Shown here piece after piece: positions 1 through 64,000 of a DNA stretch of 64,000 nt. The stretch spans positions 10,292,001 through 10,356,000 of the forward strand of contig OZ038378.1 in assembly GCA_964036045.1 (NCBI GenBank), in the 5' to 3' direction. Positions within the stretch are counted from its first letter, which is position 1. The number at the start of each line of letters is the position of its first letter. The DNA comes from Eutreptiella sp. 'Long Island Sound 2002'. Taxonomy: Eukaryota; Protista; Euglenida. Position numbers and translations under genes: made by a program. The notes beneath the pieces were generated by a model that saw nothing but the letters and a program-made list of their open reading frames with translations, was not told the origin of the DNA and searched no databases.

Positions 1-708
1 TTTTCACGGACATGCGTGACCTCCATGTACAGAGCAGAAGGAGGAAGAGAGAAGAAATGAAATGAAATGAAATGAGTCTGCAAGACGCCTTTCCTCCCAA
101 GTGCCCCCAAAATGGCCCTGTTACAAAAATATTGTTCCTTGCCCTCCCAAGCCCAAACACAATATGCAAAATGCAATAGGGCACTTTGGTGTGAGTTGTG
201 CTAGAGTGCACTTTCGATGAACGCGCAACTTCGATTTTGGGATTCCTACCCAAACAGGATGTGGCAATCGTTCTCCAAAACCATGAGGTTTGCACTTCCT
301 ACTTTGGGTGTTCATAGGTATATTCAAGTACAAGTTTGGAGACGGCAGGATATTACACATGCTTCTCTTGCTGCTTTCTCCTGTTGTACAGAGGCAGTGG
401 GTGGGTTTGGGTTGGTTTCCTATCTAGTGGGATTTGCTGAATGTGCGCCCAATGCAACAACTTTGCCCACTAGCTATGTGTCATATCTCCCACACCATCA
501 CTGGCATGCAAGATGTGCACATGTTCAAATGCCACACTCAAATATATCACCTAGGTGTGCACACATTGACAACAAAAACCATTTTTCATCCTTTGCGGAG
601 GCTTCCTCGTGCCCACACAAACTCAGGTACATGAGGCCAAAGTCCATTAGCTATACCTAATTTGCCCGTGGGCTCAAGTCAACAAAAGGCCCATTTTCAC
701 AAGTGGTA

Positions 709-898
709 AAGTGCACGCGAGGCAGAGTGCCTTGGTTTGGATGCCCCTCCCAACCGCCATGCCCCAAGTGGGTGAAATACCCAGCAAAACATGACCCCTA
801 GCACGCGAGCCCCATCCCCATAGCAGCTTACAAACGAGCCCTGCCGCTCATGGGGCCAAGTGCACGCGAGGCAGAGCGCGCTAGTTTGGATGCCCCTC
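709..898. repeat. Two ~41-bp direct repeats (709..749, 858..898), period 149 bp
   Basis: AAGTGCACGCGAGGCAGAG-N7-GTTTGGATGCCCCTC occurs twice. Confidence 0.8.
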
Positions 899-1036
899 AC
901 AAGAAAGGAAAGGAACGAAGGAATGCACATCAAGGAGCATGCACACCACTCCGGATTCCCATGCAGAGGGCAGGTGAAATGCGCGTTAGATGAATCACCT
1001 AATCACCTATAGGTCTTGCAAGGGGTGGAGTCTACT

Positions 1037-1692
1037 CCACCCACACCCACACCCACCCACACCCACACCCACCCACACCCACACCCACACCCAAACCCAC
1101 ACCCACACCCACACCCACACCCACACCCACACCCACACCCACACCCACACCCACACCCACCCCCACCCCCACCCCCACCCCCACCCACACCCACCCACAC
1201 CCACCCACACCCACACCCACACCCACACCCACATCCACACCCACACCCACACCCACACCCACACCCACACCCACACCCACACCCACACCCACACCCAGCC
1301 ACCCCCACCCCCACCCCCACCCACACCCACCCACACCCACCCACACCCACACCCACACCCACACCCACACCCACACCCACACCCACACCCACACCCACAC
1401 CCACACCCACACCCACACCCACACCCACACCCACACCCCCACCCACACCCACACCCACACCCACACCCACACCCACCCCCACCCCCACCCCCACCCCCAC
1501 CCCCACCCCCAACCCCACCCCCACCCACACCCACACCCACACCCACACCCACACCCACACCCACACCCACACCCACACCCACCCACACGCACACGCACAC
1601 GCACACACACACGCACACGCACACGCACACGCACACGCACACGCACACACACACACACACACACCACACACACACACACACACAGACACCAC
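1037..1692 (+). repeat. (CCCACA)n hexamer microsatellite grading into (CACACG)n and (CA)n
   Basis: About 90 CCCACA/CCCACC units read directly. The His/Pro/Thr and Gly/Val/Cys ORFs here are translation artefacts. Confidence 0.97.
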
Positions 1693-4600
1693 ACGCACAC
1701 TCATACTTGCAATGATGCAAGAAAGTCCCAAAAATGCAGAGGCGGACAACATTCCCCTGATGGCAACAAAATTCAGAGTTGGTGTTGCGTCATTGTAGTG
1801 CATGTTTACGCCAAGCAAGTAGCATGCCGCACTGTGCAGAGTTTGGATTGATTGGGTGGTGACACGTGTTATCGGTGCAAAAAGCACAGAGAATGACAAG
1901 AATTCAATAAGCCCCAAGTAGCAATAAAAAATTAATTTGTCCCCAAACCCTCGAGCAAAATTGACCAACAAGTAGAAGCTCAGATGCAGTCCAACTTTAG
2001 TCCCACCAATGGGCAAAGCACATCCAAGGACAAATACACCATACAACAAAAATGCCTACTGAAGTTGAAATGAGAGCAACACAACAAGTTTGAGCTATTT
2101 ATGGGCCCAACACACCCTAGGACACAAATAAAAAGCAAAGATTTCAGCATGATGTGAGTCAGTATTTGCATGCCTTAGTATAATAGACAGTGACGTTCTT
2201 CCTTTTCAAAACCAATACCAAACCATAGAGTGATTTTTCTATGAACAAATGATTACATAAACCCACCAACCTCTACCCTGCTTCCTCGCCTGTATGTTTC
2301 TATTTTGCTACAGGATGTTGCAGAATTTTACCCATCATTGTTTGATTCTGTTTGATGATATCCCGCTCTCAATGGTAGTAAAACGCGCTGTGGTTGGTAC
2401 CAATGTTTTGTCTTCTGCAGAATTGCGCTACAGCCCAATCCCACTTGATTGTCAAAGAAAGAAAAAATTCTTGTCTAGCACGCCGCTCTTGTCTAGCCCA
2501 ACACCCTCAAACCTTGGGGGCTACCTTGAAGACCAAAATTTGTTCAATGGCTTGGGGCAACTACGTTGCATTCCCATTCCGCCGGGCGCGAGGAAAATCC
2601 ATTTCCCCAAAATGCCCTCTGAACGTGGTGATTCAGCCTTTGGCACCAGCCTTCCACTTCCTGTGAGGCCTCAAGCAATGTTGGACTTGAAACACCACTC
2701 AGCTGCGCGCCCTCCGGTAGCTGAATGAGCCAGCGATGGTGACTTTTGTAAAGCGAGACAAAAGAAAATGAGATGAGTGCATCACCAATTCAAAAGTTTG
2801 TTTGTGGACTGGCCAGTGGCTGCCCAGTATGCACTGCAGGAAACGTGGAGGGCTTGTACATCTCGTCTCTCAGTTTGCACGCAACCCACACAGGGACCAC
2901 CATCCAATGCAACAAGGCCAGAAGGCCACTTGCTCTGCAACATGGGTTGAAAAGCATCTTCCGATATGATGGGGCTCAGCCCACATCCCGGCCGGCATCA
3001 CAGTGGCTAGGATGAGGAAATGCCTTGATCCTGCACACTGTGACAGCATCAGGTATTCTAGAATTGTTTTGGTCGAAACAGGCCCAAAAGGTGCTAAAAG
3101 AAGCTTGAGATGCTGTTTGTCGTCTGGGAGGCCACCAGGGCAGGAGCAGGCTTGGACAGACCTTCTGCGGCATTGGCATGCTCTGTGCACTGTACATGCG
3201 TGGCCCCACTTACCACCCCTCACAGCTGTGCGATCTCGAACGCTGATGCAAAGGATATGAGTGCATTGGTATAGCAAAAGTGACTGCATGTGCCCTGCGA
3301 GACAATTAAAATACACAGCTTGAGCACGACCACTTTCTGGATGCTATGGTGCAATATTTTGTGCATATCATGCTTGAGTTGCAGCAGCGGGGGGGGGGGG
3401 GGGATGGCAATCAGGGAGGGTCCAATCCAATCCAATCCAATTGCGAAAAATTTGCGGTGCCGCAACCAAACCTCCCAAAGCCTCAAGGAGCAACACTTCT
3501 GCACTGGTGGCTGAGAATGTTTCTGTGTCTCTTCAAACATGGTCCACAGGTATCACAATTACTGCAGGTGGGCCCTCAATATCACCATGGAATTGAAGCA
3601 TGAACCGAAGGCGGTGGACATTGTCATCCAATTTCCGTTGTCGGTCTTGAGTTCCTACAGAGAACACAGTGTCAGTTGACACCGCGTCTCATCTCTATGT
3701 TGTGCATTCACACGGCAGGCAAAGGGCACCAACAAGCACGCAAGCTGGACGAGCCAAAAGCAATTGCGAAAAGATTGCGAAAAAATGTCAACCGCAATCG
3801 CCCCCCCAACCTGGTGGGCACCCAGGAAGCAACAATACATACGACAAGCCCCCAGCTTGTCTATCCTCTGCTATGCCCTGGTCCGCAAACTGTGTGTTGC
3901 CGCACGCGGCTCGCACAAGGCAGTGCTTGTGCAAGGCAGAGGGCGACCTACCTGAGAGTGCCTCATCTCCAGGGCAAGCATGGGGTGAGTCATGCAGCAG
4001 CACGCTGAGGACGGGGTGTCGTCCCTTGTGCAGTTGAAACGCGGCATCCAGTTCTCTTGCAGAGTCTGTAATAGGCAACACTGCCACCAAACCCGAGGCA
4101 GCGAGTGCGGATGCTTTGCCGACGCGCGATGCAGGGCTGGACGGAGCTGAGTGTGCAGGGGTCGGCACCCCGTGCACAAGTGCTACCCTGGACTCAAGGC
4201 GCTGGAGCTCATGAAAGAATTTCCCGATACTTGGGCCCACAACCACAACCACAGCACCCACAGGCACTGACTGTGGGCGCTTGCAGCACAGCATGGCGAG
4301 GGCAGCGCTCTGTGAATCGACAGGTTGGGGAAGAAGCTGGGTGAGGGAAGTTCACAATGGTGGCTTTCATTTGTATTACAGACTTATGGTGCATGAGCAA
4401 TGCGTTCGCAGCCAAACAAGGGCCGAGCCTGGAGCAGCTGCTTGCGATGTTCAAAAGGATGGAACCTCTGCTCACAAGCAAGCACACGATCACGCCATTG
4501 ATTCAATTTCATGTGTTGCATGTTCTGACAGCTTTTGAAAACAGGGGCCATGACTCCCCTCATTGGCACAATGTGTGCGTGTGTGGTTGTCGAGGTTATG

Positions 4601-5228
4601 GAGTCCATGGACAGGGGGCTGCTGTGCTGGACTGGGCAGACCTGTCATGTCATGCCAGCTTTGGCTGCAATCATACCACTGAGATTTGCATGCCATCAAG
4701 TGCAGGCCGTGCACACGCAACATCTTGGCCTAAACGGATGGTATTGTCCTTTTTTTTTTATTGGAATTCAGCATACACAATTCAACATCGATGGTGTGCT
4801 GTGCGTTCTGTGTTCGTATTGGTGGATAATATGGAGATTATCGGTGTCAGGCCTGAAGAAGAAGATGCACTTGTTCTGATGGGAAGTTTGTGCACAGCAG
4901 GCCCACAACGTGCACACTTCATGCATGGTGCAGGCACAATGCACAATCCCTTGGGCAAAATCCGGGGAATGTTGGGAAATCCAGGTTCTTGGTGAACCTT
5001 CTTCTTGTACTCCATGGAATAACACACTCCCAATATAGGTTCACCCTAAGGGGGAGTACTTGCGCCACGCACTACTGTAGCAGCGGGTACACCCAGAACG
5101 CCCTGATTATACCCCCCACCCAAGTGGCCCCTCAAAAGAGTAAATGCATGAGCCACAACACTTGTGTACACACCCCTCCTTCCCGCAAGTATTGCACAAT
5201 CAAGAGGGCAATACAAACAACTACTCAG

Positions 5229-5900
5229 CTACCAGTTCATCCCCGTGTGTGGGTTTTCAAACAATTGGAGCAATAATATAGGTGACAGACATTGCTCTCC
5301 AAAAGAATTGGAACAATAATTTAGGTGACAGACAATGCTCTCCAAAAGAGAGTCTTTCTTCCAACAACACAAAGCACACACAGCACCATCATCGCCATCA
5401 TCCATCCGATCTCCTCCTGCACAACAACCCATAAGGTTTGTTGTCCAAGGGCCATAAGGAGGGTAGCAATTCTGAAATCGAATACAAAATTGGGTCAAAA
5501 GCAACAATATACAAACATACTTATGAAGGGTTGTCGCGTTGCCCCTCCAAATATTGTGCACTAAACCCCAATGCCACAAATGGCCGAACAAATGTTCTAC
5601 CCTAGCCCTACAGTATCTGTGCACATCATCGCACTCTTGTTGCCTGATTGTCACACTTGGACGCCCAACAAAAGGCACAAAATTGTGCACACGAGCACAA
5701 CATGTCAAACGATGCAACCCCAATGGAATCAATGGGCATGGAATCAACATAGTGGGCAACAAAATATGGGAAGTGTATGGTTCCACTCATCCAATCGATC
5801 CACACACCGAATCTCTTGCACAACTTGACAACCACCCTTGGAGAAAATGGAGCCACGGCCTCAAGGTGCTGGGTGTTTCATCAAAAACATACATGGAAAC
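5229..5900 (-). mobile_element. Decayed DDE transposase relic (Harbinger/IS5/ISL2EU-like, DDE_Tnp_4 type), copy A
   Basis: Translation FVPFVGRP..TIRQQECDDVHRYCRARVEHLFGHLWHWG...QFCIRFQNCYPPYGPW, then a Cys-rich tail (CALCCWKK). RARVEHLFG resembles the third catalytic E motif of this family. Homologous to copy B at 24701. Confidence 0.6.
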
Positions 5901-8594
5901 AAATCTTAATGGAGAGCAGCTCCTCATCTCCATATTTCAACCAAAAGTATGTGCAATTTGGTGCCGCAAGGACTCTAAGCGGGGCCAAGGGGTGTGCCTC
6001 CTTGCTTCCCTCATGGATACTATACGGCATCTCCAAAGTTTTTTCCTCAATTTTCTCATTGAGCAGTTGAATTTCATGTTCGATGAATGTACGGGGAGAA
6101 CATTGCACCTTCTGTTTTTTGCTCTTCCCTTTCTCTCGAAGGGCAGAAGCAGGTTGAGACAAGGTTGTCCTTAAGAAGAAAAAAAGAACTACTAAACGCC
6201 AATATAAATGAACATTCATCAGGACACTCTCGACTTCGTGAACATGGGACCTTCTCTTCTTCACTGATACCATTGCCTCCAAATTTCAATTCTTGACTAC
6301 CTTTGTGCCATTCTCCATCTAATTCACTCTCTTCTACATTTTAAGATTTGTTTCTACCATTGCTCTTTGTTTACCCCCCCCCCCCAACTCCTCAATTTCA
6401 TTGCCACATTACATGGAAACATTCCATAATACAAATACCAAAGTGTTTGCTTCAACTTAATGCATACAATTCCCAAGCAAGACACAAGAGCACAAAAACA
6501 ATATTGAACAATGGCTGCCAGTCACCAACAATCATCCTTTTTGATGTACAATTGGTGAAAGTGTGTTTGCTGCTTGAACAACTGAGCCTTGTTGCCATGC
6601 ACTAGCAAAATATGCTTCCGATAAATTGCCTCAAACTCACACACAATCCAATTATAAAGAGTATTGCCTTGCGGAGCGTTTGTCATGGCAACATCTACAA
6701 TGTACCTAAACTGCATGGGGTTATCCCCTTGAGCCTCATTCCCCCATTCCCCGTGGGGTAGGGGCAGGGGGAGAGGCATTGGTAGAGTTAAGTGCAATAG
6801 CTTGCAGGGGCTCTTTCTGGGCCTCACTCTCCTATGATTCCTCAAGGAACCCATACATATCTTAACGACGTACAAGACCGAAACCTCTACAAATACCGTA
6901 TCTACTCTAGAGCGGCAAGGAGGCATGGCCAAATCATGATTTACGCAAAACACCATCAAACCGCCATCCTCGAGCTTAACATCATCTGGTTGCTTCCGCT
7001 GTCACGCCTAAAGGGTGCGCCGTGGAGGACATTAAAAATATCATGCACACACCAACACTCGAGTGTGGTAACATTACAACGGATCCATAGCACTTCACAC
7101 CTCTACTCCATGGGTTAACGAAAATCGTTACGTCGGTGAAAACATGTTCACAAGCGACTACCTAGCTAGGCACTGCTTGCTCATCAACCCATTATTCGCG
7201 AAAGAGTGTAGCTCCCTCGGATTGGGCAGCACACCATATCCACCTCAACACTACACTCCCGACAACCAAAGAGAATATTGTCCACAAAAAAACCAAGTCG
7301 CATGCGCATCACATTCACTACACCACACAATACATCAATTGTAGCCCCATTGCTTGTCTGCGCATGTTTACTGTTAGCACACAGGATACAAAATGCATCG
7401 TAGAACAATGCGGCACTCCGTTTGAATAGGGGGTGATCAAAAGCTTGTTTGGAGCATCGAAAGACAATGCTACTATGGCCCAGCCCCTTCAGCTTGAATC
7501 AGCTCGGCGACCCATTTGACCTAGTGCACGCTACAATAGAATGGCGGTAACCTCAAGCTTTTCCAACAAAAATTTTGCCCACGGAAGGTAAAGCCCTCAA
7601 GGTACAAGTAGAAGCCACTGCCGACCTCAAAGCCCAACCTCAGCGATGCACTGGGTCACCATTCACAAGAATGCTACAAAAATAGCACGTGTTAGGCCGC
7701 AACACGTGCCTTCATCATATTTGAGTATGATGCAATGAACAATAATCTCATAAAGTACATTGATTGTCCAACCATTGCAACAAATCAATCAGAAACCTAC
7801 AGATACAAAAGCTGCGGCCACTTCTCACACTTCAAGACACATCAGCGCTATTTTTTGCAGTTGGTGTGGGCACGCTTCGGACAAGCGCTCCAAAAGACAC
7901 CTTCAAACTTTTGATGGTTCACAATCGAGCAAAAAATGTGAGAGTCTGCAAACAACTCAGTCTTTCAAGCGATACCTAGCTGGGGGGACAAAAGTAGGAT
8001 TGGCAATTCAACGCTTGCCGTCTCAACAACTCATGGGCAAAGTGGCCATATAACCCCGTGTTCGATTTTTTCCGGTTCAAGGGCTGGGGGGCTTGAGGAC
8101 AGCGGAGGCTAGAGGCTACTGCTTGATGATACCGATCCTCTACAGGCCAGTGAAGTCTTATCACAGTATAGTGCCAAGTTGTGAACTGAACTTGGTGCAC
8201 CGACAGGTGGTAGCACTGGTAATATGCACGGAGTGTGAGAAATTGCGCCGTTTGGGGGCATAAATACCTGAAATTGTATTCATGGGAACAGTGGATTTCA
8301 AACACTTGATGGCTCGCAACATCTTTGTGTAACGAGTTGGTTTTAGGCCACATGCAGCCAAGTGCCAACCGCTCCCCGCGGGGCCAAACCGCCTGCATGA
8401 TGTTGGCCTGCACAGTGCACGCCAAGAGGGGGTCAGCATGTGTGCTGCCGGATCCGAATAAACATTGCAAAGCTGCGTATCTAAATTACAAATCCCACGT
8501 ATCTGGTGCCTGTAAAAATTTGCCCCTAGGTGAGGACTTCACCGTTCTCGCGCTCTTGTGCAAGCTGTCTCGTGGCACTGAAAGGTTTTCAAAA

Positions 8595-9420
8595 TTTTGA
8601 CTTTGTTCGAAACCCTTCTGTCGCCCCTGGGATGGGTATGATTGATCATTTGGTGACAGGACGGGTACTTCAGCACACGTAGTGGCCGGTAGGCCCATGT
8701 AGCTCGAGCCATGTGCCCCCCAATAGCCCCAAAAATGCTGTTGTGTAGGCTGCCTAATAACGCTTGAAAAGTTTTCAAAACTCTATTCTTTTGAGAGCTC
8801 TTCTTGTCGCCCCTGGGATGGGTGTGGGTGATAATTTGGTGACAACATGGATACTTGAGCACAGATGGGGACACATGTGGTGGCCAATGGGCATTTGAAA
8901 ATTTTTTAAAATTCGAATTTTTGCAAAACCCTTTGGTCGCCTCTGGGATGGGTTTGGGTGATGATTTGGTGACACGACGGGTACTTGAGCACCCATGGGG
9001 ACCCACGTAGTGGCTGCCGGGCCCATGTGCCCGAGCCATGGCCCCCCTGAAAAGCCTTAAAATTGCTCCTTGTAGGCGGGTTAGTGGCACCCGATGTGCG
9101 CAAAAGCAGTTTTCCACCCCGTGCAACTCAAAAATGGACATTCTTCAAATAATTTCTTTCAATATTTGACCTTTCACAATGATCAAATATCCTATGTAAA
9201 GCATGTTTTAGACACTCTTTTTAAGTTTTTCACCTTATTCGTGTGTTTGGAGAGCCGGTGGGGGGGGGGGGTCACGGGGGCTGGGGCACAGCTTGCTTAT
9301 GTGGTTTTCCACCCTCTGCAACTCAAAAATGTAAATTTCTGAAACCACTTTTTTGTATATTTTCTGACCATTCATAATGATCAAATATCCTACATAATGC
9401 ATGTTTTGGACCCTCTTTGT
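8595..9420. repeat. Degenerate repeat block: 3 x (GTCGCCYCTGGGATGGGT..ATTTGGTGACA..TACTTSAGCAC) then 2 x ~110-bp (TTTTCCACCC..GCAACTCAAAAATG..ATGATCAAATATCCTA)
   Basis: Core motifs recur near 8620, 8806 and 8936, then near 9110 and 9304. Confidence 0.75.
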
Positions 9421-10696
9421 GTGTTTTTACCTTGTTTGGGTGTTTGGACTGGGGTAGGAGGCTTCTGAATGACTTCGTGACTTGATTGATTGATTGATTG
9501 ACTGATTGTGCTCCCTGCCTCTTCGGGGTGCCTTGCCGATTGGCAATAAATTTTCCACATCCCTCGATCAGCAACCAAATCCCTACTACCATAAAAATAT
9601 GGGGTTGTTGTGTGGTGCTACACAAAAAGTGTGCACACTATGCACCGTGCACCGTGTGCCATGCCCCTATTTTGTCGCTCTTGCCCTCACCCGTGCCAAT
9701 AGCTTCACGTGATTTGCCTCCGTCTCATGTGAGTTTTGCGCCATGATTGTTATCCTGGGAGGTTGAGTATGTGGCTTGGGGGCCCCAAGCCATGGGTCCC
9801 CAATCCAATGGGGTGTATCATTCGGGTCTTTTCCAAGTCCCCAAAGGGGTGGGAGGCCTACATAACCACTGCCTTCAGGTTCACCATAGTGGATTTTCAT
9901 ACCCTTGTGTATTTTTCCGACCTCAGGGATTTTTTCTACCCTTGTGGGGTTCTCAAACACAATGGATTTTGTGCATCCTTGTGGGTTTTCCCCACCCTGT
10001 GGACTTTTCCCATCCTCCTTCTTGTGTTCACCTTGACCTACTAGTGGAGGGAACTATATGTCGTCCGGCCTGGGTACTGGCTAGACATACAGGTGCTTGG
10101 TGTGGGAAGACATGTACGGGCCGGACTATGGGCGCTTGGTCGGGCCACATGGCTAAATCTGTACGCCGCACAGACGCCACGCTAGGTGCTCCCCGAAGGC
10201 ACTTGCAAAGGCACACCACATTTGAGGTATGCACCACAGTCTTGGGCTCCCTCATGGTCCTTTGTGAACCACTTGGGAGTTTCAACTTTCAGGGTGCTGA
10301 TCATCGGGTTGGCATTGCAAACCAAGTCTTGGGAATTGGCCATAGTGAGGGATGGCGTGGTCATTGAATCTCAAGTGGGAGCTTTTCCCGCATTTTGAGC
10401 TTGGAGGACGATTAAATTGCATCCTAGCCAAACTTGTCACTTTTCTTACAGCACATCAGTTTGCCTATTGGAAAGCATCGGACCGGCACATAGGCACTAC
10501 AACATGGTGCGTGACATGCAACACATGTACACGTGTACTGACACTAGGTTCGGCCGCATTGCTGCCACAACATAAGTGTTTCTTTCAGCTAGAGGCAAAG
10601 AGCACGGCTCATCATTGTTATTTGCGGCACAATTTAGTTTTGCCGGAAAAGCTCTTAAGCATAGGCCCCAAGGACCTGTTTTACAAAGGCTATGTC

Positions 10697-11130
10697 ACCA
10701 GCTATGACACCTTGCCCACATGTGGGCCTCCGAGACGGCAAGGCTCTTGTAGCCACTTGTGATTTGGTTCCTGTGCCAAGCATTGGGGACCCCCGAGACG
10801 GTAGGGGTTATGTAGCCACGTCACCCATATGTGGGCACTAGAGACAACAGGGTTCATGTAGCCACTTCTAACTTTGGTCCCCCAGTCTTGGCGATGGGAA
10901 CCCCCCAAACGGCAGGGTTTATGTATCCACTGTGCCTAAATGAGACAACAAGGGTTAAGTAGCCACTTTGCCCACACGTGCGCCCCTCAGCCGGCAAGCG
11001 TTAAGTAGCCACTTGTGATTTACTCCCCGTGCTGGGCAATGGGGACCCCCGAGATGGCGGGACGTATGTAGCCACGTGCCTACACATGGGCTCCTGAGAC
11101 GGCAGAGGTTGAGTAACCACTTCTGATTTT
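10697..11130. repeat. Degenerate higher-order minisatellite anchored on GTAGCCAC
   Basis: GTAGCCAC or a 1-mismatch variant at 10749, 10812, 10858, 10923, 10959, 11005, 11068 and 11113. Confidence 0.8.
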
Positions 11131-14100
11131 GTATGTGCGCTGAGCACCGGGGGCCCCCCAGACGGCAGATTGTTGTGTCTCCTCTGCCACATTCTGCACC
11201 ACATTGTGCACGGCCATTCCAGGGAACGCAATCCTAATCATGACACAACCGCTCTTGAAGATTCTCGAACCCTTTCATGTGCACCTGCATGACTCACACC
11301 CGTTTTATGACTCCGCTGCACACTGTCCAAGTCCGGATGTGGCATGGCTTGGGCAACGTTCCTCCAAATGGCTCGTGACGTGGACTGAGAGGAGGGGCGC
11401 ACTGCACCCTGCACACCACACATGCAGGGCTCCGACATGCTGGAGCGTCTGTGGGTGCAGATCCTCCGTGACAGTGCTAACAGGCTCTCCTTCCTGGGTC
11501 AAAGTCTGACTCTGAGCGGACAACCAAGTGAAGCCCCCACCTTCCCTTTGGGGCAACGGGTTTCACTGCCGCCCCTCAAATCGCTGTTGTAGCAGTACGG
11601 CCACGGCCTGCTTTGGTTTATGACGGGCATTCTAGAGAGGCAGGCTGTGCCGAGGTATGGCACGCACCTGCTGGCACCAGACACCGCAGTACAATGCTGT
11701 GACATCGTCAAAAACGCCTCATCATGAACCAGGGCTGGCAGCGCCACTGGCTGTGCGCATTGGTCCAGGAGGGGCAAGGAATAAATGGGTCTGGGTCAGG
11801 GGATGAACGCTAGCATTCCGCTGCTGATTCCACAGCAATGCAGTCGAGGGGATCATCCTTGTATATCCTTGTATCTACGGCCCTAATCGCAAGAGGTAGT
11901 TGGATCACGGGGGTGTCAACGTCCAACTTGGCTCATGTTTATCTCATTGGTGATCGCAGCCATCATCAGATCAAAGAGTAGTAGTGGGATCGCCCGGCAA
12001 TACGTCAATATCTGTCTCCTCACGACACTGGCAACCGGGTGTCTCGAAACATGGCCAGCATGGGAGACCACTCAAAAATTTTTGACGCTGTGGGCGATAG
12101 ACGTCTCTTTCGCGAGGCGCCTCACAACGGAAGCGGGGGATACACGCATGCGGAACCAGACGTATCTTGTATGCCTTTCAATTCCAGTCCCATGACCGGG
12201 CCCTTGCGCGGCACACCCCAGGCTGAGGAAACGAGTCAATGTGTCTTCTGGTTTGTGCAGGACCGAGTCCGAAAAGTCCGACGAATCGGGCGAATCAGGG
12301 GACTTCGGCCAACTTCAGGGGTGGGGTGGGGGTGGGGCTGCACGTCGTCCGCTCAGTGATGTACAGGGCCCAGAAAAGTCCCCCGGTTCTGCGCTCAACC
12401 TGTTGCTCGTGCCGCTCTTGACCGTGTATGTTTCGTCGTCTGGTGCATGGTGCCTCCGAGCTCGGCGGGCTGTCCGCGGCACTGGACTTGTGGCGGCCGT
12501 TGTGCTCGGGTTTCCAAATGGCAGGACGGTTCCTCTGGGGCGATTGGGAGCGTCACAAAGTGACCGTTCCCAGACCCCCTCCAATGCCGTCGCCCTGCAT
12601 GTGCACCAGGACCCCCACCCACTCAGTGCGGCTGGTACAGTCCGGAGGGTATTCGTTGCCCCACCGGAGCGCAAACAGCGATGTGCTGTGCCATGACGGC
12701 GCACTGCTCCAGCACGTAGTACACACACTTCATCATCCACCGCATCAGTGTCACATGCCACAGACTCGGCCGCCCTTCGGATCTGGAGGTCCCCCTGTCC
12801 CCATGACGTCTCGGTCCGTGGGACGCGGTCCTCCCGCTGAGAAACTGCCAGTACCGTTCAGAATGCTCTGCAGTTCAAAGGTTCGAGCAAAGCCCCCACC
12901 CCCGGTCTCAGCTATGCCCAGGTCCCAAACGACTACGGCCCTAGGGAGGGGTGGCTTTGACGAGGTGCGACGCAGAGCAATACCCATCTGTCCAGAATGG
13001 GACTGGCTGGGCTGGACTGTCACGCTCAATGACATTGTGCCTGCCCTCTACCCTCCTCCTTCACCTCAGGTCATTTGGTCGTTATGACCGGTGCAAGCGT
13101 GCAGCGACGGGGCAAGCCTGTACCTGAAAGGGGAGAGAGGTCCACCCTCCCCTTCCGGAGGTGGCGGCCCGTTCGGCCCCAACCTTCTGTGCCCCCCGAC
13201 TTCCCTCCAACCCCTTTGTGACCGTCGGAGCTTCAAACCCGACCGCTTTTCGAACCCCCCTCCACTTTTGCACCGCTGAAGCATACACAAGGCCATGCAG
13301 GAGTCGAACTGCTGCTCAAACTCCAGCAAACCGCCTGTTTGTCCTCGAACTCTGGTGCTGGGCACGGTCTGCCCGTGCTTGTGCGGCGTATTTGGGCGGG
13401 GGTTGGGGATACCGCCCGGCTGCTGTGCCATCTGCTGTGCCTTGAACAAGCGGTGCTGCGCTTGGGAGGCCACCCATCGAAGGTGGACTGCAGGTGGGCG
13501 CGGCTCTTTCAATGTGGCGTGAGGGCCTACGGCAACTTGCGAAGGCTACGCTGCAACATAGGCCCGACTTGCCGCTGGCGCTAGGCTAATGGATGCGCTA
13601 CCAGTAGCATTCGGTAGGATCCTAAGCCCAGGCCCGCGCATCAACGCGCGGGCAATACCCAGGGCGGACGTCCAGGGAAGGCCGCCCGATGACGCCCCAC
13701 ATCGAGCCCCTCTGACCACGGCAGGAAAATGTGTCCCTATTTGACAGACCTCGAGGAAGCAAAACCCATCATCAATGCGGCGGAACAGGCGCCCCCATTG
13801 CGTTCGGTGTATGCCCCCCTGCAGTCTCCTGAGGGTAAGACACCAATGCCCCCTTCCACTACAAAGAGCTCATGCAGGCGCTCAGGGGGCAGGCAATGAT
13901 GCCTCAACGTCCGGCGGTGCGTGACATCCGCACAGTCAAGAGACGTCTCCATTGTCACAATCCGGAACCGTAATGCACCCGCCAAACACCGCAGCTCTAC
14001 AAAGCCCACTCCAGTCGTCTCTCGTCCGTCCATTCTTCTCGGGGGTACATAGCGCAAGCACTTGTCCAAAGGGCAGGATTCAGCCCGTGTCAAACAACTG

Positions 14101-14284
14101 CCTGCTTTGCTTAGCCGACCACTGCCCCCCCCTCCCCCCGGGCGGCAAGGCAAGGGTTAGAAAGGGGGAGGAGTGGGCGTGGGGGATGGGGGGCGAAAGA
14201 CGGAACGCAGCGAAGACGGTGTCCTCGTTGGATGTGTGTATCCTGCAGTACGATGCCCTTTGTATGACCTGCGTTTGTTCTCTG

Positions 14285-15055
14285 AGGCCTTTTACGCGGG
14301 GGGTACAGGGGGGGGAAAAATTTAGTATGGGAAAATTTTTGCCCGGAAAAATTCCGCCGGGGAAAAATTCCGCCACAATTGTTAAAAGTGATGGGAAAAA
14401 TTGCGCCACCCTTTTCCATGGTGAAGGGCAAGGCCTAAGGTCGGCTCTCCTTATTGAGGGGGACACCACTTGAGGAAAAGCTGTGATGAGGGTCTAGTTT
14501 GCTCAGGCTGTGTGTGTGCTGCGCTTGCTTGGCCTTGACAGCTTGTGCAGTCCTCTCCAGGTCTCGCTGAACATCAGCTGACCGCACCAAAGAGGAGTTC
14601 ACCAAAAAACGTTGCATTGCAGGCTGTCAAGGCAGAGGTACAGGTGCAGGGTTCGGTCTGGAAAAAGATGTGCAACAGAATGTGGACGTCTTCATCCAGG
14701 TACTGGGCTGCAGCTGCCACTGCCGAACAGCGACCTACAGAGAACACAGTGTCAGTTGACACTGCGCTCACTATTAACTGGCAACTACATGTGGTAGGCA
14801 GCCTGAAGTGCCCTGAAGGATAGAACCCTGACCATCCATCCACGTGACGTATCTAATTCTGCACCCCCCTCCCCCGATCATACCCCCCCCCAGCACAGGG
14901 TACAAATTTTGAACTTGATGTCCAAAAAAAAGTATGGGAAAAATTTCGCCACAATCGTGAAAAGTGATGGGAAAAATTGCGCCAGAATTGGCCGTACGAA
15001 ATTTTTCCAGACAGGTTTCTTCCCATACTAAGTTTTTCCCCCCCCCGTAAGGCCC
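14285..15055. mobile_element. Putative non-autonomous foldback element with 26-bp inverted repeats
   Basis: GGGGGGGGAAAAATTTAGTATGGGAA (14308..14333) matches the reverse complement of 15020..15045 at 25/26. An internal direct repeat CGCCACAAT.GT.AAAAGTGATGGGAAAAATTGCGCCA occurs near 14371 and 14947. Confidence 0.55.
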
Positions 15056-15956
15056 ACTTGGGGTGACCTAAGTGGGCGCGCTTCCGACGCCCCCGCCCCC
15101 CCCCCCGCGCGCCACTTTCTTCTCCTGCTGCGGTGTACGGCCCCAAAGGCCGCGAACTCTGGAGAAACGCTGACGCAATTTCGCCCTCTAAAGAACCGTC
15201 CCGCACTGCAATGGACATGGGGTACGGCGGGTGAGGCAGGCAAGCCCCCCCCCCCCCCTCCGACGGTGTACACGACACCCCCACCCCCCACACACACGAA
15301 GGCCCTCATCGAGCACAGCCGCACCCACGGGACCATGGGCCCCCACAGCGGCGAAGGCGATGTCACGTGCATCTCCCGGGGCTCCACTGGGGAGCACGAC
15401 CGGACAGAGGGTCAGTGCACAGCCGCCGATGGTCAACGGACGGCATTGGCCAGCGATTGACGAGGCGCAGGTCCATGACCACGGCAGCCGTCCGTCAGCG
15501 ATGGCCATCCGTCCGATCGCGCAAGGCCTGCGGGACACCGGAGGAGACCGTGCCTGCGGGAGGCAGCCTCGTTACCCCCTCCCCCCCCCCCTCATATCAC
15601 AGTCGGTAGTCCATCGCCCTCTGGGGGAGGGGGGGGTGCGGCCACCCAAAACCAGGGCTCCGACGTCGATGTCAGACCCCAGGCCCGACCCCCCGATCGG
15701 CAGGTGAAGACCGCATCACTGCGGGGCACTCGAGCGGTGCCCTGCCCCCGTGCCCGGGGGACGCAGCAGCGGGATCCCTCCCACTCCGACCGCCCCGGCC
15801 GTGCGACTCAGTAGCCCCCTCCACTTCATCGGAGGGGGGGGGGGGCTGAGTGGGACCCAGACCCGATGGGTGACTCGATAGGACTCCCCCACATCCGATC
15901 ACGTCGGAGCGGGGGGATGCACGCCAGCGGGCGCAGGGGCCAGCGGGCGCACGGCT

Positions 15957-16342
15957 CTAGATCAAGAAGGGGTGCGCTTCGGTGGAGAACACGTACTTGT
16001 CCAACGGAATCGTGCTGTCGCTACTGAAGATCAGGTACAAGTACTTCAGCGTCTCCGCGAAGAAAAAGGACTGCACGGAGTCGTTCCAGTTGGCGCCCCC
16101 CCCCACGTCCTTCGTGACGTCCCGCACCCCGGAGTACGCCAGGGGGGTCTTGCAGTGCTTCTCTATGCTCTGGAAGATGGCCCACGCCCGCTCCCGATAC
16201 TTCGCGTCTTTGGTGGTGCGCCACAAGATGAACAGGCTCTCCACCGTCTCGGGCCGCAGGAGGTACTTGGCCGACTGCACTTCCCAGTCCCCCCGCGTTC
16301 CCGCGTCGTACGTGTTGAAGCGCACGGCCTCCGGTCCGAGGC
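15957..16342 (-). CDS. MNS1: Class I alpha-1,2-mannosidase (GH47), exon 3 of 3 (terminal)
   Basis: GLGPE...YLLRPETVESLFILWR...QSFFFAETLKYLYLIF...VFSTEAHP-stop are the GH47 C-terminal motifs. Acceptor TGTCCCCAG|GC (phase 1), TAG at 15957..15959. The symbol is a family-level assignment. Confidence 0.96.
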
Positions 16343-16849
16343 CTGGGGACACGTGACACGGGCACACCGGTGCACAGACATGAGGGACGGCGGCAAAGCA
16401 CTGGCCGCCCGTGTGGCAGCGGACAGGGCGGCGGGTCTGCACTGCGTCCCGCTGTTGACCAGAGATGCCCACGTTGAGGGGGCCCGATGAGCCCACACCG
16501 CAAATTAGGCGGCGTTACGGTTGAGGGTTTCCCAGAGGCTGAGAATGGAAGTTCCTCGTCGTTTTGATGTCTTTTCCACTCCCACGCCCTTAGTACAGCC
16601 GGCGCTCCTTGCGTCTTACGGCGTTGTCTGAGTGTGGCGACCCCGTCTGACCGTTATTCTCTCGACAACAGCTTCTGTGATCAACAACACAAAGTGCCTG
16701 TGAAGAATTGTTGCCGCTAACAAAGTTGTGTGTTTGAGCGCACCCCATTGTTGCTCAGTGGCATTGCGACAGAACTTATGGTTCATGAATTGCGATTCTT
16801 GTTTGAATATTCGCGATTTTCTGCCGCATTTTTTGTATCCGTGCGTTGT

Positions 16850-17040
16850 GGCTGGTGCACGCACGAGGTGCACAGAGGGGGGGGAGGGGCAGGCGCAGAC
16901 GAAGGGGGGGGGCGGCAGGCGCAAGGGGGGCTTTGGCGCGCCCAAGGCACGCGGGGCACATGCGTGGCGGTCTGTAGACACTGTCTGCCCCAAGTAGATG
17001 TGGTCTGCTTATTGTAGACCCTGTCGGCGTTGTAGACGGG
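16850..17040 (-). repeat. Dispersed ~190-bp repeat in mannosidase intron 2; second copy at ~40620..40810 (+)
   Basis: Shared identical core AGACCACATCTACTTGGGGCAGACAGTGTCTACAGA and CATGTGCCCCGCGTGCCTTGGGCGCGCCAAAGCCC. Confidence 0.85.
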
Positions 17041-17487
17041 GTCAGTCGCTGAGGGTGGGGAGAGGAGTTGGAAGGCTCTGCAGTTCGAGCAGTGATTTGG
17101 GGGGCTTTCTGGCAGGTGGCTCGGCATGAAGGCACTGTGTGTCCGCATCCCACGTTGGCAGAACGCCCCGCCACTGCATGTACCCCCTCCCCTCCCACTG
17201 TCCGTGCCCGCCCCCCTGCCCATGCACCCGCTTGTGCAATGCCCCGTGCCCCAGTCCTTGCTGTGCCCGCGATCATGCCTTTACCCAGCTCCGTGCTCCT
17301 GCCCAAACATATGCCCCGCCTGCCCCCGTCCCCTATCCACACCACTGCCCCGGCCGCAGCTCCAGTAACGCGGCCCCTAAATCACGCGGGTGCAGGAGCT
17401 ACAGCACTGCGAACCCTCTTTTCAGGCCATGAATCGTCACATTTGTGCAACGCGTCGCGGCACGAAGGCAGTGGCAGGCACGCACAC

Positions 17488-18118
17488 CCGTGGGAGACGC
17501 CTCGTACGTGGCATAGCAGGTCTCCAGCAATTCCTTGGCCATCTGCAAGTGGGTCTTCCCGTTGCGCGCCTTCGTGCCGACCCCGATGCCGCCCCCCAAC
17601 GCCAACAGCCCCGGCACAAAGCAGGCCAAGTGTTCCATGTCCGCCACCTTGTGGCCCTGCTTGATCTCCCCGATGAACGCGTGTCGGTTGGGCTGAGAGT
17701 ACCCCCACAACTTGTCCTGCATCCCGGCGATCGCGTGCTCATACATCTTCAGCAGCCGCTTGTCGCTCTTCGCGGACAGGACATACTGTTTCAGGAGGTA
17801 CTCATAGAAGCTGTCCGCCATCCCCCCAAACGACACGGTGTCGGAGTTGAATTCCGCAGTCTCGGGGTTGATCGTGACGGGCCACAGCCCCCGCACCGCG
17901 TTCGCCCTGTCCCAGTGCCCCCACTCGGGGTACTTCGACAGCGTCTTGTTCTCGAAATGCGCGGCGTCCACGTCGACCAGCATCGCCATGAACGCGTCGA
18001 CGGTGTCGTGGTACACGGCGTTGCCGGTGAGCTTCGACAGGTACTTCCACTCCAGCTGCACCGACCCGGCCTCCGCCAGCAGTGCGGAGTTGCTGTTCCA
18101 GGACGGATGGTGCCCTTC
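17488..18118 (-). CDS. MNS1: Class I alpha-1,2-mannosidase (GH47), exon 2 of 3
   Basis: LAEAGSVQLEWKYLSKLTG...SFGGMADSFYEYLLKQ...MEHLACFVPGLLALG...TCYATY..SPTG. Acceptor ACGCAG|GAA (phase 0), donor ACGG|GTGTGC (phase 1). The frame joins exons 1 and 3. Confidence 0.96.
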
Positions 18119-18213
18119 CTGCGTGTGGAGGTGCAAATATCCGTCCGCCAGGGCCGGGGGGGGGGGGGGCGCCGTGTATACCTCCGTAGTGGTCAAACAC
18201 GGGCGAAGATGTA

Positions 18214-18797
18214 CCTTCCCCCCCCCATGTCCATCCCCCCCCCAAGGGACGACGGTTCCCCCCACCCCAGGGGGGAACCGTCACCAAGTGACGGTTCCCC
18301 CCCTGGGGGGGGGGGAACCGTACACCACTCCCGACCAGCCAATTCTAGTATAACCCAACCAAAAAAATTTCTTCAGCGCCTTCGGCACCTGTGATTTCCT
18401 ATTGATTTCCTATTGTTCATGGGCCAAGTGACGGTTCCCCCCCTGAGGGGGGGGGATGGACACGGGGGGGGGGGATGGACACGGGGGGGGGGGGGATGGA
18501 CACGGGGGGGGGGGGGGATGGACACGGGGGGGGGATGGACACGGGGGGGGGATGGACATGGGGGGGGGATGGACACGGGGGGGGGGATGGACATGGGGGG
18601 GGGGGGGATGGACACGGGGGGGGGGGATGGACACGGGGGGGGGGATGGACACGGGGGGGGGGGATGGACATGGGGGGGGGGATGGACACGGGGGGGGGAT
18701 GGACATGGGGGGGGGGATGGACATGGGGGGGGGGGATGGACATGGGGGGGGGGGATGGACATGGGGGGGGGGGGCATGGACATGGGGGGGGGGAAGG
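18214..18797. mobile_element. TA-flanked MITE-like foldback (Tc1/mariner-type ends) in mannosidase intron 1, with a G-rich minisatellite
   Basis: TA|CCTTCCCCCCCCCATGTCCAT ... ATGGACATGGGGGGGGGGAAGG|TA. Internal (G8-11 ATGGACAY)n array at 18447..18793. Confidence 0.6.
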
Positions 18798-19678
18798 TAC
18801 CCACCCAAACAGCCCACCCAAACAGCCCACCACCAGTCTTCCTGGGGTGTATTTCTGGTTGCCGATAATTCCCAAAGGCTTGTGGCTAGTTTTTGTTCTT
18901 TCCGGGGGCTCCTTGACGGTTGCAATGGTCACCAGGAGGGTCCCCAGATTGTCCCAAGGTTTGCAGCGCGCCCACACCGCACGCGCCCCGTGGCAAGAGC
19001 GCCCTCTTCGAGAGGGCCGTGCTGACGTGCGACCCACAGGCACGCGGTTCGGGGCGTGGGCCCCGCTGCAACACCGTTCAGGGGCAGTCACACCACAACA
19101 AACGGAAGTGGCGGGCGGTGCCAAGCGGACCGTTGTCTGAAGCTGAAACCACTCTTCACGACATGACGCACCCCCTCTCCTTCAGCACCACAAACATGTC
19201 GTCTCGCGTTCTTGACCGTCTGGGGGCCACATCCGTCAAAAAAGGGCTTTTACGACGCGTCGTACTACGACGCCTGTTACCACGTGTCGTGGATTACACG
19301 CGTCGTAATGACACTTTGCAGACCCTGGGAACATGTACGTTTACCAGAGTTTAGTCTGTAAACACTGTGCAGAGGTGCAGATGCCACGGCCACGGAAAGA
19401 CATTGATCAATGATGGGACCCGAGGCGGCCCCCTCAAAAAACAATGCATAGGTCTGGTTCTCCGTCGCAATACTACGCGTCGCAAGGCGTCGTAGTATTA
19501 CGCGTAACAGCTTTGCGACGCTTTCCGACTCGTCGTAACACGCCGCCTATTACGAGGCCCCGACGCGTTGTGCCGCGCTTGTTTGACAGACACCCCCGAA
19601 GGCGGCGGGGGTGCCCATTCCCTTTGTACTACGCGGACGGTCCCCCCCACACAAAGGGACCCCATCCACAGACGACAC

Positions 19679-20500
19679 CTGCGTCTGGAGGTTGAGGCTG
19701 TGGTACGGGATGCGGTAGGGGGTGTTGAACGCGGGGAGCAGCAGCTTGGCCAAGTCCTCGGCCTTCTGCAGGAACAGGGCGTCCCTGCTGAGGGTGTAGG
19801 CGGCGAGCAGGCCCCCCATGTGGCGGATGGTGGTCTCGAACACCGACACGGTGGTGTCCTTCCGGTACGAGAGGCGGCGGACGTGCTCGCGGGCCTCCCG
19901 CCACTCCGCCCGCAGCCCCATGATCCACAGCGTGTCCAGCGCGTCCACGACGGTGATCCCGAACCCGCCCCAACTGTCGTTGGTCCTGTTGCTGACCGGG
20001 CGCAGCTCGTCGTGACCCCAGGCGTAGGCCCGGTAGGACCGCCACGCGTGCCGGAACGCGTCCCGGACGGCGTCCCGGCGCTGCCGCATCACCGCGTCGG
20101 TCTCGGGGTCGGTGTCCCCGAGGGGGGGCAGCGGGACGGAGGCCTGGGCGCCGCGCATCAGCTCGTGGGGGGCTTGGCGGTCCAGCGGCCCCGCGCGCGA
20201 CGGGGGACGGGGCGTGCCCCCGGGCGGGGGGGCGCCTCGGAGGGGCACGGGCTGGTCCAGCGTGGCGCGCTCCTTGGCTTCGTGGCGCCGGGAGTGGAGC
20301 GTGGTCAGCTCGATGGCGATGACGCTCGAGGCCATCAGCATCCCACAGACGCACGTGATGGTGAGCCACCACGCGAAGCCGGCGTCCCGCACCCAGGCCA
20401 CGCGCTGCGCCAGGAAGTACTTCCGGAGGCGCTTTTTGGCCCGGTCCCGGGACGGCCCACTCACGTCATCGTCGTCGGGGATCCAGATGTTGGTTTCCAT
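19679..20500 (-). CDS. MNS1: Class I alpha-1,2-mannosidase (GH47), exon 1 of 3, with type II signal anchor
   Basis: METNIW start (ATG at 20500), hydrophobic AGFAWWLTITCVCGMLMASSVIAI, Pro-rich stem, then AFRHAWRSYRAYAWGHDELRPVS, TVVDALDTLWIMG, VSVFETTIRHMGGLL, LLPAFNTP. Donor CAG|GTGTCG. Spliced CDS is 1839 nt = 612 aa + stop. Confidence 0.95.
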
Positions 20501-21206
20501 GTTGAGGCTGCAATCACAGGTCAATGCATCGTAACCCCCCTCCCACGCCCCTGCGTGTGCACTGGCAGTGCCATGGGGATCTCCACCGTCGTTGCAGAAT
20601 GTGATTGGAGGCATAGGGGCTGTGGTGAGGTCGGCTTGTCGCAACCCCCACAACTCAGGAAACCATTTCAACAATTCGGGGCAACAAAGTGCGCACACTT
20701 CTGGGCTGTTTCCGGGCTGTTTCCTATGTTCATGGATTGTGTAAACTGAGTGTAATGTATACACAGCGAACAGTGAACAGTGTCGGCAATTCAGCAGCGC
20801 GTTGTGCAACTAAGGCTTGGACCAAAAGCATGAGACCCCTCGTAACACGCACGCAGGTCCATGGAGCTAAAAACCCTGTCCACGGAAGGAAAAATACACA
20901 TTCACACTGCGGAGACGGCTGTATTGGGTGGGTCCGGCACATCCAACAAATCGAGGCACACACTCGGCGCGAATCCGGGGACTCACCCCGGTTTGGGGGC
21001 GATTACCATAGGGAGCAATGCACTGCTGTGGTCGCCGGTGGTTGCCGGTGGTCGCCGAAACCGGTCGAATTTAAAAATGGCGCCCCTGGCGTTGTTAATT
21101 ATGGCATTTTTAGTTATGACCACCCATATGGACGCTGCACGGAGCACGCAAACGTCGCCACAGATTCAAAATGATGACCCCAGTAGTATGTTGAGGAACA
21201 CAGGTT

Positions 21207-21605
21207 TTAATCGCATTGGACTGTGTGATTGGCGAGGCAATCGGAACACAAGAGCTTCCTGCATACAAAACACTGCGCTGGTGGAGAAGGCTCCAAACAG
21301 TCAGCACAGGGGACCAAATCGGCTTCTGGGGCTGGAACAAAAGCATCGATGTCCTGGACGTGGGATGTAGTGTCGTCGTACCCCAGGGCAAGCATTACCC
21401 CAGCCCGCTCAAAACCCACCATGCAACAATACTGAGAGCAGATGGCAGGGTCAAGTAGTGTCTCCTTAATCCACATGGCACTACGGTCCCTCAAAGTTGG
21501 TTTGGACGTTGAAAGTACAACACCTCTTTTTTCATGCACTTGCTTGCGTTTTCTGATCTCCTTCAAATCCAAAACATCATTTGCTGGAACAGCAAATGCT
21601 TCCAT
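21207..21605 (-). pseudogene. C-terminal fragment of a probable transposase-like protein ending in a Cys/His zinc finger
   Basis: Open frame ending CADCLEPSPPAQCFVCRKLLCSDCLANHTVQC, with the same spacing style as the DDE relic tail at 24701. No intact upstream frame. Confidence 0.35.
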
Positions 21606-23499
21606 TAAAAAACCACCTTTGGACAGGAAAATGCACCAAAGTGGCTCAGCGTTTTAAATCATGGCCAATTCTGGAACTCCCGGAAAACCCCCGGCGTTTT
21701 TAATTATGGCGTTTTACATTATGGCCGTTTTAGATTATGGCCAGAGCAGTATGGCCATGGATGCATGTGCAGTACGATGCCCTGATATCACAGGCACACG
21801 GGCAACCAGCAGTAAGGAACACAGCACACGCAACGTTGTTGCTCCCAACGAAAACCTCCATGCACACACCCTCTCTCGCCTGCCTGTGAGAGACATTTAA
21901 GGCGATGGCGGTCGAAAATGGAGGATTGGGAGGATTCATGGAGCGCTACCCATTAGCTATTCTTGAGTGCTGATAAGTCTGAGGCTGATCATTGAAAGTG
22001 CCATTTGCAGTGGCCATCTCAAATGCCATACCTTTGCCCTGGGATAGATCCTTTCGCAATTTATGTGATTGTGCTCCCTGGGGCCATCTGGTGACATTCT
22101 AACTCTTCTAGGGGTAAAAGGGGCACGGTGCAGATACTTGGTCATGGGATATAAAGATTGACTGACTGGGCCACTTGACTGGGAGTCTTTAAGACGCAAG
22201 CATTCACACGATCAGCAAACCACTGCGTTCAGGAAGATGGAGAATGTGGTTTTCTTTCGCCAGAATGCATCATTTGGCAGATGCGTAATAGACAGAGCCT
22301 AATGTGCAAGTATGGTCCTCAGACTTTGAACTGGGGGCCAATGAACTGAGGACTGAGCAGCCGAGTCACTCCCTCTGAGCATACCGTCGTTGAAGTATTG
22401 ACTGTGCTCAATACTTTGCTCTCATTGGGCTTATGGGCAAGGGTGGCCGCATTCGGCATGAAATTTGGTGACATGGGTAAGATTTGAGATTCTGGAGGGA
22501 AGAAGTTAGAGAGTTAGTGTATACAAAGGTTTGAGGCTTGTGCCTTGCTACACTGTGTGACAAGCGGGCGAACCCCTCAACAATCATCAAACACCCTTTC
22601 TGCACCTCCCTTCCACACAACTTCTCCTTGCATGGATACCAATATTCGAAAAAGGTCAGTTTTCTTACACTTACACTTTTCTTGTAACCTGGTAGTTTGT
22701 ACAAAATTAGGGTTCAGGCTGACGTAAAAACACCTTTACAATTAGTACATACATCACCAGCATTCCATATTGCTTGTGCTTGCACTCATTTCCCCAATGT
22801 TTGCTGATGTGCACCTTCGAATTCGTTAACCTGTTTTTGAGGACTGGCTTTTGATATGACTGACCCTCATGCCTCATAGAATACCTGCAACTGTGCTTCG
22901 CATGTCTTTTTCGCTTGCAATCGCAGAGTCCAACCAACCCATTATCATTATCAATATTCAACAAGTGGAAGCAGCAACAAGAACAGCATAAAAGAAGCAT
23001 CAGTGAAGCCTCTGATGGTGCCCCTACGTGAAGTCCCTACAAAGGCAACGTGTCCAGGAGAATATCAAAAGCAACCGCTGCACCTCTAGCATCAACACAG
23101 CCAGCCACTCCAGCAGAGCCAGCCACTCAAACATAGACCCCAAAACAATCGGCCAGTCCAACACTGACCCCAGCACAGTGAATTATACCAGCAACGACCT
23201 CAGCGCAGTCAATTACTCAAGCAAAGCCCTCAGCACAACCAACCTCCGCAACAAAAGATCCAGCGCCAACCCCAGCAAAAACCAGGAACCCTGCAATAGC
23301 AAATTACTTGGAAAACTGCGGGGAAACCCCTGAACCTCTTGGCGTTGAAATGTACCTGGAGGGAAAATGCAGAATAATGCTGCTGGAGAAGGGACCCTTC
23401 CAATGCGGCAGAAATCGTCAAACACTGATTTGATGAAGGCCAGGGTTGTAGCTGCGGAGCTGAGGGTGCCTTGCATCCCCTTCCAGCGTGCAATTTTCA

Positions 23500-23647
23500 C
23501 ATACACACACACACACACACTTCGTGCGGGAAAACCAGTGGGGACCAAACGCGGGGCACGACGTCAGTGAAGACGAAAGCAAGCGAAGGCAGAGCACTGG
23601 TCACCGAGACAATTTCATCAGGCCACACACACACACACACACCCACA

Positions 23648-23725
<78 letters not shown>
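23500..23725 (+). repeat. (CA)n microsatellites (23503..23520, 23624..23725)
   Basis: Direct reading. Confidence 0.97.
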
Positions 23726-23729
<4 letters not shown>

Positions 23730-23837
23730 TATCGATATACAAGCACTGTGCAGTATCACTTCAAATCGCAGAAGATGTGGAAAGCACCGAAACCCAACGG
23801 GGGGTGTTTGCACGGCGCGCTACTCTTATATTAACTA

Positions 23838-24555
23838 AACCCCCCCCCCCTTCATTATCATGCGCGTGATAATATTTCGGTGCTTGATAATAGGGGGTGC
23901 GTGATATTTTTTTGACCGCCACCCAGGGATGCGCAAAAGATTCGTGCAACTGTGACCCCTTGCTCTGGGGGGGGGGGGTTGAGGTCCTTTGCTATCACGC
24001 TCACCCTCACCCCCCTTTGCTTTCTCCCCCTTCACAGGTATGCTGCTGCGTGTGCCTCCTGTGGCTTCCGGCTTCGCATAGATTTCGATGGAACTGTTAG
24101 ATATAGGTCTCAGGATCAAGCTTGCCACGGACATGGAGGGATGTGAATGCCAAGCTGGGGGGTTAATGGGCCGTACTAGGCCAATTTCGGGTCATTTTAA
24201 GGGTTATTTTGGGGGTATTTATCTTGGGGCTTTTGTGTTAGTGCCCAGGGCTGCCAAGCGGCTTGTGGGTTGTCTTGGGCTCTTTGTGCACCCCCAAGGG
24301 GAGATGCATCTGCTCCTAAACCCAAGCCCAAGCCCAACCCTAAACCAGTTTCAAGGCAATTGTCAATGTCTGCATTTCTCTCCAAATAACCGGACCAAGT
24401 CGCAATGGTGTTGCAAGAAATCCTGGTTTCCGCCTTTTGTGTTGCTACCTCTCACGTCAAGAATTGCATGCGTGATATTATTTTGGAGGTATAAAACAAT
24501 ATCATGCATGCGTGATATTATTTCGGATGCGTGATAATGAAAGGGGGGGGGGGTT
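23838..24555. mobile_element. TA-flanked MITE-like element (~718 bp)
   Basis: TA|AACCCCCCCCCCCTTCATTATCA ... TGATAATGAAAGGGGGGGGGGGTT|TA. Repeated subterminal GCGTGATA(T/A)T motifs at both ends. Confidence 0.65.
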
Positions 24556-24700
24556 TAGGCCACCTTTAACCCCGGATTTACCCTCCCCTAGAGGAGCCCC
24601 CCATCGACCAGAGTGGACCGCGAACCTTCCCTACAAAGCAAGCTGCATAAGAACAAATGGAGAATTCAACATCAATGTGTATTACTCATGTATTGGCTAA

Positions 24701-25200
24701 TTAAACAAGTTGTTCCCCACAAGTGTGGGCATCAATACATTCATCACAATAATGCTCCTGGCACTCACCACAAGCTGTGATGGTGGAGCGCTTCTGACAA
24801 CACAAGGCACACACATCTGCCTCATCCTCTCGCTCATCTTGCACGGCGCCCGAGTTGCTTTTATTAGTCCAAACAGGCCCCGTGGTCCATAAGGAGGGTG
24901 ACGGACCTGCCTCCGAATGCATGCCTCTGAATGCAAAATTGCCTGAAATGCAACAAAACACGCACGGACTGGTGCGACTCATTAGGGCCGCCACGCTAGA
25001 TATTCCTAGCCAACCCCAATGCCACAACTGTCCAAACAAATGCTCAATGCGTGCCCTATACAAATCATGCACATCATTGTATGATTGCTGCCGGGCCGTC
25101 AAAGTTCCATTCTTTCTTCCAATGAATGGCACAATTACATGAATCCTGCCTTTACAAGCACCATCATGGCCCCAACCTCAAAATCAAAGAAATCACCACC
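24701..25200 (-). mobile_element. Decayed DDE transposase relic (Harbinger/ISL2EU-like), copy B, best preserved
   Basis: GHDGACKGRIHVIVPFIGRKNGTLTARQQSYNDVHDLYRARIEHLFGQLWHWG (second D region and E motif), then CALCCQKRSTITACGECQEHYCDECIDAHTC. Confidence 0.65.
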
Positions 25201-25310
25201 GGTCCATATCCCCTACTGGAAAGGGGCCAGTCCATATCCCCAACTGGAAAGGGGCCGGTCCATATCCCCAACTGGAAAGGGGCCGGTCCATATCCCCAAC
25301 CGGAAAGGGG
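25199..25310. repeat. 4 x 28-bp near-perfect tandem repeat CCGGTCCATATCCCCAACTGGAAAGGGG
   Basis: Units at 25199, 25227, 25255 and 25283, with single substitutions between units and no spacers. Confidence 0.95.
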
Positions 25311-26592
25311 CCATTAAAAAGCGTGGATTAGGGCTCCGTGTCAAAAGTGGCCCAAGAAGATGCCCAGTGCGCGCCCGGCGCGCTGACACTCCCCCAAGAA
25401 GCAAAGCATGAAATGCAAGGAACGGAAGTAGAGCTATGGAACATTCCCCTGTGGTCTCATATTGTTGGCATAGATTAGACATGTAAGGCGTGCATCCATT
25501 ATTGCCCCCTTCAGCTCCGCCTTCCAAACGCCCAGTTTTCACATGATGCTCCTCTTGAACGTTGGCTTGCTCCTTATTCTTGTGCTTTTGTGCTTTCAAT
25601 CATTGTGCCCATTCAACCCTAAGGGGGGCTGTGAGGTGCCGCATGGGGTGCCCAAGGTGGTGTTGTCTGTGTGTTCACAGATAAATGCCATGCCGCCCCT
25701 TGAGGCTCGCTGGAAGAGTTGAGTTCCTGTTTTGTGGTACTGACACCGTGCGCAATTGGGTTGCTGACTGCATTGGAGGCCATCTGCCAAAAGGGCGTTA
25801 CAAATGTGCGGGAGATACCCCGTGCCAGTCACATAAATGTGAGTTGTCCACAAGGTGAACGCTTCATTCCTCATGTATGAAGTACCCGCTCCGCAGGTGT
25901 ACAAATCCATGCCCCAGTACGTTTGCTGTTGTGAAATCAATCCTCGGTCAATGCGTAAGATGGCACAATAGAGTCGCCCTTGGGGGCACTGGTGTGGTGC
26001 GTGTGCAGTGCGGGTCCTTGGCAGCCATTGCTTTCAAGGGTTTTGGGCAGAGATTTGCATCCGTTGTTTGTGTCACCTGTGGGGCCTGTGGGAACCTTTT
26101 AGGTGGCTGCATTGCGGAGGAGTTGTATGGGCACATTGGGAAGTGTGGACTGCTGGAGCACCGGGTCTTTCCTTTTTGCTGCGCGTGCCTGTGTGCGCTC
26201 TTCTTTTCTTGCCTGGGGAAAGTGGGATCGTTCCCCGGTGAACCTTGTGTCAAAGGTGCACACGTAAGCACGCGGTGCCCCGCCATCAAAACCTTGACCC
26301 GTGTTACCTTGCTCGTGGGCGGGACAGGTGCTAGTTGTTGCCCGCCAGCGCATCAGCGCGCATCGCCGTCCTCATTGCGAGCCCCCCCTCAAGTTTCACT
26401 CCTCCAGTGTGCAACGCATCCACAACTGCCGGGACAAAGACTGCCATTCTGTGAGGCGTCCAAAGGGGCGCAGGGTGTTTCAACCAGCAGCTTGGCCCGT
26501 TTCCTGCGTGAAGCACAATTCAAGTGGTTGTCTGCTTTGCCATCTTTAAGGGTCTCTGAGGATCGTCACTGTCCCTGTCATGAGCACTCGGC

Positions 26593-27432
26593 TCAGGCCG
26601 TGGTGGCGGCATTGAGTGCAGTTGCAGCTGTCTTCGCAGCCGTGCTTGAGCCGGCAGTTGTGAGGCGCACCACTGTGACACCCAGGCAGGGAGAGAGCGA
26701 CCCTTCCTGCACCGGCCACTGCGCCTCTGAGACTTCCATCCGATATGCCGTGGCTGGTTCCAGCGGTTGCGAGGGGCACCACGTGAGAGCCCCTGCATGC
26801 CGCGCATTGCGGTAGTCCAGGGGCAGCCCCTGGAGGGTGGGCCGCGCACGAACGCACGGGGACGTCGCCACCTTCACAACGCCGGGAACGACCTCGCCGC
26901 TGTCGTCAGCAACGACCCGAAGACAGCCCCCCAGAGCCTCGGCTTCGAGATCCAGGATGCAGATGGGGGCCCCAGTCGGCCACCGGAAGTCCAGCACGTT
27001 CAAGGTAATCGAGCAGCCCTGGGCCGGGGTGCTGACCACTGGAAAGGTCGCGGCAGCATACGGGAGCAGGCCGCAGTACGCGCACGGCGACTCATTGCGG
27101 CACGGGTGCCTGCTCGCCTGGCACTGCTCCCCGAGCTCCCAGTGCAGCTCCACGGCACCGCACACGACCGACGCCAAGCAGGTGGGCACTGGGGGCTGCC
27201 CGGCCTCAAGGTATCGGATCAAGATCACGGTCTCTCCGACGGCCGTCAAGGGGCGCTGGGGACACAGTGCCTTACCATCGGAGATGAGGCGGAATCCGTC
27301 CGGCGGATCCCCAATCCGGCCACAAATTGCTTGCTTCAGGTCGGACACCTTGCCACCGTCGGGAACGTCGACCTCGAGACCGGGGCCGCTGAGACCGGGG
27401 CCGTCGAGCTGCCGCACAGAGAACACCACCAT
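26593..27432 (-). CDS. Intronless 279-aa protein: N-terminal ubiquitin-like domain, Cys-rich linker, C-terminal Ig-like (SbsA/Big_5-like) domain
   Basis: MVVFSVRQLDG...LEVDVPDGGKVSDLKQAICGRIGDPPDGFRLISDGKAL fits the ubiquitin-fold pattern. LTWCPSQPLEPATAYRMEV fits Big_5-like strands. Uninterrupted GC-rich ORF, ATG at 27432, TGA at 26593. Confidence 0.72.
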   Translation of the reverse strand: MVVFSVRQLDGPGLSGPGLEVDVPDGGKVSDLKQAICGRIGDPPDGFRLISDGKALCPQRPLTAVGETVILIRYLEAGQPPVPTCLASVVCGAVELHWELGEQCQASRHPCRNESPCAYCGLLPYAAATFPVVSTPAQGCSITLNVLDFRWPTGAPICILDLEAEALGGCLRVVADDSGEVVPGVVKVATSPCVRARPTLQGLPLDYRNARHAGALTWCPSQPLEPATAYRMEVSEAQWPVQEGSLSPCLGVTVVRLTTAGSSTAAKTAATALNAATTA

Positions 27433-30189
27433 TTTGCAGCGACTCTCTGCAGTGGAAAGAGGTCGGCATGCGCGGCAAGGAGGGGGCAGCGGGGGGAGGG
27501 GGGGTTGGCACAAGGCCTTGGTGGTTGGCTCTGTTAGCCTGTGGCGGCGCCTATTGGCCTCTCGCCCTTGAACCTTCTGCTATGACAAGCAGGCATCCGT
27601 ACTACTGCGGGCATCCACCTGCCTGGGTGGGAATCCAGAATGCAACTTCTGCAGCGGGGGGGGGGGTTACCCCACCTGTTTGGGATGACAGTTTGCTCTG
27701 CCCCAACCGCTTCTATCCGCCCCCACCGGCACGAATTGTTTTGTGACTGCAGGCCTTTCGCCACCCCCCCGAAACGCTTTTCCAACCAGTATCCACTTTG
27801 GTAACCCTTCTATAGCCCCCGTGGGAGTGGGGTTGCGTGCACGACCTCCAGGGAAATGGCATGGGTTGGTGGTAGCTCAGCGTACAGGATCAGCATGTGG
27901 TGTGATGGGAAATCAATGACTGTAACCTCGAGGTCCTCCACACCCCACATGGTGATTGAGCTTCACCCGTGCTCCCTTGCGTGTACTGCCATCTGTTGAG
28001 TGTAATACTGCCAAGACAAAAAGTAAGTGCCTATTTAATATGTGTGCCTGGGTTGTCTGGGGAAACAGGGGAAGGAAAATGGGGGCGCAGGACGAGAGTC
28101 ATGGTGATCCGTTATGCTTAGCAGCTCCGATACCTGAGGCTTACAGCTTGTGGAGCGGGTTTGCAACTCAGAGAAGAAAAATCAGGACAAGTAGAAGTAG
28201 TCCCATGCTGCAAAGATTGACAAACTCCCGGAGGCCAACATCATTCTGCCCGTGCACACAAAATGACATGCGGATGCCTTTGAAGCTCCACGTCATACTA
28301 TCCGGTACTCTTCCACCCTCCATACCCCCATCCATCGGCTCCGACCTCCAGTTTTGTTCCGCCGCCCACAGATCGGGTGCCAAAATGCGTCGTTCACCAC
28401 TACGCATACAAGCCTGCACCCACTCGGTAGTCTTCAAACAACTCGGTTGTGGACCCATCCAAAACCAATCGCTCGCTCAATGCTGCATCTGATACCTCCT
28501 TGAGCACACATCCATGGACACGGGACTCCCAATCTCCGCGGATCCCAGCTCAACGCTTGGTACCTGCGCACAGCCTGCAACCCAAACCTCCAGCACATCC
28601 TCCGAGCACCCCAAGCTAATAGGACTGCTTCACCTATGCAAACTCTTTGGCCTGCAACAGTATGCATCAATTCGTGATGCCTCTTCTACCAACAATACCA
28701 AACCTTTCGAATACCAAACCTTGTGTCTTGTTGCATGTCTCTTGGGGAGATTCATAATATGCCAACATGGAGGGTTTTGGCAGTGTTGGGGAAGTTTTGC
28801 AAGTTTCGCTTCAATGTGTGGAAGTAAGAACGTCCCCCTCTTTTGAGGGTGGGAAACTCAAGAAATACATGTTTTGGAAGGTGTTTAGATGGCTAAGGGC
28901 ATTAGGGCCTAGTAAGGGGTTGGAAGGGCGAAAAATAGGGGATTGCATCATCCTATGCAGATTGCTAAAAATTAACATAGGGACAAAATTGGTGGGCCAT
29001 CATTCACCCCTAAAAGTGACGGTGAATGATGGCAATGAGGAAGGAATGTTTCCAACTTCCATGGTGCGGCCTGGCTAAAGGGTAGGGATGGGCTAATTTT
29101 TAGGGGTAAAATGGCTATTTTTTTACCACTCCGGGTGAGATCCTATCAACAGGGACGTCGAAATTTTGCCCTCGCACAGCTCTCCCACTGTCCCAAACTT
29201 CTCCAAAACAAAAAATTTTGAACTTCTCTTCCCAAAAATAGGGGGGGGGGGTACCCCTCCCCCCCCAAAAAAAGTGCACCCGGTAATGGGGGTAGGGGTG
29301 CAGTGCAGTGTGTCTGGAACCTGACCAGAACAGGCAAAAAAAATCCAAACTGTCAATGGTAGCGGCCACTTTTCGAAAAAAATATATGGTTCCGGACCCC
29401 ACCTTTAACCCATACATCTCCGAAAAGCCCTTTGCAAGGGCTTTCCGAATATACCCCACATAACCCCCCACCTACGGACACTCAGTGGACACAAATGAGG
29501 CAACAATGGCTCTGACCCGCAAAAACCCTCCATGCTAGGATAAAACCCGACACCCGAGAGATACTTACATCCGCACTAGCTTCCCACCAAAGGGGGGGGG
29601 GCGTCTTCCAGTTGCAGACCCACACTGGTCCCTGTGAGCAGTGGGCTCATTTGAGATTTTTATTTGGTACTAAGACCCATGTACCATGGAAGCTGTACAG
29701 GCCAGCACCAAGCAAATAATCATCATTGCAAGGCACAGGCACCCCTAGTCCCAAAGGCAAAGTCAATCTGTAAGGCTCCTGGAGAGATGCAACCACCACA
29801 GCCCACCATATATGAGGACCATTGCCACGAATGTTGCCGCACAGGACGCACGCATGGTGCACACAACGTACAGTAATTGTCTGGCCCTCTAACCCCGTGT
29901 GACCTGACGGATGACGATGACAAAAGCGGTTGTTCCTTGTTTCAGACTACTCACTGCATCTTTCAGGCACCATTTCACAAGCGCTCCACTGGGGTCGGTG
30001 TTGCTGCACACATCCTTGGGCCATTGCATTGCGGTGATGACTTTCTTTGCATCAGCTACGCACACAGTGGCATGACCATTCAGCGCAACTGGGGCCCAGT
30101 GTCACGGCTGTCGCTCCTTCAGCGCCGCCCGTGTGGTCCCAAGGCATCATCATCGGCGTGTTCATCACTGCAACTCTCCACGGCATCTC

Positions 30190-30420
30190 TTCAGCACAGC
30201 CCATCGCCGGACACCCATGTTGTTCGTTGTTACAATATGGTCCATGGAGGCACAGTCGGCCCCTCTCACCGTTAGTGGTTCGCCATCAGCCAAGGACGCA
30301 TGGGACTCCCCAATGGCTCCAACCTACAGCCTACAGCCCAACACGCGGAAATTATATGCCATGAATGGGCGCACAAATGCTCGTCGAATTCTTGATTTAG
30401 AATGATGTATCTCTGCTGTC
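30190..30420 (-). mobile_element. DDE transposase relic, copy C (frameshifted)
   Basis: HSKSRI/..EHLCAHSWH...LHGPY aligns by eye with H..YRARIEHLFGQLWH...PYGPW of copies A and B. Nucleotide match CCTCCATGGACCA vs CCTCCTTATGGACCA. Confidence 0.45.
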
Positions 30421-32722
30421 ACACTTTCACTCTGCCATTTGTAGTGTGCGTAGCAGAGCACTACATAAAACCATGCGGCACCATGTACAACTCCTGATTT
30501 CCGATTTTGCAGACAGTATCCCCTCCCAAGAAATCCCGACACCAGCCTGAAAATGATGTCCTGAGCATGAGGTGGTTTTACTGGGAACCACCGCACCATT
30601 TTGCACTGGTATTTCCACGATGCACCACACGTCCACTGTGCTCGTCCACTCCTGCCGAATCGCCCCAAAGTTGCGCTGCGCGCGCACTCCAGGTCCTGCC
30701 TTTTTCAACTTTTGTTTTCACCCAAGCCTGGCTGGGGAAGGGTGCAGGCCGAGCGCTTGTAAAAATTTTCGGGCCGCAGAGGCCAAAAAATGCAGTAAAT
30801 TGCGATTCCCCAGGGCTACGTGCATTTCTAGCGAATTTCGCTTGATCCGGGGTGGGCAATCCGTCAAGTGCTCGCCCTATGACACTCCCCTGAGGACTAC
30901 TGGCATTCCAGCACAGGCATCCATCTGTGCACGCTAACTTTCGTCGCTTTGCTATCCCCGGACTGTGCGCAAATGAGCAGGTGCCAGCACTGCAGTATGT
31001 GAAAGGCGTTGTGGCATTGATACAGGGGGAGAGTACGTCCGTGTGGGCCGGTGTGCAGCCTTTACGCCAACTGTCCAAAGGTTAGCCCCCAAACTTAAAA
31101 CCGCAGGAACACTGACCTGGCCGATGAGAGGGGGCATCAGTCCATCGCTGACCCAACATGCCCTGGCCAACTGATGGGCTTTGTAAAGGAGACGGACCAG
31201 AAGGCCGGTGGTCTCCCAACACCGCGTGATCTGTGTGGATTGAACCCACACAGGCAAGTGCCCCCCCGCCCCCCTTCCGTAAGCACGGCTGAACTCATGG
31301 AATACGATGGTCACACTGGGATCCCGTGCTCGTTAGACAAGGCCGTGCTTCCACACGCCCCACACGACGCAAGCGGGTCCTGGGGGTCTGGGCCCCAATG
31401 CCGCAACGTTCACTGAAAACGACATTTGACCAAATGGAAGTGGGTGGCAGACTGGGGCACAAGGTTGTGATGGGCCGCAATGCATCTCACAGACACGACC
31501 CAGCCCCTCTTTCTCACTCACAAAGCTGGCCATCTGGCGTCCTTGGCCACAAACACTGCAGTCAGCAAACCGATGGTCAGACAGGTCACTGTGTTGAACA
31601 AGGCCTTGGCCGGCGCAAGGGGGATGGAGATACTGTGCATCCGATTTGGTTACAGCCCCTCAGCATGGCACAGCACATGGGCATGGGGGTCTGGGCAGAG
31701 TATCAAACGAGGGTACAATCTTGCCCGCCGAAAAGGCAATCATCACAATAGTCGTCAGATCATCCCAATCTGAAATCGCAGTGCACAGAGTCAAAAGGCC
31801 CACTTGACCCATCTGTTATGAAGTCATCCCGCATCAACTCACGGATATTGGAGGTCCGTTTGCAGCTTGGGAGTGGTGAGGTGGCCAGGAACACCGCAGT
31901 GCATGGAGCCTTGGGACAGAATCACTGCAAACTGCCACGGAAGCAGAGCGTCAGCCAAGCTCCCAAGCTGCCAAACAAATTCAGCAACCTGAGCACAGCC
32001 TTCTATCAGAGTTGAGCCCACCCACCCAAGCCTGGGATGTCTGGCCACAGAGCCCTCTGCAGTGGTGATGGCCACTGTGATGTAGAGTCAAACGCCCAGT
32101 CGGTTCCCATGAAAAGCGAGCACGGCCGAAACCAGGGAAAAGGACGGTCAGACCGGGATCGCACGTGTAGACAACGGCAGATTGAAAGGCAACCCACAGG
32201 CACGCGGGTTCTGGGCGGGCTTGGGCCCCACTGCAGCAACATTCACTGAAATCCACTTCAAGACCTGTCGAAGTGGGTGGCAGTCTCAAGCCCAGTGCCA
32301 TTATGACCAGACCAAACTCTTCACAGGCATGACCCAGCCCCTCTGTCCCACTGCAACAGGTTCACAAGCAGGTCTCCTTTCAATGTCGACCACAGAAGAG
32401 GCCAGTCAGAAGACCTACGGTCAGGCGTGGTCGCCCCGTGACCAGGTGCAAAAATAGAGCTGTGGGGATGTGGAAGAGCAGCTTGACTGAAACGTCTGCT
32501 GCAAAAGAGGGACAGTGCTTAAGCTACAGTAACTGCATAGCCTTACCCCAGCCCCACTTTGCAATGGTCCCGGCAGCGCACAATGGTCCCCCACATGGGA
32601 GGGGGAACATGGCCAAAATGACAGTGCCCCCAGCCCCCCAGGGGAACGTTATTATGCGTGCAAACCCAACCAAGAACAAGGGGTTGCTGTTAAGCTGTCG
32701 AGCTGGTGCACATTCAAACTGC

Positions 32723-33325
32723 TCACAATCTGTGCCAACCAGGTGTGACTAAATGCAAAAGCAACACCGCGTCCTGACGGACCATCCACCACCAATATGG
32801 CACCCGCATGAACCGAACAACAGTGCCAGTTGGAAACATGTCCATGGGATCAGATTCCATGGTTTGTACACAATACAATGGGGTGCTCTGCAAGATAAAG
32901 ACAGTCTGGGCATCGAGGGGGAATCCTTGCACTGCGCGCTACTTTTAGACTAAGTTCTCCCCGAAGAGCCCCTAGGCACGCCCCTTGGAACCACCCTTAG
33001 AATTAGGCGACCCAAACTGGACTGGAGGGGGCCTTGAGGGGGACCTTCCCGGTTCTTGTGGCAGTGGTGAAGGACCAAGGGCCTTTGGGGGGGAACTTGA
33101 TTGTGTGTTGGGCGGCGGAGATGGAGGGCAGTCAGGTGGCGAGTTTGAACTTGGGATGGCAAAGGAGATGGACTCCATCTTGCATTGCCGATTCACCACT
33201 CTCAACCCATCTTGGTAGTATTCCAAGTGGAGGAGTCCGTCTTCAGCTGTCCCAACCACCGTGGCACGAGGTCGCAGGCCATTGGAGCGGGTATAGAACA
33301 CCCTATCCCCAATACTGAGATCCAT
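32723..33325 (-). pseudogene. Frameshifted ORF pair with Tudor/SH3-like and PWWP-like motifs, probably repeat-borne
   Basis: MDLSIGDRVFYTRSNGLRPRATVVGTAEDGLLHLEYY (ATG at 33325), a Pro/Ser linker, and in another frame MFPTGTVVRFMRVPYWWWMV. Motif similarity judged by eye only. Confidence 0.35.
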
Positions 33326-35052
33326 GGAGAAAGTGGGCCTGAGAAATGAGGAGGGAAGTATGATGTCCTGTAGCAGGCACCCTCAAAGTGTATCACCGTA
33401 TCAATCAACTGAGAAAAAGAGTAGGTGTGGTGGAAATCGGAAAAAAATGTGTGCAAAAAAGTAGAAATGGGTGAAACAGGGTGAAAATCCAAAAATGCCA
33501 AATCCCCAATGCATCAAAACCTACTACCAAACAACAATGATGCCCAAAGTACCACAAAATATAGGTTTCTATTTGGGCTTCTAGCCCAAATAGTTGCACC
33601 ACGTGCGCACTGCACTTAAGGCGCCCCTTGGGCATCCTTGATACATTGTCCAGGAAAAGGTACAACACAGGCACCCGGCACAACCGCCAATGCTTGTACC
33701 AGGAACCAATCTTGCCCATTGCCCAGTTCCACAAAATTCCGGAGGTGACCCCCCCCCTGAGGGGAGGGGAGGGGGGGGGTTGATCGCAGGGGTACATCTG
33801 AACTTTGCGGAAAATCGAGATAAATCGACTGAAGAAAGCACTAGAAAAATCTTGAGAGGGCTGAAGGGCTCAATCGCCTTGTCAGACTGCTGTATGCCAC
33901 GAAACTGTCCATCTATATACCTACCAGAGGCCTGTGTGGCTGGTAACCCCCTCCTTGTCCTAACACGGGCAGGTTCTGGTTCAGGGAGCAAAAGGGCGGA
34001 AACACGGGGTCGCCGTGTTTGGAGAAGCCCGTGTTAGAACAAGGGGGGTGCATTGACGCAGTTGCCCCCTTTGCCACCAAATTGTGAGACGGCCACTGCC
34101 CAGTCACCGCGAGCGGTCAACTATCATCAATGGGTCAACATCGTTTTAGTGGTTAATGGTAGGCTTGAGGAATAAGTAGTGCTTTGCCGATGCGTCACAT
34201 GCTGTTGAAACACCAAACAGAGCAAGGTTTGCACCATGGTCCTCTTGGGACTCTTGCATCGGGGTGCAGGTCCTGTCGTCTGGTGGGCCCCCAGGGCCAA
34301 TAGTGTACACTGATACCTGGCCCCTGTGTGTCTGTGCCCTGTGACATGGATTGTTTCCAAACATGAGCAGGTATAGCGCATGAGGGCGTGTCTGCCCTAC
34401 GGTCTGGCTTCGCGATGTGAATACCTCTGATTCACGAGTTTAAGGTAAGGACTGCATCCTTTGAACCCCCATAGGTTGTCACTATGCCCGTCGCCTGTGA
34501 ATGGGGCAGACACTGCGTTGATAGCCCCCTTCTTGAAATGGGCGGTAAATCTGGCAATGGGGTGCATTGATTCCAGAACTGGCTCTTGCAGTGCCTGCCG
34601 ACCGTTCGGCCCATACAGTCAGTCTCGGGGGTACCTTTCCGGTAGCAATGTCTCGTGAAATGACAGGGCATGCTCAGCGCAATGTGCCCAGCGAGACACT
34701 CCCCAAATCCTCTTAATGTTCAGGTAAAAACTACAAAAGAGGGGCTTCACCGTCGACTACAAAGGTCGCAGTCGCGTGCGCATGGCTGTGCACCATCGCC
34801 ATTGAGGAGTCATTTGATAAGCTGTTTGAGGTGATTCATGATAAGGATGTACCTTGGTGTGGCCGTTGGGGCATGCCTCCAACTCGGGGCAGAGATTAGC
34901 TGTCGTGCTACATCTGTTCATTCAATCCACGGTAGTTTTCCGCGAGCATCACCGCGACTTCCACTTAGTGTGCACAGAGCGCAGATTGTTCCCCAGTGGG
35001 CCGCAGCGAACCTGCAGCGTACCTGGTCTCCAATGGAGGTCTAGGCCTTCGT

Positions 35053-35441
35053 CAGGGGTGTCCTTAACGGGAAAAAAAAAAGTGTTCCGGTACCAGTTTT
35101 TCCAAAAAAGCCCGCGGGCACTCCATGTGCTCAACCATGGTTGGTGGCAGTTGGCGGTTGGCGGTTGGCGGCGGTTGGCGGTTGGCAGTTGGCAACTGGC
35201 GGTTGGTGGCGGTTGGTGGTGGTTGGCGGCGGTTGGTGGCTGGCCGTTGGTGGTTGGAGGCGGTTGGCAGTGGTTGGCAGTTGGCGGTTGGTCGCCGCTG
35301 GCGGTTGGCGGCGGTTGGTGGCGGTTGGTGGCGGTTGGCAGTTGATGGGAGTTGGCGGTTGGCGGTTGGTGGTCCCTTGGGGCGGTCCTTAAGGGCTGTC
35401 CTTAGCAAAAAAAAAAATCTCGTCCCTTAAGGACCCCCCTG
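35053..35441. mobile_element. hAT-type MITE, 389 bp, with an internal (TTGGCGG)n minisatellite
   Basis: TIR CAGGGGTGTCCTTAA / TTAAGGACCCCCCTG (14/15). Perfect 8-bp TSD GCCTTCGT at 35045..35052 and 35442..35449. CA...TG termini plus an 8-bp TSD are hAT hallmarks. Confidence 0.9.
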
Positions 35442-37124
35442 GCCTTCGTTGCAAGCACATGGGCAGATCCATGGATCCATTTCGGCAATGGCTGCCAACC
35501 TGGTTGAGCGCAGGGTCTGGGGGTTACAAAACGGTTGGTGACCTGCTGGGGGCGGACGGAAGCAGGTGGAGCAGGTCGCAATGCACGTGCATCTGTCATT
35601 GAACTGCAGAATGCCTTCCAGTTTTGGGGGGGGTGCTTTCGCTTGTAATGCAACGCCATTCAGCTGCGGCCGGGTCTCGTTGCGAAACGGCAGTCATTGG
35701 TGAGGGCCTTGGTGTGGAGCTTCAAAGCGGGGACACGCCCTCCCAGTTCGTCGCATTGGCGCCGTTTTGTCCGCACGGGATATACATCTCTGCAGGAGCA
35801 ATTTGGGGATCCAGTTCCCCTGTCCCAAGTCCCTTTGATGTATTGGCCCTGCTCCTGTGTATCGCTGCAGCAAATATTGCAGCCCCCACCCCCACGGCGG
35901 GGCCTGATCCCCCGCCTGCAGGCATACCCCTCCCAGCCCCTTCAAGCGTCAGTTCGTTCTCAGTGGATGGTCAACCGACGCCGGTTGGTCCGTAACCAAC
36001 AGCCCTTGCGGATCGGCTTGTGCACTGTTGGGGTCCGGATGTATCAGAGTCCGGCATCTGCTTTGTTGTTTTCAGCATCGAGGACGGCCCTGTCCCCCCT
36101 TTTGATCACTGATGGCATCCCCACGAGTGGCGTAGTGGTGTCCCCTGCAGCCCCCAGGTGTGCCTAGCCATTGACGCCTATCGTCTAATTGCCAACCACC
36201 GTCCATTGACCGCAGTTGTGCGATCCCAAAATCTTCGGCTGCACACATGAAAAAAAAAAGCAGCAGCAGAAACACCCCATTCCTCGACGGACAGCCCTGG
36301 CAGGGGGCGGCACAAACGGCTCCGCGAGGGGTTCACAAACAGGGATCTTCCTTGGAAAACGAAATCCTCCATCTCCTCAAACAACGACAGCCCCCACAAC
36401 AGCGATCCGAGGACATCCGCCGCACCCGCCGTGCGCGACAGCGCGTGGTAGCCCTGTCCCCTCGCCATCTCGTGCTCATCCCCATCGTCCGTCAGCCTTC
36501 CGGAGGGAGCGAGGGGGGGCGAAACAAAGAAACTGGTGCGGGTGAGACGGCCAACTGCCCGAGGGGGCAGCTCCCTGCCTCAGTGGGCGGTGGCTTCTGA
36601 GGGGGAACGGGCGGTCCTCTGCACTCATTGACTTAACAATTACTTGCCCAGCCCTGGCGACACACCTTCACAAGCTGCGGGCCACTGACACATTGCGGGG
36701 AAGCGACACGTGCCACGACACACGACATGCTTGGCTCGGATCTCCGATGGGAACCCGGCCGTCTCGACGCGAAGTGTGCAACCCGGTCTCTCAGAGATCG
36801 GCGGTGAGCGTCGCCGGAAGGGGAAGGGGTGGGGCTGGGACCGCATGCGGCCACTCTGCACATGCATGTGCGAACCTTGTGCCATCACACCTCCTTGCCT
36901 TGGAGGACGGACCCAGGAATGGCTTTCATGGGGGGTGGAAATGTGCCCAACACCAGTCTTGACGGAGGCTGAAGCGCCTTCCCCGAAGGCACTTTGGCAG
37001 ATCTGTCAGGTCATCTTAGGCTCCCCCGCAATGGACTCGGGGCTACAAGGCCACCGCAGACCCTGGGCGACCGAGGCGCAGTGAAGCCCCCCACACGCAC
37101 ATGCACCTGACATGCGCTCACTTG

Positions 37125-37262
<138 letters not shown>

Positions 37263-38331
37263 ACCATGTAAATTGATGGTCCTGACCGGGGGCGCTGGGA
37301 GCCCTACGCAAAGCAGTCAGTGCAGTATGCGCGATCACCCGGAGGCGGTGGCAGCCACCGCAGGTCTCACAATGTGCCACGGTGTCGGAGACACACGGGC
37401 GGCGGTGCACAGTCCGAGACACGATGCACGAGGTCGGGCTGAGCCACCAGACCACAGGACCGGTGCACACGTCTTGAGACTGGTGAGGCCTGCCAGAGGA
37501 CATCACACTCACCGCAGATCCCGGGTTCGGGGGGGGGGGGGGTACTCCCGCACGCCTGCCCATCAACAGAGCACCGACCGATCAGCAACTGCTGTCCATC
37601 GCAGGCCGACCGGCGGCGCTTGACCATTCACTCCCATCAACTGACCATCAACCGCCGTCGGGCAAGCGCAATCCTGCAACCCAAAATCTTGGGCTCCTTC
37701 GTGGGGGGGTGGCATTGCCCGCCTAGTCCGGGCTGGGTCCGATCAGGCACCAACCTGACCCCCCCGCCCCCCCAAAGCGCCTCAACCCACCGTGCAAAGG
37801 TGGCGCGGGCTGATGCCCATGCTGTCCCCCTCCCCCTGTGGCCCCTGTAGAACAGGTGCTGGGGGAGAGTGGGGGCTGGGTGACTGGAGCTTCTGTCGCT
37901 TGAGTGCGGGAGGTGCTGGCGCCATGTGCAGGGGCCCATGAATGTGTGGGCTGTGTGTTGCTGTGCGACAAACACAGACACAGAGAGAGCCCCCTACACA
38001 CGCGATGCGGACACGCCAACACCCGACAAACGCCTTGGGGATGGCACGCCGAAGCACTGGACGTGGACGTGAAGACTCCTCGTCAGGCCATGAAACACAC
38101 ACACACACGCACGCACGCACATGGGCAATGGGTGTACTTGTCAGAGTGCTGGATGTGCAGACCAGATATGCAGCAGACCGTGCTGCAAAAGACAGGAGCC
38201 AGGGAACAGCAGGAACGAAGCAGAAACAGAACGGTGTGGACGGAGCCTCCGGCAGGGTGACCCTTCTTAACGGAGCCGTCCACCAGGAATCGATTCACTC
38301 GGAGGCACATAACCGACATATATATTTGCAC

Positions 38332-38548
<217 letters not shown>

Positions 38549-38571
38549 CGTCATGACGTGACGGATTCATG

Positions 38572-38804
38572 TCAACGGGTGGATTCCGGTGCAGCCAAGC
38601 GAAAATCATCGAGCCGGTGCCGCGCAACACCCTCAGCAACGCTGCCCTGTGTAAGACTGACGTACTCCACACGAGACAATAATCGGACAGTGTACTTGAC
38701 CTTCAGATAGCCAGTGACGTACTCTTTGATACCCGTTCGAGGTTTTAGCCCCAAGCGGATGATGGTCTCGGCCTGCGCATCCCAGATATTGAGCTGCGCG
38801 GTGC
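38572..38804 (-). CDS. MCTP-like C2/transmembrane protein, terminal exon (end of C2 domain)
   Basis: Acceptor TGTGCAG|GC (phase 1) gives DFL-G-TAQLNIWDAQAETIIRLGLKPRTGIKEYVTGYLKVKYTV, the final C2 strands. TGA at 38572..38574. Confidence 0.8.
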
Positions 38805-39700
38805 CTGCACAGGATGCAGGGGATAGCAGGCACGGTACGCCCCACCTGCTGTACAATCTTCCTATGCGCTATGACGGCTGGGCCATGCGGCCTCCTTGGG
38901 TAGCAGGCAGGGCACACAAATGCGGTTGGCTGGGGTTCGGGGTGTAGACGGCTGCTGTTTGGATGCAAAAAGTGGCTGTGGTCCGAGATGGGGGTCACCC
39001 CCCCCCCCAAAATTCAAGCGATGGCAAGCCGCAGATACACAGAGGCAAAACAGAGACTGGAGCAAACGTTTGGGGGATGCTGGAAAAACGGTGATGGTGT
39101 GGCACAGAGTACTCGAGAAAAAAATTTGCATTTCCAGTTTTCATTTTCATTTTTCCAGGCGTGGTTCCCCTCGTTGTTCCTGATCCCACTCATAAGCACC
39201 ATCACCAGCACCATCACCACCTGCATCACCAGTACCATCAGCATTGCCATCATCACCATTGCCATCATCACCATGATCACCACTGATGCAGTCGCATCCT
39301 CATCAACAGCACCACCACCATCGTATTCAGCATCACTGCCCGCATCCTCGATGCCATCTCACTCAAGATCACCAGCACCAACACCACCACCCTTTCCTTA
39401 AAAGAGTGCTCATCCCACTGTGGCCTGAATAAAACTCGACTCACTGACTCTCACCGATATCAGGCAGTGATATGGGCTGCACAGGGGTGCGTGTGGCCAG
39501 GCTTGGCCGCTGCATGAGGCCTTGGGTATAGCTGACGATAAGGCTCAGGTGGAGATTGCGATTGAGTATTAATATCGAGGTGAGAATGAGCACAGAGGGC
39601 AATGGAGCGTGGCAGGGATGGAGGGGAGGGTAAGATGCAGACGATGGCCTGCGCCATGCTCCAGAAAGAGCCATTTCAGAGGGCAGCAGCCGCAACACAC

Positions 39701-39809
39701 CTAAGAAGTCAGCACCCTCAATTCCAGCCCCGGTCCAGCGTATGAAGTCCTGATCCCACACTTCAAACAGAACGCGACCTCCGCGACGCGTGACGTACAT
39801 CAGAGGTAT
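39701..39809 (-). CDS. MCTP-like protein exon (C2 domain: VLFEVWDQDF...GADFLG)
   Basis: Acceptor CTGCCCAG|ATA (phase 0), donor TTAG|GTGTGT (phase 1), 109 nt, canonical C2 motif F.VWD.D. Confidence 0.88.
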
Positions 39810-40390
39810 CTGGGCAGCAAGGACACACTGTGCACACATCGCATGCCCATAGCGCAACACAGGGGCACAGGCCGGTCCCGTGCACGTGCCTCTTCCCATG
39901 CCGCTGCTTCTGCTTCAGCCCCTGCCTTCCCCTGCACCCGCCTCCACCTCTGCCACTGCCCCTGCCCCTACCCCTACCCACTGTGATTGGTGGAGGCACA
40001 TAGCCGCCAGCTGCACCCCTCTCCTATGTGCCCCTACACGCCCTACTGGTGGGCAGTAAGGGGGGTTGGGTTGGGGAGGGCCTCACACAGGCGGGGATTG
40101 CAGGCCAGCACATCCTTCCCTGTGCAGCACTGGTCCCAAATCCTGGCTGTCCAATTCCAAGGCCGGGCGGACTGGGACAGCCCCCATGGACCACACTGCA
40201 GCGTTGGTGGGAGACGCCGTCATAGTGCCTGTGCGTGTGTGAGTGTGGGTGCCCTCGAGAGGTTGGGTGTGCCGTGCTCCGGGCCCCGGTGGGGAGGCTG
40301 GGGAGCCTGACGCTGGGTCTACTAGGGGAGTCTATTGGGTTTGCCAGCCTTCTTACGAGGGCCCAGAGCACCGCACCTGGTACGCTCACA

Positions 40391-40446
<56 letters not shown>

Positions 40447-40814
40447 CACCACACACACAACCCAGCAGAATGGAACTTTTCGCCGAAACTGCGCACCTCA
40501 TTACACGAGGCACAAACCACCCTGGGCGCACGCCTCGTACGCGCCAACCCCCCTCCCCCGTGGGCCCTGTGTGCACCCCCCCCCCAAAAAAAACTATTTC
40601 CCAAATGTTTGTCATTTTACGTCTACAACACGCCGACAGTGTCTACAATTAGTAGACCACATCTACTTGGGGCAGACAGTGTCTACAGATTACAGACCGT
40701 CATGCATGTGCCCCGCGTGCCTTGGGCGCGCCAAAGCCCACTCTGCGCCAGCCCCCCGGTGTGCATCGTCTGCCCCCCCCCCCTCTGTGCACCTCATGCG
40801 TGCACCAGCCCCCC

Positions 40815-41490
40815 ACCCCCACCCCGCAAGGAGAGGCCAGTCCGGTAGTGTGCCTTTAAGACCCCCAGGGCTATTGGGGCTATAGCGCTGCAACCCGAGA
40901 GCCATTCCGGGTAGGTTCCCAGGGCAGGGAAGTGCTCAGCGCGCCCTGGGACCCCTCAAACTGCCCTGTGTGGGCACCTGGGACGCGCCCTGTGGCACGC
41001 AGTATGGGAAGCCTACATGATTGAATATTGCAGGTGTGCTTGTTGACCTAAAAACTGAAGCCCGTGTGACTTGTATTGAGGTTGTTGCTGCTTCTTTTTC
41101 TTTTAAGTTGTGCAAGGGGCGGCTCCTCTTGACACTGAGCCCGCTAGGGGAGAGATGGGGCAGGGATACGCAGGTTCCTGGTCACATGCTGCCAGGCTGC
41201 CCCACAAGCGCTAAGGGACGGGGGGCAGCCGCGGCATGCGGCTCGACTGGGGAGGACCCACACTCCTCGACCGCCATACAGCACAGGTGGTGCTGCCAGA
41301 ATCGGTCGGCTCCAACATCGCAGGGCCTGGGGCACACCTCAAGCAGTCGGAGGGGTCCTATGGCGTGCAGAGCGCTTCCCCGACCTGGGGACCTCCCAGG
41401 GAAGACTCCTGGATTGCAGCACTACAGCCCCGTTAGCTTCAGGGGGCTACGAGGGCACACCACCAAGCTGGCCCCTCCTGAGGAAGTAGG
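40815..41490. repeat. Inverted pair of a ~140-bp dispersed repeat (40815..40960 +, 41360..41490 -); further copy at ~61350..61470
   Basis: Shared GGGGCT(A/G)TAG.GC.GCAA...GGGGAAG(T/C)GCTC cores, roughly 70% identity by eye. Confidence 0.55.
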
Positions 41491-41499
41491 GGGGGGGGG

Positions 41500-41650
41500 G
41501 GGGCGTTCGATGTCCACATTGCTCTGTATCCGGAGGCGTGTGCTGCCTTCCCGCTGGTGGATTTGTATAGGGCCCCCTGTCTCGCCGTCAGTGGGCCGCC
41601 AGGGAAAAGGCACACACTTGGCATTCAAAAGGCGTTCACACTGGAGTATG
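41500..41650 (-). mobile_element. DDE transposase relic, copy D
   Basis: CVPF.../GPLTARQ aligns with VPFIGRKNGTLTARQ of copy B. Scattered nucleotide matches (TGACGGC, ATACAA, TGTGG.CAT). Confidence 0.4.
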
Positions 41651-42710
41651 GGACCGCTGTCAAAGCTCTGGAGCACTCGGGCTGGGCCACAGATTCAGGT
41701 GTGTCTTGGCTACAGGACTCACAAACGCCCCATACCCGATCAACGAAAGGGCGGAACGTGTGTCTCGCCTCTGATGCCCTTGCCCATGCGCATGCACGGG
41801 CAGACGGATGGCCAGGGGCTGAGCAGGTGCAGGGGCATGGGTGTGGGCAAGCACACCCACGGGCATGGGCATGTGTATGGGGAATGGCAGGGGCCTGGTC
41901 CGGGGCCCCGGCAGTGGCATAAATGAGTAGGCTCGGGGGCATGGACATGGGCATGGGCTCGGGCAGGGGTAGGGACACGGGCAGCATGCCCAGGCACCCA
42001 TCTATGCCCATGCCTATGCCTACGCCCATGAACATGACTCTGCGCACGTGCGTGCTCCTGCCAAAAAAAAAATGCCGTTGAGGCGCTTGTGAAAAATGCA
42101 CTCAATGTTGCAACCTGATCCACAAATGCAACAACATCCAAACAGAAAGGTGGTGACATCCGTTGGCTCAGGCACAAAACGAGTTGCATCGTTTCATGGA
42201 GAGGTGACAGTAACAGGTGTGCAGGTCGCGTTGCGCTGGGGCCAATCAGGTCCAACAAATTTCTCAAGTCGTTCCCTATTTCCAGGGAGCAAACCACCCT
42301 GTTTGGTGATTGTGGGCACCACCACCAGAACTCCATTGCCGAACCCCACACTGCCTTCCTCGTCGACCAGCTAGGCCTTGCCAGCCTTTGTGGTGCTTCA
42401 TACGTCAGCACCCACGTCCTACGACTACTTGTACTAATACAGCCCTGGAATGAGACGCTGTTCGTTGGGCAGACCGAGTGCCCACACACCGCCACACATT
42501 CATAGGCAATAGACTGTCACACCAGCGTCCCACAAACAGCAGCCAAGTCAACAAGCAATGGTTCTGCATGACCCATTTCATGGCAATTCACAGAATTAGC
42601 CCAGGGCACTGAGCCCCCCCTGTATTCCCGTGGCGGGCACTAGATGTTCCTCGCAGGCGGGACTGCACAACATCATCCTTTGCCGATTCCCTGCCAAGGG
42701 TTGGACATAC

Positions 42711-42811
42711 CTCCTCGTTCCAAACCGGGTCCAGAGTTCGAATTCTGACATCCGTTGAGTACCTCAATCCCGATCTCGGTTGGGTCACGATGACGTATGG
42801 ATCGGCCTTGC
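42711..42811 (-). CDS. MCTP-like protein exon (C2 domain: GKADPYVIV...TLDPVWNEE)
   Basis: Acceptor TTGCTGCAG|GC (phase 1), donor GAG|GTATGT (phase 0), 101 nt, canonical C2 DPYV and PVWNE motifs. Confidence 0.9.
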
Positions 42812-45162
42812 CTGCAGCAAGTATGTTGCGAGCTGAGGAGTGGAGAGGAGATGCTGCATGGGTCCCAAGGGGGAAAACTGTGGGATACAAGGACGCTTCC
42901 AGCACGCCGCGGGTGCCGCGGGCCGGACCCATCCAAGTAACTCTTATTGGGTGAGATCTGTCCACGATTGCCATTGCCCAGACACAACAGGTTTCGTCGG
43001 CCTCGATTTTTTGTGTCTTCATCTTCCGGATTCGACATTAGGTCAAGAGCGCATGAGATGTTTGTCAGCCGCAAAACACCAAAAGGACACCGATACACCA
43101 ACTGCGACGTCCACAAGCCAAATTTCACATCCATAAACCGATTCCACACCACGTACGCATTTCATTGACACCGACAGGCCAAAATCCGACCGAGGTACCA
43201 AATTTGGTACCCACAGACCCTTGAGATGCTTCCAAGTGGAATGTCGTCGTGTTGCCGAGATAGGGAGACACCAGCTCCCTGGCACTTCCTTGGTGACTGG
43301 GCGAAGAAAACTGCTAAGATCTACGTTTGATTCACGTCGACCACAAAATCTAGTAATGCATCCGACTCAGTGTGCCTGCGAATGACTGTGCACTGCATCA
43401 GATGGGAGATGTTTAAGAGTCATGACTGTCCTGGGATGGAAAGGGTGAGCGAAGGACTTCTGTCGGCGTATGGGGGAGGGACAACAATGAGGGCTCGAGA
43501 CAAGACCTCTCAATGGGATACATGGGACACACGCAACAGAAAAACACCACACCACACCGTACCGCACCGTACCCACCACACCATTCCAACGTCCCCACCC
43601 GAGTGTGTTCCCATGCAGGCCTGAGAACCCATGGTGAGTATGCAAAACCTGTGTATCATGTGTCACGCATTGCCCTGCACAAGGGCACAACTCAATGCAG
43701 CCACCGTACCCACCTGCTGAATGCAAGCCGGGATGCAGGGCTACAATCGACGACCACGAGAATGGCCAGGGGAAAGCCCACCAGAAAGCAGAGGGCTTCC
43801 TGAGACCAACTCGGAGCAATGCCTTTGGGTCTGGACTGGACTGGCGTCATCGACTTGGCTGCCATGGCACCCTTGGGCACCATGTAGTGGTGACCAGCCA
43901 GCACTGGCTTGGTCGTTGCCTGCCTGCCAGGGCCTTGGGCCCTTGGGTCTAGACAGGGTACCCGCAACCTACGTACCCGGATGTGCATGGGACAATCCGC
44001 TGGGACCGGACGGGGCAAACCTGCCTGACAGGGTCGACTGTGGTGGTTGGTGGAAAATGAAGAGGTTCAGCATAACGGAAGACGATGATGGGAGTACGTG
44101 TAGTACAGGTACAAGCAGCATGGAACTGCAAGGCGCGCGCGAGGGGGGCACCTGCTCGCGATCTGCAAACGACATTTCTCCTCCACGAATCCACTAATAC
44201 ACCCCACCCCACCACACCCCACCCCACCCCGCCCCGCCCTGCCCCGCCGCGCCTCGTTGCGCCGCACCGCACCGCACTGCACACCAGACCCCACCCCACG
44301 CCCCAACGAGTCAGGCCAGCCACTGCCGCCACCCGCCCTAGGCGCCCCCTGGGGTCAGAGGTGCAGCCTGTGAGGGGTAGACGCACCACTGCCTCACCAA
44401 GTGTGCCCCCCACCCCCCGCCCCGCCGCGACCTTTGCTTGCTCAACAGGTGACGATGGGTGACGACGAAGGGGGAGCGGGAGCCCCGACGGTGCCCCGCA
44501 CAGGTGAACTCCTCCCACTCCCAGGGTGGCGTACCCGGAGAGGCCTCAGGGCCTGGTGGCACCCGGGCTGCACTGCATGAGGGGGGGGCCAGGCTCAACG
44601 GCCCCCGGGTTGAGCCCTAGCGGCCAAGCCCCATCTCCCGCATGAAAGCGACGCGGAGCGACAAGGCCTTAGGGCCCTAGGGGAACCGCGACACACACAA
44701 CCGCCCCCTCAGGTGCCTCGGCGCCTTGCCACAGCACTCCACAGGCACGGGCCCTTTAGGGGGTTGTTGAGCCAACCCCGGTCAGCTCGCCGCCCTGGGT
44801 ACAACACACGCGCACAGCACAGCGGGAGCGCGCGGCTGCAGCGGCACGCGACACCACAGAGTGACCCCCCCCACGCACAGAGCAACACACCCACAGGAGC
44901 TTGGGTGCCAACCAAAAGCGCTGGCTGAGGGCTAGCCCCGAGCAAGTGTGTATGCGTTGGCACCCCTACCCCCACCCCACAAGCAGTTGTGCTGTCACAA
45001 GATAGACACATTATGCCGCACCCATTTGCCTCACTCGCACCGGCGGAGCAGCAGGAGCAGCTCCGCCCAGCCGACGTCTTCCGGGTCACGGGCGCTGTGT
45101 GGAATGCAGCCTAGGCCACGGTAGAGATCACGGGGCGGCACCACGAGGCCAAGATCAAAGTC

Positions 45163-48100
45163 ATGGGAGTGCCTGTGCCGCGCAGCCCGTCATTGGCGTC
45201 CGTGGCGGTGACCTGGTGCGCCCTTGCGAGTCCGTCCAAGCCGCCAAGACTGCAGCCATACGATCTCCATGTCCTCGACGAGCGATTGCTGGGCTACTCG
45301 TGGCGCACCTACCTCAGGTGCATGGAGGAGATGATGGAGTATGCGGCGCGGGAGCATGCGCCGTGACGAATGGACTTGGTGCAGGCGGCGGCGCGCCACA
45401 TGGACACCGGGGGTAGCGACCAGATCCGAGGCCTGACCTTTGACGACCTCCTACTGCTTCTGGGCAATGTCGTGGCCGTCTAGCCGGTGACCCTACATGT
45501 GCCCCTCCTACACTGGCTGGCCTCCTGGGCCGCCTCACACCACAGCCTAAAAGTGGCCTCGGTGTCTCCGACCTTCTCGACCACGGCCTCCGGGATAAAG
45601 CTACCCAGCTCGTGCCCCTTGACATAGCGGGAGTGGCAGAACGAGCTCCGGGATCGCGAGAAAGATGGCAGCCTGGCAATGCCCGACGTCCTGACACACT
45701 CCCAGACATTGGAGAGGAGCCTGACGAACCCCTGGGCTGAGAGGAGTGACACCCCGCACTGGCTGACGATCTTGCAGGGGCCCACACCCGCGGACCCCGA
45801 GGATATGCTTCGGGAGCTCGATGTCTTGGGTTGTGTCCCTGGCCTGCAGGTGGGGCAGGTCGCGGCGGTGGTTGCGGCTCTGGCCCGTCCATGCGGTTGG
45901 TCTGCGCGGGTGCTACAGAACCTGGGCATGGCGTCGGTCCCGCTGCCCTGGTCACCGCAGTCAAAGCAGTGTGGACATCTTGCCCCGCATCAGCCCAGAC
46001 GCGCATGACCACTGAGCTTCAACGCCTCCTAGACCACGTGCGACAGCGCCACGGCTCAGCTGTGAGCGGGGCGCGAGTGGGGCGGATTTTGGAGGCTATT
46101 GACAAGATCATCGCAGAGGCCGTATCCTCGGGATTCAGCGGTAGACCTAGGCTGGGCTGGCCATGGCCTCGACGGATGACCTACCCATTTCAGCGTTTCA
46201 GCACCGGCAATGTGAATGACGAGCAGCAGTTCCGGCAGGGAGTGCTGGCGCTGGTGAGGGGCCTGGACCTCTTGGCCCAGCATGACGTGCTATTGGAGGC
46301 CGCCAAGCGCGCCCTCACCGTGGCAAAGATTGACAATTTCCAATGGTTTTTGGTGCGCGGCCCTGGAAAGACGACACCCGAGGAACCCTCGGCCGACACA
46401 CCTACTCCCACTTCGCTCCGGCCATCCGGTGCCCCCCCGCCGGTGGCAGCACCCGCGGCCTCCGACAAGTGCTCGCACAACCCCCCCCCCCCCCCCCCCC
46501 CGCCCCCGCACAGCCGACGCGCGACCGGCGCGGACGCCGGCGACCACGGTTGTGCGGGTCACCCCAAGCTGACGCCACGGCGGCCGATCACCGTTCCATC
46601 CGCGCCTAGGACTGGACGACCCCAAGCCCTACACCCGTCCTGCATTTGCATCACCTGCGGCACTTGGAATCTAGCTCCGCCTGCCTCCATTGGGGGCATG
46701 GCCTGCCCTGTGTGTAGCTCCCTAGGGTCTATTCAGGCCCTCGCACTGCAACTTGGCACACAGGAGGCAGACACTCGAGGTGACCCTGTCCTTGCGGCCC
46801 TTCGCCTTTCGCCCCCGGAGGCACAACAGACGGTGCTGGAGGTGATAGGGACCTGGGTGCGGGTCTTAAGCCATCTGTCACTCTCCGCCACAGCCACCCC
46901 CCCCCCCCCCCATACTATGCGCTGGCACCTGGGTTACGTTCTAGGACGAGGCACCCTGCGTCAGGTCCGACGCCCTGCAGCCCCCCTCGTACGTACGGCG
47001 CGGCCCCCACGAGCCCGGGCTGCTACAGTCTTCCTCCACCACCTTGCACGTCCACTCATCGGCCTGCGCCATGTGCGGGAGGCCGCGGGCGTCCGCGGCA
47101 GCGGTGTTGTCCCCCCCAGGTGCAGAGTGCTGACCACGCCTCTTTTGTGTTGCCCAGTCGGTGCGGCACCCACTCCTCACCACCAGCGTGGCGGCACGGG
47201 CTCATCGATGGGGCGGCAGTCAGCATGGCACAGGCAGTATCGCCCTTTTTGGGTCCGCCTGGTCGAAGTGCGTGGCCCTACAGCCGCCTATGTCCGTGCT
47301 GCCCTTGCCCACCTGGGTGCTCCAGCTACCAGCCCCCGACGCTCCACAGGCGCACGCCGAGCCTATCCACTTCTGGGTGTTGGGCAACAACATGTCTAGG
47401 GCTGCCGACTGGCGAGACATCGTGGGCCCCTTGATGGAAGCCGTTGACCCCACATTTGTGATGCTATGTCTCTTGGATCCTGCAGCCGCCCAAGCATTGA
47501 TACCTCCGACCTACACTCTCGTACTAGGCAGCATGACTGGCCAGGGGCGGGGCTTGGCAGTGGGCATCCGCCAGGCGGATGTGCTGCCCATGCACCCCCC
47601 GTCCGTGGTCTGCGACTCGCGAGACTAGCTAGGGGTCCTATGCCACACACGACACATGGGCCATGTGCTGCTGTTGGATGCCCACTTCGACCCTCACGCC
47701 CCCCACGGGCAGTGGTGTTCCACATGGACAGCGTCCTCACCTGCGCCCACTATGTCCATGCCGCCGTGACGATCCTCCAGGGCGACCTCAACTCCGATGA
47801 CGGGGGCGCCGCCCCACTGGCCATCACCCTGCGCAGGGACAGCCGGCTCCAACGGTACGTTTGAGTTTTGCCCCCTTTCACCCCCACCAACTTCGTCCAG
47901 GTGCAGGGCCGTGTCCACTCCATCGCCATCGACCACCTCTTCGTTGGCGGCGCAGTCCGCAGCAGCGAGCACCACTTGGTCCCTACCGCCAGCTCCCACC
48001 TCACGGTGATACCCAAAATCACGCTCACCAACACCACATATGCCCCCCTTCCATTGCAAGCACCTCCGCTGGCGCCTAGCCAAGCCCGCTACCATGAACT

Positions 48101-51100
48101 CCATCCGCGTGCTCACCAGTGCAGTGTGGGGCCATTTGGCCTCCACTTGTGCCCTGCTAGACACATACATAGTGTCCATGCACCACCTAGCCCGGCAGCA
48201 CCTCCAAGAAGCCATGTCGGATAGCCTCTACATACGGCGGCTGGCGCGCCACCCACCACCTTTCGACGACGCCTACCTTTAGGCTCGGGCAGAGGAGCAC
48301 TGCCAACACGCGCGGGAGCTTCAGCGCGACCGGCCCCGCATCGCCCTGCAATCCGTCCAGATCGGGTGCGATACCTGGCGCGCCCTGTGCCTACTCACGG
48401 TGCCCCTACGACCCTAATCAGGCATTATGCCGTCCCCGGGAGCAGTCCTCGCCACGAACGCTTGGCTGAGGTCACTGCCCAGGTCTCCTACACGACTCGC
48501 TACCAGCACCTGCACATCGACAAGGAGCGCTTCGCCATTCAGTTGGTACCGCCACTGCATCGCCGCGTGCTGTGGTTCACAACGGAACTCCCGATGGAAC
48601 AATTGCATCATGCTCTCCGACAAGGGCGCGACCTTGACAATGGTCCCGATCGGGAAAGCCTGTTCGCCGCCCTGTGCGCCCGACCGCTTTATGGCAGCCC
48701 CAACGTTGCCCGTCATCTGGAACGGTAGACTTCCCCAACCACAGCCGTGGACAATGTGCCCGGCACGATCACCAACTCCAGGTTCGGCGGGATGGTAGCT
48801 GGGGTTCGCAGAATGCACTGCAGCTTCCAACGGCTAGTGGACTTTGTGGCCCGCGACACCATCCGCTATGGGTCATACAAGGGCAAGGGCCCGCTGCACT
48901 TGGCCGGCTCACACGGGCCGGTGGCTGTGGAGTCGGACCTCATGCGGTCCTACTCAGGAGTTGGGCGCACCCGGCTCAACCACACCCTGGAGCTGTATGG
49001 GGCTCTCACCCCTGATCAGTTCGCTTACCGCACTGCCGTCTCCGCCACCATGATGGTCGTGACCTCGCGGGCTGCGGTGGTGCGGGCATTGGAGCTGACC
49101 GGGGTATGCGTAGACGCCGAGTGGGACGAATCATACGCATACCTCCGGAACCAGCGGGAAGACGATGAGAAGCTCCTGCGCCTACTACTGGGGTCTGGAA
49201 CTTTGGCGCCTAGTGCGATGTGTTCTACTCACGGCGACGGATCCATCCGGTGACGGACGAGGGCTTGGCCCCCTGCTAAAGCCCCAGCGAGGGCCACGAG
49301 CAAGGGGACTCCTTCGCGGGGGAAGGCTTCCACGCCTTGCAATGCGTCCTGAATACCCGCATGCTCACCGACGCATTGTTGTCTATCCCTGACGTCTTCC
49401 GTCCCGGCCACGCACTGCCGATGGAGCACCAGGCTTACTCCGACGACCGGCGATTCCTATCGGCCTCCATGGAGCGCGTGGTCGACCTTGTCTCCCGATG
49501 CATGGACATGTCCATGGCGGAAGGCCGAGTAGTACACTCCTCCAAGCTGGCGCTACACTTCAACCGCTTGGACGTTGCAGGGCCCCGGCTGGTCGAGCTC
49601 GAGACGGGGTTGGTGGGCCTGCCCACCTCCATGGAAACTCCGGTGGTGCTGAGGGTACCACTCCTGGTAGAAGTGCCGCTGGCCAAGGCCTTGGGACGGT
49701 TCCTCCAAACCCTACGACGCGCCTCGGCGGCGGCAATGCGGCAGCGGCTGCCGCCCCTGCTTCACATACGCGCTCTGCTGCCGTACGGGGTCTCCAGTGG
49801 TGATAACCGCCTGCGCGGCCTTCTAGTGCCTAGCAGAAGCCTAATGGCTCACCAGATTCAAGTCAACAAGCCATTCCGACGAGCGTTCGGCCTCCCCAAG
49901 TGGACCCTTGTCGAGGTCTTGACGCTTGCATTGGAAGAAGGGGGGGCTGGGGCACCCAGCCTGCGCGACCGATGTGAGCTCCTGCTACTGCAATCGTACC
50001 TACAAACTTCATGGTCACGCAATGCGGCAGCGGCCTCAGCGGTCCACTACCTGGTTAGCATCCCGCCCATCAGGGGCCAGGAACACGAGGGACAGGCCAT
50101 GCAGCGGGTCTTGCTCTGGCGGGGGATCACCCTGATGGCCCTACCGGCTGGGTTACCCGCTCCTGAGGCTCATGAGTTCGGCTCCCTTGCTGTGCTGTGG
50201 CACGTCCAGACCCTGCACATCGCTTACGACGGGGCTTACACTGACGGAGTGACAGCTTGGGCCATGGTCATGTGGCACGCCGACCTCGGGCTCTTCTACG
50301 GGTGCGGCCGCTCCTTGCGGACTGCGGGAGGCAGCTCCTCCGTTGCCGAATGGATGGGGCGCATGGAGACCTTGCAGGCTCTGGGAACATGGAGTGGCAC
50401 GGCGTACTTTGTGGCGGACTCCACGAACACCCTGGCCTCTTCGTATGATCGAGCCCCCCAAGTGGGCACACTGGCGGACCCATGGTACCGGGTGATGGTC
50501 CGGCGGCGCATATACAGCCCCTCCGAGGACATATGGGTCCCCTCGTGGCCCCAAGTCACAAGCCCGGCGCCGCTTCTTCGGCGCATACACGGGGCAGCCC
50601 ATGACTTGGCGCAGCGAGCAGCGCGACGCCCGAGCTACGCCGCCGTGCTCTGGCTGTCCTTGCTGGCTGTCAGGGTGGTGGCGCACTAGCAGGGCTCCCT
50701 CTTCATCGACGCCAAGGAAGCGGTGCAGGAGATCTATCAATTGAGCACGCACCTAGCCCTGCTACAGCAGTACCCGAGCGCCCAGATACACCAATGGCAC
50801 GCCTCTGTGCTACAAGCTCTGCGTGAGGACCGCCTCCCCTTGCTACAGCTACAGCGTATGGCACTGCTACGCCTCCTCAAAGTGCGGCGGACACCCCGCG
50901 GGTATGTGGCATCCGACTACCCGTTCTGCCACGGGCCCGCGATGGACCTGAGCGTGCACCTTGGGGGGGCCTGCCGGGCGTTTTATCTGATTCGCGTGGG
51001 CATGTACATGGCCCTGCTCTGCCGGGTAGCGCGCGTGACAACGCTTTGGCCTGGCAACCAACAACGGGGCCTCGCGGTTCGCGGCGCAATAGGGGCCGTA

Positions 51101-51610
51101 TATACCATTGTGGATTCCTTCCTTCCCCCCAACCCCCCTAGAGCCGCCTGGGACTGACTTCAGCCCTGGGGCCACGTGCAGCATCACCGGCCGCACCCCT
51201 CAGCCCAGCACGAGGTGGATGCCCTTGCTCGCGAAGTCCTGGGCATCATGGCCTGCCCGGAGTACACCTTGCTGTGGGCTATGGGAACGAGCCGCCCTGT
51301 ACCCCCAGCGCTGGGGGAGGGTCCTCATTTGACGTTCTGGGACGAGATCATCCTCCAGTACATTTTGCGGTCGCTGGACAAGTGGGTGCTGTGCACCCGC
51401 TACGAGATCCAACAGTCGCTCCCGCCCCTCTCCGGGCTGCTTGACCGGGCGGCGGCCGTGGTCTGCGTATGCATCAGTGAGATAGACATAGAGTCCATAT
51501 TTGGCGAGCCCACCCCAATGGCTGAAGCCGCCCAAGTGTTCATTGTTGATGTCGACATGGAATGGGCCGTGAGGCTCGCATACATGAGACATTGCACAGG
51601 ATCGGCCTAG
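45163..51610 (+). mobile_element. Decayed non-LTR retrotransposon (ORF1; ORF2 with C4 finger, APE endonuclease, reverse transcriptase, RNase H, CCHC-like finger), antisense inside a 9.6-kb intron
   Basis: APE: IHFWVLGNN (~47360), ILQGDLN (~47775), AIDHLFV (~47925). RT: PVAVESDL..., PDQFAYR, WDESYAY, GHEQGDSF, QAYSDD. RNase H: IAYDGA, SSVAEW, FVADS, HDLAQRAA. Late finger: YPFC-HGPAMDLSV-H-LGGA-C. Multiple stops and frameshifts. Confidence 0.9.
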
Positions 51611-52149
51611 TGCCGCACAGGAGCGCCCTCTGGGACCCTCGGACACCTTGGAGTGCTTAACCAGCAGACCACGACCAGTGCACGTGCCTGCATCACGGAC
51701 GGTCACAGGAGAGATGGGAGCGGACGCGCTGGCCCCGCGGGGGGGGGGGGGTCAGGGCGCTTGGGCCAGCGCCACGGGTGTCCCTCCACGCCCGCACCAC
51801 CCCCCGGGCCTGAAACCGACGGGGTGCTCGAAACGCAGGGACACGGAGAAACACACCAGAAGGTGCCTGGCAGTCACACCAACGACAGGGGGGGGGGGGA
51901 CGGGAGGAGTGCGGACAGAAACCACAGGGGCTCGCGGGCGGGCAAAGCGCCGCGCACAGCGCGGTGGACCCGGGCGTGCCTTACACCGAGACCGAGAGCA
52001 CAGCGCGTGCCACAGAGCGACCCACGTGATCCCCAGTGCACGTGGTTCATGCGACATACAGCGTGTCACGTCGCCCCTGCCACCCATGGCCCTCCGCCTA
52101 GGGGGCCCCGGCCTAGCGCTGGGATACCGTGGCAGTGTCAACCAACCAA

Positions 52150-52440
52150 CCAACCAACCCCACGCCCCACCCCTTGCCCCGCCCCGCCCCGCACCGCACC
52201 GCACAGCACCGCACCGCCCCGCACCGCAGCCCACACCACACCACACCATACCACACCACCCCCACACCACAATAGACCCATGCTACAGCTCCCCCAATGA
52301 AGTGAATAGGCCCATGCTACAGCTCCCCCAAGGAAGTCACACCACACCACACCACACCACACCACAGAGCACAGCACAGCAGCGCACAACACAACACAGC
52401 ACAGTACAGCACAGCAGAACAAACAGTACAACACAACAGA
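52150..52440 (+). repeat. Pentamer microsatellite ladder (CCCCG > CACCG > CACCA > CACAG > CAACA) abutting the splice donor at 52446; includes a 2 x ~33-bp duplication
   Basis: Direct reading. AG(A/G)CCCATGCTACAGCTCCCCCAA(T/G)GAAGT occurs twice at 52273..52338. Confidence 0.85.
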
Positions 52441-52446
52441 CCACAC

Positions 52447-52580
52447 CTGTATGTATATCGGCGGGTCGCAGGCCATGCGCGTACAGCACTGTAACCTTCA
52501 CCTCCGCAAAGAAAGAGGGGCGCAGACTCATATCAATGCCTACCAATCCTTTGGCCAAGTCAATAACCTTGGGAATCAGC
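52447..52580 (-). CDS. MCTP-like protein exon (start of C2 domain: AEVKVTVLYAHGLRPADIHTG)
   Basis: Acceptor TGCGTTTCAG|G (phase 2), donor ACAG|GTGTGG (phase 1), 134 nt. Joins in frame to GKADPY at 42811. Confidence 0.85.
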
Positions 52581-53292
52581 CTGAAACGCAAGACAAACAC
52601 CTCTGAGAAATGGACTGGGGACAGGTGGGTGGGTGCTGATTGGCACATCACAGCGGCGACGCTGTGTGCAGGTGAGTTGCTTAATGCAGTTGTCTGTGCC
52701 AACACACTACGTTGTACCACGGAGGAAAGCCCTTCGGTGCAAGCTGTGTGTTGCTGCAGCTTCGCGCGGCAGCTTCATGTGGCCACACATTATGCGATTA
52801 GCCGCTCCGTGCTCTCGTGTGTTGCTGCTTGGTGCTGAGGTGGCGTCTAACGTTGCCATTTGACGCAAAAAGATGCTTGCCTTTATTTGTTCGCGGGGCG
52901 TCTCAGCCCCCTGATGAGAATCTCAGGCACAGGAGCTTTGTTTCCTCATTTACTTTTGTCTTTAGGTTCTCAAGCAGCTATGCATACCAAGGAACCCACC
53001 TTTGTACATCGACTGGCGCAAGAGGACCGCATTTACGATGTGTGCCCGTCCGAAGCAGTGAGCCAGAGCACCCCGGGGGGGCGACTACCAACGGTCCTGA
53101 TGCGACCACCCCCCAGCTATCTGTCAAAACTGGGGGGGGGGGGGGGGCAGTTGGGGGGGGGTCCAGCCGGAGGTCGGGGGGGGGGGGGGTGTTCCTGCCG
53201 GGGGTCGGGGGGGGGGTGTTCCTGCCGGGGGTCGGGGGGGGGTCTGGCCGGGGGGTCAGGGGGGTGGCCAGCCAGGGGTGAGGGGGGGGGGG

Positions 53293-53322
53293 TTAGGGTT
53301 AGGGTTAAGGGTAGGGTTAGGG
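53293..53322 (+). repeat. Internal telomere-like tract (5 TTAGGG-type units) left of the element array
   Basis: TTAGGG TTAGGG TTAAGG GTAGGG TTAGGG. Confidence 0.9.
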
Positions 53323-54459
53323 TCACCGAGCTGGTGGAACCAGTCTTGGTTTTATAACCCTTTTTAGTGTCTAGGGTGGACCTACCAGGTTTAGCAAGCA
53401 AGCAGCAAGCAGCAAGCAGCAAGCAAGCAGCACGCGCGAAATGGGAAAAAATCAGAACTCTGTCGTGGTGCTTCAGATTCGGGTGAAATTTTGGTGGATG
53501 ATACCTATGGGTGTGAAGTACAATCACACAAAGTTTGAGCAAGAAACTCAACGGTGGCGGCCGGCAACGGGATTCGCAAGTGGCGGACCTCAGTTTCAAA
53601 AACTGCAGTTTAGGGCCAAAAACAGCCATTTTTGGGCTTAAAAAGCCCTGGAACACATTCAAAACAGCCAAACGAAGGGAAACGGTGGGTACACTCCATG
53701 TGCGGCTTGACTTCCCCATGTCAACGAGCTCTTTGCCGCCCTCTAACTCCATGATATGTCGTGGAAACGGCCCAAAAAGGCCCCCAAAAGCTCCAAATGC
53801 CGACAGCCACAAACCAAGAATAGGCCATATCTTTGGCTACATGGCTCAAAATGCGATTCCGAGGGCACCTATTCCACCCGCAACCCCCCACTTTTTGTGG
53901 TTTCCACCCCTCAGAATTGCCCAAATGGACGTCTAGACCCCCATACCTAGGCCCACTAGGTTGCGGCAAGCTGCGAGCTCAAGCCCAAACAGGTGGGTGC
54001 CCAAATGGGTCAACAGGGTCCAGTAGGGGCAAAAAGATGACTTTTCTCAAAAATGATCCTCGACCATGTGCGACGCTAAAACAAGAGTTTTTGGACCGTT
54101 TTGAGCTTGTGGTGGCCCATTTGGGTCCTCCGCCAATCCCAAAATGCCTTGAAACTGGGCTGTTTTGGGACCAAAAATGGGTCAAAAATGGGTCAAAAAT
54201 GCATTTTTCCAAACCTCATCCTAGACCATTTGGGGTGCACAAACGGGTGAAATGAGCCCATTTTGAGCCCATTTTGGGGTATTTTGGCCCCTCAGAAGTC
54301 CAAAAAGCCTTGAAAGTGGGCCTCGTGGTGATGGGGTTCACTTGCTAGCCGATTCCACTTTGTCAAGAGCCATCAATGTGTGAATCATTCTTGATGTCCC
54401 TCACCAGTCATAGCTGATGTTCCCTCCCCCACCAGCTCGGTCCCAATGTTCAGTCTTGA
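53323..54459 (+). mobile_element. TTAGGG-flanked non-coding element, copy 1 (1137 bp)
   Basis: TTAGGG|TCA...TGA|TTAGGG. Perfect 13-bp asymmetric sub-terminal inverted repeat ACCGAGCTGGTGG (53325..53337) / CCACCAGCTCGGT (54429..54441). (AGCA) microsatellite about 70 bp from the left end. Confidence 0.88.
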
Positions 54460-54465
54460 TTAGGG

Positions 54466-55614
54466 TCACGGAGCTGGTGGAACCAGTCTTGGTTTTATAA
54501 CCCTTTTTAGTGTCTAGGGTGGACCTACCAGGTTTAGCAGCAGCAAGCAGCAGCAAGCAGCAGCAAGCAGCAGCACGCGCGAAATGGGGAAAAATCAGAA
54601 TTCCGTCGTGGTGCTTTGGATTCGGCTGAAATTTTGGTGGATGATACCTATGGGTGTGAGGGACAACCCTACAAAGTATGAGCCAGAAACTCAACGGTGG
54701 CGGCCGTGAACAGCTGTCGCAAGTGGCGGACCTCAGCATCAAAAACTGCAGTTTAGGGCCAAAACAGCCATTTTTGGACCAAAAAAGCCCTAGAACCCAT
54801 TCAAAACGGCCAAACAAAGGGAAACGGTGGGTACACTCCACGTGCGGCTTGACTTTCCTGTGTCAACGAGCCCTTTGCGGCCCTCTAACTCCACCATATG
54901 TCCTTGAAACGGCCCAAAAAGACCCCAGAAGCCCCAAATTTTGTGCAGATTGGCTGGCGAGAGCCACAAACCAAGAACAGGCCATATCTTTGGCTACATG
55001 GTCCAAAACGCGATTCCGAGGGCACCTACTCCACCCGCAACCCCCCACTTTTTGTGGTTTCCACCCCTCAGAATTGCCCAAACAAACGCCTAGACCCCCA
55101 TACATAGCCCCAGCAGGCTGCGGCAAGCTGCAAGCTCAAGCCCAAACAGGTGGGTGCCCAAATGGGTCAACAGGGTCCAGTAGGGGCAAAAAAATGACTT
55201 TTTTCAAAAATGATCCTACACCATGTGTGATGCTAAAACAAGTGTTTTTGGACCGTTTTGAGCTTGTGGTGGCCCATTCTGGTCCTCCGAAAATCCCAAA
55301 ATGCCTTGACAATGGGCTGTTTGGGGACCAAAAATGGGTCAAAAATGGGTCAAAAACACATTTTTCCAAAACTCATCCTAGACCATTTGGGGTGCCCAAG
55401 CGGGTGAAATGAGCCCATTTTGAGCCCATTTTGGGGGATTTTGGCCCCTCAGAAATCCAAAAAAGCCTTGAAAGTGGCCCTTGTGGTGATGGGAATCACT
55501 TGCAAGCTGATTCCACTCTATCAACGGCCTTCAATGTGTGACTCATTGGTGTTTCTCACCATTCATAGCTGATGTTCCCTCCCCCACCAGCTCGGTCCCA
55601 ATGTTCAGTCTTGA
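54466..55614 (+). mobile_element. TTAGGG-flanked element, copy 2 (1149 bp, divergent subfamily)
   Basis: Separated from copies 1 and 3 by a single TTAGGG on each side (54460..54465, 55615..55620). Carries an insertion (TTTTGTGCAGATTGGCTGGCGAG region) absent from copies 1 and 3. Confidence 0.88.
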
Positions 55615-55620
55615 TTAGGG

Positions 55621-57149
55621 TAACGGAGCTGCTGGAACCAGTCTTGGTTTTATAACCCTTTTTAGTGTCTAGGGTGGACCTACCAGGTTTAGCAGCAGCA
55701 AGCAGCAGCAAGCAGCAAGCAGCACGCGCGAAATGGGCCAAAATCAGAACTCCGTCGTGGTGCTTTGGATTTGAGTGAAATTTTGGTGGATGATACCTAT
55801 GGGTGTGAAGTACAATCACACAAAGTTTGAGCAGGAAACTTGACAGTGGTGGCCGGGAACGGGATTCGCAAGTGGCGGACCTCAGTTTCAAAAACTGCAG
55901 TTTAGGGCCAAAACAGCCATTTTTCGGCCAAAAAAGCCCTAAAACCCATTCAAAACGGCCAAACGAAGGGAAACGGTGGGTACACTCCATGTGCGGCTTG
56001 ACTTCCCCGTGTCAACGAGCTCTTTGCCGCCCTCTAACTCCATGATATGTCCTTGAAACGGCCCAAAAAGGCCCCCAGAAGCTCCCAATGCCGACAACCA
56101 CAAACCAAGAATAGGCCATATCTTTGGCTACATCGCTCAAAATGCGATTCCGAGGGCACCTATTCCACCCGCAACCCCCCACTTTTTGTGGTTTCCACCC
56201 CTCAGAATTGCCCAAAGGGACGCCTAGACCCCAATGCCTAGGCCCACTAGGCTGCGGCAAGGTGCAAGCTGAAGCCCAAACAGGTGGGTGCCCAAATGGG
56301 TCAACAGGGTCCAGTAGGGGCAAAAAGATGACTTTTCTCAAAAATGATCCTATACCATGTGCCAAGGTAAAACGAGTGTTTTTGGACCGTTTTGAGCTTG
56401 TGGTGGCCCATTTTGGTACTCCGAAAATCCCAAAATGCCTTGAAACTGGGCTGTTTTGGGACCAAAAATGGGTCAAAAATGGGTCAAAAACGCATTTTTC
56501 CAAACCTCATCCTAGACCATTTGGGGTGCACAAACGGGTGAAATGAGCCCATTTTGAGCCCATTTTGGGGGCATTTTGGCCCCTCAGAAGTCCAAAAAGC
56601 CTTGAAAGTGGGCCTCGTGGCACCCCGTAATGCGTGAAACAAGGAACATGCAACACTTGACAGGCACACAATAGCCGGATAGAGACATCAATTTTTTGGT
56701 ACAGGTATGTGGCAGGAAGTACAATGCATTGTACATATGCATCGATTTGCTCATAACAAGAGAAAGAGGAACGGGATCGCGGTGAAGCGAAAGCCGAGCG
56801 CAGACGTCAACACGAAGCTTGGGGAGCACATTCATTCCGAGTGGAGGGGAATACAGAACAGACAGTGCAATTCGTGCAATAATGGGATCGCGGTGAAGCG
56901 AAAGCCATTTGCAAACTCAAAAGGAGGGAGGGGAAAACCAAACATGCAGTGACATTCATGCAATAATGGCATCACGATGAAGCGAAAACCAGTTGCCAAT
57001 GCAAAATGAGGGGAGAGGAATACGAAACACACAACAACATGCATGCAACCCTCAATCGCCATCCCCCAACCAATTGACTTTCCTCCACCCTAGTACGCAC
57101 AGAAGCATAGGCACTACCCCACCAGCTCGGTCCCAATATTCAGTCTTGA
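55621..57149 (+). mobile_element. TTAGGG-flanked element, copy 3, with ~500 bp of foreign sequence (56621..~57116) replacing ~95 bp before the conserved right end
   Basis: Colinear with copy 1 up to GGGCCTCGTGG at 56620. The right end CCACCAGCTCGGTCCCAATATTCAGTCTTGA resumes at ~57119. Confidence 0.85.
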
Positions 57150-57194
57150 TTAGGGTTAGGGGTTAGGGGTTAGGGGTTAGGGTTAGGGCTAGGG
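57150..57194 (+). repeat. Internal telomere-like tract (TTAGGG/TTAGGGG, 7 units) right of the array
   Basis: TTAGGG TTAGGGG TTAGGGG TTAGGGG TTAGGG TTAGGG CTAGGG. Confidence 0.92.
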
Positions 57195-58275
57195 TTGCTG
57201 TTAAGGCTTGCAGCCCTCCTGTAGCCCTCCTTCATCTCAAAAATTTTTCTTGTTGTTTTAACACAAATATGAATTATCTACAAATTTTTGAGTATTTTGA
57301 GTATAAACACATAGTATGAAAAAAAAAATTGGCGCCTTTGGCGCCGAACAGTTTTCTCTAGGGACACTTGTTGAGGGCCGACCCGGCACCACTATCTTTC
57401 AAAACCCCGGGGGGGGGGGGGGGCTGGGGAGGGTCGCATACAAGGACCCGGCCCGGCTGCCCCCCCGGGGAGAGCACATTGAATTTGAGACAGCTGTAAT
57501 TTGAGACGGCACCACTCCAAGGACGGTGTCCCTTGCCTTGCTTTTGTATCCCCCGTGTGGGGGACGTGAAGGCGGCCCCGCCCCCTTTGACCACCAACGC
57601 GTCCTATAGAATTCCTCCGACGCCTTCAGGTGACCCGGTGGTGCCTTGGATGCCAGTCAATTGAGACCAAACCCTCTCGTCCGCCCCTGGAACACCCCCT
57701 GAACAAGATTGCCTCTCATCTCTACAGCACGGCGCCCATGGCCTTTGCGCTTTGTCCCAAGACTGAGTTTAGCTGAAGAAGCAGGGTAGAAGTGGAATGT
57801 TTACTGTTAAAGCACAAGACATCTGAGCAATAGGCCGCAAGTTGGAGGCCGAGGGGGTCCATTTGCTCGATTTACGGGCATCGGTGCAATTCCCATGAAA
57901 CTCAAGTGCACTCAAATGCGAGGCGATGAAACAAAAAATCCCCCAAGGCCGAGGAAGATGAGGATCTGTTTTTACAGGCGCCTTTGGCGCCAAGGCTGAG
58001 TCCACCTTTTCCGGCTCTTTAGAATGTCTATTCCATCGGAGGGAATCCGCAGGTCTACTTCTCAAAATGGCTGACAGCCCGAAAATCGTGAAGATCTCGT
58101 CTGCTTGGACTTTCTTGGACTTTGGTACTTTCTCCATCTTACCTCTTATTACCACATCACTCTCAAAAGAAATGTACAAATTATGGTCCCAATGGGGACG
58201 GGGGTGCACTCGCCATGAAGGTCCGGCTGCCACGCACCAACGCACTTGCATGCTGACCCTTCACAACACGCATAC

Positions 58276-58389
58276 TTCCAGGGCGGGAACCGGCTCCACA
58301 GGACAGGGTATCGGATGTAGAGGCCGTTGAGGGTGAAGAGGTAGAACGTTGTAAGCGTCGTGTAGTATTGTAGCGGGATCAAAAAAGTG
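58276..58389 (-). CDS. MCTP-like protein exon (hydrophobic segment TFLIPLQYYTTLTTFYLFTLNGLYIRYP)
   Basis: Acceptor ACATCTGCAG|C (phase 2), donor TGGAA|GTATGC (phase 2), 114 nt. Resembles the MCTP PRT_C membrane region (animal ..LYCIPLRYIVLVWGINKFT..). Confidence 0.75.
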
Positions 58390-58786
58390 CTGCAGATGTG
58401 GAGGACGCAGGTGGAGGGCTGGGCATGATCTCACACATAGATGAAGGAAGGGAGAGAGAGGGGGATGCAAGAGGGGGAGGGGGAGGGTGGTGTTCTGAAA
58501 ACGCTGGTTGGGTGCAGTGTAGTACCATCGGTGCCTGGTATGTCTTGTATATGCCCTGCTCTTGTTGGCCGCGGTCATTTGTGTCCACGGGTGTAGGAGG
58601 AAAAGCACGTTCCGTGGGTCAGCGGACGTGGGGTGTATCCCGAAGAGGAGGAGGGGGAGGAGGGGCCAAAGTGGTTCTCTGGGGGTGATCTCAGGGTGCA
58701 TGGCTACTCCCTGTCCACAATACCAGACCTCCTAAGTAGCCAGCACCGAAGTCACCGGCCATTTCCATGGCTCAGCCAGGCTTCGT

Positions 58787-58945
58787 AAAAATCTGTAAAA
58801 AAACATATAAAAAAAAACTTTAACAAACTGTTAAAAAAAAAACTGTAAACACCTGAAAAATAACTTGTAAAAAAAACTGTAAAAAGCTGTAAAAAAGAAA
58901 AACTTGTAAAAAACCTGTAAAAAAAAGCAAAAAAAACTTGTAAAC
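58787..58945 (+). repeat. A-tract minisatellite (A5-10 CTGT / CTTGT)n
   Basis: About 13 A-tracts spaced roughly 10-14 bp apart. Confidence 0.85.
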
Positions 58946-61900
58946 CACGGTGCAAAGGGCTTTTTGATCCATCCTGTCATATACGTAAAATTGTCCTAAT
59001 ATCTGTCTCCGGTTTTTGTCCATACCTGTTAGGTTTTTCGATTGTTGATACACCAATTCAGCAAGAGACCACCATCCACAAACAATGCTAAGGTGAAATG
59101 GCATAATCAGGGCAGGTGGTTGGGTTTTGTTATGCACCTGCCCAGAAACATTTTCCTTTTGGATGTTCTGCACTTGTGGTGCTGTGGAAACCCAAATTAT
59201 GTCACATCTATTGGAAAAAGGATTTGCTCCTTGGATTGTGTGCCACCCATGAGCAATTGTGCAATAGATTGGTGCAGTGTCCCAGTGGTATATGCACTTG
59301 CCTGCACAAGAAACGAGGCTGGTTCAAATTCTGCCATTGGAAGCCGTCGAGGCGCTTTTTTGGGACATTATCCCAGTGATAAACTTGTAGTCTCAGTTCT
59401 GAACCAAACCTGAGCACATCAGCAGGACAGAGGAAGCAAAGAAAGCATTGGTGGGCACCGAAACCGAGGCCTGCAGCCACTCCTCTGGTCGTTTGCTATG
59501 GCGCAGGCACTATTCCACTTCTTTTTTTGTAAATTGATGGTCACCAAAGTCACCAAGTGTAAAAAATACCAAACCACCGGTCACCGAAGGTCACCAAAAT
59601 CCCGGCTACTTAGGAGGCCTGCAATACAGAGGGATCCTGTTGGGCATCACATGCACTCCACGGAGGTTTCCCAAAGTCACAACCACCGTGAGCCTGCCCA
59701 CAGGAAGTATTGCAACATGGTAGTTGACCTTGAGCAGCTCTGGGGCGGAAAGCTCAGCACCGCCAACCTCAGCACTACCCTCATCTGGAGTACCCCCAGA
59801 TGGGGGTACCCTGGTCGCGGGTACACAGCAAGAGTTGCACAGCCATCATTTTCCAAATAGTACACATTCTGTGGGTGCGTGTGTGGGAAACACAGCACAC
59901 CTGATTACGCCTGTTCACAGACGCCACCCAAAACTCCCCCCCTCCCACACACACACACACACACACACACACCACACTGTGCGGCCCCCTTAACTGACCT
60001 CAACCAACAAAGCAAGTAATGTAAAAGTTGTGGCACTCGACACGTGTTGTATTACATAGTGACCGCGTTCATGGAACCCCCGGTTGATAGAGATGAGGAT
60101 CTTGCACCCTCCGGGACCCAGCTCAGTGTTTCCATTCCAACGTTCCAATGTCTGCCATCGTAATACTATGCAAACGGATGGCAGCCTCAAAAGTGCGCCC
60201 CCACCTCACCCCTCTTAAAACCAGTGCGTACAACCAGAAGTACCAACCAGCAAACCACCAGAGGGGTCAAATTTTGGAACGGGCATAATTTGGAATGGTG
60301 AAATTCGGCACAACAAAATTGTACCAAACTTCGCCATGGTATTTAATGACTGCAGCCATTTGTTAAGGTGTCGTGGTGCCACCGTGTTACCACTAGGTCA
60401 TATCAGCACCACATGTTGTTTAGCACCATATCATGTTCAAGGTATGAACCCTATTTTTTTTTTACGAACAGTAGCAGGCTATGGTGGTAGTTGAGTTGTT
60501 GAAGTACTGCATTGTGGAACTTGGGTCCCTGGTCAAATTCCCATCATACAAATTCACTGTGAGAAGTTGGTGTGTATGCTTGTTCTTATGCCATGATCTG
60601 GAAATTTTGTACCACAATTTGCCGTGGTATTTAAGAATTCATGCCAAATTCTATTGCCTTCGGCAATGCACCTCGAAGAGAGGCTGACAGTCAGCCAATC
60701 AGTCAATTAGCTAGGCCAGCAGTCAGTTAGACAGAAACACACAGTTCTGGTTTTTTCGTCAGTGGCACACTCGGCTCCAAGCAGTGGGGAGGAAAGTCGT
60801 CCTCAAGGTAAGCTGTGGTCAAATGGTAATGCACCCGACCGCAGACTCCTTGGTCGGCGGTTTGAACACCTATCGGGGGGAAATGGCGGCGGCGCCGCCG
60901 ATGACAGTTGCCCGACAAGGATTCGAACCGCCGACCTCCCCCTCACCCTGAGGAAGGCCCAATCCCGCAGTGTGCCCTCCTGGCCCAAAGGGCTACTTGC
61001 ATCGCTGCACCCTGGTCCAGGGCAGGGAATCGCTCAACATACCCTTGGACCCCTCTAGCTGCCCCATGAGTGCCCTAAGCTGTGGGTAGTAGGGCCTTGT
61101 AGACATGGCAGCGCCACAGGAGCCTCCTACAGCCAAGGAGTATGCCCCCCCATGACCACACCCGTGCCAGGCACCACACCTACACCTATTTGTATGCAAT
61201 CATGGGGCAGCCAAGCAACATGTCCCTATGACCTCAAGGTAGCTGTGGCAGAAGGGTTCCCAAGAGGCCCAGCTAGGAGAAGGGGAACCCGTCCTAGTGG
61301 TACCTGACAGCAAGTGCACGCCTTCCCTCCCTCCAGAGGATAGGCTTGGCCGTTAGTGAGCCTTCAGGACCCCAAAGACTAATGGGGCTGTAGGGCGGCA
61401 ACACGGGAGCCGTCCCTAGTAAGGCCGCAGGGTGGGGAAGTGCTCTAGGACTCCTCCAACTGCCCCACGCGCCCAAGCCATGGGAGTGTGGGACCTCGCT
61501 TTCAAGGCAGTTCCACCCATGCCACCAGGGGTCAAAGAGCGCAGGTCCCTCCCAACCGTGCCCAACGCTGCCGCTGCCCCCTTGCATAGTCGTGGGGCAA
61601 CCTGGTAGCAGGTCCCTGTGACCTGGAGGCCGCAATGCCCTTGCTTGCACCTCCCTAGTGGGCTCAACATCAGGCTCCCAAGCCTCCCCACTGGCCCTGG
61701 AGCACCGGGCCACAATAGCCCCCCACACACAAGGGACCCCCCAGTCACCCACCTGCTACATATGTGCATGTGGTACGGCTAGGAAGCAAGGCCCGAAAGT
61801 ACCCTGCGCACAGGAGGTAACACCTGGCGCGCCCACATACACACAGGACAATGGTGTCTCCTGCTCATCAGCGCTCTGGTGAGGTCTGGCGGTTGTCAAT

Positions 61901-63425
61901 AGTCCGCTCGGCTTTGGAACCGGAAAGTCAGGTTGTTCAGCCTCGCCGTCAGGGAGGGGAGGACGCCCAGGCCCAAGACGCTGCTCCTGCATGACGCCTT
62001 GTCCTGTCCCAACCCAACCCAACCCCCGACCTCCGTGGTGCATAGCAGACCGGGAGGGCGTGCTGTGGGTAACACGCGATCTGTCACACACCCACCCTCC
62101 CCCGCTGCACAACGTTGTGTATTTGTCTGCTTACCTACACCACAGCGTTCGTCTGCTTACCTACGCCACAGCGGCCCTGACAGCCCTCCATCATCAGCTT
62201 AGCCGCCACCACGGCGTAAACAATCCTTGTGCTCACGCCACTTCGGTTGCACCACCGATGCGGTGGAGGTCGGCAGCAGGTACTGTCCTGTTCATCGGCC
62301 GTCAATCGTGGCAGCTTTAAGGAGGAAAAGCCTTCAGGACCCCTACAGCACTACCCCCTATGAAGCACCCATGCACAGAGCAATGCCGGACCCATGTACA
62401 CAAGTGTGGCCACTCCCAAGCCCTTTGCCCACCGTTACTCACGCCACGCCCGCCCCCCCAGGACCACCGCAGGTACCAAATCCATACGATCCATTGGGGC
62501 TCCCGCTCTGGGAACGGGGAGTTGTGCAGCTGTGGGGGGGAGGGGGGGGCAGGGGTAGTAGGCCCCCAAAACACTCTCCAGTGGGGCCCTTTGGCTGTGC
62601 ACAATGCAGACCATTGCACACCATTTGTCAAGTGTCAAAAGACCAGGAACATTACATCACCGCACACAAATCTTGGTATTGCACGAGCTTGTCTTCAAAC
62701 GGTGCCGACTTGGTGCCATGAACCATCCAAAGGGGGGTGGGTTTGCCACTTGTTAGTTGCGGTTCAACGCACTTTGGGTGTGTTTGGGAGAGGCGTGTCC
62801 CTGGGTTGTGGACGGCCGATGCTTTGGCGGTGCAGTGTCTGCTGCCTGCGGAACATTAGTCTCAGTTTTCGTCTGTGCTGACTGGACCCGGGGGGGGGGG
62901 GGGTCTCACGTGGGTGACCCTTCTCTAGTTTGGGGGGTCGTATAATCCAATGCACCAATGCCGAACGATCCAACAGCATTGCCCATTCAGCTGGACACAG
63001 GGCATAAGTGCTGGCATAGACGCAGGCAGGCGCAGCCGTCGCCACGCAGGCACGAGGCCCGTGGGGGTTGAACGGATGTGCCTGCCCGACCTTTATGCCT
63101 TGCCGGGCTGCGGCCTGTGGGCAGGGCATAGGGAAGGGCATAGTGGGTGCGCATGCGCACTGTGCTCGCACCACGCGCCTTCCGGAACACTCTTCTCAGG
63201 TGCGAAGGAGGTGAGATCAGCCAACACCCAATCGATGAGCAGCCGTAGGAGGGGGTTGCTCTAGCCCCGGGCACTCTTCGTTGGTGCCACAGGAAATGCC
63301 ATTCAGCCGGCAAGCACGGCTGCTGCGCACGCACTGCGGTGAGAGCCCTCGTGGGAAGAGAGCGTAGCAAAGGCTGCATGCCTGGGCCAGGGTGCAGGGG
63401 TAGGGGGCGAAGCACGCCGGAAGAC

Positions 63426-63478
63426 CTGATTGCAAACGCAATGGCCCCCTTCATCATCGTTTTTGTCACGTTGGGGTC
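63426..63478 (-). CDS. MCTP-like protein exon (DPNVTKTMMKGAIAFAI), most 5' exon in the window; gene continues beyond 64000
   Basis: Acceptor CTTTTGGATGACAG|GAC (phase 0, with an in-frame TGA just upstream), donor ATCAG|GTCTTC (phase 2), 53 nt. DP..T is like plant MCTP DPRAT. In frame with the exon at 58389. Confidence 0.6.
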
Positions 63479-63669
63479 CTGTCATCCAAAAGAGTGACGC
63501 GGCATGAGGCAAGTGGGGGCGCCGCAGGGCACAACGGGTGAGGCACCAGCAAGAGACCGCATGCAGCCGCAGCAACATGAGGGGACAAAACCAGAGACTA
63601 CCCACACAATGCCGTGCGTGATACCTTGACCCCTCCATTTACCACCGGGTCCTGACCAGTCACCCAGTG

Positions 63670-63730
63670 CAAGGGCGGTCCTTAACAGAGTAAAAAAAAA
63701 AGTTCTACTGCGCCGGAACTGGAGTGAGGT
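63670..63730 (+). mobile_element. Left end of a relative of the hAT MITE at 35053, truncated by the CCCTAA-flanked element
   Basis: CAAGGGCGGTCCTTAACAGAGTAAAAAAAAAAGTT vs CAGGGGTGTCCTTAACGGGAAAAAAAAAAGTGTT. Confidence 0.55.
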
Positions 63731-63743
63731 CCCCTATCCCTAA

Positions 63744-64000
63744 TCAAGACTCAATATTGGGACCGAGCTGGTGGGGGAGGGAACATCAGCTATGACTGGT
63801 GAGGGACATCAAGAATGTTTCAAACATTGATGGCTCTTGACAGAGTGAAATCACCTTGCAAGTGAACCCCATTGCCACGAGGCCCACTTTCAAGGCTTTT
63901 TGGACTTCTCAAGGGCCAAAATGGCCCAAAATGGGCTCAAAATGCGCTCATTGCACCCGTTTGTGCACCCCAAATGGTCTAGGATGAGGTCTGGGAAAAT
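63744..64000 (-). mobile_element. TTAGGG-flanked element, copy 4 (inverted; right end only, runs off the window)
   Basis: CCCCTAT CCCTAA|TCAAGACTCAATATTGGGACCGAGCTGGTGGGGGAGGGAACATCAGCTATGA... is the reverse complement of the right ~250 bp of copy 1. Confidence 0.9.

What the first reader, a model, noticed from the sequence alone, without database searches (positions are those of the whole stretch)
53293..57194. Telomere-repeat-targeting mobile element family: ~1.14-kb units inserted at GGG^TTA, stacked head-to-tail inside an intron
Seen in the sequence: three units sit within an interstitial TTAGGG tract, each junction is TTAGGG|T(C/A)A...TGA|TTAGGG, and neighbours are separated by exactly one TTAGGG. 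Each unit has a 13-bp asymmetric sub-TIR (2 nt from the left end, 18 nt from the right), a small hairpin CTGGT-GGA-ACCAG overlapping the left sub-TIR, CAGTCTTG near both ends, an (AGCA) microsatellite, and no credible ORF. Established: Leishmania TATE elements (tyrosine-recombinase retroelements) insert at GGG^TTA in telomeric hexamers in tandem clusters, while asymmetric sub-TIRs plus a microsatellite are typical of non-autonomous Helentrons (DINE-1/HINE). Inference: this is a non-autonomous, site-specific element mobilised by a TATE-like recombinase or a rolling-circle transposase, using internal telomeric repeats as safe harbours. I know of no description of such a short family.
Basis: partly seen in the sequence, partly recalled or inferred. 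Interest (0 to 1): 0.9.

Follow-up and report, generated by a model that had tools for sequence, protein, structure and literature searches.

The report
Telomere-repeat-targeting non-autonomous Helitron family
A euglenid alga carries about 7,000 copies of a 1.1-kb non-coding jumping element that always lands, in one orientation and without a scar, between GGG and TTA of telomere-type repeats; its core is homologous to part of rolling-circle (Helitron) transposons of the same genome, so it is an unusual target-specific variant of a known transposon class.

Summary
Window 53323-57149 holds three head-to-tail units of 1137, 1149 and 1529 bp, each joined as TTAGGG|TCACC...TCTTGA|TTAGGG. The asymmetric 13-bp sub-terminal inverted repeat, the 5' hairpin and the AGCA microsatellite are all present, and there is no coding signal.

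Genome-wide there are 6,840 exact 3' ends, and 76% are followed by an exact TTAGGG. Filled and empty paralogous sites differ by a precise insertion with no duplication. The three units are independent insertions of different ages.

The host tracts are short telomere-like runs carried inside TIR MITEs. I found no gene evidence for an intron.

The 800-bp core is 75-77% identical to the 5' region of autonomous RepHel-J-domain Helitrons of this genome. Those Helitrons and their ORF-less derivatives have the same architecture but target (TA)n. There is no deficit of 5' ends, no ribozyme and no tail, which argues against retrotransposition.

Best reading: a non-autonomous Helitron2-like rolling-circle element specific for TTAGGG. 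Its own autonomous partner was not found. The TATE-like reading is not supported.

Helitrons that insert into telomeric repeats were published for Paramecium in 2026. This scan had already followed up the same family on other DNA (s1-216477). Verdict: a new variant of a known kind.

The parts
53065..53070 (.). Left copy of the 6-bp target duplication (AGAGCA) of the carrier MITE
53071..53322 (+). Left arm of the carrier MITE: the TIR (starts CCCCGGGGGGGC), G-rich 27-bp repeats, and a degenerate telomere-like tract at 53290-53322
   Evidence: related carrier families
53323..54459 (+). Unit 1 (1137 bp), the youngest: 97.9% identical to copies on other chromosomes
53325..53337 (+). 5' sub-terminal inverted repeat (13 bp), 2 nt from the end
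   Evidence: I7
53331..53343 (+). Small hairpin CTGGT-GGA-ACCAG, nested in the 5' sub-TIR as in the DINE-1 'IR'
   Evidence: PMC4067079
53355..53377 (+). Second conserved 5' hairpin. TAACCCT (the complement of the target AGGG^TTA) pairs with a TAGGGT copy. Invariant in 58 copies. This is a lead only.
53393..53432 (+). AGCA-type microsatellite
53531..54322 (+). Core, 75-77% identical to the 5' region of autonomous RepHel-J-domain Helitrons and to their (TA)n-targeting derivatives. It contains 11-bp direct and inverted repeats.
54429..54441 (+). 3' sub-terminal inverted repeat, followed by an 18-nt tail (54442-54459)
54460..54465 (+). Single TTAGGG spacer
54466..55614 (+). Unit 2 (1149 bp), the oldest: 89-90% identical to its neighbours, best match elsewhere 93.4%
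55615..55620 (+). Single TTAGGG spacer
55621..57149 (+). Unit 3 (1529 bp), the long variant. Its first ~1000 bp and last ~45 bp match the family. 56621-57105 is a variant-specific 3' region with tandem repeats.
57150..57196 (+). Right telomere-like tract of the carrier.
57197..57470 (+). Right arm and TIR of the carrier MITE. The second copy of the target duplication lies at 57471-57476.
63738..64000 (-). Fourth copy, inverted and cut by the window end (unit positions 881-1143, 93% identical). It abuts two degenerate C-strand telomere-type units.

Best explanation
This is a non-autonomous rolling-circle (Helitron2-like, HUH-transposase-dependent) transposon family. It integrates as single-stranded DNA, in one orientation and without target duplication, between GGG and TTA (equally readable as between the two T's) of YTAGGG-TTAGGG.

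Shown:
- the family, its termini and its copy number;
- the target and the fixed orientation;
- precise filled and empty sites;
- independent stacking of the three units in the window;
- homology of the core to the 5' region of autonomous RepHel Helitrons;
- a sister family with the same design that targets (TA)n and shares its ends with those autonomous elements.

Inferred:
- A RepHel protein nicks the element near its sub-terminal inverted repeats and peels off one strand. The joined 3'-5' ends fold into a strong hairpin. The protein then strand-transfers the element into the G-strand of a telomere-type repeat.
- Thousands of short telomere-like tracts spread by TIR MITEs serve as landing pads. 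This is why a telomere-repeat specialist reached about 7,000 interstitial copies and stacks head-to-tail.
- The long variant (unit 3) looks like an ORF-deleted derivative that kept the 3' tandem repeats.

The family's own autonomous partner was not identified.
For: Family and target:
- Genome-wide there are 6,840 exact 3' ends and 7,892 exact 5' ends; 76% of the 3' ends are followed by an exact TTAGGG.
- All 60 sampled loci show the same junction and the same orientation.
- Carrier-A MITE copies are empty in 8 of 30 cases. In filled copies the element lies after the 0th to 3rd repeat of the tract, with no bases gained or lost.
- u1, u2 and u3 are each closer to copies elsewhere than to each other.

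Architecture matches DINE-1/HINE/Helitron2:
- a 13-bp sub-TIR 2 nt from the 5' end, an inverted repeat nested in it, a microsatellite, and no TSD (PMC4067079; PMC13085455).

Link to Helitrons:
- Unit positions 209-1000 are 75-77% identical to repeats that flank a 2,631-aa ORF carrying Helitron_like_N, PIF1, SAP and DnaJ domains.
- The junction from that core into the unique sequence upstream of the ORF is 98-99% conserved over its full length in at least 16 copies, several of them next to other RepHel genes.
- In four loci of a related euglenid assembly and in this genome, these Helitrons end as (TA)n|TACTACACCCC...GGGAGAGGGGTGTAGATTRGAGGA|(TA)n. These are the same ends as an abundant ORF-less family with the same layout.
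- That sister family has 5,608 exact 5' ends, 83% of them preceded by ATATAT.

Other points:
- The junction 3' end-TTAGGG-5' end folds at -21.8 kcal/mol, z = -4.75.
- The first 60 nt are the most conserved part of the element.
- Many RepHel ORFs in the genome are intact.
Against: - No autonomous element with the TCACCGAGCTGG... and ...CAGTCTTGA termini was found. All RepHel-J-domain Helitrons sampled, down to 55% amino-acid identity with each other, carry the (TA)n-type ends.
- The termini of the two families share no sequence, so trans-mobilisation by the sampled Helitrons is unproven.
- The core could have been captured by an unrelated element.
- No clear 3' stem-loop lies between the 3' sub-TIR and the end.
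- The sampled RepHel lacks the AP endonuclease that defines Helentrons.
Confidence: 0.72

Rival explanations
1. A chimeric non-autonomous element whose termini belong to some other, unsampled transposase system. That system could be another Helitron group of this genome (for example the groups with 1,484-aa or 1,924-aa RepHel ORFs, or one fused to a nuclease) or another HUH element. On this reading the Helitron-like core is only captured cargo.
For: The termini have no similarity to the (TA)n-type Helitron ends, while the core is 76% identical. RepHel subfamilies that have diverged to 55-64% amino-acid identity still keep the TA-type ends, so the new ends look acquired rather than diverged. 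The genome has at least three RepHel groups and 863 first-look candidates.
Against: The two other RepHel loci inspected (20 kb each) hold no matching sub-TIR or telomere-flanked ends. The overall layout (asymmetric sub-TIR, AGCA microsatellite, core) is the same as in the sister family. That fits divergence within one lineage as well as capture.
Confidence: 0.15
2. It is mobilised by a TATE-like or Crypton-like tyrosine recombinase. A circular intermediate recombines with the telomeric hexamer.
For: Leishmania TATE has the same target (GGG^TTA) and the same tandem clustering, and it is a euglenozoan relative (PMC6681497). The junction between units would match a circle junction.
Against: The element has no recombinase or RT coding remnant and no split direct repeats. 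Its core is homologous to Helitron sequence, not to a retroelement. Its asymmetric sub-TIR design is that of Helitron2/HINE elements. I did not run a search of this genome for tyrosine recombinases carrying these ends.
Confidence: 0.05
3. It is a SINE-like retroelement copied by a telomere-specific non-LTR or Penelope-like reverse transcriptase through target-primed reverse transcription.
For: Penelope-like elements are abundant in this genome according to earlier scan notes. They often form head-to-tail arrays and associate with telomeres or simple repeats.
Against: Exact 5' ends (7,892) are not rarer than exact 3' ends (6,840), so there is no 5'-truncation bias. There is no poly(A) or other tail, and no hammerhead or other Rfam match. 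Insertions are precise and TSD-free. The 5' end is the most conserved part.
Confidence: 0.04
4. It is not mobile in its own right. It is a local satellite or a passenger that spreads only with the carrier MITE.
For: About 70% of sampled carrier-A MITE copies contain at least one unit. Some long arrays have uniform spacing, for example nine 3' ends 1,161 bp apart on contig 1, which suggests secondary tandem amplification.
Against: The insertion point inside the carrier's tract varies from copy to copy, and empty carriers exist. At least four different carrier families and some unique sites are used. The neighbouring units in the window are less alike than copies on different chromosomes.
Confidence: 0.02

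Closest known systems
Telomeric-repeat-targeting Helitrons of Paramecium aurelia (PMC13085455, BMC Biol 2026)
   Same: Rolling-circle-type elements flanked on both sides by telomeric repeats of one polarity, with an absolute orientation bias. They carry internal satellites and have many ORF-less derivatives. The authors likewise argue that the repeats are the target, not part of the element.
   Different: In Paramecium the repeat is C4A2/C3A3, the elements are 10-kb-class copies at germline chromosome ends, and insertion is inferred on the C-rich strand. Here the repeat is TTAGGG and the element strand is collinear with the G-strand. The ~7,000 copies are 1.1-kb ORF-less units lying in interstitial, MITE-borne tracts. 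The autonomous partner is unknown, and occupancy of true telomeres was not tested.
DINE-1 / HINE non-autonomous Helentrons and Helitron2 (PMC4067079)
   Same: 13-bp asymmetric sub-terminal inverted repeats with the 5' one 2-4 nt from the end, a short inverted repeat nested in the 5' sub-TIR, a microsatellite and internal repeats, no TSD, a junction readable as T|T, and very high copy number.
   Different: The 3' sub-TIR is 18 nt from the end here, against about 38-60 nt in HINEs, and there is no clear 3' stem-loop. The target is a specific ~12-bp repeat rather than a bare TT. The related autonomous elements encode RepHel plus SAP and J-domain and have no AP endonuclease.
The (TA)n-targeting RepHel-J-domain Helitron lineage and its ORF-less derivatives in this same genome
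   Same: A homologous 800-bp core (75-77%), the same order of parts (sub-TIR, AGCA-type microsatellite, core, sub-TIR, short tail), simple-repeat targeting and thousands of copies.
   Different: The termini are unrelated in sequence and the target is (TA)n. Because that target is palindromic, copies sit in both orientations within one cluster. The TTAGGG family is strictly head-to-tail.
Leishmania TATE (tyrosine-recombinase retroelement; PMC6681497)
   Same: Insertion at the same phase of the telomeric hexamer (GGG^TTA), in tandem clusters, within Euglenozoa.
   Different: TATE is a multi-kb retroelement that encodes RT and a tyrosine recombinase. The element here is non-coding and related to Helitrons. 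The resemblance is convergent use of the same target.

Membership tests
Helitron2/Helentron-type non-autonomous element (HINE/DINE-1-like) | Asymmetric 12-15-bp sub-terminal inverted repeats, the 5' one 2-4 nt from the terminus | tested here: met
   13 bp, 100% complementary, 2 nt from the 5' end and 18 nt from the 3' end. Criterion taken from PMC4067079.
Helitron2/Helentron-type non-autonomous element (HINE/DINE-1-like) | Short inverted repeat or hairpin at the 5' end, nested in the sub-TIR | tested here: met
   CTGGT-GGA-ACCAG at 53331-53343. The 5' 70 nt fold at z = -2.64.
Helitron2/Helentron-type non-autonomous element (HINE/DINE-1-like) | Stem-loop between the 3' sub-TIR and the 3' end | tested here: not met
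   The 3' 80 nt fold no better than shuffles (z = -0.92 and +1.41). Only a 3-bp stem forms in the 18-nt tail.
Helitron2/Helentron-type non-autonomous element (HINE/DINE-1-like) | Orientation-specific insertion at T|T (or T|Y) with no target-site duplication | tested here: met
   Filled and empty carrier copies differ by the element alone. The junction can be read as GGGT|...|TAGGG. The alternative G|T register cannot be excluded, because one T is shared.
Helitron2/Helentron-type non-autonomous element (HINE/DINE-1-like) | Termini shared with an autonomous Rep-helicase element | tested here: inconclusive
Met for the sister (TA)n family. For this family only the core is shared.
Helentron sensu stricto | AP endonuclease domain fused to RepHel | tested here: not met
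   The related 2,631-aa RepHel has Helitron_like_N, PIF1, SAP and DnaJ domains and no Exo_endo_phos domain.
Canonical Helitron (HLE1) | 5'-TC ... CTRR-3' termini, a 3' hairpin, insertion between A and T | tested here: not met
   The element starts with TC in one register but ends ...CTTGA. The target is G|T or T|T, never A|T.
TATE / DIRS-like tyrosine-recombinase retroelement | Encodes RT/RNase H and a tyrosine recombinase (or is a deletion derivative sharing their ends); split direct terminal repeats | tested here: not met
   No ORF or codon signal. The only direct repeats between the ends are the 8-bp CAGTCTTG. Internal homology is to Helitron sequence. The genome was not searched for a tyrosine-recombinase partner.
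TATE / DIRS-like tyrosine-recombinase retroelement | Insertion at GGG^TTA of telomeric hexamers in tandem clusters | tested here: met
   criterion from PMC6681497. This shows that the element works alike at the target, not that it is a member.
Non-LTR / Penelope-like-dependent SINE | 3' tail or shared 3' end with an RT element, 5' truncations, hammerhead ribozyme (Penelope-like elements) | tested here: not met
   7,892 5' ends against 6,840 3' ends. No Rfam match at E <= 1. No tail.
Paramecium-type telomere-capping Helitrons | Located at chromosome ends, inserted in terminal telomeric repeats | not tested
   Contig ends could not be fetched. The first listed copy on contig 1 lies 590 kb from the contig start. 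All sites examined are interstitial.

The most novel reading that the evidence does not exclude
Target choice may be written in the element's DNA rather than in the protein. A conserved 5' hairpin pairs TAACCCT, the exact complement of the target across the insertion point (AGGG^TTA), with an internal TAGGGT copy. By analogy with the guide sequences of IS200/IS605 HUH transposons, this could base-pair with the single-stranded G-strand target. The two sister families, targeting TTAGGG and (TA)n, would then be natural retargeting variants of one rolling-circle machinery, and a eukaryotic HUH transposon could be reprogrammed by changing a few bases.
Probability: 0.1. Interest if true: 0.85.

Novelty: new variant of a known kind. 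Interest (0 to 1): 0.6.

Why it matters
Helitron-type elements are usually described as needing only an AT or TT dinucleotide. Here one lineage in a single genome has produced two very abundant families with precise, scar-free, orientation-specific integration into different simple repeats, TTAGGG and (TA)n.

That gives a comparative handle on how HUH rolling-circle transposases pick targets. It also shows that telomere-repeat targeting by Helitron-like elements is not confined to ciliates.

The finding documents a layered arrangement. MITEs scatter short telomere-like tracts through the chromosome arms, and a telomere-repeat specialist then fills about 70% of the sampled carrier-A copies and stacks into arrays that could seed satellites.

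It also shows that Euglenozoa have exploited the same GGG^TTA site by two unrelated mechanisms: TATE in Leishmania and a Helitron relative here.

Tried and rejected
- Rfam scan of 52500-58000 at E <= 1 found nothing.
- ORF and Pfam checks found no coding capacity in the units and no domains in 18 flanking ORFs; the only Pfam hit was a GH47 exon 33 kb away.
- The idea that the telomeric repeats belong to the element, or are added by telomerase, is rejected. Filled carriers carry in total the same 1-4 hexamers as empty ones, and the insertion point varies.
- The composite MITE-plus-unit passenger model is rejected.
- Search for the autonomous partner:
  - Two other RepHel groups (20-kb loci) have no matching ends.
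  - The 3' region of the long variant is not near any listed RepHel hit.
  - A 64%-identical RepHel from a metagenome contig has no close copy in this genome.
  - Diverged RepHel subfamilies from a related euglenid assembly all carry TA-type ends.
  - Three more distant RepHel representatives have no matching ends.
  - Pairing the listed 5' and 3' ends on the first 22 Mb of contig 1 by eye gave only 1.1-2.9-kb elements and a few orphan 5' ends.
There is therefore no read evidence on expression, splicing or polymorphism. The listed runs hold the right flank, but none is on record as RNA.
- The count of telomeric 7-mers in the unit (one, against about 0.8 expected) is not significant in itself.
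Full report
WHAT IS THERE

Reading window 52800-57700 and aligning the units shows three head-to-tail units:
- u1 at 53323-54459 (1137 bp)
- u2 at 54466-55614 (1149 bp)
- u3 at 55621-57149 (1529 bp)

Each junction reads TTAGGG|T(C/A)AC...TCTTGA|TTAGGG, with exactly one hexamer between neighbours. u3 is a long variant. Its first ~1000 bp and last ~45 bp match the family, but 56621-57105 is different sequence with 84-bp repeats.

The sub-terminal inverted repeat (53325-53337 and 54429-54441; 13 bp, 100% complementary) is asymmetric, 2 nt from the left end and 18 nt from the right end. A small hairpin (53331-53343) is nested in the left repeat. An AGCA-type microsatellite follows at 53393-53432.

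No ORF is conserved. Among 58 distinct copies the longest ORF changes strand and frame, and substitutions show no codon periodicity. Rfam finds nothing. A fourth copy, inverted and cut by the window end, lies at 63738-64000.

IS IT A FAMILY WITH A FIXED TARGET?

Yes. The window's genome is 2.28 Gb and belongs to a euglenid alga according to earlier scan notes. It gives 7,633 first-look candidates for the unit, with full-length copies 97-98% identical on many contigs.

Exact 24-nt patterns give the following counts:

| Pattern | Matches | Reversed-pattern control |
|---|---|---|
| 3' end | 6,840 | 0 |
| 5' end | 7,892 | 0 |
| 3' end followed by exact TTAGGG | 5,205 (76% of 3' ends) | 0 |

In 60 fetched loci every copy has the same junction and the same orientation relative to the G-strand. 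The left hexamer is TTAGGG in 41 of 68 junctions and CTAGGG in 16 of 68. The right hexamer is TTAGGG in 51 of 63.

Median pairwise identity of 58 copies is 95%, ranging up to 99%, and the first 60 nt are the most conserved part. A 76%-identical copy with the same ends and flanks shows that the family is also old.

WHERE THE TARGETS COME FROM

The flanks beyond the hexamers fall into a few repeat families. Carrier A is a TIR element of about 0.8 kb with poly-G tracts and an internal CTAGGG(TTAGGG)1-4 tract.

The window's array sits in a related MITE spanning 53071-57470. Its TIRs begin CCCCGGGGGGGC, and it is flanked by a 6-bp duplication, AGAGCA.

Of 30 carrier-A copies, 8 are empty and about 21 hold one or more units. 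In filled copies the unit lies after the 0th, 1st, 2nd or 3rd hexamer. Filled and empty copies differ by the unit alone, with no duplication, no loss and no added hexamers.

These are therefore independent, precise insertions into pre-existing tracts. The repeats do not travel with the element. A few insertions lie in short telomere-like runs in otherwise unique DNA.

The 'intron' setting is unsupported. No ORF around the array matches any Pfam family, and read evidence could not be obtained.

STACKING

u1 is 97.9% identical to copies on other chromosomes but only 89% and 94% identical to u2 and u3. The best match for u2 elsewhere is 93.4%.

The three units are thus successive insertions. The middle one is the oldest, and each later one landed one hexamer away from it. 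Elsewhere, long arrays with uniform spacing suggest additional local amplification; one example has nine 3' ends 1,161 bp apart.

WHAT MOVES IT

The genome holds at least 863 Helitron_like_N candidates, many with intact ORFs of 1,400-2,631 aa.

Around one of these (contig 13; 2,631 aa; Helitron_like_N, PIF1, SAP and DnaJ domains), unit positions 209-1000 match flanking ~1-kb repeats at 75-77% identity. Those repeats form a sister family with the same layout but different ends and a different target: (TA)n|TACTACACCCCTCTCCCC - (ACAAGCA)n - core - GGGAGAGGGGTGTAGATTGGAGGA|(TA)n.

Several results tie that sister family to the autonomous Helitrons:
- The junction from this core into the unique sequence upstream of the RepHel ORF is conserved at 98-99% over its full length in at least 16 copies. 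Some of these lie next to other RepHel genes, so the core is part of the autonomous element's 5' region.
- In a related euglenid assembly, RepHel-J-domain elements at 55-97% amino-acid identity start or end with exactly these TA-type termini abutting (TA)n.
- The sister family has 5,608 exact 5' ends, 83% of them preceded by ATATAT.
- It occurs in both orientations within a cluster, as expected for a palindromic target. The TTAGGG family is strictly head-to-tail.

The TTAGGG family is therefore a relative of a demonstrably Helitron-derived family. Its sub-TIR, nested inverted repeat, microsatellite design and TSD-free insertion match the published definition of DINE-1/HINE/Helitron2 elements (PMC4067079; summary in PMC13085455).

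The joined 3' end-hexamer-5' end, as it would exist in a circular or concatemeric single strand, folds into a strong hairpin (-21.8 kcal/mol, z = -4.75).

Retrotransposition is disfavoured. There is no deficit of 5' ends, no tail and no ribozyme.

Nothing supports a tyrosine-recombinase route except the target it shares with Leishmania TATE, which I confirmed in PMC6681497.

WHAT IS MISSING

No autonomous element with the TTAGGG-type termini was found. Every RepHel-J-domain subfamily sampled has TA-type ends. Two other RepHel groups and three distant representatives have no matching ends.

The long variant's 3' repeats are 99% identical at some 40 listed places (518 first-look candidates), but none lies near a listed RepHel hit.

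Because the ends differ completely while the core is shared, the ends may have been acquired from another system. That rival reading gets 0.15.

A LEAD, NOT A RESULT

Unit positions 33-39 (TAACCCT) are the exact complement of the target across the insertion point. They pair with a TAGGGT copy in a second 5' hairpin, and both are invariant in 58 copies.

One telomeric 7-mer per unit is about what chance gives (about 0.8 expected), so only its position and conservation are suggestive. No analogous motif is obvious in the (TA)n family.

COMPARISON AND NOVELTY

The closest published case is the Paramecium aurelia Helitrons. They insert strand-specifically into C4A2 telomeric repeats, carry satellites and leave many ORF-less derivatives (PMC13085455).

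Helitron associations with Drosophila biarmipes telomeres and with cnidarian subtelomeres are also cited in the literature (PMC11934779).

I found no paper that links Helitrons with Euglena beyond passing mentions.

This scan had already followed up the same family on other DNA. It concluded that the family is a telomere-repeat-targeting element sitting mostly in tracts carried by an older transposon (s1-216477). My tests agree with that and add:
- the Helitron link
- the (TA)n sister family
- the genome-wide counts
- the end-count argument against retrotransposition

Verdict: a real, abundant and recently active family, and a new variant of a known kind.

CONSTRAINT OBSERVED

That tract is reported by coordinates only.

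Noticed in passing
L063+L066 (contig 13, 10430000-10449999, minus strand); also L067, L069, L070, L071: Autonomous Helitrons encode one giant RepHel with SAP and DnaJ (J-) domains. They insert in (TA)n microsatellites and carry 364-bp tandem repeats and a repeated ~28-nt motif on both sides of the ORF. Their ORF-less derivatives number more than 5,600.
   Followed up: partly
window 53071-57470, and carrier-A loci L033, L038-L040, L042, L045, L047: A group of TIR MITEs (TIR starts CCCCGGGGGGGC; 6-bp target duplication in the window copy) carries long poly-G runs, a short C-strand telomere-like stretch and a G-strand telomere-like tract. These MITEs are the main source of interstitial telomere-type repeats in this genome.
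   Followed up: partly
window 56621-57105 and about 40 listed places in the genome: The long variant's 3' region consists of tandem repeats with a ~446-bp period and variable copy number. The terminal 266 bp are 99% identical at about 40 listed places (518 first-look candidates), which makes this the youngest layer of the family.
   Followed up: partly
contig 1, 22173955-22183265 and 14124759-14133033 (coordinates): Arrays of nine or more units have uniform spacing (1,161 bp; 1,177-1,181 bp). This suggests satellite-like amplification of a unit plus a fixed number of hexamers, on top of independent insertions.
   Followed up: no
window 53153-53291 and 57400-57425: Poly-G runs of 10-17 bases and 24-27-bp G-rich tandem repeats occur inside the carrier. 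They could form G-quadruplexes next to the telomere-like tract.
   Followed up: no
L070 1-4070 and L071 1-2199: A large RVT_1-containing ORF (more than 1,759 aa) lies directly upstream of Helitron copies in the related euglenid assembly. It is probably a nested retroelement.
   Followed up: no
window 19550-20809 (-): An exon encoding a glycosyl hydrolase family 47 (mannosidase) domain. It was the only Pfam-supported coding sequence among the 18 ORFs I scanned.
   Followed up: no
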